This document shows positions 1 to 64,000 of a stretch of DNA of 64,000 bases, piece after piece. Origin of the DNA: Octopus sinensis (taxonomy: Eukaryota). How positions within the stretch are numbered: position 1 is the stretch's first letter; each line of letters starts with the position of its first letter. A program made the position numbers and the translations under genes. Below the pieces are notes generated by a model. The model saw only the letters and a list, made by a program, of their open reading frames with translations, was not told the origin of the DNA and ran no database searches. The stretch spans positions 51,026,001 through 51,090,000 of the forward strand of contig NC_043008.1 in the NCBI RefSeq assembly GCF_006345805.1, written 5' to 3'.

Positions 1-65
1 ACTCCCCCTTCCCACTAAATGTCAAGCCTTACGCCTATAAAAGAAAGGCTTATTTATAGCCAGTC

Positions 66-300
66 CAAAAGCGGCGAGCTGGCAGAATTGTTAAAACGCC
101 GGGGGTAAAATGTTGAGCGATATTTCGACCGTCCTTACGTTCTGAGCTCAAATTCCGCAAAGTTCAGCCTTGCTGTCCTTGTTTCAAGGTCGATAAAAAG
201 AAGTACCAGTTGAGCACTGGGGTGAATTTTATCGCTTTAACCCCTCCCTTGAACTTACTGGCCTAATGCCAAACTTTGAAACCAATATTTATAGCTGGAT
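66..300 (+). mobile_element. tRNA-derived SINE (ggcggcgagctggcagaa family), diverged
   Basis: Head gcggcgagctggcagaattgtt and central ggtcgataaaaagaagtaccagttgagcactgggg are shared with about ten other copies in the window. Confidence 0.75.
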
Positions 301-727
301 TAGGACGGCAAGCTGGCAGATTTTAATTCTTTCATTTAATGCTTGTGGAAATGTAAACTTGAATAAATTATAGTTATTGACAAGGTAGGTAAGTGAGTCG
401 ATCGACAACAGCCAATCTAGTTCCCTAGGGTCAGTTTCTCCTCAGCCGGACTTGCGGGCAGTATGAGATATCATAACGGTATGTAATAATTAAAGACAAG
501 GCCAAGCGCTCTTCTTCGGTGAAGGAGTGCCAATCACCGTATATATATAGATGTGTGTACATGTTTGCGTGTGTGCATGCGGATGAATGTGTGAGAGTTC
601 CTGTACGTTCGCATGTATGCAAAACATACACACACGCACATATATATATATGTATATATATAAATACATATAAAATACATACATACATACATACATGCAT
701 ACTACATACATATATACATATATATAT

Positions 728-780
<53 letters not shown>

Positions 781-798
781 TATACATACATATATATA

Positions 799-847
<49 letters not shown>

Positions 848-1487
848 CACATATGCAAATATATGGTAAACAGTTAAAATCAATAATTCCAAGGAACATT
901 AGCATTATTCTCATTCGTCATCATACAGTAAAGTATTTGTTATATTTTACTAAATTTCAAACGGAAGAATGAAAAATATATATAAAACCATAAACGATAG
1001 AAGAGTAGACAAAGCGAACGGACAATTCAAATAATTTCTATTGCACAATATCTTATGTGGTTGGGGTGGATGTGAACTGAATATAATGTCAAAATTCACT
1101 GAAAACATTTCCAGAATAATTGTTTGTGCATTTAATTGTAACTGATTCTACAATTTAATTCATTGTTGGATTGCTAACAACAGTTCCTATATTTATCGAG
1201 AAAGACTTGTTTACTATTAATTAATGAATCCGGTTGTATGGGACTGTGATTCGATGCTATGCGCTGCTCTCAAACGTCTTGTAGATGTTGCATCTAGTTT
1301 TATTTCCAATGCCTTAGGTAGAGTCTGTGCATTGCAACCGGATGAGAACACAGCTTCTGTTGTTGCTCAGTTCTCTGTTCAGACTTGATTTCGAAATCTG
1401 TTATTTTTATATTTTACTTATTTCTATTACCTATATATTATCTATGTCTCTCTATTTCTATATCTCTTCGTCTCTCTCTCTCTCCAC

Positions 1488-1521
<34 letters not shown>

Positions 1522-1614
1522 TTCTTGATCTCTGTCTATAATGCCATTCGCTGAGATCCTCTCATTCAGAGCATTTGAAACTCTGCAAAGAAAACAATGG
1601 ACTAAATATGCATG

Positions 1615-2021
1615 AAGGCGGCGAGCTGGAAGAATCGTTTGCACACCGGGCGAAATGCTAAGCGGCATTTCGTCTGTCTTTACGTTCTGAGTCTAAATTC
1701 CGCCGAGGTCGACTTTGCTTTTCATCCTTTCGGGGTCTATTAAATAGGTACCAGTTACGCACTGGGGTCGATATAATCGACTTAATCCATTTGTCTGTCC
1801 TTGTTCGTCCCCTCTGTGTTTAGCCCCTTGTAGGTAGTAAAGAAATAGGTATTTCGTCTATCTTTACGTTCTGAGTTCAAATTCCGCCGAGGTCGACTTT
1901 GCCTTTCAACCTTTCGGGGTCGATAAATTAAGTACCAGTTGTTACATACTGGGATCGATCTAATCGACTTTATCCCTCCCCCAAATTTCAGGCCTTATGC
2001 CTAGAGAAAAGAAGAAAAAAA
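1615..2021 (+). mobile_element. Composite (dimeric) SINE with 19-bp TSD
   Basis: Two successive ggtcgactttgc...cggggtcgat...taccagt cores; flanked by aatggactaaatatgcatg (1596-1614) and aatggactaaatatgcacg (2022-2040). Confidence 0.85.
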
Positions 2022-2827
2022 AATGGACTAAATATGCACGATTAGTTAATACTTAAGCGAAGTAGCATACTTTCGATATATTCTCAACATTCTTTCAATG
2101 GGCGCTTTCATTCTGGTACCAACGTGCATAGAGTAGAATCGGGAGTCTGAGTAAGTAGTTGCACTAAATGCACTGCGGATGTTGGCACCGTCAAATATCT
2201 ACAACATGGAATTGACAAAGTAAGGCTACAGTGATCACTAGTTGCTAATATTTTGCTTTTCATTCTACAGGCACACAAGAAATCCAACAACAATATATAT
2301 AAACCATCGTACACAAAACCATAAATACTTGTACAGCACAAACATGGACACATGCACTCACACCTCCACACGCACACAGAGACACGCACGTGCACACACA
2401 GTTACATATGATGAATTATCTTATAATTGTTCCAATTGCTTCTGCCTTTGCTTTGTAAATTACTGTATAACATTTATCCACGTTTGTTCCACATAAGCTA
2501 ATACAACGTAAATCTGTTCTATATAATACAATACAGAGGGAAGTATTATATACATTGTATTCATGTTTAATATGACAGAATTCAGTTAGTATTTAAATGT
2601 CAACATTCGTTGAGGCAGTAAAATAGGTTAAATGCTTCGGTTAGGTAAAGTAATAATAAGGTATACAATTTAATGGTGATTATACAAAGGACGCACTTAT
2701 CGTAATTATATAACCGTTGCTAATTCACACTTGCCACATGCAACACCACTCATGCATATGCACACTATATACTTATACACACACATGGCATATATTATAT
2801 ATATATATATATAATATATATATATAT

Positions 2828-2859
<32 letters not shown>

Positions 2860-3098
2860 TATATATACATACATACAAGAGGGTGTGTGGGCTTTGGGTA
2901 AAAGAAACTACAAGAGGATAAGTTAATTATGATTTTATTCAACATATTCCTCTCTCTGGTTCAGACACACATATTGCGGCGTTCCTTAACTTTTCTAAGT
3001 TTTGTAACAGAACTCGAAAGTTTGGGCTTCTGCCAGGCCATCCGCGATAATCTAAAGCCAGAAATTTTCCAGCATATACATATACATGTAGATACATT

Positions 3099-3139
<41 letters not shown>

Positions 3140-3273
3140 TATTTTCTGAGATTGAATCGGCAGTTTATATTGCTGCCGATAAGTTTGGCGCGAATGCGTT
3201 GGTCTGAAAATTTTAAGACAGATATTCCCGAGGCATTGATACAGTAGCCTCGTGTATATCCGTCTCCCAGGTT

Positions 3274-3374
3274 TCTTTTACTGATGAAGTGTGACCTATG
3301 GTAGACTAGCTTAATTTAATTTAATTAAGCTGGTCTATCATTAAAGACACCGAAACGATGCATCGTATAAAAGA
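3274..3374 (+). ncRNA. Type I hammerhead ribozyme motif, copy 1
   Basis: Stem I TCTTTTA (3274-80)/TAAAAGA (3368-74); CTGATGA 3281-87; long stem II (GTGT/ACAC plus a 17-bp hairpin 3299-3340); GAAA 3352-55; palindromic stem III ACGATGCATCGT; GUA cleavage triplet, predicted cut after 3367. Confidence 0.7.
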
Positions 3375-3746
3375 TGAATTAGGGTAAATGTTTTTAAATT
3401 TTCACCTTATTTCCGAATTACACTACTTGGCGGTTGGAGTTCTGGCTGCTCTTTCTGGTGGACGAATGGCCTGTTTAGGCCATTCCTAAATTGTTATATT
3501 TATCTATTTAGTCTTTGACTATTTTCTCTTTTCCACCAGGCCGCTGGTAGCGATAAATTTTTACTGAATTTTTTGCTACCCTAAATTGATTAATTGATAA
3601 TTTTCTGACTAATTCTGAGATTGAATCGGCAGTTTATATTTGCTGCCGATAAGTTTGGCGCGAATGCGTTGGTCTTGAAAATTTTAAGACAGATATTCCC
3701 GAGGCATTGATACAGTAGCCTCGTGTATATCCGTCTCTCCCAGGTT

Positions 3747-3850
3747 TCTTTTACTGATGAAGTGTGACCTATGGTAGACTAGCTTAATTTAATTAATTAA
3801 GCTGGTCTATCATTAAAGACACCGAACGAAACGATGCATCGTATAAAAGA
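3747..3850 (+). ncRNA. Type I hammerhead ribozyme motif, copy 2 (4-nt CGAA duplication before GAAA)
   Basis: Same elements as copy 1: CTGATGA 3754-60, GAAA 3828-31, predicted cut after 3843. Confidence 0.6.
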
Positions 3851-3969
3851 TGAATTAGGGTAAATGTTTTTAAATTTTCACCTTATTTCCGAATTACACT
3901 ACTTGGCGGTTGGAGTTCTGGCTGCTCTTTCTGGTGGACGAATGGCCTGTTTAGGCCATTCCTAAATTG

Positions 3970-4013
<44 letters not shown>

Positions 4014-4069
4014 ACGTATGTATGTATGTATATCTATATATGTATATATATACATAAATACATTTATAC

Positions 4070-4121
<52 letters not shown>

Positions 4122-4265
4122 GTGTGTGTGTGTGTGCGTGCACGTAAAAAGTTGAATTAGATTGGTCCTTTAATTTAGAGTTTTCAAAAAAGATTTTTAA
4201 TATAGATTCTTCATATTTTTCTGGTGGCTTACTGGCGTAAAATAGCGAATGTGAAAATTATGCTT

Positions 4266-4734
4266 GTATATGGTGTGTTGTGTAGTTATGGAAAGAAATC
4301 CCATAAAACGCAACAATTTTGATAGAAATGGAGAAGAGAAGATGTTAAATATATATAAGACAATTTTAATTCATGCAAACGATCGTTTCGTGCTGCGATA
4401 TAAAAATCACGTAAATTTATGGCTGAATAGAATTAATTAAATTAATTAGATTAAATCAAAATAACTATATATCACTGTACTATTCAGTGCAAGAAGTATA
4501 AACAAAATTTTTACTTAAGAGTACAGTGATATATTATTCATTTATTTTAATCTAATTAATTTAATTAATTCTATTCAACCATGAATTTGCATGATTTTTA
4601 TATCGCTGTACGAAACTATCGTCTGCATGAATTAAAATTCACTTATATATTTAAACATCTTTTCTACTCCATTTTTATCAAATTTGTTGAGTTTTATGGG
4701 ATTTCTTTCCATAAATTTACGACACACCATATAC
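4266..4734. repeat. Foldback element with arms of about 220 bp and a hammerhead relic in each arm
   Basis: 4266-4487 is the imperfect reverse complement of 4514-4734 (gtatatggtgtg...atcactgtac versus gtacagtgat...cacaccatatac). Confidence 0.9.
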
Positions 4735-5936
4735 ATACCGTAAATCCTCGAGTATAATCCGCATTTTTTCCCCAAAATTTAACGATCACAATCCCTGGTG
4801 CGTACTATATACGAAGTTAAAAATGAAAAATATTTCCTAAACAATGTCCGAGTCTCTATTTGCTGTCCACCAATGTTTATTCAGACGCATTTTGTAATGT
4901 TGGAGGCGAAAATACCTTAAGCTAAGCCTGAAAGCAATGAAGACATAAAAGAATCGTCCATAACTTGCAGTAAGCAACATTTATTAAAATAAAAGTATTC
5001 AGAACACAGAATAACATGTAGCAAAACAATTTTCAAACATATTTACATTACCATATAACAGTTAAGAACATCACCATTACTGTATTATGCATGCGCGGAA
5101 GTGATTGTTCGACTAGGTGCTGCTGGCTTGATTGGACACGAAATGTGCTAAATAGTTAAGCGCTAAATAGTTCATCCTGCTGTTTGTATTGGCAGTTTGC
5201 ATCATTACCGTGACAAACAATAGATACTTAGTTAAATACCAGGAAGGAACTAGGAATGACCTAGGAATCCGAGTGTGGGGAGTTGGTAAGCTTCAAGCAG
5301 TGAGTGGAAGGTACAGAGAACAAAAAATGGACACTATAAGTTAAGGAACCAAAACAAGTTTTTTAGCATCGAGTTACACACTTTTCCCCATATCGAAATT
5401 GCAAGCAAATTCGCTAAGTTGATAGTTTCTAAATAGCTCAGTGTTGCTCAAAATACGAATAAAAATCCAACTTGAAAGAGGGGAGCAGGTAAAATGCACA
5501 CTGCATATGTTTCTTAACTATCCGAGGCTTTTAATATAATAGTCACCAAACGAGATCTGTTCATCGTAACTAATCACTAGGCTGAGGTTGCCTTATGAGA
5601 ATCATTACCATTCTGTGCTTCTCGTTCTTTTGAATTGTCGGTTTCTGAATGGTATGATTTGCCGAACCTAGAAGGAAACACTAACAATCTTACCGTACTT
5701 TGAGACAGCACAATGTGGATAAGATTAATAGACACGGAGAAAGAGTAACAGTAATTCTATGAATTAATTCTGTGAAAGGTTACCCAGTTACTATTGCGTG
5801 AACTGGTTTTGTCTTTTGTTGTTTGCACGTTTACCTGAGGCAATTTGGACCTGTAGGATTATTGGAAGCAATTTGGCTTGTATATTTTATTACGTTAATT
5901 AATTTGGGTCAGTCTTATCTAATACCGTATTTCTTG

Positions 5937-5988
<52 letters not shown>

Positions 5989-5992
<4 letters not shown>

Positions 5993-6317
5993 GAAATGAA
6001 GAAAATGCTGACAAAATAATTTAAGTAAGGGAGAGTGTATTTAATTAGGTGAAAGTTCCTTTTACCGGTTGCGCATTTGTTATGCTTATCAAAAGATATT
6101 TTTTAAAGAGAGATAGAGTTCCTTTCTGATAGATTTTTTTCTCTTATCTGAGAAAAAAATAAGAGAAAAAAATCTATCAGAAAGGAACTCTATCTCTCTT
6201 TAAAAAATATCTTTTGATAAGCATAACAAATGCGCAACCGGTAAAAAGAACTTTCACCTAATTAAATACACTCTCCCTTACTTAAATTATTTTGTCGGCA
6301 TTTTCTTCATTTCCTTT
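5989..6317. repeat. Near-perfect inverted repeat (arms of about 159 bp, 11-nt loop) next to (TA)n
   Basis: 5989-6147 versus 6159-6317; only two substitutions found by eye. Confidence 0.95.
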
Positions 6318-6988
6318 TTTTATATATCACAACTCGTGTTCCACATCTCCTTTTTTAAATATATATATATATATATATTATTCTTAAACTTCGAAGTCAC
6401 TATCAATAATATTCTTGTTTAAGAATAATATATCTGAACTCTACAAAAGTATAGAATGATCCATCAAATTAATGTAAACGTGATTGTATTAAAACTGAGC
6501 ATAAAATCAAATATTAATATATTTACATACACACACATGTATATGTATGCGTGCGTGTGTGTGTGTGAGTATGTGTGTGTGTTGGTGTGTGTATCTGTGT
6601 GTTAGTGTGCGTATCTGTGTCTGTGTGCGTAAAACCATTTATCTAAATGGTTTTAATCCTACGCCATCCAAATCATTTTGGTTCCCGTACCGTTTTATCA
6701 TTTGTTGGCTGCTTTTTGAAGGAAAATAATTTGTTTTAATTTACATAATCAAACGTACCAAATTTAAACTTGTAATTTGATAATGACTAATTAGCATTCC
6801 AGGAACAATTAAATATTCCTCTCATTTTGTTGTGTGTTACTTACAGAGTTCACAACGATGTTGGATCTCATAGTTGGAATTTATCACATAATAAAGTGGG
6901 GCATCGTCTTACATTGTTTTATCTGTGCGTTTTACGTATGTTGTCATTTGTTATCGTCTAATATTATATGCACAATATGATTATCATC

Positions 6989-7539
6989 ATGTTTCTTTGT
7001 GTTTATCTCATGTTAGAATGTGATATCATTTGTTATAACTGTGTATTTGTGTGCGATTTTACTTTGTCATATGTTGTGACGTACTGTTGTAGATAATAAA
7101 TGATACCGTCAGATATTGTGTTTCCGCAGGTTATCTGGTCTTATAAATGGAATGTTTGAGTAAAGGTTGAGACAGATTCCAATAGAAAATCGTTAACTTA
7201 CCGAACCAGTTTCGTCTTCGTTCTTCAGGAGTTCTGCGATGAAGGTAATACCATCATGTCTTTTTTGTGTGTTTAGCATACATTATTGCGTGATATCATT
7301 TGTTGTTAGCGTGTATTCATGTGATTTTTATTTTATCACATATTGTGACATGCTGTGGTAGGTTATGAGTGATATAGTGTGATATCTTCTTTCCGCAGGT
7401 TGTCTTGTGTTATGTAAGGAATGTTATCACGGTGTGTCTCTGAGTAGATGCTGAAATAGAATCGAATAAGAAATCGTTGACTTACCGAACCACATTGGTC
7501 TTCGTTCTTCAGGTGTTCTGCGATGAAAGTAACACCATC
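6989..7539 (-). repeat. Old tandem duplication spanning the 3' end of the large nAChR exon, its donor site and the start of the intron
   Basis: Units 7256-7539 and 6989-7255. The second unit reads DGITFIAELLKNEDETGS|GTAAGT against the genic [18 protein letters not shown]|GTAAGT. Confidence 0.85.
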
Positions 7540-8542
7540 AATGGCTTCTTGTATGTCTTCTGCCATAACTCTTTGTTTCATACTGCTTGAGCTTTCGGAA
7601 ACCAGGGCCTCTTCATATGGGAAACGACCGAACGCTGATGGTGGAAGTGGTGACTCAGTATTAACCGCACGTCGAGCTATACGTTGGTAGGCCTTGTTGG
7701 TAACGTTATCTCGTACACCGATACTACCTAAGCTGGAAGTGCCGTCTTTTACTTCAATTCCATTACAGGTTCGAACCGATGCTCTAGAGGACTTGTCGTA
7801 TTCCAGATTTGGACGACGCATGATGAGCAATTTTGGTAGAATGCTGAGGAATACTCGCCTCACCCACGGACTCATAGTGTGTGTCCAGGGTGAGCGAAAG
7901 TGGACATTAAGAACTACAACTGTAACGATGATTGATAAAGTAACAAGAATCATGGTGAACAATAAATATTTTCCGATCAGCGGAACGACAATCGAAGTGG
8001 GCGGAATGATCTCTGCTAACAACAAGAAAAATACAGTTAAAGAAAGCAAAATGGAGATACACAGAGTAATTTTCTCACCACTGTCGGAAGGGAGGTAAAA
8101 TACCAGTACGGTTAGAAAGGAAATGGACACGCATGGGATGATCAAATTAACAGTGTAGAAAAGAGTCTTCCGCCTCATTGTTATGTTAAAGGTAATGTCG
8201 GGATAAGGTTCTGGACAGCATAAGTATCGTTTTTCGTTTTTCTTGGCCGGTACATCTAAAATGTCCCATTCAACACTTCGATATAATTCTCGAAGGTCCA
8301 TGCCTCTTTTTATCACCGTTTCTCCTTGTTCGTTTGGGGCACAGATATGCACAAGGTCGACCTGATTGCCGTCGTAAGTCCAGGAACCGAATTTCATGGT
8401 GCATAATTGAATATCGAACGGGAAAAATTCGACATCAATAGTACAGGAGCTTTTATAAATCGCCGGTGGCTCCCAAACGACCCGACCATCAGGATGCAGC
8501 GTGGCTTTGGTCATCAAAGTTACTTCATAATTTCCGTCTGCA
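7486..8542 (-). CDS. nAChR alpha-type subunit, large internal exon (loop E, Cys-loop, loops B/F/C, TM1-TM3, intracellular loop)
   Basis: Acceptor tttcAG at 8544-8543, donor TCG|GTAAGT at 7485-7484; 1057 nt, phase 2 to 0. Translation includes (N)[23 protein letters not shown], Cys-loop [36 protein letters not shown]1, SDSGEK, TM2 [24 protein letters not shown]3, and ends in [19 protein letters not shown]. Confidence 0.97.
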
Positions 8543-9030
8543 CTGAAATACGTATATTGAAGGATCTTCATGAGACATTGTGCAATCGGTGTTTCAAAAC
8601 AACTGCTAATCTACCAATTCATGCACATTGCATAATAAAACTGCATCAACGGGATGGCCTTATTTCAATACGGTAACAATGAAACAATACTTATGTATAT
8701 ATATAAATATATACAAAGAGAGAAAGGGAGTGAAAGGGAGAGAAAGGGAGGTGTGAAATAAGTTGAAGAGGATGCAAGGAAGGGAGGTAAGGACAAACTA
8801 AGTTGGGTATATTTTATTTTTCAGTAAGATGTTTACCAATTCAAATTCGTTTCTGTCAATGTAAATTTTCATTGCCATTTTCTTTATAGTAACATTATAT
8901 CCTGCTGACATAATTAATTAATTTGTCCGTATATAATACTCTTAGATTTATTCTTGCGAGTCTATACATCGTTTAAACCTGCTGTCTTCTTGAAATATTT
9001 CTTTTAAGACATTCTATCTAATACTTTCGA

Positions 9031-9255
9031 CAGGGAAGATAATCGTGACCGCGTTTGTACCGTTGGCGATTTTTTTCCCTCCGTCTTCCCTTCTTTGGAT
9101 CTTTCCTTTTCCTATGTTTCTAACGAAGAACTCCGCTCGAAACGTTAAACCCTCCTTCTTTCCTGCTTTCCTGAGCGTTCGATAACACTATACTTGTTCC
9201 ACGTCATCGCGCTGTTGTGTTTACTTTTTGTGTATTCATGTTTGGATTAACTTTA
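9031..9255 (+). mobile_element. Penelope-like pLTR fragment with a degenerate minimal hammerhead (9116-9150), ending at (TA)n
   Basis: gttt-CTAACGA-a-GAAC-tcc-GCTC-GAAA-CGT-T-aaac: type I topology with core G5 mutated. Confidence 0.5.
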
Positions 9256-9489
9256 TATATAATATATATATATCCAAGCATATATATAGCAAATAGTCCA
9301 ATGCTACTGCACCAAAGAAATTGAAACAGTGAAGCAGATGAGCTACAGAGAGAGGCTGAGAAAACTGCAGCATTACTCCCTGGAGTAAAGGTGTACACAC
9401 ACACAATACACACATACACATGCACACGCGCATACATACATACATACCCACACGTATATGCGTATGTACATATATATATATATATATGA

Positions 9490-9643
9490 CTTTTTTCGGT
9501 TTGTCTGCTAAATCCACTCTCAAGGCTTTGGTCGCCCCGAATCTTTAGGCGGAGACACTTGCCGAAGATGGCACACAGTGGTGCTGAATCCAGAACCTTG
9601 CTGCGGGAAAGGAAACTTCTTATCACACAGCCACCTCTGCGCC
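9490..9643 (-). mobile_element. CORE-type SINE fragment
   Basis: The minus strand reads ...atcttcggcaagtgtctcc...ggcgaccaaagccttgagagtggattt; same family as 34030-34172. Confidence 0.6.
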
Positions 9644-9657
9644 ATATGTGTTTATAT

Positions 9658-9696
<39 letters not shown>

Positions 9697-10429
9697 AAAT
9701 ACATACATACATATTATATATATATATATATTTATATATATTAATATATATATTGATATTTATATATATATATATTAATATATATTGATATTTATATATA
9801 TATATTAATATATATTGATAATTATATATACATATTATATATATATTGATATTTACATATATATATATATTAATATTTATATGTACATCTTTAAACACAC
9901 AGAGACACACACAAGCACGCACACACAAACCCACAAACACAAAGTGGGGATAACTGAGCATTCGTATTCCTTTAAATAGTATAATCCTTAAAATAAAAAG
10001 AGAGAAAACAGACAGAACCAAAAGGATAACGAAACTAAAATCATCCTCCCCACTTCATATTGACTTTCGTATTAAATTAAAAATTAAAAAGAAATATAAT
10101 TAAAAACGTCCTGCCAAATAAAGATATATGTTTTCATTTGCTAATCGCCATATCTAGTACTACATTTTTGTACCACCAATCATTCATTAAACATGCATTG
10201 CAAATACCGCAAATATGAGAGACGTGGCAACGCTCCATTTAAACGTTTCATAAAGAAACATAAAGAATATTGGCTGGCAGTTTAAATCTAGTTAAATATA
10301 TTTTAACAGCAGGTTCGTTAGGGGGTAAAATAAAAATGAGAATTCAATTGACATGAAATGGTAAACATCTAGGGATCCATAACAAAATTATCCATCTCAG
10401 ATTTGGACAAAGATATTTCTTTCTTTATA

Positions 10430-10468
10430 TATTTATATATAAACACACATATACGTGTAAACATGCGT

Positions 10469-10550
<82 letters not shown>

Positions 10551-10930
10551 ATATATATATATATGTATATATATGTATTTATATATATGCATATATGTAT
10601 ATATATGTATATGTATGTATATATATATGTATATATATATGTATTATATATATGCATATATGTATGTATATATATATATGCATATGTATGTATTTATATA
10701 TATGTTTATATATATATATGTATATATATGTATTTATATATATATAAGCATATATATATATATACGTATATGTACGTATAATATGTGCTTATAAAATATA
10801 TATATATGCATACATATATATGGATGCATAAGCATACACACATATATATTCACATATATTTACATATATATATAAATACATATATACATATTTATATGCA
10901 TAGACATTTATATATAAACATATATATACA

Positions 10931-10961
<31 letters not shown>

Positions 10962-10985
10962 TATACATATATATATATTATATAT

Positions 10986-11040
<55 letters not shown>

Positions 11041-11070
11041 TATCCATACACATATGTGTATTTAGATTAC
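10430..11070. repeat. Compound (TA)n/(TACA)n/(TATG)n microsatellite tract, representative of many in the window
   Basis: Visible directly; similar tracts at about 620-860, 9650-9880, 46210-46470, 56350-56600 and 62860-63260. Confidence 0.95.
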
Positions 11071-11282
11071 GTATACATTGAATGCATTTAAAACAAACTG
11101 TGCAAATATTTACTCATCTTTTCTATTGATACCTCTATTAATAATAACATGCTTCTTTCTAGAGAAAACTCGATAATAGAACATTTCACCGAACAAATGT
11201 CACTTCATTATCACAAACTTGAGTGACTTATCACGCAGCACTCATCTTATCTTATCGTATATATATATATATATATAGATAT

Positions 11283-11327
<45 letters not shown>

Positions 11328-12984
11328 TATATATAATACATATAGTCTCTTTCGTAAGCTTAAATATTCCTGTTACATTATGTGTCTACTTGAGGACGCT
11401 ACATGTAGTTTTAATGTATATATATCTACTGGCATAAATAGATATGTTTTTTCTGTTTAATTATCTGTAGTGCCATATTTATTTATTTATTTATTTATTT
11501 ATCTATGTAGTTATTAATTTACAAGCGGAGAAAGTTGGGAGAGGGAAGATTAGGAGTAGGAGTAGGAAGAGGAGAAGACGAAAATAAAAATTAAAAAAAA
11601 CTGATGTTTGTTTCTCCCATGAATCGTGTCCTGAAAAATTAGTGGAAATCAAAGAAAATAATTGATAGAAAGCAAATTTATCACCTGTTAAAATAAGGGG
11701 GTATGTGTGCAGGTGGGTAAGGAGTATGAATCAGAGGAAAGAAAAGAAAAAAATTAGAAAAAGCGAAAATAAGGGAACTCAACAAAGGAAGAGTAAGAGT
11801 GAGAGTGAAGAGAGAGAGAGAGAGAGGAAACTGCCTAAGAAGCGTATACTATTACATGGAGAGTTTCTGGAAGCTGAAATTTGCAAACATCATTTAATTA
11901 TCACTATTTTCATATAACGCAAGAGTATCGTACATTTTTGTGTCGATTAGGATTGCTTCTAGTAGGTATATAGTTATATAACTACAAAAATCTTGCGTAT
12001 TAAATGCATTTAAGATATCTTAAATGACCTTTTGGTTTTGTTTTCATTCTGATGGTACATGAATAATTGCTATAGCAGTTTAACCTGCCTTTGCATGGAT
12101 AATATGGTTATATCACAAGGATATAGTGGTAGAAGTTGAAAGCCTTTGGAAAAGTGTTTTGCACCATAGCATGCGAGATATATTTATACACGTGTTAAGA
12201 AGGGACAATGAGAAATAATAAGTAGAATATTGATTAAAGTCTAACAATTGATCTACCAATGGGAACCCATTTGAGCGGGCAAGCAGAGCACAATAATGCC
12301 ATCGAGAAGAAGGTCAATGAAACATTCCCTACTGATAACCCCATAAGCCTTCTAGTATCCGGTATGGGGAGCTTTCTATTACTAATACTTCTCAATGTTA
12401 GTTCCGCGTAAATAAGATAGGTACGTATATACATTCACATATTTAAATACATGTCTGCACGCAGACTTATATGTGTACTTATGTACGTACGTATGAATAG
12501 TTCTCCCATTGCGTAGTGTGTAATTGAAAATCTGTACTGTAGGTTATAACACGTTTTCATTTCGTTTTACACACTTCGTTTTAGTGACTATTTTGATATA
12601 TTTGACTTTTGACCCCCACTCTCTAATGAAAACAGGAAGTACCTATCTTAGCTTTGATGCCAAATGCTGGGGAAATATGGGAAAAAGACACAATATTTCT
12701 GTTTTGAGTGAGTGCCAAAATTAAAAAAGAAACAAAGTTAAGGTATTGATTATGTTTTCTATTCACACAAATATTGATCAGCTTCTGTCAACTCTCCCTG
12801 TTCTCACTTTTAGTAATTTCCTTTCTCTTGTTCCCTTATTTATATTCTTTTCTTTAACTTCCTCGTCTTATACAGTCTCTCATGCTCCTGCTGTGAGGCT
12901 GAACGATGGATATTGTTAGTTACAAAGTGCACCAGAAAAACAACATAAAATAAAATAAAATAACATAGTGATTTTTTAAGAAAA

Positions 12985-13060
12985 ATAGAAGAGAAATTAA
13001 AACAAGCTGGCAAAAGCGAAACAAAGAAAAATACAAGTAAAATACATAATAATAATAATA

Positions 13061-13108
<48 letters not shown>

Positions 13109-13143
13109 TAATAATAATATTGATAATAATAATATTGATAATG

Positions 13144-13174
<31 letters not shown>

Positions 13175-13197
13175 TAATAATAATATTAATAATAATA

Positions 13198-13228
<31 letters not shown>

Positions 13229-13274
13229 TAATGATAATAATAATATTGATAATAATAATGATAATAAAAATAAA

Positions 13275-13342
<68 letters not shown>

Positions 13343-13400
13343 TAATAATAAAGATAGGTATAGTTACTATAATAATAACTATAATTCCTTCTTTAATAGG
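12985..13400. repeat. (AAT)n microsatellite
   Basis: Visible directly. Confidence 0.95.
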
Positions 13401-13439
13401 CACGGTTATATAGGCCCCAGTAATCGACTGCTATGTCGA

Positions 13440-13860
13440 CTGTCCTACAGACTAACCTTTAGGAGGGAGAAACAAGAGGGCCTAATGATAGACGTGACAG
13501 TGCCAGGAGATCAACATATCATGAAAGCAAGGGAAAAGATTGATAATTATGGAGACCTCAAAATTAAGAGCGCCAAAATGTGGCAACTACGAGAGTCAAA
13601 CATAAAGTTTCTCCCAGTTGTCTTTGGAGCATTGCATCCAATTCCACCCATCTTGAAGAAACATCTGGAAATTAAATAAAAACTACAATCTAAGTGTATT
13701 ACGAAAAAGCGGCCTTACTTGGAACTGAACGCATATTGCGTAAAGTACTGTCTGTCCGAGGTCCTTGTGAATTGAGAGAAAATACAAGCCCCCGGTAGAC
13801 ACAATATCTTCAAACATCACGATATTTGCTACTGTGCGTCGTCTTAGATATTGATAATGA
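13440..13860 (+). mobile_element. 3' end of an R4/Dong-like non-LTR retrotransposon (restriction-like endonuclease domain), frameshifted, between (TAA)n tracts
   Basis: IDVTVPGDQH...EKIDNYGDLK...VVFGALH...LKKHLE, then in another frame KAALLGTERILRKVLS, matching the RLE C-terminal motifs of R4/Dong elements. Confidence 0.8.
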
Positions 13861-13886
13861 CAATAATAATAATAATAATAATAATG

Positions 13887-13937
<51 letters not shown>

Positions 13938-14219
13938 GCAGCAAAGAGTAACAATACTTATGATCGATAATGAATAATAAAATATTTCATTCTGTAGATA
14001 CAATCACCGATTATATATGGTGAAAGTAGCTATGTTATAAATAGCAAGGGGCATTCGGTACATTAATGGTACGTTTTTTATACAAATCTGGCCCTGTGCC
14101 TAGGCCTGATATCGATGCCACGATTTCAGAAATATATGGGATAGGATATGCTTTAATAAACTGTGAGGTTTCGAATTTCGTATCATCATTTTTTTTTTAG
14201 TTTAAAGATCAGGGAAATA

Positions 14220-14269
14220 GATAACAAATAATATTGACAACAACAATAACAATGATGATGCTAATGATG

Positions 14270-14307
<38 letters not shown>

Positions 14308-14345
14308 TAATAATAATGATGATGATGATGATAATAATAATAATA

Positions 14346-14395
<50 letters not shown>

Positions 14396-14406
14396 TAATA
14401 ATGATG

Positions 14407-14448
<42 letters not shown>

Positions 14449-14593
14449 TTAATAATAATAATAATAATAATAATAATGATGATAATAATAATAATATTAA
14501 TAATAATAATAATAATAATAACAATAGTAATAGTAATAATAATAATCCAATAAATAATCATCAGAAAAATAACAATTATTATATAATAATGAA

Positions 14594-14680
<87 letters not shown>
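14220..14680. repeat. (AAT)n/(GAT)n microsatellite
   Basis: Visible directly. Confidence 0.95.
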
Positions 14681-15099
14681 GCGTCAAGCAATTTTTTGAG
14701 AGTGAGAAACATTAAGAGTTGTGACAGAAATTAAATGAAATAAATGTTAATAAAAGAAAAGAAAATTAATTAAGCAAGTATTATTAGTAAAAAATTTATT
14801 CTTTTAGTATTTGAGTTTGTAGATGTAGGGAAAAGATTTTGTTTGTGATTTTTGTTTTTAATTCCGTTCATGATTTATGGAAAAAAGAAAGAAAACAGAA
14901 AAAGAAAACGGACAAGAAAATTTGGCAATGATGACATTTTGTGACGTAATGACTTTTAGAATGGGAATGGTTGATGTTTGGTGAACTTTTTATTATTATG
15001 TTTTTTTGTCGCTGTTTTTATTGATGTCGTTGTTGGTGTTTGTTTTTTTGTGCTTTAGTAATAATGAACATCATTCCATAAGAGGAAGCAGAACAGAAA

Positions 15100-15276
15100 C
15101 TACCAGCACTGATGCTGTTGCTGTTGCTACTAGCACTACTACTACTACTACCGCTGCTGCTGCTGCTGCTGCTGCTGCCGCTGCTGCTGCTTCACTAGTT
15201 TTTATTGCTGGCGCTGCATTTCGAAGAAATGCACTTTATACTGCTTTTACTAGAGCTGCTGCTGCTGCTGCAGCTG

Positions 15277-15315
<39 letters not shown>

Positions 15316-15624
15316 GACATTTTTTTTTGATTTTGCTGGCGCTGTATTTGGCGATTGGGTGGGAAATATAGACAAAACAGTTATGAAGCTGCTAATGATT
15401 GCACCGTTGCTGCTGCTGCGGATTATGTTGCTACTGCGGCTGCTGCGACCACTGCTGCCTCTACTACTTCTGCTACTAGTACTACTACTACTAACACAAC
15501 TACAATTACTAGTACAAGAGAACAAACAAACACTAGCCACAAATTTGTAACTATAAATTAACGAATTATGCAAACAGTTACTACAGTTGGGACAACAGAT
15601 GCTGTGGCTGACACAACCACCACC

Positions 15625-15661
<37 letters not shown>

Positions 15662-15680
15662 TGACTACTACTTCCTGCTG
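15100..15680. repeat. (CTA)n/(CTG)n low-complexity trinucleotide region
   Basis: Visible directly. Confidence 0.85.
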
Positions 15681-15886
15681 TAAATAATAATGAAATCAAG
15701 GATTAAAATAATAATAAAAATATTATTAATAAAGATATTCGGATTAATTTAAAATCATTTTAAAAAATGCTTTGTCACAATGCATTCATCTCGAATATGA
15801 TGAGGGTTATTTTTTGAACAAACTCATGCGTATGCGTCTGTGTGTATAAATATATGCAGCAGGTATATATAAACACACTTATACAC

Positions 15887-15925
<39 letters not shown>

Positions 15926-15927
15926 CG

Positions 15928-15974
<47 letters not shown>

Positions 15975-17876
15975 TATATACATACATATATACATGTGTG
16001 TGTATGTTGTGTGTGTATATGTGTATGTATTTGCGTGTGTTTTCCTTTGAGAATAATTGACTTTTCTGCGTTGATTTGCTAACAATTTGACGAGACATTT
16101 TGGTTTAAATCACGCTAGCACCAGCCAGCGATTGGTCAATACTGAAATGTAATTTGAAGTAGTCATATATATGGTTGTGTAATATGCTTGCGCTCATGTG
16201 TTGAGAGCACATCAACTTAGTACACATTTGTGCATTTGATTCTTCAAAAAAATCTAGTTGTGCATATATACCGTATATATACAGGTCATTGCACAAATCC
16301 CAGCAAGAAAACTAGAAATAAAAGATTCTGGGGGTGTTTTACAAATCGATCGGGTTTATTGCAGGATGGGGGTAGGCGTGCTTTTTTTATGGAGAGCACT
16401 AGTATTATATGTCCCTATATATATATATGAACTTGTGTACGTGTTTCTGGATATATATTTTGTCGAAATATAACGTTTACATCATAGTCTGATAAATTGC
16501 TACCCATTTCTTTTATGATATTATTTGATGCGATTTATTAAATTTGAATTTCAAAATACATCCTTTCCTTTTGGAGTTTGATGACGTTGTAATTCTTTTT
16601 CTTTCTGCAACAATTATAATTTATCAATTTAAAACACGACCTGAAATATTGGAATCGATTTTATCAACCCTCAACATCGGTAATATCATATACATATATC
16701 ATTTGAATTAACTGATTAATTTTGGATGAAACACTTCGGATCAATAATGGCGTATTCTCAGTAAAAAATGCGTAAATATCGCTTGAGCAATATATTACTA
16801 AGCTTCCTGTGTATCACAAATTTGATAAACTGTTCAATAACTTTATCATACTGCAATATCTCAAAACATATTTACATGTTTTTTAATGAATGAATATTTT
16901 GTAGTACTTTATCGACAAATTATATCTTTGTTAGAGACACACCTAGGAACTGTGCTTGTACACAAAAGACGGTAAAAAAGGTTTGGGGTTCTAACGTCTA
17001 CTTCTAACTTAACACAATATAGTTATGGTATGTTAATTGACACGACATATTTACATATCTTATTTGTAAATATGCCGAGTCAATAAAAAAATGTGTCTTT
17101 ATTTAAAGAATCTTAAAATGACTTCGTTTCTTATCGTAGTTAGTCGTTGATCATAAGTATTAGGCATCTCCACACCACAAAAGCTACTTACAAAAAACTA
17201 TACAACATTATAATACTGGATTACTGATATATGATAATTTCTTATTAGTGTCCTATATATATATTTTTTTGTAAACAAAGAAAATGTCACTTTGGGCGTG
17301 TTTAGGTATTTTCATATCACGAATTTACCGAACAAATAAACTATACGAGCTTGCATTATTATTACACTCAGAGTCCGTTTGGTTTCTTGCTCTGAATATA
17401 ACACTTTCCCGGCTAAATATCTGCAAATGATGAGGACAATTAACAAATTGATATTCGTTGTAACTAAATTGGTTGTTATTAACATTTATTTAACTTATAT
17501 TTGTTAGTTCTAAGTTACATAGACATATAGCTTATATATGTAATATACATACATACAGTTATTTGTATATATTATAGATATATGTTTGTATATATAAGAA
17601 CGTGTGTGTATATGTCTCAAAGATGTGCTGAAATAAGACATGAAACGATCGTAGTGGTTATTTATAATTGTTAAATTTCTAAATTTATATAAATTATTTT
17701 ATGTATTGGCTTAAGTCTTTCTTTGTTTGATTTGCATAATAGTGGTTTTGTCTCTAATTTTAATATAATATATATATATACATATATATATATATATTGG
17801 TACATAAAAAATTGTATTACTATAACAACATACATTACCAACAAATAGAAATAAAACGACAACAAAAAACATCTGC

Positions 17877-17924
<48 letters not shown>

Positions 17925-18101
17925 CGTAATTATAATAATAATAATAGTAGTAATAATAATAATAATAATAATAACTGTTTCTTGATTTTACGTGCATTTC
18001 AATATAATAAACATAAACTGAAAGCGTCGCCATTCAACAAACGCGGCAGACATTTTGAAAATCACACCGCAAGCAAACGTAACTAATATAGATGGCACGT
18101 T

Positions 18102-18157
<56 letters not shown>

Positions 18158-18175
18158 TTACTACTACTACTACTA

Positions 18176-19165
18176 CTGTTTTCTCAATTAAACGCGCTAA
18201 ATTCGTATGATTCCGTTTTATGCAAGCTGCTGCCATTGTTGCGGCTGCTGCGAACGCTACAACATACATTTAATGTTACTATACCATCCACCACCATACC
18301 ACCACTACAATTACCACAACCAACGCTTCTACTACTACTACTGCTACTACTACTACTACAACTACTGCTGCTACTGCTGCTACTGCCGCACTAACAACGA
18401 CAAAGACAACGACGACCACCACCACCACTACCAAAACTACAAATATACTGCTACTACTACCGCGACAAATACAAATAACTCTGTACCAACACCATCACTA
18501 CAACTACTGTTGCTGCTCCCACTACTACTGTTATTATTAAAACTACCTACTACCACGACGACGACGAACACTACACCCACAACTGCTGCTGCTGCTGCCC
18601 CTACCTACGATTACTGCTGCTAATGCTGTTGATACTACTACTATTACTACTACACTACTACTACATTACTACTACTACTACTACTGTTTTCTCATTAAAA
18701 ACGCGCTAAATTCGTATGATTCCGTTTTATGCAAGCTGCTGCCATTGTTGCGGCTGCTGCGAACGCTACAACATACATTTAATGTTACTATACCATCCAC
18801 CACCATACCACCACTACAATTACCACAACCAACGCTTCTACTACTACTACTACTACTACTACTACACTACTACAACTACTGCTGCTACTGCTGCTACTGC
18901 CGCACTACAACGACAAAGACAACGACGACCACCACCACCACTACCAAAACTACAAATATTACTGCTACTACTACCGCGACAAATACAAATAACATCTGTA
19001 CCAACACCATCACTACAACTACTGTTGCTACCACTACTACTATTGTTATTAAAACTAATACTACTACCACGACGACGAACACTACACCCACAACTGCTGC
19101 TGCTGCTGCCCCTACCTACGATTACTGCTGCTAATGCTGTTGATACTACTACTATTACTACTACT
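18176..19165. repeat. Tandem duplication of about 508 bp of (CTA/ACC/ACG)-rich sequence, bounded by (CTA)n
   Basis: ctgttttctca...aaacgcgctaaattcgtatgattccg begins at 18176 and again at 18684; copies are near-identical with small indels. Confidence 0.9.
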
Positions 19166-19374
19166 ACTACTACTACTACTCTACTGCTGCTGCTGCTGCT
19201 ACTACTACTACCGCTGCTTTCTTCTGAATAAGCACAAGACCAACTGTTTTGAAAGAAGTTGGCTCCTTCTCTGGAAGCAATGACAAAATTGTTTCTGGTA
19301 AATATTTTACCGATTTCATTGGAAGAAGATGAACTTTGAATTTTAAAAAATTATAAAAAAATTCTACGAAATTT

Positions 19375-19565
19375 TTGGCACAAGGCCTGCTCTTCGGGGC
19401 AGGGGTTAAGTCGATTACATCGTCTCAAGTACTCAACTGGCACTTATTTTATGAACCCCGAAAGGATGAAAAGCAAAGATGACCTCGACAGATTTGAACT
19501 CAGAGCGTAAAAGCGAACGAAAAGCCGCTAAACATTTTGTCCATCTTTCTACCAGTTCACCACCA
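19375..19565 (-). mobile_element. tRNA-derived SINE, diverged
   Basis: Reverse complement of the same core (aactggcacttattttatgaaccccgaaaggatgaaaagcaaag). Confidence 0.75.
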
Positions 19566-19643
19566 TAATTATATTAAGCCATTATGTTTTTCAGGAATTA
19601 GTTACACACACACCAATGATAATGATGATGATGATAATACTAA

Positions 19644-19677
<34 letters not shown>

Positions 19678-19706
19678 TAATAATAATAATAATAATAATA
19701 ATAAAA

Positions 19707-20251
19707 GCCCTGATGCAAGACAAGTAGTGGTTCTCATGGCTTCTGATCTTAACAGATTGGAAGGTTAACCTGGTCACTTTTTGTCTAGGTGTAAAAAATG
19801 GGCTACAGCAAATATTCTGCTCAATACCGCAGATTTACTTGTCGGTTGCTTAACCACAGCCTGTTGAACATGTGCCTTAATAGCTGACAATATTTGCATC
19901 TCTGATCACGAACAGAAGTAGTTGGGGAGCATCATAGTCATGTGTTGAGAGGAATTTTGGGAGTTTGAATAATTCACCTCTGAAAACATGGGTATTTCGT
20001 TCATCATCCTTAAATAACACTTATCCAGGGACTTTTTGATCGGGATGGGCTACCCGACTTGAACAAAATTCTAACTGGGTAGCACCAGTAAGGTCATGTG
20101 CTATTTATTTTGATATGAGATCACCGTGTCGCGCACGTATGGTTGTAATGCACGTGCCTGATGTACACTTAGACGAGATCATGGTGGATTTAATGGGCTT
20201 CGTATATTTGTACCTCAGTGTCACCTTGATGACATGTACTGCTCTCTCACT
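19707..20251. mobile_element. Interspersed repeat of about 545 bp embedded in (AAT)n; class unresolved
   Basis: GC-richer block with sharp (AAT)n boundaries on both sides. I recall it as an abundant Octopus repeat; not verified by search. Confidence 0.45.
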
Positions 20252-20280
20252 AAACAACAACAACAATAATAATGATGATG

Positions 20281-20323
<43 letters not shown>

Positions 20324-20432
20324 CCATACAATAACCATCAGAGCATCACAACAAATCACAGCACATACCCAAGGCACACAGAGCTGCGCTCGGTAGTGAA
20401 GTGAAAGCACGCTATAAAAATAAAAATACTGA

Positions 20433-20508
<76 letters not shown>

Positions 20509-21105
20509 TTAGATTTCACACATGAGCATATACATAATGGAAATGTCCTATAAGATGATTTTGGTGATGTTGAGAATTTATTGGCTCTTGAAATCTAAGC
20601 TTTTACCGCTCTGAGTCCTTACTCCAGATGGAGTGGACGGGACTTTCTGTACAATGTAGTGGTGTCCAGTTCGGTGGTTGGTATAATCTACAGGCTGGTA
20701 TAGCTTTTTGAGAGTCATATTCAAAAATATTGGTTCGAGTAATTTGACATTGTTGAGTATTAGGGTTGTGAGATCCACAGGATCTTTACGTTTGAATATA
20801 ACCAGACACCTATCCTGTTAATAAATATGTAAATATGCATGTGTGTGTGTGTGTGTGTTTGTGTGTGTATGTGTGTAAGTATGTATGTATATATGTTTGT
20901 ATTGGGATATGTAACTTAAAGTAAATATTGAAAAATGGTTTAAAAGTAACTGCTGCCTACAATACTATGTAATCCACGTATAAAAAGGATTTTTGCTTTT
21001 CTGTTTTCATTTACAATTAGCTATTTTAAAGCAAAAAAAAACGACGATAACAACAACAACAACAACAACAAAAGTAATAGTAACAACAACAACAATAACA
21101 ATAAC

Positions 21106-21163
<58 letters not shown>

Positions 21164-24100
21164 TCAGCCAATGCATCAAAGTCAAAACGAAAAGTTAACG
21201 GAATATAATTAATATAAAACAGAATTTTGTTTTATATTTAGCGTTTGTTTTTTTACTGTTTAAAATAAAATGAATTGTTATTGTGTTTAGAATATAATCA
21301 GACTAAAAATTAAACCTCGAAGCTACCCTGTGACACGAACTTTTGTTTTCAGTAATTCGAACCTTCGGAATCATAGAACTAGATACATAAGTTTATTATC
21401 TTTTGCTTAATGTGGATTTACCAACAAGAAAAAAATAAATACAAGCAAACATTGCAAGGAAATACGGAAAACCACTCACACCGACGCACAGAAAAGCAGA
21501 CATACAGATAGATATAAATCTGTTAAGATGGGTTTATTTCTCAAACTTTTTTTCTTTTTACTTAACACTTTTTAGATCTATAGCGGATCTCGCATGCACA
21601 AGCAACGTTATCGTGCTTTCACCGGTTTTATTCCAGCCAATTACAGAGGACTACTCTGTCCGCCATTTTGGCTATATAAGATTGTAATCAAGGTGACTGT
21701 TAACCTTTCCAACAGAAATAACGAACATATTAAGCAAAAGCAAATCATTCGTTGTCAACTTAACTTTTCAGCCACAAGACTTGTTAAAAAAAATAAAAAT
21801 TCGGTATTTTGCGTAAATTCATAATGTATATTACTTTAACTGCATTTCCCTCATGCACCCCATAAACATTTACCTGTTCACCTATACATGTACCCAAAAA
21901 AGTAACATTAATTGGTGAACATATGTATAAAGCGGTTTTTCTATAACACATGCATTGCAACATTGTCATTTTTATTTATTCAACAGATCAGTTTATTCAA
22001 CTGTCTTGTATAAACATACATAATATTTCTTTTTCTGCAAACACATTTAATCTAAATTTTATTCATGTTGTATACAGAAACGTGAATTATATATGCAAAC
22101 ATTGCTCCCAAAGCATATGTTATTTTACAATAACTGCATTGCTGTCCAGTTTCAAGCCCGTATTCATAACATTTGTAAGAAAACGTGCTCCTTGAATACT
22201 TCTTATTCAAGCGCCATTCAGATCGTACGAATTCTTCGTAACTGCTGTCATATATGGTAATCAGGAAATTGCGATCTGTAAATTCAATGTTATTGCCATT
22301 TCGCATTAATTATTTCCTCCATGCGTTATTATTCAAGATTTGTTCTCATACCAAATGTCATCGCCCCTCATATTCTTCAAAAATATCTCGCAATAAATTA
22401 TTAGAACAGTGGTGGTTTTCAATAAGATTTTAGAAAATAAAATTTAAGGAAATTTTACGTGATTTAATTTGAAAGTCTTTTACAGTATTACATAACCATC
22501 AACGTCTTAGTATTTAAGATTTATATTTCAAGCCATTTTAATTACACTGCTTTTGTCATTAGGGAATTCTTTTTAACAACAGCTTTTCATCGAACATTAT
22601 GACGTAAATATATTCATGGATTCTGAGGTATATACGAAATTATGATTTAATTCAATAAGCACCTAACACTAAAGATTGTTATAATAGGGAAACAAACCTG
22701 CAGAGTTTGTCTGACAGTCATATTGATTTAGCATTAACGACTGCCTTATGGACCAAATGAGGCAAGCAGAATCGGACACATTTTAACACATTACCACTGA
22801 AATTAAATGTTAATGATATTGAAAATTATAATTTATTTTAACGTGATTTCAAGGTTTAAAACACAGTGGTAGTTTGATAGGGTGTCTTCAAAAACTGTTT
22901 CTGTCAATGCTTTGTTAATAAAACCATCCATTCAAAATAACCCCTCCCTGACAATAATTATCTTAGGGGATTCTCTTGTGCTAAAGTAAACATACGGAGG
23001 TTTATATTTTTTCCACTCTTTATTTTTTTATGGATAGAGGAAACATATTTGAATCTTAATGATTCTTTGAAGAATATGATATTTTTAGTAACTTCAATAG
23101 AAGCTACAAAAATACCGAGAGCACATAGAATTTATTCTATGAAAAAAATTGATTTTAGAATATGTATTCACATTACATAAAGTGTTCATAATTGCCTTTA
23201 TGCTAACGATAAGTTAGGAGTTTCAAAACGAAATAAAGTCTCTTGCTAATTAGAAATTTCCCGAGAATCACGAAAATCATTTTTAGTTTAATATCTAATA
23301 TATAATTCTGAATTTCAGCCATTCATGACTATCGTAAATACATGGCTGGCGAAATAACAGAATTTATGTCATAAATTCAATTAAGGAAATTGGTAAATAA
23401 GAAACTAAGGACAAAGCAATTGGGATTTGGGAGATTTATGTGAATTAGAAAAGCGAAAGATTCCAAATTTACATAAATCTTAGTCAGGAATTATTTTAGC
23501 TCAGAGTTTTTTGAAAATAAAAGTTTCTTGAGGCATGATCAGAAGTCGATGGCGTATTCTGATATTAATATATTTGTTCTTAGATATATGACTTTTAGAA
23601 TTTGGAATTAACGCTGATTATCTACAAAAAAAAATTAGTGGTCGAGAAAGGAAGTTTATTAATATATAATGTGGAAGGAGCATTAAAATTATATTTTAAG
23701 AATCTCGATTTGTTTTAGATTAATGGTTTATAGAATTACAGATGTAATTTCGTTGCGTATAATGACAAACAATTTACAAGAAAACAAATAAAAGTAGTAT
23801 TGTACAGCTCTATACCCAGGATGACATTTATATAATTAAAATATAATATAAACATGACAGCTTGATTTTGCCAGTAAAGGCTCAATATCGTCTGATGAAA
23901 TAACATGGTTACGTAATAATGTAAAGTTACGCAATATTATGCAACATGTATCATTCTACGCTATGGAATCCCGTTTGCCAAAATTTGAGCTGTCAATTCT
24001 TGTTCCTTTACTATAACTAAAATATGTATATATTTTTTTACTACTTGATGATAACCTTAATACACATTAAACAGAAACATATCATACCATATAATAACAT

Positions 24101-26658
24101 ATTATTTGAAATACATAATATAGTCTAAAATTCAGAAATCACACAACTAGAAGTTTATTCAGTTTTAATTCTTAGTTACAGAAACAAGCAGGAAACAAAT
24201 AAATTTATATCACGCACACAAAACAGAAAAAAAAATCCCAATAAGTAAAGCCAATCACTGACGCCTCTATTCTTAACGATTATTGGCAAAGATTTCCTTT
24301 ATTGACATATTGTTAATTGCTACTTATAGAGGAAATCAAAATGTACGAAAATAAACCTTTAAATAAAAACAAACAAACAAAAAAAAAAAGAATATTAGTC
24401 GACCCCTTTAGTTAGCGCCTGATTTCTTTTGTATCAAATTTTACATTCACACGCGAATTATTGTTTACAATACAAAAAAGGTGCCAAGAATTTTGTGTTC
24501 GTTTACGTTTCTATGCTTGGCTTTGATACATCGGTATAGATATTGATGCCTATATATGGACATAGCATCTAAATCTACGCAAAATATGCTCCGACCAATT
24601 TATATGTAAAAACATAAGTTTACGTAAGCAAGCATTACATTCCATGTGCATTCTACTTAGCATTTTTCCTTAAACGTGCTAGTTCTTCCTGTCTGTCCTC
24701 ACATCTATCTATCTATATATATATATATATAATATTAGATTAAAAACATGAAATCAAGATTATACATACATATTTGTATATGCACGTGTATATTCGTCGA
24801 AATACTGACAATGTGAAACTCGAAGTCACCATTTATGGTTCTTCACATTCTAATAAATTATGTCCCACTTTACTTTACCGGATTGGATATCTGCTTCCTA
24901 CACTTCCATTCATTTGTAAACATAAACCTGCTATATATCTCTCTGTCTCTCTCTGTATTTATACACTCCTTCCACGGTTTCTGCTTTCTAGTCATCTTGT
25001 ATGTGTTGGATTTTTAAAGATCTTTTGCTAAAACTTAAACAATACAAAAACAAAACAAGTAACCAATTAAACAAATATATATATATATATTCTACACTAG
25101 TAGACTTTGTTCACAGTAAGTGGAATGTAAAATTTAAAATAGCAAGTACACCAGCAGTCCCTCATATACACATTCATATTACGAATATTTCTTGACATAT
25201 ACTACTCCCTTTGTGTTTGAAATTGAATACATTAAATGCCGTAAGAAACTGAAATACATAATAACATAATTAGAATATTTTAAGTACATTTTATCCTGAT
25301 TAGTTTCATATCATTGGAAGGGTGATGAGTGACAGTCTTATGGATAAAGTTTCTTGTGCATTGACCGTTTGTTTAGAATAGACGTAGTTTCTGAATTACC
25401 TTCCCTGATTCCCTAAACCTCTTAGAGCTCTAGAACATTCTAGTAATACTCGTTTCCTGTCCATTATTTTATATTCCTAAAGCAATACACGTTGAATGTC
25501 ATATAACAGAATAACAGAAAATAATAACAGTAACAGAAAAACATTACAGATATACAAACATTTCCGAGTGCGTGTGTGTGTGTGTGAGTGTGTAACGTGT
25601 TTGTTTTATGGCGTAGAGTGTATTGTATGTACGTAAAAGAGTGCATAAAAGGGAAGTAATACAAACAGAAAAACACAAAGACGACAGTGCAATAAAGATT
25701 AAATGGGGAGGAGTCAATATTTATATGAATTATTTATATGAATAGCACAATTATCCGAAGTCATTGATTCGCGATCGAAATTTGACACTATTTTCAAAGG
25801 AATAATATTGTTATTTATTTAATGTGTTGACTTACGATACTATTATAGAGTAAATGAGCGAGTTATATTCACAAAAGCTTTAAAGACAAAGTGTATTGAA
25901 TATCCGAAGGTTAAAATCTATATTTCTTAGTCCAGAATTCAAATAAAAGGTAAGAAAAAAAAACCCGAAAGGAACGGAAAAGTAATACGATTCTAATAAT
26001 AAAAAAAATGGAATATAAGAAAAGAAATGTCATTAACTACCACAAAACAATTGATTAAGTGCAATATAAGAAATAATAGAATCACTTTAATTTCGAAATT
26101 ATCAAATGTGTGTGTGTGTGTAATGTTTCAGAGTGTGAGCTCTTGTAGTTATATGCATGTGTGGTACTCTTCTGCATCGCTATGTCCTTTAGTATATTCG
26201 TCTATGTGTGACATCAATCAATGGTATTGTATTTATATTATATTGTTACTAAGCTGACTACTTGGGGTAGGAATTATAGCAGCGAAGTGGATTAAAATAA
26301 AATGAGATATACGCTATTCACTTTTGACATTATAAAATATCATAATATTAGCCTATTCTTCCACTTCAACATCGTCTTTTTTTCCTACGTCTTTCTTTCT
26401 AATAACCTCTCTGCCCATCTATATGTACATCTATTACAGTAAAATTGTATTTTATGATGGATGATTCTCATATCACAGTTAACCAGTTTTATGTATATGT
26501 ATGTATGTGTGTGTATATAATATATGGGTGTGTGTGTGTATGTGTGTGTGTTTGTGTATTCATCTGCATACACTCAAACATCTATATATACATACATATA
26601 TGCATATCTGTATATATGTGTTTGTATATTCTTCCTTTCTTTATTATAGTATGCATAC

Positions 26659-26772
<114 letters not shown>

Positions 26773-28602
26773 AATGCAAGTTGCAGTTTTGCAAGAACAT
26801 TATGCTTCTTCTGTGGGGGTTTGTTAATAGCCGAAATAAAACTGTATTTTATGTGAAAATTGACTATAAATTCACTATGCACTGCAATAATATAAATTTT
26901 TGAGTTATTTTGAATTGGTAATTTTCCAGACTAATGATTAGGTTTATGTAACACATGTGAATCATTGGATAACTTTGATATTGTATGGTCATTCATTATA
27001 TTTTTTGTGTGTTTATTGGTATATGTTAATTCTTGAGCACAAATTCCACTTAATGAAAAGTTTCATACACAAATACTTATGCACAAAAGAAAATAATTTC
27101 ATTTTATTTATTTTCATCTAAAACTTTCATTAATTTATATATTTCATTCCGAACTCTCATGTTTAATAAACAACGTATTTGATATTTTGTTTTATATGTG
27201 TTTCAGTTTGCTCTACCTGTTTAATCAAATGTTCAACGTGAAGATTTACAGTTTAGATGTGGTGTTAATAGAGAATTAAGTGATACGGATGGTTTATGAA
27301 CGTTGAAAATGCTGTGGCAATAAAGACATCGGCAACGAAGTGACGACAATGTGAGGTGAAATGAATAAAGCGAAGAAGGTGTTTAAACAACGTGAAGAAG
27401 GCGTGTATATAGACAATACATACTGAAGTATTCTGCATAGTGATCAGTAAAGTGAATAACGATCGTGAAGGGTGAACCAAATGGCAATGTGTGAGGAGAT
27501 AAACAATGAAAATCGATGCCATTAAACGATGTTTATGAATGTGGGCCTGTAAGCCGGATATGCATGTGTGTCTGTGTGCATGAAAGTGTGAGCGAGAGAA
27601 AGTATGTTTTACACAACCAAACCGTTTTATTAGGGAAGTGGGGTTATTATTAAGCTGGGAGTTATGAGGAAGAGTAGTTTTTAAACCATTAATAGAGACA
27701 CTGGTTAGGAGATGGGCGACTTTTAGAGAGACAGCTCAAAGTTAAGACGAAAAACAGAATGGTGAGACGTGAGAAAGAGGAAGAAAGAAAACATAAATCA
27801 ACCAGTGATATGATTATAAAAGGCAATTTTTTAAAAGAAGGAAGAAAAAAAATGGTTTTAGAAAAGAAATGAAAAAAATATAAATATATATAAAGACAGA
27901 AAGAGAAAGAAAGAGCGAAAGAAAGAAGGGAGGGAGGGAGGAAAATGATATCAAACTGGCATTAATGGGAAAGTTTTATTAAAGCAGGGATACCACTGCG
28001 TAACATCAGCACCACCATTAACAGCAACACCACGACCAAAACCCACCACCACCACCACAACAACCACTACCGCCACCACCGCCGCCACCATCACACGAGA
28101 TGTTTGTTTTAGGAGGTAAGATATGAAGGTAGTTAAAATAAGAGTGGTGTAGTGATGTGAAAGGAAAAAGAAAAGTTTTTGACATTTGTGAGATACTGCT
28201 CTGTGCATCTCCACACTGCTTCCTCGACTAGAAACTGAATGTGAGGAGCCTGAGGATCAAACTACATCAGTGAACATCCATTATATATATATATATATAT
28301 AGATTATATATATATATATTATCTATATATATATATATTATATACAATATATACATACATACATACATATATATATGTAAACATAGATACACAACATATA
28401 TGCAAATACACCTCGTAGCATATATATATATATATATATATAGATATATATATACATGATATATATATATATATATATATACATATATATACATATATAT
28501 ACATACATACATATATATATGTAAACATAGATACACAAACTATATGCAAATACACCTCGTAGCATATATATATATATATATATATAGATATATATATACA
28601 TG

Positions 28603-28635
<33 letters not shown>

Positions 28636-28929
28636 TATATGCGCGTAGTATGTGCATACATATATCATAAACATAAGGCAAAACATTGATTGAGACAATA
28701 TAAACATAAGCATTCACATAATATATGCCGACAACAGCAACAACGAAGACAACAACAACAACAATAACATTAATAAAGTTACATTTACTACAACAACAAC
28801 AACAACAACAATAATAGTAGACAACATGGAAGATAATGGCTTTCGATTATGTTTTGTTTCTTTTTTGCTGCAGCCATCAATTACAAATATACATTTCAAT
28901 CACTGCCAAAAAAGCCATACATTTTCTAT

Positions 28930-29130
28930 TAAATTATCGACTGAATGTCCCCAGTGTGTAACTGGTACTTTATTTATCGACCCGTTTCGGGATGAAAGGT
29001 AAAGTAGACCTAAGTGAGATCCAAACACAGAAATTAAACATGCTAAGATAGATTCTACCAAAGATTCGTCTTGGTGCCATTGCATTTCTGGGTCAGTCTC
29101 ACAGTTAAAAGTTATAGTATTAAAAAAAGA
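28930..29130 (-). mobile_element. SINE variant, local copy 1
   Basis: Homologous to 31795-32035 and 32795-33035 (atgtccccag...aactggta...gatccaaacacagaaattaaa...gattct...tcttgg). Confidence 0.65.
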
Positions 29131-29304
29131 GAAACAATAGTGAACAATAATCGTGGACAAATTGAGACGTGAATATTGCTCAAGGAAAGAAAACAATCAA
29201 ATTGAATAGATATGAGTATTTCACTCAACAGCGAAATGCTCATATACACCATCTTGCTTAAGGGACTATCGCATCTCACGAAAAAGAAAAACAATAGTCA
29301 TACC

Positions 29305-29365
<61 letters not shown>

Positions 29366-29367
<2 letters not shown>

Positions 29368-29563
29368 TTCTACTAAGGGCACAAGGCCTGAAATTTATGA
29401 AGAATGGATTGGTCGATTATATCGACCCCAGTGTTTCACTGGTACTTAATTTATCGACCCCAAAAGGATGAAAGGCAAAGTCGACCTCGACGGATTTTGA
29501 ACTCAGAACGTAGCGACGGGCGAAATGCCGCTAAGCATTTCGACCAGCGTGCTAACGATTCTG
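29366..29563 (-). mobile_element. tRNA-derived SINE between (AAT)n tracts
   Basis: atcgaccccagtgtttcactggtacttaatttatcgacccc...aaggatgaaaggcaaagtcgacctcg...gctaacgattctg. Confidence 0.85.
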
Positions 29564-29576
29564 AAAATACGCCGTC

Positions 29577-29664
<88 letters not shown>

Positions 29665-30587
29665 TAATAATAATAATAATAACAACAATTGTATTGAATA
29701 CCTGTTAATAAGATGAAAGCAATGCAAGATAAAATGGAGTTGTTTAAAATCTCATTATTTAACGTTACTTAATCACCTTCTCATTAGCTAAACGAGATTT
29801 ATGATTTCAAACGATTCAAAAGATTATAATAATATTTTATAAATAAACCGTGAATAATTTTATCAACAATTAATCATTATACATCGCTTGTAATAATAAT
29901 GTTTATGATAATGATATCATTAATAATAATCATACCGATATAAATAATATTTATGATAATAGATGAATGAAATATCAATCGGTGTTTAAGAAAAAATATG
30001 TTTTCATTTAAAGAAGATATTAGCAATATTCTTTGAAGAAACGACCGGATAAATTATATAGTAACATATAAACTGTTGAACACCACAAACCAGCAACCGA
30101 CAGACCAGAAAACAATTCGGTAATTCATATTATTATAGATGTGTGTTATACACAAGAAAAGCATATAGAGTTATTAAGATGCAATTGAGAAATTGTAAGT
30201 AAAGAGAAGCCACATGGAAGATGAAAACAAGAAAGAAACAATAAAAAAAGAATGAAAGACAAGAAAGAAAGACCACCACCAACGAGATATATTAGTTTTA
30301 GAAAATATAAAATATAAAAATGCAGCCATAATTATAAAAAAGAAAACCAATACAAAATGCCTTGTTTTAGTAAATTCCTCCTACATTTCTATTATTTATA
30401 TGATTCAAGCGAAATTAATTTTATAGTATATTTTCCACTTAATTTGTTCTTGATAATAAATGATATGTTATTATACAATATCTACTTATAAGCGAGTATG
30501 ATTGATAACGTGGTATTTATGTATTTATCAAATTGACTGCCTCTTTAAAACAGAGTTTCTAGTTTCGGAAAATCCAGGTTTTATGCA

Positions 30588-30675
<88 letters not shown>

Positions 30676-30680
30676 GTATC

Positions 30681-30713
<33 letters not shown>

Positions 30714-30819
30714 ATATATTATATATATCATATATATTTATTCATTTATTTATCTAAGTATGTATGAATTCCTCTATCTTTCTATCTAAAAGTATGTATG
30801 TGTATGTATGCATATACGA

Positions 30820-31141
30820 GCACACCGTCGGTTATCACGCCGAGTGTCCCAGCTCATACGATCAGCGGAACAGCTTGCTCGTGAAATTAACGTGGAAGTG
30901 GCTGAGCATTCCACAGACACGCGTGCCCTTAACGTAGTTCTCAGAGAGAGTCAGCGTGACACAGAGTACGAAAGGCTATCATTTTGAAATACAGGTACAA
31001 CTCATTATTTGGCACCTGATTGGACTGGAGCAACGTGAAATAAAGTGTCTTGCTTAAGGACACACCGCGTCGCCGGGAATTGAACTCACAATATCACGAT
31101 CGTGGGCCGATTTCCCTAACTACTAAGCCACGTGCCTTCAC
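30820..31141 (-). mobile_element. CORE-SINE (OR2-like) with tRNA head
   Basis: Contains aaataaagtgtcttgcttaaggacac, which resembles the CORE domain; A-box-like tggcttagtag and B-box-like gttcaattcc on the minus strand; tail shared with the 51352-51735 copy. Confidence 0.75.
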
Positions 31142-31215
31142 ATGTATGCATATATACATACATACATATATATATATATATATTATATATATATATATAT
31201 ATTATATATATATAT

Positions 31216-31295
<80 letters not shown>

Positions 31296-31455
31296 GATAT
31301 ATATATATATGTATATACATGGCAAATGAAAGGCCGAAGATGGGATATATGAGAATTATTAATCCCGAGAATTCTTTCGTGTAGCATCGATCCCTCATAG
31401 GTGGAACACAAAACAACTGGCTCAGGAGCATCCGGCGGTGCAGAGGTATTTCCCA

Positions 31456-31484
<29 letters not shown>

Positions 31485-31486
<2 letters not shown>

Positions 31487-31625
31487 ATATAAAATCCGTT
31501 CTGTCTGCCTGTGTGTGTGTAGCTTCTAGGATCTCGGGCATCCTCCATCCGATTGCGCTCAAATTTGTTATGTAGACACCGACGGTATCGGCGTGTATAA
31601 AAATTCCAAAAATCGATTCCAGGTG
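31485..31625 (+). mobile_element. Possible Helitron/Helentron-type (DINE-1-like) non-autonomous fragment
   Basis: atataaaa, then ctgtctgcctgtgtgtgt microsatellite, then ccgattgcgctcaaattt, the typical layout of these elements; pattern recall only. Confidence 0.35.
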
Positions 31626-31726
31626 AGAAAGCGATCGCTAAAGCCATGGGAAATCGTTTTTCTTTGGAATAGAAAAAAAGTCTATTTTATTTCTTCTTTT
31701 GGTGGTGTCTCAAATATAGGTTAAAT

Positions 31727-31786
31727 CAGTGTTTCTCAAAGAGGAGACCTATGGGACGGTCAGTCAAGTTGTTTTGAGAAAATTTG
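31727..31786. mobile_element. Very small internally deleted hAT MITE
   Basis: cagtgtttctcaaa ... tttgagaaaatttg, flanked by ggttaaat and gtttaaat (8-bp imperfect TSD). Confidence 0.5.
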
Positions 31787-31794
31787 GTTTAAAT

Positions 31795-32035
31795 TGTTGA
31801 CACCGTCCATTGGACGGGGGCCTTTTTTCTCGTATATATATACGTGCACATTATTATCGACAGAATGTCCCCAGCGTGTAATTGGTATTTTATTTGTCGA
31901 CCAGTGCTGGAAGGAAATGTAACGTGAACCGGCGTGGGATCCAAACACAGAAATTAAAGAGGCTAAGACAGATTCTGCAAAGAATTCATCTTGGCACCAC
32001 AATGTTTCTGTGTCTGTCTCACCGTTAAATGTTAT
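31795..32035 (-). mobile_element. SINE variant, local copy 2
   Basis: Minus strand has A-box-like tggtgccaagatga, B-box-like gtttggatccc and the central domain, and ends at the palindrome ccgtccattggacgg. Confidence 0.7.
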
Positions 32036-32093
32036 ACTATTAAAAAAGATATAACCACGGTGAAATGAAGAGAGCCCATTACGCATATATATG

Positions 32094-32340
32094 GTGGAAG
32101 CGCGTGGCTTAGTGGTTAGAGTGAATCATGATTGTAAGATTGTGCTTTCGATTTCTCGACCGGCCGACGTGTTGTGTTCCTCAGCAGAACAGTTCATTTC
32201 ACGTTGCTCCAAGCCTCTCATCTAGCAACTTGAGTAATCCTGCGACGGATTTGCATCGTGTGCAATGGGGCATATATACGACATCGAAACCAGGAAACCG
32301 GTCCTGTGAGTCTAAATGACTCCGGAAGGAACTTTACTGT
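32094..32340 (+). mobile_element. tRNA-derived CORE-type SINE, diverged
   Basis: gcgcgtggcttagtggttagag head; gtgttgtgttcctcagcagaacagttcatttcacgttgctcca is the CORE-like segment. Confidence 0.65.
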
Positions 32341-32794
32341 TTTTTTTTTACTACACACATATATATATATACATATAATGTTTGTGTTTGTGTGTGTATG
32401 TGCGTGTCTAAGGTCTTGGTTTGTTTACATTCCCGTAACTTGATAGTCCAATCAAAAATAGACAGGGAAACGTAGAAGGCATAACAGACTTACAAGAATT
32501 TTCAGGTCAATTTGATCGAGCAAACTCTTTGAGGCGACACACCAGAATGGTCGCTATCAAATGTGAGAAACACAAGAAAAAATAAAAACATTTTTTCGGA
32601 ATTCTTCGAAATTTGAATACTGTCCAGAGAAGCTTTAAATACCCTTTTCTTAAGTTCTTCTCTCTTGACCAAGACCATTAGATACTTCAATTCTATAGGG
32701 TACTAGAATTCTGCATTGGCTCATTGCTTTGACCAATATCTAGAGTATTTTTGTCGTACTCAAGCTTAACAAATACTTGGTTTAAATGTTTGAC

Positions 32795-33035
32795 AACTCA
32801 GCACCGTCCATTGGACGGGGGGCGTTTTGCTTGTATATATATATACGCGCACATTACTATCGACAGGATGTCCCCAGCGTGTAACTGGTATTTTATTTGT
32901 CGAGCAGTGCTGGAAGGAAAGGTAACGTGAACCGAAGTGGGAACCGAAGAATTTAAAGAGGTTATGACAGATTCTGCAAAGAATTCATCTTGGCACCACA
33001 ATGTTTCTGTGTCTGTCTCGCCGTTAAATGTTCGA
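32795..33035 (-). mobile_element. SINE variant, local copy 3
   Basis: Roughly 90% similar to 31795-32035 at an offset of 1001 bp. Confidence 0.7.
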
Positions 33036-33595
33036 TAGTTTTGTAAAAATTCTGATTTGCTAATATGAAGAATTATCACTATCACATTCCACCAGATGCT
33101 CGAAACTAGCATTAGAATGCAATGATAGCAACGTCTTCACGTGTCTGGACAGGCAATCAGTAATCTAGAATAAAGATGGAAATTCGGGAACCATGGAAAT
33201 GATATCACGAGAAGGAAAAACTTGCTGTTTAACGTCTTTTTGTGTATTTCAAATTATAATAAAGAATATTACGTCATTATATGACCCAAATCATCGCCTA
33301 TAATTGCACCGATTGGTGATTCTATCGCAAGTTAATTATATCGCGACCAAACACATCGGCATTAATTTTAATCAAACCAAATGCATCATCTTGCGTTTTA
33401 TTTCTAAATAAAATTCTAATAAACACATTTCATAACATTTCATTGAGAAACAGAAATGCCGAAACGTATCATTTCGTCTTTTGATTTGGAAATCTTCATA
33501 AACGTTGAGAAGGGAGTAATTAAGAAAGGAAATTATCGATTAATTGAAGAGGATATCAACACTACAGAAATAACAAACCTATCATTCTGTGTACA

Positions 33596-33632
<37 letters not shown>

Positions 33633-34029
33633 GAGTGTGTTTGTGTGTGTATACTGAAGCGAGAGCTAAACGTGCTGTCCATTAATATCTGAGTCATTAA
33701 ATACTTGTTTATCTAAGACGCATTACAAATTTCTTCCTTCAGAACATTGTTATTCTTTCAACTAATTTAAAATGGTTTTTTTTTTTCATGTTGGGATTCT
33801 ATTTCAAAATCAAATTCGATTTCTTTTTCCTTTGTATATATAGACAATTATTTTAATATGAATTCTAACTTTTGCTTCGGAATTCATTTTCCATTGTTAA
33901 TAAAATACAAGATTATTTATTTTGCTAGCAAAAATTTTAATTTTAATTAATGTTCAACGATTTTTTTATTCTGTGTATAAAATTGGGACGACGAAATTAG
34001 CACAGATGCGGCTCTTTGGTAAAAGAATT

Positions 34030-34172
34030 TCTCTCCAAGTCACACGGATATGGTTTCAGTCTTGCTGCGTGGTACCTTGGAGAAGTGTCTTTTACTACAG
34101 TTCCGGGGCGACCAAAGCCTTGTGAGCCTATTTTGAAGGCGGAAACTGAAAGAACCTTGTCGTAAACACACG
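34030..34172 (+). mobile_element. CORE-type SINE fragment
   Basis: gcgtggtaccttggagaagtgtcttttactacag...gcgaccaaagccttgtgag...cggaaactgaaagaa. Confidence 0.65.
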
Positions 34173-34217
34173 CATACATTTATATACATATATGTGTATA
34201 TAATTATATGTTCGTGC

Positions 34218-34249
<32 letters not shown>

Positions 34250-34251
34250 CA

Positions 34252-34316
<65 letters not shown>

Positions 34317-34399
34317 GTACATGTATATATATGCATATATATATGTATGTATATGCATACATGAATATATATATACATATATATCTATGTATTTTCGTG

Positions 34400-34590
34400 T
34401 TTGTGTTTCTCACTCAACACCGTTCGACAACCGGTGTTGCCTTGTTTACATCCGCGTAAGTGAACGGTTCGCACACAGAGACCGACAGATAAAAAATCTC
34501 TTAAAACACTATAGGGTGAAATCGACTTAAAACACTATAAGGTGAAATCCCAATGTAACCGCAGAACAACGACCGAAACAAGTAAAATAT
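34400..34590 (+). mobile_element. SINE 3' part (gacaaccggtg...gtttac...cgtaa family)
   Basis: Homologous to 61948-62083 and about 32405-32460. Confidence 0.5.
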
Positions 34591-35263
34591 AAAAAATTCT
34601 TTCATATTTTAAGAATCTTTTCGTATACTATTGCCCATCTCAACCTTGTAACATCAAAATAATGCAGTTCGGAAGCTATTTGGTGGCTACATCTAGCAAT
34701 TCTAGGGATTATATATAGGCTCTCCGGTTCAGTCGAGGATCCTTCAACAGTTATAGATACTGAACTAGAATATTTGAAATGAACGAATCTTAATAAAATA
34801 AGATATATGTTATTCGATAGAAGCCTATGTGCTACTTTACCGCTCTAATTCTAGATAGTAATCAAAGCAATTATCCGACAAATTATTTATCTCTCAAAAT
34901 CAATATCAATTATTATGCTGATTCCCGATTCGAGAATGGAATTCAGAAAGAAAGCTATATTCAGAGGTAAAATGTATATCTTCTAAAGAAAGCATGAAAC
35001 CCAGTAGACGATGAAGCATGCATTATAGTGCATACATATGTACATATACATATATATATATATATATGTATATATATTTATATACATATATATATGTGGA
35101 TACATATATGTAAATATGTGTGTGTATGTCTACAAACACACACACACACATATATGCAGATGAAAGAAAGAATGAATCGCGTTGCAGATTACAAACATAA
35201 TGGTACAGAATAAAAGAAACATGCTGCTAAAATAGATAATTGTCATTTTGTTAGAGTCATGCT

Positions 35264-35303
<40 letters not shown>

Positions 35304-35449
35304 GAGGGGGAAGAGAGAGATTGTGGAGAGAAGAAAGAGATAGAAAGGGAAGAAAGACAGAGTGATACAGTGAGATAATGAGGGAGGTAAAAGCAGATAG
35401 ATAACGATAAATAGAAAAAAATCCGGTTCACCATTGCAACGGCAATTAT

Positions 35450-35488
<39 letters not shown>

Positions 35489-36680
35489 TACATGTGAGTG
35501 CGTTTTAGTGTAATAAACATATATTTAGATACATTATAGGTATTACAAGTAAGGCTATTCATCAGAGAATGAAAACTCTCTCTCAGTTGATTTTATTTAA
35601 TAAATTTCTGTAAAATTATTTTCCCCAAATTGTTTTTGTGTGTATGGGCAAGCCTCTATGTGCGAGCGTTCGTGTATGTGTATGTGTTTGTCTTTGTGTG
35701 TGTGCATGTGCATGTGTGATTGTATATAGGTTTGAATAGTATATTTACATGGTTACAATATAGATCGATGCTGATTGTAGTAAGGAGGTGAAGAAGGCAT
35801 TAAAATTTCATGTAAAGTTATAATTATTTTCTTCTGCAGAATGTTTTTTTTCTCGTTTAATCATTGCCTTTAACCGATGTCTCTTCATGAAGCTATAATT
35901 CACGCTTGTTTATCAGTGGCTTAAATATTTTTTTCTGTTTTAAATAAACTCTTGAATTTCTGAATTTTGTTATGTAATATGGTGACTTCCATTGCATTAG
36001 ACTTCATGCCGGATCTTTAGGAAGTGGTTTACATACGGAAATGTCCTAGTGTTTATTCAAAAGGAAACTAATCTTCTCATTCTTTGGTACACTGAAACCA
36101 CAAGCACTAAGATTCCTGCTACCCTCATTTAGTTATTTGCTAAGGTTCTGCTCTTCTGAAACATCAGCCAAACCCCTACTCCACCGGTCTCTGTTTTTTT
36201 CCTTCCTTTCAGTGGGTTAATCTCACAGAAGATATTTTCTTTCCTTCCAAAAACTGACATGGATTCCATCCTCTCTCAAATTTTTTTCTACTAAGACTGA
36301 CCTACAAGTATTCGGAGTGGTTATCAGCCTGACCAGTGTACAAAGAAATTTTATCTCCTAATTTAAAATTTTTATAAGTTTCTATAACATGAAAAATACA
36401 TCATTGAGAGCACAAACATATCCAGTCTTTTCTGTTAAAACGCCAGATCTTCCTTTTTTTCCCTTGTCTATTAACAAATCAGAATCTGTTTTCTTGACAC
36501 AGATAATCATACATAGAGCGATTTCATTCTTATTCGAAATCGTCAGCATGACTGTCCACGAAACAAAGAAACAAAACGAAGCTAGATATTTTGCCCGCTT
36601 TTCTTTTCTTTTTTCTTCTTTGTTTTCATCGATCGTTAAAAGTTCAGCAAAGTACGCACGTTAAATATATTACTGATATT

Positions 36681-36911
36681 CATTTCTTTATTGCTCACAG
36701 GGGTCTAAACATAGAGGGGATGAAGAAGGGCAGACAGAGGGGTTAAGTCCATTACATCGACCCCAGTGCATAACTGGTACTTATTTAATCGATCTCGAAT
36801 GATGAAAGGCAAAGTAGACCTCGGCGGAATTTGAACTCAGATCGTAACAGCAGACGAAATACCTCTAGGCATTTCGCCCGACGCGCTAACGATTCTACCA
36901 GCTCGCCGCCC
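36681..36911 (-). mobile_element. tRNA-derived SINE with perfect 19-bp TSD
   Basis: taaatatattactgatatt at 36662-36680 and 36912-36930; full head gggcggcgagctggtagaatcgttag. Confidence 0.9.
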
Positions 36912-37289
36912 TAAATATATTACTGATATTATAGCGGACACAACACTATAGCAATGTAATGTATTCTATAAATACTGCTTGCGGCGAACAATGTTATTCG
37001 TTAACCTATATAGAAATTCCACATTATTTCTATAAAATATACTAAACTTTGGTTCCTTACATTCAAACTTTTTGTCAGGTTTTCATATTTTATTCATGTC
37101 TTTGCGTTTAACCAATGTATTTTCGTTTAATAGATTTTTACTTTGCCTCTAGTTCGCAAAATTCGCTTCACTTGATTATCTACCAAACTTTTAGTATTGG
37201 CTAGTTTTAAGCTTATTTTTTTTTGTCCTCTGCGTTTGTTGTGTTCATCTTTTAAATATGAGTTATGTGCCCGTCGAGAATTATCCAGT

Positions 37290-37322
<33 letters not shown>

Positions 37323-39144
37323 TTACATTTATGAATTAAATTTATGTATTTGAACTTATGAATTTATATTTACATTCTTCTTAAATCGATTAATAAAATG
37401 CTTTCACTCGTTGTGGCCTTATACGCCAAGATGGTGAATTTACGTCCAGATTTTTATTCTATAAGGCAGGTGACGAATAACGTTATTTTCTATTTTGTCT
37501 TAGCTAATGCCTTTTCACCAAACAAAAATGCTCTTTGCTTTGGAATTATTGACATGTCTACATATACGTACACACGCACGCACACACACGCACAAATACA
37601 TTAAGGTATATGCAAGCATACACTATATGGATATATACATATATATATACATAGTTACAAATATATGTATATATGTATAAATGCATATTTATATACAATA
37701 TTATATATAACATATTAAACACATATACACACATACACAAATACACACACACACACACACACACAAACACACAAACATATACACGCAGAGAGAGATCTAG
37801 CGATGTAATTCTGTTGTCAGGAATGTTTACTTTTAACAAAAATCCGTCGCCATTTTTTTTTATCTTACAGTATATTTAAAATGAATACTTGTTGACATTT
37901 GGATTGCTTTTTCAGTTTAGAAATTCCGAAAATATTTGTCAAATATGAAAAATTATTTTTTTCGAGTAGGTTACGATTTTTTCATATTTCTATTTTTATT
38001 TTGTTCGCTTATTTGTTTTTATTTATTTCCAATATCTCCTTCATACAGCATTATATATTTATGCAGATCATATTGACTTGGGATCGGAAATATTCCAACC
38101 ATGACAATCTTGCCTTAGATTTTAGAAAATGGAACTCCGAAGTCGAAGAACACAATCCGAAATAACTTTCATTTCAAAAAGATTTTATTCTGTAATTTCA
38201 AAGAAATTTAGCTGTTAATTCCAAATTTCAACAGGGCAAGCGACCACTCACAGAATTCTTAATATGAGACCATATCTCCTGTAAAATTATCAAATAATGT
38301 GTCCGCCCGTTTTAAAAGATTGTACAATGTAGTTTGCGGTAAATGCGCTCTTATTTCTAGCAGGTCAAGCAATCACACAGCGACCATTTATTTTAAAACC
38401 ATATATCTTATGCCAGTGTTATTGAAGGTCTCTTTCCCTTTTAAAAGGTGGCATCTTAGAGGTTGACGTCTATATAGCTGATGTCTCTAGAGTCGAGCGA
38501 TCATTTTCAAGCATAATACTTCCTGATAGTTAAAGTATTTTATTGTTTTTTGTAGAAACATTTTAAATTGCATTTCCAATAAATCAGTTTATACTATAAC
38601 ATGATAAACAGATGTCTCTCCTTTGAATTTAGATTGCAAATATTTCATTCGACGTCAATCGTTAAGACTAAAAAGCGTCAACCATTTCTATTCGTACGTA
38701 TTGCTTTCTGCAACAAATCTCCATCACACGAACCAGCAAAATTGTTAAAGATAATGAAAACTACCTTGTGGTGTTTGCTTCGAAATTAAAGTTCTGAACT
38801 CGAGACATACACTGGTATAATTTCCGTTCTATCTGCTCCAGGATCAATAAAATGTATGCGATTCGGTCATTGTTTCTAGCTTGCTAAACAAGCATTTAGA
38901 GTCACCATCATTGCTTTCCGTTCGATTGCAGTAGCGCTCTGAATCGCTGTTTAGAATATTTTCCCGCGGGAAGTTTACGAAGATTGCAAGGTAATAACCG
39001 TTCTACTTAATGGGAGGAGATATTTGCAGACAGTTTAGTTAACGAAATATATTTGTTTAGTTATTGTTATTTATTGTTATTTCTTGTTATTACTTCAAAA
39101 AGTAAATTACACCGTTGCTCTAAATCCATTATTGAAATGACTTT

Positions 39145-39193
<49 letters not shown>

Positions 39194-39376
39194 CGTGCTG
39201 TGTTAGTATTTCAATTACGTTTGCATATTTTTTATCTTTATTTTCATTTTATTTTAAAGATTTGTCTATACAAAGGATTAACCTAATGCTTATAGTTAGT
39301 TGATAATCCGATTTATTCATTGAGCAAAATCATTCAGCAATTTCTGTTATCAATAATTTTATTGCTATTATTATTA

Positions 39377-39420
<44 letters not shown>

Positions 39421-39439
39421 GTTGTTGTTGTTGTTATTA

Positions 39440-39491
<52 letters not shown>

Positions 39492-40319
39492 ATTATTATT
39501 ATTTTTATTATCATTATTATTATTACTATTATTATTATCCGTAACATCATCGTCATCACCAGCATCATCAACATAGCGTCAACATTCCCATCGTCCCTAT
39601 TACTATTATTGACTCTCTCATTCTCCTCACTGCAATGGTAACAGTTTCATATATATGTTTGAAGATTCTCATAACAAAATACATGTATATATTCTAAAAA
39701 TATATTTAAAATAGGAAGTAGCTCCACAATCAGCATAGGCACGCATACACACACGCACATACACTTATATGTATATATGTGTGTGTGTATATATGTAGGT
39801 ATGTATTTTGCAATAAGTACATATATATATACAAACATATATGTATGTATGTATTTATGTATGTATACATACTTAGGTATGCATGCATCGAAAAAAGTAT
39901 AAAACTCGGTTAAGATTTGTAGAGCAATGCAATGCCTAAACTATGACAAACTGGGAATTTTCGCAGCTGCCATCTTTTGAATTTTTATTTCTTTTGAAGT
40001 GCTCCCTCTTGTATGGCATTACATCCAAAGAACACATCAAATTGAGGATTTACTATTGAACAGCACAATCTAAAGCAATATTATTTTATATTTTTAATGT
40101 TGGGAAGAGATGTTAAATTTCCTATTAAACTTAATCACGAAATCTGTCAATCCGGTATTTTAACCTCCATTTTGGTAGGATTAACCATGCTCCAACACAT
40201 ATTGTAGATGATTTTGAATAATATAAATATGTTGAGGATTTATGGTAACAGCACACGCTTAAAATGGATTGAAGCCAATAGAGGAAGAATTAATGTATAC
40301 AACATTCCTTCTTCAATAC

Positions 40320-40403
<84 letters not shown>

Positions 40404-40484
40404 ATCTATCTATCTATCTATCTATCTCTATCTATCTCTCTCTCTCTCTCTATATATATATGTATATGTATATGTATGCTATAT

Positions 40485-40535
<51 letters not shown>

Positions 40536-40594
40536 GATAGATAGATAGATAGATATAGATGTATGTACATATACGTATGTATATGTATATATCT

Positions 40595-40639
<45 letters not shown>

Positions 40640-41213
40640 CGAGAGCAGGAAAGGGAGATAGATAGATAGTTATGTATGGTATAACTAGCAAATTATATAC
40701 GTATCTTTCCATATATACATTGATGTATGCATTTGCATATGTCAGAAGACTGGATTTGTTTTAGAAAGCTAAGAGAATTAGAAAAATGCCATTAATCTAA
40801 CTTATTAGGAAACATGATCTAGAATTTTGGTTGTTGTTAATTCTTGACAACTGGTTAGAGGTATTGGCTATAATTTTCTCAATCTAATCTGTAATGCGTT
40901 CATATTCTATACTGATTAAGACATTACTCAACTGCATCTGTAGCGCTTGCGAACTACTCTTTGGCAGACATATTTTTACATGTTGCGTCAGCATACATGG
41001 GTTGATTTAGAGATAATTTTACAGAAAATGATAATTAATGTTTCCCCTTTTCATTAATTCAATTTCAATAATTCGGGGCAGAGAAATAACTAACGTTTTA
41101 TGTCAAGATTATGAATAGCATTCAATATATATATATATTATGTGTGTGTGTGTGTATATATATATAAATGCACACACACACACACACAGACACACACACA
41201 CACACACACCCAT

Positions 41214-41244
<31 letters not shown>

Positions 41245-41258
41245 CATACATACATATA

Positions 41259-41294
<36 letters not shown>

Positions 41295-41865
41295 TTTATG
41301 TATATGTCATCGAAACGTTTTTGATGTCTGATTGAATAATGTCTATGAAATTTTGGCATCGGAACGTAAAGTTACTTTTATAGCATGAACGCAAGGTAAA
41401 TAATTATATTTTTACTTGATTCCATTGACAATAACCGAATGATTTTTTCTTTCTCTACATCCAAATGTTTTAACCGTGCCAATATTTTAACATTGTTTCC
41501 GAATTTCAAACAAATACGAATCGTATTTACGTTTTTTCATTTGGCAGAGCTAATGACGAAATTCATCGCAGACATAAACAAGGCATAAACAGAATCAGAA
41601 TATGTCTGATATGTGATCAAGAATCAATATATCAAATCGATGAAGTGATTTTAATGTGTAATCAAAGTGTTTAAACTTATGCGGCATCAGAGCTTATTAA
41701 ATATTTTCGCTTTCTTTAAATCATATTCAATATGGCTCTGCTTTTTGAAATCAGTGATGAAGCGATGGTTTTCGTTTTTGGTGCTATGTATTTAGGTTTG
41801 AAGGATCGGTACACAAACACGCGCATGCGTGTTATGCATAAACACACATAGATGTTATAATGATA

Positions 41866-41900
<35 letters not shown>

Positions 41901-41921
41901 GTAATAATAATAGTATTAATA

Positions 41922-41966
<45 letters not shown>

Positions 41967-41968
41967 GC

Positions 41969-42006
<38 letters not shown>

Positions 42007-42202
42007 CAATAATCCTCTCTACTATAGGCACAAGGCAGGTTGATCTTCTTAGTTATAAACTATCGTATATTCAGTTCGATATCTTATCAATGACCAATTC
42101 GACTTTCAAGGGATTTAGTTTGATTTTTGTGACACTGTTCAATACATTTTTATGTTACTGCTGCCGCTTATCCTAGAGTAATACTGAAAAGCATTGTTTG
42201 TG

Positions 42203-42251
<49 letters not shown>

Positions 42252-43785
42252 ACATATTCATATATCTGTGTACATCTAATCACTTAGAATGTTCAATTTT
42301 GAATATGAATACTGAAATATGTTTACGCGTTTTGTATGTGAAGAACTTTCGATTAGTGAAACTGAGAGAGGGATTTCTGTTTTCGATTTTAAATATTTTT
42401 ATGTATTTGAGATAAAACCATGATAGACCGGAAGTTACCAAAAGGTATACTAGTCAAGTTTTTCATTTCGGAAAAAAAACCCATTCAGATAGAGATTTGA
42501 GGAAAGGTTGAAAATTTTAGATGGATTTATGACTCAATTCTCGGCGGAGGTAAAACTAGGATAGTTAAGCTACAAAATATAAAGTTATTGCCTGTCATAG
42601 GAAGTATGCATTGAAAATGAAAGAAGAAAAATAGCAGACGGTAAAAGAAAAGGGAAGAAAACTCATGGTATTTTTACCAATACATACATACATACATACA
42701 TACATACATACATACAAACATACAGACATACATACATCCATACATACATACATACATACATACATACATACATACATACATACAAACATACAGACATACA
42801 GACATACAGACATACATGCATACAGACATACAGACATACACACATACAAACATACATAATTGGGGTACTGTGGAGGCTCAATGGCCCAGGACCGCGGGTT
42901 CGATTCCCAGCCCAGACGGAAGAAAGAAAGAAAAAAGAAAGAAAGAAAGAAAGAAAGAAGAAAAGGGGCAAATAAAAAGAAAAAGAAAGATAAGTGAAAA
43001 AAATAAGAAGGTAAAAGGACTGAAAGGGTCTCAGAAGTGAATGAGGGAATAAAGGAGGAGGAGGAGGAGGAAGAAGAAGAAGAAGGAGAAGAAGAAGAAG
43101 AAGAAGAAGAAGAAGAAGAAGCAGAAGAAGAAGAAGAAGAAGAAAAGGAAAACATGTACAAGAAGATGAAGGCATAAATTAAAGACGATACATTGAAAAG
43201 CAGTATGAATAAAGAATCAAAAAGTGGAAAATATACTGAATATTAAGAAAATAGAAAAAATATCAGAAAAGTGAAAAACATGCGAAGCGAGATATTTTAC
43301 AGAGAAAACAATCTGGGTTTCAAGAGAAAAATAAAAAAAAGTTTATCAGGGAATTTTTAAAAATTATTTTTTAATTAAGAAAATAAAACCCCATAAGAGA
43401 AAAAGCAAACAAAAAAATAATTCAATCATAAATGCATAACCAAAAATTAGAAATTAAATTGAAGAATTACTGTAAAACACGTTTAATAGAAATTATTTAT
43501 AGAAAATACAAATAAATATTTAAGTTTTTCGGGAAGCAAACTTTTAATGATGCAAGTGTAGGCAAAAAAAATTGTAAAAAAATTAAATATAATAATAATA
43601 ATATTAATAAAATGTAGAAAGAAAACAGAATGAGATTTCAGGAACTCTCCTAGAATGGAAAGCAGAGAAAGGTAGATATTCGAGTGCGGCTTGACTTCGT
43701 TTAATCTTTAGACGAAGGAATCGAAGAACAAACAGAATAAACGTTGGAGCAGTTATCAAATAGAGATGTGTTTATATATATATAC

Positions 43786-44111
43786 AAACAATTGCAGCGT
43801 GGAAGGTGTTCATAAGCCATCTAAAAACTCACAAAAACCGTTAGATTCACTTCAACATTTAAATTTAATTTGCCAAAATATTTTCATCGCTTTGAGACCG
43901 CGACCTGTACACTGACAAAATTTCGTGCAGCACAGAATTTTGCCAGAGATCAGGTCACGGTTTCAAAGCGACGAAAGCATTTTGATTGAAAAATTAAATT
44001 TAAATGTTGAAGTGGATCTAATGGTTATTGTGTGTTTTTAAATGGCTTATAAACACATTCCATGCTGCAATTGTTTTTGTTTCAGCACACGATCTCAGAT
44101 CAAGTCACTTG

Positions 44112-44114
<3 letters not shown>
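43786..44114. repeat. Foldback element (arms of about 140 bp, 43786-44076) between (TA)n tracts, with a variant-core hammerhead relic in each arm
   Basis: aaacaattgcagcgtggaaggtgttcataagccat... is mirrored by ...atggcttataaacacattccatgctgcaattgttt; centre gtgcagcac. Confidence 0.9.
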
Positions 44115-44142
<28 letters not shown>

Positions 44143-44941
44143 TCGCACAAGAATTGAGGGCGTAAGTAAAATCCAGATGATCACCTCAGCAACACTTCAT
44201 GCAGGTTCTTGACTAGCAAAGGGGTCCAATACCAGAGTAAAGGTTACACCTTTTAATTACTTTTAATTAAACAAACATTGATTGGTTGCCCTTAGTTGAA
44301 TTACTATAGTAGCACTTCACCAATCCAAGGTATATATAAGCACGTGCACACGTACGCACACTCAGACATACATACTTAAATGTGACTGAATATATTTTGT
44401 GATAATCTTAGTTTAGGTGAAAGGAAAAAGGAGCGGACAGGAAGAGAATGGTCATTAGGTTAGGAAAATACTGAAAGTAAAGAGAGCGCAAATGAAGAAG
44501 GAAAGAAGAAATAACGATGAGTATGAGGATAAAATGGTTCTTTGTGATGGTGATGAAACTGAAAGAGAAGAGAAAAAGGAGGACGAGACGGAGGAGGTAA
44601 GGAGAAGAAGGAGGGGTATAAAATTGAGAGGAATAGAAAGTAGAAGAGAAAAAGAGGGAGGAGGAGTAGAAGGGAAGGACGATCAAAGGAGGAAGAAGAA
44701 GGGGATAATGATGAGGGGGAGGATGTTGATGACAAGGAATAAGAACGAGGGTGAAGAAGGGGGAGATGAAGAGACCGACGATTGAGGATGACAAAGAGAA
44801 AGAAGAGAAGAAGAAGGAGAGAAGAAGACTTGATAATGATGAAGGAGGACGAAGAAGTATTATATTTATATATTATATATATATATAGTATTATATCTCA
44901 GATATAATATACTATATATTATATATATTATATATAATATT

Positions 44942-44972
<31 letters not shown>

Positions 44973-45620
44973 TATATATACATATATATATATAACTGCC
45001 GTAGGAATTTGGTTAGGCCATTACAGTGAAATTGTCGTGAGACCAACATTCTGTCAAGAGAATGTGACAAAATTATAATTCTTTAGAATACGGAAACTTG
45101 ACCCGAATGTACTTCTGCAATATAACATCAGCTACAGGCATCCAAGAAATATGCAAAAATATTTAATCCGAAGGGACAATTAGTTCTACTTGCTTCAGAA
45201 ATAATAATGAACACTGGTAATCCAGCTGCCGGCATTCGTTCACAAAGCATTGGTCCGAACAATAATGGTCCACGCAATGCTCTGGTAGAAGTAACTCGAA
45301 AAATAGGCCTCGATGTTAATGACCACCTGGACATAACAGTCCCACACACTTACATATACGCACATACACACCCACCCACAAACAAAGGGACATATATATA
45401 TATATATACACTATTTATGTATATATATTTATATATATATTCACATATATGCACATACATACGTGTATATATATGTACATATAAATAGTATATGTAAATG
45501 TATATACATATGTACATATATAAATACATGCATATATAATCTATTATATAAAATTGAAATATATGTATAGTTTTTATTTAATATATATATATAGCTATAT
45601 ATATATATATATATATTAGG

Positions 45621-45652
<32 letters not shown>

Positions 45653-45901
45653 ATATATTATATATATATATTGCAGGCCAATGTGAAAGAACGACCCCAC
45701 CCCCTCCCCCAAAACCCCAGAAAATGTGCAAAAATATATACAGAAATACAGAAAGAGGAAGTACAAAGGGAGAGACAAACGTTTAGATGCCATTTTATCT
45801 CATTAGATGATAGATTAAAATTAGTACCGTATTAAGTGATATTAAAAAAAAGAGAGAGAGTTTAAACAAAGATATAAAAGAGAAAGAGATTAAGAAGAAA
45901 G

Positions 45902-45941
<40 letters not shown>

Positions 45942-45980
45942 CCATAACCAGCAAAAAGAGGCAACACACGTCCAACTTAC

Positions 45981-46090
45981 TTGTTGAACAAGACCAAATC
46001 TGGCGTCCATATATCTGCAGCCGGAACTTCGATGGTTTTCAGACCTGCGTACTCGCTTGGGTTCCATTTCAGCCATATATCCCACCATTC
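45981..46090 (-). CDS. nAChR 110-nt loop-A exon, variant b (Phe); candidate mutually exclusive alternative
   Basis: ggtaaAG|GAATGG...AACAA|GTAAGT; exactly 110 nt with no stop; encodes EWWDIWLKWNPSEYAGLKTIEVPAADIWTPDLVLFN(N); 18/36 identical to variant a. Confidence 0.87.
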
Positions 46091-46241
46091 CTTTACCAAG
46101 ACCACAAGTTAAGAAAATTGTTGCTTTCAATTTGTCCACAAACAAATGCGAATGTGTATGTTTGTATATAATGCATATATTTATGTCTGTATGTATGTAT
46201 AGCACATATTATACACGTATATGTATATATATGCATGGATA

Positions 46242-46318
<77 letters not shown>

Positions 46319-46369
46319 TATATATACATATTATATATACATACATATTATATATATAATATATATATA

Positions 46370-46459
<90 letters not shown>

Positions 46460-48758
46460 TGTATGTATACATACATATATATATGGACTTATAGATAAAT
46501 AGACGGACGGAGAGACAACAGATAGACATACAGACAGATAGATAGATAATGAACCCTTTACAGTTAAATAGTGTGCAGTGTCAACTTCCGATATGCGATT
46601 ATAAGAATTATTCGAGATAACACATAATTTGAATTTGATTTTTTACTCTTTGCTTTGAAAGTATGTTAGAGTCTAAATATATGTAATTGCATACATAGGT
46701 GTGTATGCACGTATGAATGCATGTATTTATGCATAACCCGTTGGTTTTCATTCAGCGGAACTGAAAACATACCATTCTAAAGATTAGTTTTCGTTGTATA
46801 ATCCGGGTTTTTGAAATTTTTGCACGTAAAAATTTCCTCACACCGTGTGTGGCCTAATCTTTGCGGGAATGGAATTGGATGAATACTGTCTTATTTAAAT
46901 TGTATAAGAGTTCATGTTAAAAATGTAGGGAGTGGGAAAAAAATTATTATACAGCTTGAAAATAATAAAAAGCTATGCGAATGAAATTCTTACTTAAGAT
47001 TAATTATAATCAAACGTAAGAAAGAAATGAGAAACAAGCTGAAGTCTGGCGAGTACACTGATATCTGCTGATATATTTCATCCTCATGAGATCTCTTCAT
47101 CGAAGTGTAGCCTTAACAGTTCTTGTCCGACTATACATCGACTGAGATTTATGTAAATTTGGGGAGATTAAACTCAAACTTCTCTGAGTATCCATATTCA
47201 AATTTAGTCTTAAAGTTGTCTCCCTTATTATTTTTGTTTGACAGAATGTGTCTTTTTAAACTAATGATGTAAATTTAATCTATATAATAGATATGACTTG
47301 CTCCATTAAATACATCCGCGCCGAGTTAAATGTGCAGATGATGGATAATTTTTTGTATAATAGTTATTTACTATAGCTTTTATAAAGGCATAAAAGCTGT
47401 GAAGGATAATACATAGATTATTTCATTGGTGCGTCATCAGTCATCTGGTGAATCTACGAGAATCTACGAGAATCTACGAGAATCAACCCGATAAATGCAC
47501 CAGACTATAACAGACAGACTATACCCAGACTATAACAGAGAGCGGTTTCAACAAAAAAGTAATATGTCTGTGCATATATGTATATGACTATATATATCTT
47601 CGTGACTATTTGTGTCTATTTGTATTTATGAATGATTGCGTGCTTATAAGCAATGATCTTACACAGTCAAAAATTTCTAGGACGATACAACAAAAATATT
47701 ACTTAAAATATATACAAAATGAAAAGCTTTTATCTTAGATGTGACGGAGTAAGAGAAAAAGATATGAATGATATATGTCATAAAAAGAATATTTTATGAG
47801 TACTTATGGAAACACTGGTATACTTTTATGTTTTCATGTAAAGAGTTGAATGATGTTGGATATTACCAAGAAATGAAAGAACTCTAAGAGATCTATACAT
47901 GATTATACACGCATATATATATGCATATATTATATATGCACATATATATACACATGTATATATATATGTATATGTATATATGTATATGTATATATATACA
48001 TATATATTATAGGTATCTGTATTATATCTGAATATAGACATATATATTTATATATGAATACATATATGTGTGTATACATGTATATACACGTATATATATA
48101 TATATATATACATATATATACATATATATATATATATAGGTATTTTGCATATTATATCTGAATATATAGACATATATATTTATATATGCATACATATGTG
48201 TGTTATATTGTTATACACGTATATATATATATACATATAGACATATATATACATATATATATATATTATATATATATGTATAATATATATATATATATCT
48301 TTACACACACACACACACATAAGCACACTCACATCCACCCACACATAGAATCACACAGATTCTCGTAGACACCGTGTGTCTAACCAGATCATTCAGTCAT
48401 TCATTAATTCATTCGACTGTGAATAAAAAGAACAAGAACAGTGTTATGTATTATGTAGACAATATATAAAAGAAAGACTTTTAACAAATGGTCGACAATG
48501 ACTTGACAAGAAACACAATGAAAGCAGCATGCCATTTATCATCGGATTACTAAGTGTTGTGAGAATGTCTACAGATGTGTCATGATTCGATGTAATTGAA
48601 TTTCCGACATGTCATCAGGGGGTATCCATAAACACAGCCTTTCCTGTATATGTCTGTTGTGTGCGTTATATATATATATATATATAATATACATATATAT
48701 ATCTATATATATACATACATACATACATGCATACATACATGCATATATGTATATATAT

Positions 48759-48793
<35 letters not shown>

Positions 48794-49902
48794 TCATACG
48801 CAACTCTATGTAAAACAAGTTCCTTTCAAAGTGCCCAGTTGTGCGATTCCTTTGAAAGTATTTTTTTGGTGATAAGTATAATTTCAAAAAATACTTCATG
48901 TATGCATGTATATGTACATAGATGGATAAGTTACATGCACACACATACCATATATTATATATATATATTATATATATATATATATATATATTATACGATG
49001 TGTTTGTGTATGTGTTGCGGTGTGTGTGTATGCATATGCACTCATATTTGAATTCGGTTGCCATTTAGTTATATAGAGAACGTAAAGTTACGGTATTTGC
49101 TTCAATCATATAAATCATTTTTGAGAATCCACCAATATTTAGGCTATAATATATTCTATTAAACTCAGTATTTATAGAATTTTATTTCAATTTACAAACT
49201 TCAAGTGTGCGTAAGATGAAGTAAATCTGATGGGGCTTCGCACTAAAACGCTAAACAATTAAAGAAAGAAGAACATACGCAACTCTATGTAAAACAAGTT
49301 ACTTTCAAAGTGCCCAGTTGTGCGATTCCGTTGAAAGTATTTTTGGTGATAAGTAATAATTTCAAAAAATAACAATTCGCATTTCGAAAGCAGATATGCT
49401 AATCGCTGTTGAGTATGTCGCAGAAGAACAACTCAGTTTATGACGACAATATGTTTATGCAAGACTCGAATCACAAACTGTGGTCGTAATGGAGGGTGTT
49501 ACTCCTGCAAAATAGACACAAACGTGACTAATATATTTGTGCTAGAATCTGCCAGAACACATGTTAAGCATAACTTAGAAAATAGTCACTTCAGGTCTTG
49601 CTGTACACATTGCAAAACAATTTTGACCAAAATAATGTGGCAGAAATATTCTCTTCTAAGAGATATTTACATCCATAAGAGCATTTTCTTAAACGTCTCG
49701 TGCAGATTTCACTACTAGCTGAAATTAATATGTAGAGACTCGTTCGTTTGATACAAGGATTATCCGATCGTTTGATTTTGAGTATGAGATCTAAGGTACT
49801 TTAATCTCTGGTTGTAAACTGTGCATATTTTATATATATATGTTTTTATATATGTTTGTATATATATATGTTTGTATACATATATATGTATATATATGTA
49901 TA

Positions 49903-49973
<71 letters not shown>

Positions 49974-50806
49974 ACACACGAATAATGTTCTGTTTATATG
50001 CATAGGTCTGTAGTTAAGTCGTATTATATATTCGTTTATACCGCGCCGCATTGTCTCTCGGCTTGAAAAGTTAACGGCTAATAATTTGACAGTTCAATTT
50101 AGCGTCATCGATTCGTAGTGATACATCATGCAGATCAATCAAAACACCTAAGTAATGCAACATGCATGCACATATATGAATACATACACACACATACACA
50201 CATATATGTATTTATGTATAGATATATATGTGTGTGTATGTGTGTAATGTTGTTACATTAACGGCAGCATATACAATTCGTACATAACAACAACAAACAT
50301 CAAACATAATACAGACGGTATGTTCTCTCAAAAGAACTGTTTAATCATGCCGACATTGATACAAAAAAGAGTTGCAACAGATTATACGTTATTTCAAACA
50401 GTCGGGTAATTTTTTTTCTCCTTTAAGGGGGGAAAAAGGAGGAAACATTAGAGAAAAACAACATTAGAATTAAACCATGCATCTGCACTGGAACCAATGC
50501 GTTAGGTGCGCAGTTGTGCAATATTAGACAATCAATATTTTCACAGATTGAGACAACATCAAAAGCAACAACAGAATATCTTTCACCCTTATCCTCCCTA
50601 AACAAACAAAATTTAGTAAATATATATATGTGTATGGGTGTATATATATATATATACATTTATAAGTTTAAGTGGCGCGTTGATAATTATTTTGCGTACT
50701 ATGCTAATGCAATAAAAGAATACATAAATAAGGCATAATCATTTTTTGTTGAATTTTAGAGAGGATTTATGATAAGGTTATTAACTTATAATTGCTCGTA
50801 CTACCT

Positions 50807-50848
<42 letters not shown>

Positions 50849-50850
50849 AT

Positions 50851-50884
<34 letters not shown>

Positions 50885-51351
50885 ATGTATGTATATAAAC
50901 ATGTGTATATGCATATATATGTTATAATATATTTCAAATAAAAATCTGATTAAGTATTATATACCTATAGTGCAATAGGTAGAGGACTGTTCCAATGGAA
51001 TCATATAATAAATACTATTGGAGGGAAAAAAATCATTATAGGAAAAGAAGTAAAGTTGACATGAAAGTAATATCAGACAAGCATTTAAGATCTTGATAGA
51101 GGATAATCGAAAGATATGATTTCAAATATTCAGATTTCAGAAAATAATTAATCACATTGTTTGTCGGAGTTGCTAATGATGATAATGATGTTGGTTTGTT
51201 GAGATTTTGGTGGTGGTCGTCTGGGAGGTATTTTGTGATGGTGGTGGTGGTGGTGGTATCGAGGGTGACCGTGGTAGGATTCTTAGAGACGGTAAAGGCG
51301 TTAGTGTTCATGTTGAGTGTGACAGGCGATTAGGATGTCACTCATAATGAA

Positions 51352-51735
51352 TGGAAGCACTCCGTCGGTTACGACGATGAGGGTTCCGGTTGATCCGAAT
51401 CAACGGAACAGCCTGCTCGTGAAATTAACGTGTAAGTGGCTGAGCACTCCACAGACACGTGCACCCTTACCGTAGTTCTCGGGGATATTCAGCGTGACAC
51501 AGAGAGTGACAAGGACGGCCCCTTGAAATACAGGTACAACAGAAACAGGAAGTAAGAGTGAGAGAAAGTTGTGGTGAAAGAGTACAGCAGGGATCACCAC
51601 CATCCCCTGCCGGAGCCTCGTGGAGCTTTTAGGTGTTTTCGCTCAATAAACACTCACAACGCCCGGTCTGGGAATCGAAACCGCGATCCTATGACGCGAG
51701 TCCGCTACCCTAACCACTGGGCCATTGCGCCTCCA
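51352..51735 (-). mobile_element. Full-length tRNA-derived SINE with imperfect TSD of about 17 bp
   Basis: Head ggaggcgcaatggcccagtggttaggg (A box) and gtttcgattccc (B box); TSD gtcactcataatgaatgg / gtcgctcataataatgg. Confidence 0.92.
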
Positions 51736-52100
51736 CGTCGCTCATAATAATGGTAAAGTGAATGAACATGGTAATAGTGATATCACATTACCAAGAAATG
51801 ACAGCATAAAGTTTGCGATAAAGATTTTGTACATTAGCCTCAAGGGCCCTAAATTGGAAAATAGAGCTGTACGCGAACGAGACACAAAAGGAATGTGGGA
51901 TTTGATAACAAAATGGGAGTGGTCCTTATTTGACCGGAAGGGAAGATTAGAGGGTTAGAAAGGGTAAGGGTTACTACTTGAGGAGGCAGATTGTCGTATG
52001 CCGGAAATTTAGGTTGCTGTTAATTCTATGTACTGAGTTGGTACTAAATTCATTAACCTCCGGTAAAAATAAAACGCAGTTTTACAGTAGTAGTAGTAGT

Positions 52101-52188
<88 letters not shown>

Positions 52189-52191
52189 GAG

Positions 52192-52240
<49 letters not shown>

Positions 52241-52254
52241 TAGTGGTAGTGGAG

Positions 52255-52302
<48 letters not shown>

Positions 52303-52328
52303 ACAGCAACAATAATATTAATACTAAT

Positions 52329-52470
52329 CCTTTCTGCTATAGGCCCAGGTCCTGAAATTTGAGTCAATGAGATAGTCGATTACACCGACCCCAGTGTTCA
52401 ACTGGTACTTAATTTATCGACCCCGAAACGATGAAGGGCAAAATCGACCTTGGCACAAAATTTAGAGGGA
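52329..52470 (-). mobile_element. 5'-truncated SINE
   Basis: accgaccccagtgttcaactggtacttaatttatcgaccccgaaacgatgaagggc core. Confidence 0.75.
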
Positions 52471-52566
52471 ATGAATGGTAAATATGAGAAACCATCAGTG
52501 GTTGTTGTTGTTGTAGTTGTTTTTGTTATTATTATTATTATATATTATTATTATTATTATTATTAT

Positions 52567-52602
<36 letters not shown>

Positions 52603-52699
52603 AATAGTAAAACCTATCCCTATACGTAGCAAAGTCCCAATATGCTGCGCGCGGTTCATAGAGTAAATCATGCCTTAAGATTATAAAGTGCTGAGTAAT

Positions 52700-52737
<38 letters not shown>

Positions 52738-52753
52738 TAATAATAATAATAAT

Positions 52754-52920
52754 TTTCTACTGTAGGCACAAGGCCGAAAATTTGGGGCAGGGGGGCAGGG
52801 GGCCAGGGGGTCAGCGGGACAGGGGGCAGGGGACCAGTCGATGATGCTAACCCCAGTCCTCGACTGGATATTATTTTATCGACCTGGAAAGGATTAACGG
52901 CAAAAATCGACCTCGTCGGA
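52754..52920 (-). mobile_element. 5'-truncated SINE with G-rich expansion
   Basis: ctactgtaggcacaaggcc tail and ttttatcgacctggaaaggat core. Confidence 0.65.
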
Positions 52921-53660
52921 AAAAAAAAAATAATAATATCAAGAAAATTATCCTTTAATATTATTGAGAAATGTTAGTATGTGAAGTGATAAAAAAAATG
53001 GCAGACATCAGTGCAGAAATGCAGAAATACTATCTAAAGTGAAGAAATGTGTCTTAGGTGGAAATTAGCATCAGACTTATAGATTTCACCATCGCATCTA
53101 TTCTATTGGCTGTATCAAAATATATACTAACATAAATACTCATATACACAGTAGATATACATACATACGGACATACGCAGCACACACACACACTCACACT
53201 CAGAGGTATAAATATATGTTTAGTTTTTCCAGTGTTCTGTGTGTAGGACGAGCTGTGACAACGCTGTTTCCGAGCCCTCCCTGAACGATGTTGTCAATGT
53301 TCTGTTTAAACTATTGCGATTGGAAAATTGTTCTACTATTCTAGTGGATTGTTATTCTGGTGATGAAGGCTTGGACACTGTAGTTAGTACAGGGAGAGAT
53401 ATTTTGGACATATGTCTCTGTGTGAGTTATGTATTTATATAGAGGTTAAAGTAGTGAGGCAAACACTTAGGCAAGGCAGGATAAGGATAGTTAATTTCAT
53501 TTAGTTCATTCCAAATTTAGCAACCTGACGACTGGTGAAAATAGTACAAAATAGTCTCTGACAGCGATTACTGGGAATCTACAGCTATTGGAGCATCGAA
53601 TCGAGCGAAGACTCTGTAAAGTGGATATGCCGTCATCAGAGAGATATGTATATATATATA

Positions 53661-53840
53661 TGATAGATCGTTAGCCACTACACACATTTTTTCTCTCCTT
53701 GTTTTTTTCTGTGTCCCTTTCTGTAGAAGAGCGTAGGCTCGAAACGTAAAAGACTTTTTTCTATTCCTGAGCGTTATACTAATACATCTGTTTGTTTTGT
53801 ACACCACCTGTCTTCGTCTTTTGTTTTTTTCGTAAACTTA
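53661..53840 (+). mobile_element. Penelope-like pLTR fragment with minimal hammerhead relic (53717-53752) between (TA)n tracts
   Basis: cttt-CTGTAGA-a-GAGC-gtag-GCTC-GAAA-CGT-A-aaag; core A6 mutated. Confidence 0.55.
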
Positions 53841-53853
53841 TATATATATATAC

Positions 53854-53887
<34 letters not shown>

Positions 53888-54344
53888 AGGTATGTATTTA
53901 CGTATGTATATAGATATATATGTATACATCCTTAGGTGTGCGCACATCCACACACACATACTCACACGGACAGATGAGTACGTTTGTGTGTGGTAATCAG
54001 GTTGACACGAACCTTGTATTGCACATCTTCATCTAACCGAAAAATAATCACTGAAACTACCCCATAATAAACTGATTATTTGTCGCGTACGTTACGATAG
54101 TCTTTGGGAAATAAACGGAGGAATAACATATTCCCCATACACACATATTATTAAGGTGTGTGTATCCTTTCAATATTTTATATACACAGACACAAAAACA
54201 GGCACACACATAATATATATGTGTATGTGTACATGCGTGCGAGTGCGAGCCTGTGTAGAGACAGAAACCAAATGTTAATTTGATATTCGAGTGCATTTTA
54301 TAAACATATCACGAGCAAGAAAATTGGTACTAAATTATTCGAAA

Positions 54345-54413
54345 TTTTACGACTGAGGAAGATATGACGTAAATATTCTCTTACATATCTACTCTCGAAA
54401 CACGTGTATGTAA
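54345..54413 (+). ncRNA. Degenerate type I hammerhead-like motif
   Basis: ttac(g)a-CTGAGGA-AGATATG...CATATCT-actctc-GAAA-CACGTG-TA-tgtaa; palindromic stem III; 6-nt bulge before GAAA. Confidence 0.45.
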
Positions 54414-54642
54414 TGCATTCAAAATATCAAAATACCAAGATATTATGTTGTGGCGTTTCACAACATTCTCGCCTGACTTTGCTTCGTTGAAAATGTTAAC
54501 ATAACAAGGGTCTAGGAATAATATGCTTACGGGACCCGAGTCAACAAATTGTGGTAAATTATATTGCATTAATGCATACCTATCAATATATACACACGCA
54601 CACACAAACACACACATATATATACACACATATATACATGCG

Positions 54643-54680
<38 letters not shown>

Positions 54681-55739
54681 GTATGTATGTATCAATGTAT
54701 ATGTATGTAGTATGTATATATATGTCTACGCCTGTGTGTATATCTATTTTTACGAAGCATGTTACTATTTCTATACGTTCAAAACGGAATTTACCAACGT
54801 AATTAGTATAGACAGATATTGTACAATAAAATAATTAATACATCTCGAGTTTTTATGCTCATTAGGCCCGGGCATCTACCGGACTGAGCAGCTATCGAGT
54901 TTATCAAAAGATCTACTTGAGCTAATTGTACTTGTACACATTCTCAGCTAAGACGAGAGCAACATCAGATCAAGCTACTCGTGTAAAATGAAATATATCA
55001 TCACTTGAATATAATTAATTCTTATATATATTCACACAAGAACAATGTAAATATTCAAGTAGATTTTTTAAACTCTGTTTGCCTGTTATATTGTCTGTTA
55101 TATCGTTAACAGCTTATATAACAGGCGCCCACTGGAGTTCAAATGCTATGTACCTCGATACATTCTCAGTATGTTTATTATAAGCTGACATTTGCGTTAT
55201 TTCTCTTCTAACTTACGTAGTAAAACTACGTTTTCTAAAAATGACTTAAACTGTTAATATTCATAATTTTATCATTATTATATTTCCGTTAAAGATTCTG
55301 TATTTATATTTTAAAATGAAGTCGGGAAATGTTAAAATAAGCGCCATAGAATTCTTAATAAACGTATAACGATGAATATAATTATAAATCTTAGGTATAT
55401 AATTATCCACCTATTATTATCCCACTGCTTTAATTAACATCGTGAGTATATATACACACACATACACACACCATACAAAGACATATGCTTAGTGCTTATT
55501 TCAGCTAAAGTCAAGAAGGGGAGTTTATCCGTTTCAAGGGCAGTTAGGAAAAAATGTAAAACTTAGTGGATGTAGATCATGAAGGATTTCGTTTTGATTT
55601 GAGCCCAGTTATTAATATTACTGGGTCCAGGAAACGTATGAGTTCTCGCAGGAGCTTACGATCTACATTCTACATACTCACTTTCCCTAACACTTGTATT
55701 GAATCCTCGTTTGAATTATGGTTTTTCCAACTTCATATC

Positions 55740-55775
<36 letters not shown>

Positions 55776-55935
55776 GGTCGGCTCTCCCGTCGAAGACGAC
55801 GAATGAGCGTCCTGCTTTTGCCGAACGACCCATACAAATGAATTATTCAAGCGATCAAATATTCGTGTCGCAGGAATTGAAACCGAGATCTTGTGATAGT
55901 GAAAGCAACCCCCTAACCACTGGGCCATGTGCCCT
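55776..55935 (-). mobile_element. tRNA-headed SINE, diverged or internally deleted
   Basis: Minus strand gggcacatggcccagtggttaggg...ggtttcaattcc. Confidence 0.6.
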
Positions 55936-55944
55936 GATATACGT

Positions 55945-56019
<75 letters not shown>

Positions 56020-56349
56020 ATACATACACATTCATATATATATATATACATATATGTATTTATATATATATATATGTGTGCATGTATGTAAGTATACGCT
56101 TAGAGACATGCATTCACGAATGCACATTCTGGAGCGTATTTTGTAGATATGTAAATCCATAGACGTAGTTGCATGCAAGCATGTAATTAAATAGATACTT
56201 GATTGTCTCTCTCGCATCACTTCTCTATAATCTGAATAATCATAATGATTATTCATAATTGACGTGCGTCAGCACATTTCCCTTACTTATACCTATGTAT
56301 AGGAGAATACACTTGTACATACCTCTGAACAATATGCACGTGCGAGCCT

Positions 56350-56410
<61 letters not shown>

Positions 56411-56470
56411 GTATATATGTATGTATATATATGTATATATATACACACATACATATATATACATACATAC

Positions 56471-56516
<46 letters not shown>

Positions 56517-56533
56517 TATATATATATTATATA

Positions 56534-56568
<35 letters not shown>

Positions 56569-57060
56569 GACACATATATGTATGTATATCTATATATGTC
56601 TGTGTGTCTGTGTGTAAATATATGTATGTGCGTGTATGTATTTGTATGTGTGAATATGCGTTCTCTAGTGCGTAGCGTATCATGTATTTAATGGCGGATG
56701 AAGCTAGTTCTCCCTAATAGGCTGTGACGTATTATTATAGGATATAATGTAGTGTGTCTTATAAGCGCATTTGTCTAAGTATATATGAGAAAAATCGTTC
56801 GTATCAAATGTACTTTCTATCACGCAAATGGCTAAGCTGTTGCTTTTATTGTCGTTAAACTTTTTCTATATGCTTTTTTTCTTTAAATTTACAATATATC
56901 TAGAACTAGCTAACATCAACAAAGATTACCTTCACAACAAGTGTTCATGTGGCTCAATTCTCTATTCAATATTATAAATAACGATGTGAACAGATAACTA
57001 TATCCTGCTTGGCACACGTCAATATGACGCAGTACACCTATGAGGCGCTATACTACTTAC

Positions 57061-57170
57061 TTATTGTATAGTACGATGTCTGGCAGCCAGAGTTCCACCG
57101 AGGGCACGTACAGTCGATTCACACCACCATATTCCTTCGGATTCCATCTTAGTTTGAGGTCCTGCCATTC
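57061..57170 (-). CDS. nAChR 110-nt loop-A exon, variant a (Tyr)
   Basis: ttgctttAG|GAATGG...AATAA|GTAAGT; encodes [36 protein letters not shown](N). Phase 0 to 2 joins in frame to the first T of the large exon, giving LYNNADGNYEV. Confidence 0.95.
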
Positions 57171-57543
57171 CTAAAGCAAGGGTTAGAAATTGAATACAAC
57201 CGCATACAGGTTAGTAGTAGCAGTGCATGCATTCGGCACACAGTTGGCTAAAACTCATGCTTTGACGAAACACTGCAATCAAGGAGCACACCATCAGCTA
57301 AATGTTGAACTACAACAATCTAAGGGAACAACTGTGGGTATTTTTTTTTTAATCTACGGACGGGTTCACACAATATCGTGACAGTCTAGGTATGAATTGG
57401 TTTGTCATTATTTGCATCTAGCTGTGAGCTGTGTGCTTGTGTGTGTGTGTGTGGTGGGTGGCCATAACAAGAATAAAGAAATGTCTATTATAACTTTCTG
57501 TTTCACTTTTATCGCATAACGGAGAGGAGCAAACGCCTCTCCG

Positions 57544-57683
<140 letters not shown>

Positions 57684-57983
57684 CATCGATACATCTATTT
57701 ATCTATCTATCCATCGATACATCTATTTATCTACCTATCTATCGAAAGATTAAGCAAAATATATTGCAGACTGCTTTTTTTCTTGATATATAGGTTTTCC
57801 AGCCTATTGAAAAACTCTTATTTCCTAAATCGAAAGAGCAGACAGACAGACACACAGAAAGGTAGATAAATAGGTAGACAGACAGGCAGAAACTGCGAGA
57901 GAAAGACAGTCAGACAGAAATACAGACAGCTAGATAGACAAAAAGGCACACAGACAGATAGATTATATGAATAGACAGTGAAT

Positions 57984-58015
<32 letters not shown>

Positions 58016-58344
58016 AATGAGATAAAGTTGTTTGAGAAAGCAATAATTGAATTCACAAACGTCAAATTTAAAAAAACGAAAATGAAAGTTTTTATAGATT
58101 TGGCATATTTATAGTTTCATCACATATCGGCCAACGTGTTTTAGTGTTAATGCTCGTAAAAATTTCTCCGAAAGAGAGCTGATCACGTGGGCTAATTTGT
58201 AAGGAAACCACACACATAGAATTGTGTGTGTGTCTGTGTGTGCATGTAATATGTGTGTGTATGTGTATATTTATATATATATATATTATACATGTACGTA
58301 TATATACATATATATTCATGTATATGTATATCTACCTATCTATC

Positions 58345-58385
<41 letters not shown>

Positions 58386-58785
58386 GTATATACAGGTCTT
58401 TGTCGACTTACGACTGATCCGACTTACGACCAATCGACTTTACAACGACTGGCGGCAATAATAAATAGCCCAGTTGAAGTCTAATGGGTTTAATTTCTGG
58501 TTGACGTCAGCTAACAAATGCTTCCTCTAGGTTTGGTTATCAATCTCCATTGTAGTGCGTGACTATCCTGTTGCGGAAACATCGAGGCACATTCATATTT
58601 GTTTATAAGACGACTGCTTGAGACGCCAAAATTTTTGACTAATGCTAATATAATAGTATAATACAGAATGTCGTGTAACTTCTACTTGAGAATGTACTGT
58701 AAGAATGTAAAAATATAAAACGAAGCTATGTAGGCCTATAGGCCAACTTATGACTAGTCAGTCGAAACCAATATATATATATATA

Positions 58786-58827
<42 letters not shown>

Positions 58828-58829
<2 letters not shown>

Positions 58830-59968
58830 GGGGTTGGACAAAATAATGTCTTTTGATTTGTTGTTAGTGTTGCTTAAAATGCTTTGCTAAAATTGCTGTT
58901 TCTTTTCAAATATCATAAGAAAATAGTAATTAAAATTCATTAAAATGACAGATCTATCGGACTTTCAAAGTGGTCAAAGTGTTGGTGGTGGTATGGCCGG
59001 CGCTAGCACAACAAAAACAGCTGAAATGTTTGGTGTAGCAAGAAGTACTGTCTCGAAAGACTTTGGGAAAGAGGGAAAAACCTCCTCGTTGAAGCAAAAC
59101 TCCAGAAGAAAACCAAAACTTTCAGATAGGGACCGCCGGGCTCTTACGCCAATTGTTAGAAAGGATCACAAAAGTACTGATCCCCAAATTACTACAGAGC
59201 TTAATGACCAGCTTAAGAACCCAGTTTCCACAAAAACTCTGGGAGCTGCACAAAGCCGGATTTCAGGGGAGAGCTGCAATCAGAAAACCACTGCTTACAA
59301 AAACAATCGTTGTAAAGCGTTTAAAGTGGAGTAAAAACCTACAGAATTAATCCCCAGAGCAGTGGAAGAATGCTATTTTCTCGGATGAGTCATCCTTTAC
59401 CTTATTTCCCACCACCGGCTGAGTATACGTGTGGAGACAGCTAAAAGAAGCATTTGACCCAGACTACCTTCTTCCAGCATGAAGGAGGATCTGTGATGAT
59501 CTGGGGTGGTGTGAGTGCGATATCTTGGAAATGTTTTCCCGTCATGGCAGAATTAATAGTCAACACTATTTAAGCATTTTATCTGATCAAATTCATCCTA
59601 TGGTTGCGGAACTGTTTCCGTAGGGAAACGCAATCTTTCAGGATGATAATGCACCAATTCACACTGAATGGCACGGGGAACATTCTAGTGAAGTTGAACA
59701 TTTTATCTGGCCACCACAGTCCCCAGATCTCAATATTATTTAGAAAAACAAGTAAGAAGTCGATATCCTCGACCATCATCACTATAAGAACTGGAGACTG
59801 TTTTAGCTGAAGAATGGACAAAAATTCCTCTGGAAACAATTCAAACTTTGTACGAGTCCATACCTCGTAGAATTCAAGCGGTAATTACTTCCAAAGACGG
59901 TCCTACTCCATATTAAAATAAATTTGTCTGAAATTTTAAGGTGTTTCCATTATTTTGTCCAACCTCTG
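58828..59968 (+). mobile_element. Tc1/mariner DNA transposon, 1141 bp, with frameshifted transposase pseudogene
   Basis: TIRs caggggttggacaaaataatg / cattattttgtccaacctctg in a TA context; HTH region FGVARSTVSK; motifs WKNAIFSDESSF, GGSVMIWG, FQDDNAPIH, WPPQSPDLN, SIPRRIQAVI...GPTPY spread over several frames. Confidence 0.93.
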
Positions 59969-59984
59969 TATATATATTCATATT

Positions 59985-60100
59985 CAAATTCAAATTCCGC
60001 CAAGGTCGATAAATTATATACCAGTGAACCACTGCGATCGATGTAATTGACAAGTCCCCTTCCCCAAAATTCAGGCATTGTACCTCCAGAAAAATGATTA
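59985..60100 (+). mobile_element. Truncated SINE
   Basis: ttcaaattccgccaaggtcgataaattatataccagtg...cttccccaaaattcaggc. Confidence 0.65.
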
Positions 60101-60112
60101 CTGTTGTTGCTT

Positions 60113-60147
<35 letters not shown>

Positions 60148-60162
60148 CTTCTTCTTCTTCTT

Positions 60163-60193
<31 letters not shown>

Positions 60194-60261
60194 TTATTAT
60201 TATTATTATTATTATTACTACTACTACTACTATTATTATTATTATTTTATTATTATTATTA

Positions 60262-60293
<32 letters not shown>

Positions 60294-60310
60294 TACTACT
60301 ACTACTACTG

Positions 60311-60343
<33 letters not shown>

Positions 60344-60361
60344 TTATTATTATTATTATTA

Positions 60362-60392
<31 letters not shown>

Positions 60393-60429
60393 GTTATTAC
60401 TATTATTATTAGTATTATTACTGTTTTTA

Positions 60430-60720
60430 TTTTATTATTTAGTGTTTAGCATATTTCTTGTAAAAGATTGGATAGCCTGTGTTTTCCAGGCACTGCGTTC
60501 CATCTTTCAAACAATCTTGTCTCTGACCCTGTATCCGCTCTCCATATTCCGCACAAGAATTCTCTTGCTTTGGGTATTGCATTGATTCCTTTTATATCTT
60601 TTCCGAGTTCTTAATAAACTAAATTTAGAAATGGCATCAAACGGTTTGTCTTGTTCAAAGAACTGTTACCACTTTCCATACCAAGTGGTTCTTTATGATT
60701 AACTAAGAACCTGTCGTTTC
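60430..60720 (-). mobile_element. Possible internal fragment of an R4/Dong-like LINE next to (TAT)n
   Basis: Minus frame ELGKDIKGINAIPKAREFLCGIWRAD resembles the pre-RT region of R4/Dong ORFs; weak, by eye. Confidence 0.3.
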
Positions 60721-60966
60721 ACACGTCCTTTGATTTTCGGCTATTCGTTTTTTGTTAAATTTTTCAAGTATTTGTCTTTCTTTCTTGTACTTCTTTTCGA
60801 CCATTCATTTCATTAAAGACTGAAAAACCGCCTCTTTTATTTTCCTATTCTGTATATCCGTTTACCTTGTTGCATGCATGGATTGGATTTTTTTAATATT
60901 TCTAGGCAACCGGATCCGAGAGAGTAACCAGCTATCACGCTACTCTTTATATTATTTTGTTTAATC

Positions 60967-61250
60967 CAGCGGTTCCCAAGCGTTTTCGAACTGCCGCCCC
61001 CTTGACACCAGGGCCGCAATTCTAGCACCTTCACCCCAAATAACCATTACAAACACATACCTCTTCTTGAAGCAAATTCAAAGCAACTGTATTTCCCAAA
61101 TAAAATTTAACCTAATGAACCCATTATTTTGTTGATTTTACATGAATCACCCCCTCCCCATTATCACCCCACTTTTCTTCAATGCCCCCTTGGAACTTCC
61201 TACCGCCCCCGGAGGGGGGTGGGCAATACCGCCCACTTTTGGAACCACCG
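60967..61250. mobile_element. hAT (Charlie-like) MITE with perfect 8-bp TSD
   Basis: Ends cagcggttccc / ggaaccaccg; TSD GTTTAATC at 60959-60966 and 61251-61258. Confidence 0.85.
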
Positions 61251-61262
61251 GTTTAATCTAAT

Positions 61263-61476
61263 GCGGCGAGCTAGCAGAATCTTTAGCCCGCTGGACGAAA
61301 TGCTTTGCGGCATTTCGCCCGTCGCTACGTTCTTGGTACAAATTCCACCGAGGTCAACTTTGCCTTTTACCGTTTCGAAGTCGATTAAATAAGTACCAGT
61401 GAAACAATGGAGTCGATGTAGTTGACTGACCCTCTTCCCCAAATTTCAGGTCTTGTGCCTGTAGTAGAAAGGATTA
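61263..61476 (+). mobile_element. tRNA-derived SINE
   Basis: gcggcgagctagcagaatctttag head, core, and cttgtgcctgtagtagaaagg tail. Confidence 0.85.
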
Positions 61477-61520
61477 TCTCGTTTAATTCTGGTTATATTG
61501 ATGTTTGTATATTTATTGCA

Positions 61521-61777
61521 GAAGGTAGCGACAGACGAAATACCTATTTCTTTACTACCCACAAGGGAGTAAACACATAGGGGTCAAACAAGGACAAATA
61601 AATGAATTAAGTCGATTATATCGACCCCAGTGCGTAACTGGTACTTAATTTATCGACCCCGAAAGGATGAAAGGCAAAGTCGGCCTCGGCGGAATTTGAA
61701 CACAGAACGTAGCGACAGGTGAAATACCGTTAAGTATTTCACCCAAAGTGCTAACAGTTCTGCCAGCTCACCACCTT
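61521..61777 (-). mobile_element. tRNA-derived SINE, inverted relative to 61263-61476
   Basis: atcgaccccagtgcgtaactggtacttaatttatcgaccccgaaaggatgaaaggc...ttctgccagctcaccacc. Confidence 0.88.
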
Positions 61778-62932
61778 GATAATAATGATAATAATAAAGA
61801 CAGAATTGTTAGCAAATCGGACAAAAAAGAAAAATACTCAGCGACATTTCGTCCGCCATTACATTCTTAGTTGAAATTCCGCCGATAAAATAAGTACCAG
61901 TTGAACACTGGGGTCGATGTGTAAGTGTATGTGTGTTAGAGTTTCTCACCTCAACTTGATTGATAACCGGTGTTTATTTGTTTACGTCTGCGTAACTTAG
62001 CAAAAAGACTAAAAAGATACGTCTACTATGTCCGACATGTTCAACTAAATCCTTGAAGGGGGTGCCCCAACATGGCCGTTACACATTTCTTTCGTTTTGT
62101 CTTTCAATGTTTATCTTCAGGATTTATCTTATACTACAGTGTTATCGACTGCAGTACCAGTCATATACTGATGTCCTTATAATCGACTTAACTTCCTACC
62201 TCAAAAAGTTTTGGCCTTATGGTTGTATTACACATTATTGTTTATAAACACATTGTTGATTCCATAATGGGGTAATTGTTAGTGAACTGTACATACTGCA
62301 GCGAACATGACAGAGTCTTTAATTCTTAAATTCTACACTAAATTTTCCTCCCGATTTACGTTCATTTTGTAAACCATCATAAACCTTGCATGAAATATTC
62401 TTCGAGGAAATTAACCAAACCTGAATTAGAGCATTCATATCTCCTGTTCCTTCACGAAATTCGATTGAATTTCGCTTTCACAAAATTTGATTGGTACCTA
62501 CTTATTACTTCAGTATTCTCAATCCATTCCTGTTTTCGAAATATACGTGAATTTTTGAAACCTTACAACGATAAATTCAATATGAATTTTATATTTCTTT
62601 ACATTTGATATTACTGAGACGAGATCTATAAAACAAGAGGTTATTGGCCTCATTGCGGTCATCTGCTCATACATTTTTCATTATATCATTAACTTTTATG
62701 TCTTTTCCACAACATATGTGGTTTCTCTCTCCTTCATGGCGTCAATATTTGGTCTTTAAATATTCGTTGTACTTTTTCGTTATTCTTTTATCTCGTTTTC
62801 ACAATATTTCTACGTCTCCTAAATATTGTAATAGATATTCAATGGAAGCGATCTTCATACATACATACATACATACATACATCATACATACATACATACA
62901 TACATATATGTATACATGTGTATATATATGTA

Positions 62933-62987
<55 letters not shown>

Positions 62988-63097
62988 GCATACATATACA
63001 TAAGTCTGAAGCAATTAAAATGATGTCTATAGGCATTCGATAACATCAAACGGAAACCTGAGAGATTTGCTTTGAGATATATCTGTGTATATATGTA

Positions 63098-63155
<58 letters not shown>

Positions 63156-63545
63156 GCATACAAACATACGTATATATATATGTATATATATGTGTATGTA
63201 TGTATGTATGTGTATATATATATATATATTATATATATATATATTAATACAGATATACACAGATACACATTTATATCTCAAAGTAAATATCTCAGTTTTC
63301 CGTTAGACGTTTCTCGAAGACTGTATATTTTATCTTATTTGAACGTTTTTCCTTTTTCCCCACCTTATATTTTATGTAGACCCGCACAAAAATTGTACAA
63401 TGCCCGCATGTTGTCTCCTTGAAATATTGTTGTTGTTATTATTATTATTATTATTATATTATATTATTATTATTATTATTATTATAATTATTATTATTAT
63501 TATAATAATAATAATAATATAATTATTATTATTATTATTATTATA

Positions 63546-63595
<50 letters not shown>

Positions 63596-63608
63596 CATTA
63601 TTATTATG

Positions 63609-63740
63609 CTGAGATCAACATTGCCTTTCTCGTTTCGGAGTCGATCAAATAAAGTAGCAGACAATTATAGGTTCGATGTAATAAGCTAAATTCTTCTCTC
63701 AAACTTGCTGGCCCTGTGCCAAAATTTAAAAGTATTATTA
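63609..63740 (+). mobile_element. Degenerate SINE 3' part
   Basis: cattgcctttctcgtttcggagtcgatcaaataaagtagc...gccctgtgccaaaattt. Confidence 0.55.
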
Positions 63741-64000
63741 AAATTCTATTTTTTGTTATTTGTTTACTCTATTTCATAATTTTTACAGCTTGAAATTTTG
63801 TCGATTTTACAGCTGATGCAGCGAACCTTAACTTATAACTACGATAGTTTGAGATTTTTTCCTCAGCTCAGTTTTTGTGCATTACCTACAGCAATCGTTC
63901 TCCGCATTTTGTGGCCATGGTCCCACCAAGAACACATCTTTGCTTCCAGTAAACCTTGTGAAACAGCTTTAAGTTTCATTCATTAATTTCCGTAATATAA

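What the first reader, a model, noticed from the sequence alone, without database searches (positions are those of the whole stretch)
45981..46090. Variant exon b replaces the loop-A aromatic-box Tyr with Phe and adds two extra Trp
Seen: WTPDLVLFNN versus [10 protein letters not shown], and EWWDIWLKW versus EWQDLKLRW. Known: this Tyr corresponds to Torpedo alpha1 Y93, part of the principal-face agonist box; Y-to-F here lowers ACh sensitivity, and Phe occurs in non-alpha subunits such as insect beta1 (DIVLFNN). Loops B and C (WTYDG, YLCC) come from the shared exon and stay alpha-type. Inference: isoform b is a hybrid alpha subunit with lower ACh affinity or shifted ligand or toxin preference.
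Basis: partly seen in the sequence, partly recalled or inferred. Interest (0 to 1): 0.7.

Follow-up and report, generated by a model that had tools for sequence, protein, structure and literature searches.

The report
Octopus acetylcholine-receptor alternative exon 4b
This is a real alternative exon of an octopus nicotinic acetylcholine receptor alpha-subunit gene, already present in public annotation; it is one of two mutually exclusive 110-base exons found across molluscs, and its b version replaces a ligand-binding tyrosine with phenylalanine, with a functional effect nobody has measured.

Summary
On the minus strand, 45981-46090 is a 110-nt exon with AG/GT splice sites encoding EWWDIWLKW...WTPDLVLFN(N). 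A homologous 110-nt exon, 4a, lies at 57061-57170 and encodes EWQDLKLRW...WLPDIVLYN(N). The shared exon 5 (7486-8542) carries WTYDG and YLCC. The gene is the Octopus vulgaris/sinensis nAChR 'alpha-like 1'. Both isoforms are already in RefSeq/GenBank (4b: XP_029643578.1, CAI9731358.1). Including both exons, or neither, shifts the frame into early stops, so they are mutually exclusive. The a/b pair, in the order a then b and always 110 nt, is also present in Haliotis and Pecten genomes. It is annotated in oysters, limpets, Aplysia (both forms cloned as cDNAs), Pomacea, Biomphalaria and Mytilus. Intronless contigs from 103 cuttlefish-like sequencing runs carry 4b. Octopus-versus-cuttlefish dN/dS for 4b is 0.05. 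The Phe aligns with human alpha4 Y100 (Torpedo Y93). Phe marks 10 of 12 mollusc b-type exons compared; the extra Trp are cephalopod-only. The exon also encodes complementary-face residues (the equivalents of alpha4 R86 and beta2 K79), which also change. Lower ACh sensitivity is plausible but untested, and Y-to-F is not the only candidate cause. The finding is real and biologically neat, but not new.

The parts
45981..46090 (-). Exon 4b (110 nt): end of strand beta2, the beta2-beta3 loop, beta3, beta4 and loop A. It carries Phe in place of the loop-A Tyr.
   Evidence: Translation and splice sites. Identical to residues 100-136 of annotated isoforms P0121/P0123. dN/dS of 0.05 against cuttlefish.
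45986..45988 (-). TTC codon for the loop-A Phe (equivalent to Torpedo alpha1 Y93 and human alpha4 Y100).
   Evidence: Gapless alignment to 5kxi_A; index mapping; aromatic-box list in PMC11836552.
46073..46084 (-). Codons for exon positions 3 to 6 (W-D-I-W). They contain the two cephalopod-specific extra Trp, at positions 3 and 6.
   Evidence: Trp at these positions is seen only in octopods and the cuttlefish-like sequences among the molluscs compared.
46091..46125 (-). 3' splice region of exon 4b, with a non-consensus AAG acceptor. This is about 35 nt of intron conserved with cuttlefish.
   Evidence: blastn of L012 9933-10085 against window 46125-45973 gives 81% identity. The 4b acceptor is AAG in octopus, cuttlefish, Haliotis and Pecten, whereas 4a uses CAG or TAG.
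45975..45980 (-). 5' splice site of exon 4b (gtaagt).
57061..57170 (-). Exon 4a (110 nt), the Tyr-type alternative. It resembles the single exon of other phyla.
   Evidence: Identical to P0001 residues 100-136. 72% mean identity to annelid, nemertean and brachiopod sequences, against 56% for b.
7486..8542 (-). Shared exon 5 (1057 nt): loop E, Cys-loop, loop B (WTYDG), loop F, loop C (YLCC), TM1-TM3 and most of the cytoplasmic loop.
   Evidence: The 389-aa 4b+5 query is 95% identical to P0001, and the 18 residues by which the two isoforms differ account for this. Pfam LBD and membrane domains found.

Best explanation
Exon 4b is one of two mutually exclusive copies of exon 4 in the octopus neuronal-type nAChR alpha-subunit gene annotated 'acetylcholine receptor subunit alpha-like 1'.

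Shown here. The two exons are 110 nt each, are homologous, have canonical splice sites and lie 10,970 nt apart in the order a then b. Including both, or neither, shifts the frame into a stop within 5-7 codons. A productive mRNA therefore carries exactly one of them, joined to the shared exons 3 and 5. The pair arose by tandem exon duplication before the mollusc classes diverged, and b has stayed under strong purifying selection in cephalopods.

Inferred. Choosing b swaps a 37-residue cassette that changes 18 residues on both faces of the agonist site. On the principal face, the loop-A Tyr loses its hydroxyl (Y to F) and the residue next to the loop-A Trp changes (L to T). On the complementary face, beta3 changes R to T and Y to E, and a Trp is added at the end of beta2. 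The most likely result is a receptor population with reduced or shifted agonist sensitivity or efficacy, and altered ligand selectivity at interfaces where this subunit supplies either face. This would let one gene provide two pharmacological flavours of alpha subunit, selected by regulated splicing. The conserved weak AAG acceptor of 4b fits regulated use.

My confidence is about 0.97 that this is a real, used, mutually exclusive coding exon. It is about 0.55 that the b form has measurably lower ACh sensitivity.
For: Anatomy and frame logic.

Identity and annotation: the top hit is Octopus vulgaris/sinensis alpha-like 1. The same protein cluster holds 4a isoforms (XP_029643576.1) and 4b isoforms (XP_029643578.1, CAI9731356.1, CAI9731358.1), plus O. 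bimaculoides XP_014767957/8/9. The isoforms differ only at residues 102-134.

Use in mRNA of relatives: a 553-aa 4b-type protein is encoded without introns on roughly 3-kb contigs from 103 sequencing runs. Aplysia cDNAs AAL78648 (a) and AAL78649 (b) differ essentially only in this exon. Oyster Logan contigs of about 2.5 kb (presumably transcripts; not inspected here) encode the b form.

Conservation: dN/dS of 0.05 with pS of 0.62 between octopus and cuttlefish 4b. a/b pairs are annotated in 10 further mollusc genera. In Haliotis and Pecten loci the order is a then b, both 110 nt. Argonauta has 4a and 4b on one contig. No same-species a/b pairing appears in the NJ tree, and 11 of 12 b-type sequences group together.

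Residue mapping.

Effect of Y93F: PMC2217228.

Fold compatibility: in the AlphaFold model of the cuttlefish-type b isoform the exon-4b region has pLDDT 82-92, with beta2 ending at the first extra Trp. Its nearest solved structures are human alpha4beta2 and alpha3beta4.
Against: I could inspect no octopus transcript directly. No full-length octopus isoform is present in the transcript-derived part of the collection, so expression in octopus rests on the public gene models and on selection.

The single-origin tree is weak: bootstrap 0.15 for strict monophyly of b on 37 residues, with Patella b falling just outside.

Tyr at the loop-A site is retained or regained in the b exons of Patella and Mytilus, and Potamilus has Asp. 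Phe is therefore not essential to whatever b does.

At adult muscle sites Y93 contributes little to affinity (PMC4621750), so the Y-to-F effect could be small.

No functional data exist for either isoform.
Confidence: 0.85

Rival explanations
1. The a/b switch acts mainly on subunit assembly, partner choice or trafficking, or on the complementary-face pharmacology of interfaces where this subunit is the (-) partner. It would not act mainly through loss of the loop-A hydroxyl on the principal face.
For: The only invertebrate nAChR ligand-binding-domain exon pair with functional data, Drosophila alpha4 exon 4/4', changes assembly efficiency (cited in PMC2045683). 17 of the 18 differences are not the Tyr. 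Position 21 (Y to E) is never Tyr in the b exons of the 12 molluscs compared, and corresponds to alpha4(-)R86, a ligand-contacting residue. Position 19 corresponds to beta2(-)K79 at the pocket entrance. The b exons of Patella and Mytilus keep Tyr at loop A.
Against: Phe is present in 10 of 12 b-type exons compared, across three classes, which argues that it is part of the selected function. Y93F has a documented gating effect. The two explanations are not exclusive.
Confidence: 0.35
2. The two exons are functionally equivalent, and the pair is kept only to allow different transcriptional or splicing control in different cells.
For: No functional data exist. Both exons keep all the invariant structural residues: W2, D4, L7, W9, E13, Y14, P23, W28, P30 and the final NN.
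Against: b exons share derived states at ligand-site positions across more than 10 genera (positions 6, 17, 21, 35), and b is under strong purifying selection on its own sequence. Equivalent exons would be expected to drift or homogenise, not to keep distinct conserved identities.
Confidence: 0.08
3. 45981-46090 is a decayed exon copy, a fragment of another receptor gene, or an annotation artefact that is not spliced into mRNA.
For: It lies alone in a long, repeat-rich intron, flanked by microsatellites, and has a weak AAG acceptor.
Against: The frame is open and both splice sites are intact. dN/dS is 0.05 over a divergence at which synonymous sites are near saturation. The orthologous exon is spliced between exons 3 and 5 in intronless contigs from 103 runs. 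It occupies the same position in Haliotis and Pecten genes. No other receptor exons are nearby.
Confidence: 0.02

Closest known systems
The annotated isoforms of this same gene: Octopus sinensis XP_029643578.1 (4b) versus XP_029643576.1 (4a); O. vulgaris CAI9731356/8 versus CAI9731357; O. bimaculoides XP_014767957/9 versus XP_014767958
   Same: The exon 4b and 4a peptides are identical to the window's in O. vulgaris/sinensis, with one substitution each in O. bimaculoides.
   Different: Nothing at the sequence level. The database entries carry no functional or comparative statement.
Aplysia californica nAChR 'alpha 1' (AAL78648/NP_001191489) and 'alpha 2' (AAL78649/NP_001191490) cDNAs
   Same: Orthologous gene. 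The two cDNAs differ in the exon-4 cassette: a-type ...[11 protein letters not shown] versus b-type ...VWRPDVVLFNN. This shows both forms as cloned mRNAs.
   Different: They were deposited as two subunits rather than as splice forms. The Aplysia b exon lacks the extra Trp and has Leu, not Glu, at position 21.
Insect nAChR mutually exclusive exons (alpha6 exons 3a/3b and 8a/b/c; alpha4 exons 4/4')
   Same: [quoted passage not shown]
   Different: They affect a different part of the protein: alpha4 4/4' lies near the Cys-loop, alpha6 exon 3 near loop D (the latter from my own knowledge) and alpha6 exon 8 in TM2. None swaps the loop-A aromatic residue. The duplications are therefore independent.
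Engineered alphaY93F mutants of muscle-type nAChR
   Same: The same side-chain change at the same aromatic-box position. It lowers the diliganded and unliganded gating equilibrium (PMC2217228).
   Different: That is a single laboratory substitution in a vertebrate heteromer. Here the change is natural and comes with 17 other substitutions. At adult muscle sites Y93 is a minor affinity determinant (PMC4621750).
Vertebrate neuronal nAChR genes (alpha2-alpha6, beta2-beta4 type)
   Same: The closest solved structures are human alpha4, alpha3 and alpha6. The same gene layout applies: a 45-nt exon 3, a 110-nt exon 4 ending in ...VLYN|N and a large exon 5 (layout seen here; the vertebrate exon sizes are from my own knowledge).
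   Different: As far as I know, vertebrate genes have a single exon 4 with Tyr and no a/b alternative.
Lineus longissimus (nemertean) isoforms XP_064648314.1 and XP_064648324.1
   Same: Two annotated isoforms that differ only within the exon-4 cassette, at 8 residues.
   Different: Both are Tyr-type and much more alike (29 of 37 residues), so this is probably a separate, younger duplication. The genomic arrangement was not checked.

Membership tests
Nicotinic acetylcholine receptor alpha-type subunit (Cys-loop pentameric ligand-gated channel) | Neur_chan_LBD plus Neur_chan_memb domain architecture | tested here: met
   Pfam PF02931 (E = 5.5e-74) and PF02932 (E = 1.5e-75) on isoform b, P0123. 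PDB sequence search gives human alpha4 at E = 6e-118. Foldseek top hits are alpha4beta2 and alpha3beta4.
Nicotinic acetylcholine receptor alpha-type subunit (Cys-loop pentameric ligand-gated channel) | Cys-loop: two Cys separated by 13 residues | tested here: met
   [15 protein letters not shown] in exon 5.
Nicotinic acetylcholine receptor alpha-type subunit (Cys-loop pentameric ligand-gated channel) | Vicinal Cys pair in loop C (YxCC), the feature that defines 'alpha' | tested here: met
   RYLCCPEPY at 8215-8226 and flanking bases.
Nicotinic acetylcholine receptor alpha-type subunit (Cys-loop pentameric ligand-gated channel) | Complete principal-face aromatic box: loop A Tyr, loop B Trp, two loop C Tyr | tested here: not met
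   Loop B (WTYDG) and loop C (Y..CC....Y) are present. The loop-A position is Tyr in isoform a but Phe in isoform b. It remains aromatic but lacks the hydroxyl, so isoform b is an alpha subunit by the Cys-Cys criterion with a non-canonical box.
Mutually exclusive exon pair from tandem exon duplication | Two adjacent homologous exons of the same length and phase, with canonical splice sites | tested here: met
   110 nt each, ag|...|gt, 50% amino-acid identity at E = 2.9e-13, 10,970 nt apart with no other exon between them.
Mutually exclusive exon pair from tandem exon duplication | Joint inclusion or joint skipping is non-productive | tested here: met
   4a+4b+5 hits a stop 7 codons into 4b. 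Exon 5 read in phase 0 hits a stop after 5 codons.
Mutually exclusive exon pair from tandem exon duplication | Mature mRNAs contain one or the other exon | tested here: inconclusive
   Shown in relatives: cuttlefish-like intronless contigs with b and Aplysia cDNAs with a and with b. For octopus only gene models are available. No octopus transcript contigs were found in the collection.
Insect nAChR alternative exons (alpha4 4/4', alpha6 3a/3b) | Same position in the protein (orthologous exon) | tested here: not met
   Insect alpha4 4/4' differ near the Cys-loop (PMC2045683). The octopus pair covers beta2 to loop A, upstream of loop E. It is a functional analogue, not an orthologue.

The most novel reading that the evidence does not exclude
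The exon 4a/4b choice may be a mollusc-wide molecular switch more than 500 million years old. It would let one alpha-subunit gene make either a canonical high-sensitivity agonist-binding subunit (Tyr form) or a re-tuned one: Phe at loop A plus a remodelled complementary face, with added Trp in cephalopods. In decapodiform cephalopods the re-tuned form would be the predominant one. That would be a natural, splice-controlled edit of the nicotinic aromatic box, with cell-type-specific pharmacology in cephalopod nervous systems.
Probability: 0.3. Interest if true: 0.55.

Novelty: already known. Interest (0 to 1): 0.3.

Why it matters
The aromatic box of nicotinic receptors is among the most conserved ligand sites in neurobiology. 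Here, alternative splicing toggles one of its residues naturally, and most molluscs have kept that arrangement since before their classes diverged. This offers a ready-made evolutionary experiment on what the loop-A hydroxyl and the neighbouring complementary-face residues do. For cephalopod neuroscience it also means this gene yields at least two receptor flavours, which expression atlases and pharmacology should keep apart. It also explains several mis-annotations: Aplysia 'alpha1' and 'alpha2' are one gene, and the Argonauta and cuttlefish gene models are split or truncated at this exon. It is not a new kind of mechanism, and the isoform sequences are already public.

Tried and rejected
1. 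I looked for exons 1-3 and 6 in the window and found none. The window holds only exons 4a, 4b and 5.

2. A profile search with a 58-residue alignment of b-type cassettes, meant to find b-type exons outside molluscs, returned only 82 short fragments and no taxon names of use.

3. A 171-residue N-terminal query, meant to find octopus transcript fragments spanning exon 3-4b-5, found none. It did turn up the Argonauta exon 1-4a model.

4. Exact look-ups of Ostrea X1 and octopus CAI9731358 were not on record.

5. The cuttlefish locus L012 gives 9,967 nt upstream of 4b with no 4a. The octopus a-b intron is 10,970 nt, so whether decapodiforms retain 4a is undecided.

6. NJ trees on 37 residues give only weak support for a single b clade. 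The first Biopython bootstrap attempt timed out.

7. I considered homology with insect alpha4 exon 4/4' and rejected it, because that pair covers a different region.

8. Nine full-text searches found no paper describing this mollusc exon pair. Subscription-journal papers, such as the original Lymnaea and Aplysia subunit cloning papers, were not searchable.

9. Pfam on a transposase-looking ORF at 58930-59331 gave nothing.

Their placement is inferred from strand alternation only.

Full report
**What is in the sequence**

The finding lies on the minus strand. The reverse complement of 45981-46090 is a 110-nt open segment bounded by ...ggtaaag| and |gtaagt. It encodes EWWDIWLKWNPSEYAGLKTIEVPAADIWTPDLVLFN plus two bases of an Asn codon. 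The exon it was compared with is at 57061-57170. It is also exactly 110 nt with ag/gt borders and encodes [36 protein letters not shown].

A tblastn of either peptide against the whole window finds only the other (50% identity, E = 2.9e-13). Everything else is noise.

The shared downstream exon is 7486-8542. It starts with the base that completes the Asn codon. It encodes loop E, the Cys-loop, WTYDG, YLCC, TM1-TM3 and most of the cytoplasmic loop. Exons 1-3 and the TM4 exon are outside the window. The introns are 10,970 nt (4a to 4b) and 37,438 nt (4b to 5).

**Which gene, and is the exon already known**

A search with 4b plus exon 5 gives Octopus vulgaris/sinensis 'acetylcholine receptor subunit alpha-like 1' as the top hit, at 95% identity. 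The 18 residues by which the two isoforms differ, all in exon 4, account for the shortfall.

The members of that protein cluster include both isoforms:
- 4a: XP_029643576.1 and CAI9731357.1.
- 4b: XP_029643578.1, CAI9731356.1 and CAI9731358.1.
- O. bimaculoides: XP_014767957/9 (4b) and XP_014767958 (4a).

The isoforms differ only at residues 102-134. The window's 4b peptide is identical to the O. vulgaris/sinensis one. The variant exon is thus already in public annotation.

Argonauta hians has 4a and 4b on one contig, but its annotation is split into two gene models at exactly this point.

**Mutual exclusivity**

Both exons are 110 nt, which is 3n+2. Including both produces a stop seven codons into 4b. 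Skipping both puts exon 5 out of frame, with a stop after five codons. Only one-or-the-other mRNAs are productive.

**Is 4b used and selected**

A 553-aa protein carries the orthologous cassette EWWDVWLQW...TPDLVLFNN between the exon-3 and exon-5 sequences. It is encoded without interruption on roughly 3-kb contigs assembled from 103 public sequencing runs. Its exon differs by one residue from the Acanthosepion pharaonis genomic exon. Every member of that cluster that covers this region has the b form.

Between octopus and cuttlefish, exon 4b has pS = 0.62 but pN = 0.064, giving dN/dS of about 0.05. About 35 nt of intron upstream of its acceptor are also conserved.

I could not inspect any octopus transcript. 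Use in octopus itself therefore rests on the gene models and on selection.

**How old is the pair**

Isoform pairs that differ only in this cassette are annotated in these genera:
- Ostrea and Crassostrea
- four Haliotis species
- Patella
- Aplysia
- Pecten, Mizuhopecten and Argopecten
- Pomacea
- Biomphalaria
- Mytilus

The Aplysia 'alpha 1' and 'alpha 2' cDNAs (AAL78648 and AAL78649) are the a and b forms of one gene.

In the Haliotis and Pecten genomic loci the two exons are each 110 nt and lie in the order a then b, between a 45-nt exon 3 and the large exon 5. That is the same layout as in octopus.

No species' a exon pairs with its own b exon in a neighbour-joining tree. Eleven of the 12 b-type sequences group together, although support for strict monophyly is weak on 37 residues. 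One of the 12, Mya, comes from a protein that lacks YxCC and may be a paralogue rather than a b isoform.

| Comparison | Mean identity |
|---|---|
| a versus a | 77% |
| a versus annelid, nemertean and brachiopod sequences | 72% |
| b versus b | 59% |
| b versus those outgroups | 56% |

So a is the conservative, ancestral-like copy and b is the derived one.

The b exons share derived states:
- position 6 is never Lys;
- position 17 is Ile or Leu instead of Val, in 11 of 12;
- position 21 is never Tyr (Glu in 9 of 12);
- position 35 is Phe in 10 of 12.

At position 35, Patella and Mytilus have Tyr. A thirteenth b-type exon, from Potamilus, has Asp.

The two extra Trp (positions 3 and 6) occur only in cephalopods. 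Scallops have a different extra Trp, at position 1.

All four 4b acceptors examined are AAG, while the 4a acceptors are CAG or TAG. This points to a conserved weak site of the kind typical of regulated exons.

**Residue mapping**

The alignment to human alpha4 (5kxi_A) is gapless across the cassette. It places residues as follows.

| Octopus residue | Human alpha4 equivalent |
|---|---|
| loop-A Phe | Y100 |
| shared exon-3 Trp (NVW) | W62 |

PMC11836552 lists alpha4(+)Y100 and alpha4(-)W62 as aromatic-box members.

The same numbering shows that the cassette also encodes complementary-face residues.

| Exon position | Equivalent in human receptors | Change, a to b |
|---|---|---|
| 1 | alpha4(-)E66 | unchanged |
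| 19 | beta2(-)K79, alpha7 T76, at the pocket entrance | R to T |
| 21 | alpha4(-)R86, which contacts ligands at the alpha4-alpha4 site | Y to E |

These mappings rest.

Residues 62, 64 and 66 alternate towards the pocket. By that alternation, the first extra Trp (equivalent to alpha4 H68) probably continues that face above the pocket. This is inference only.

An AlphaFold model of the cuttlefish-type b isoform gives pLDDT of 82-92 over the cassette. Strand beta2 ends at the first extra Trp, the second lies in the turn that follows, and Phe is in beta4. Its nearest solved structures are human alpha4beta2 and alpha3beta4.

**What it probably does**

In mouse muscle receptors, alphaY93F lowers the diliganded gating equilibrium, mainly by slowing opening, and also lowers unliganded gating (PMC2217228). 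At adult sites, however, Y93 is a lesser contributor to affinity than Y190, Y198 and W149 (PMC4621750).

A reduction or shift in agonist sensitivity in isoform b is therefore a reasonable expectation. Its size is uncertain, and the other 17 substitutions, several at ligand-facing positions of the complementary face, are equally good candidates.

The only functionally studied analogue is Drosophila alpha4 exon 4/4'. That pair affects assembly efficiency and lies in a different region, near the Cys-loop (PMC2045683).

My best reading is a splice-selected retuning of both faces of the binding site. Altered assembly or partner choice is a live alternative.

**Novelty**

The mechanism, mutually exclusive duplicated exons diversifying an invertebrate nAChR ligand-binding domain, is well known from insects. 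The exact isoform sequences are in RefSeq and GenBank.

I found nothing in nine full-text searches that describes this particular exon pair, its mollusc-wide conservation, or the fact that it toggles an aromatic-box residue. The survey of lophotrochozoan nAChRs does not discuss splicing (PMC6896357). Subscription-journal papers were not searchable.

I rate the feature as already known at the sequence and annotation level. It carries a modest, testable functional question.

Noticed in passing
window 7155-7275 (minus strand), about 220 nt downstream of exon 5: A copy, roughly 80% identical, of the last ~70 nt of exon 5 plus the first ~45 nt of the following intron, with the GGTTCG|gtaagt donor intact. 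It has no usable acceptor, and reading it in frame after exon 5 gives an immediate stop. It looks like a relic of a local tandem duplication (a pseudo-exon).
   Followed up: partly
window 46088-46090 and 57168-57170 acceptors; L009 23734/24558; L011 22597/24070; L012 9968: Every exon 4b examined (octopus, cuttlefish, abalone, scallop) has a non-consensus AAG acceptor, whereas every 4a has CAG or TAG. A weak 3' splice site appears to have been kept for the b exon across mollusc classes.
   Followed up: partly
window 45844-45941 (minus strand: CT-rich, 40-135 nt downstream of the 4b donor); L012 10105-10260: A (CT)n/pyrimidine-rich tract follows the exon 4b donor in octopus. Cuttlefish also has pyrimidine-rich stretches downstream of its 4b. 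This could be a binding platform for a splicing regulator, or just a microsatellite. Long (TA)n arrays flank the exon at 45392-45671 and 46218-46484.
   Followed up: no
P0017 / P0397 (Lineus longissimus XP_064648324.1 / XP_064648314.1): A nemertean orthologue also has two annotated isoforms differing only inside the exon-4 cassette (8 residues, both Tyr-type). Duplication of this exon is therefore either older than molluscs or recurrent.
   Followed up: partly
P0009 (Potamilus streckersoni); P0150/P0151 (Patella); P0044/P0185 (Mytilus): The loop-A position of the b exon is not fixed. It is Asp in a unionid mussel and Tyr in limpets and Mytilus, while position 21 is never Tyr in any b exon.
   Followed up: no
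P0052, P0060, P0062, P0074, P0076, P0179-P0182 (Mya, Mactra, Dreissena and relatives): Heterodont bivalve relatives carry only a b-like, Phe-type cassette and lack a YxCC motif by a simple pattern test. They may be a non-alpha paralogue descended from the b form.
   Followed up: no
P0379 + P0122 (Argonauta hians); P0003 (Acanthosepion pharaonis, L012): Gene models break at this exon pair. Argonauta is split into an exon 1-4a model and a 4b-onward model. The cuttlefish model starts inside exon 4b and has an unrelated C-terminal tail.
   Followed up: partly
window 15884-16007, 30680-30802, 45452-45569, 63089-63212; L012 8207-8331 and 40918-41070: A repeat of about 125 nt occurs at least four times in the window, and in the cuttlefish locus at 79-89% identity. 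It is an interspersed element family shared by octopods and decapodiforms.
   Followed up: no
P0121 versus P0123 (C-termini ...CYSVGH versus ...CYSSYTS): The octopus gene also has alternative C-terminal ends, encoded outside the window, which combine with exon 4b in the annotation.
   Followed up: no
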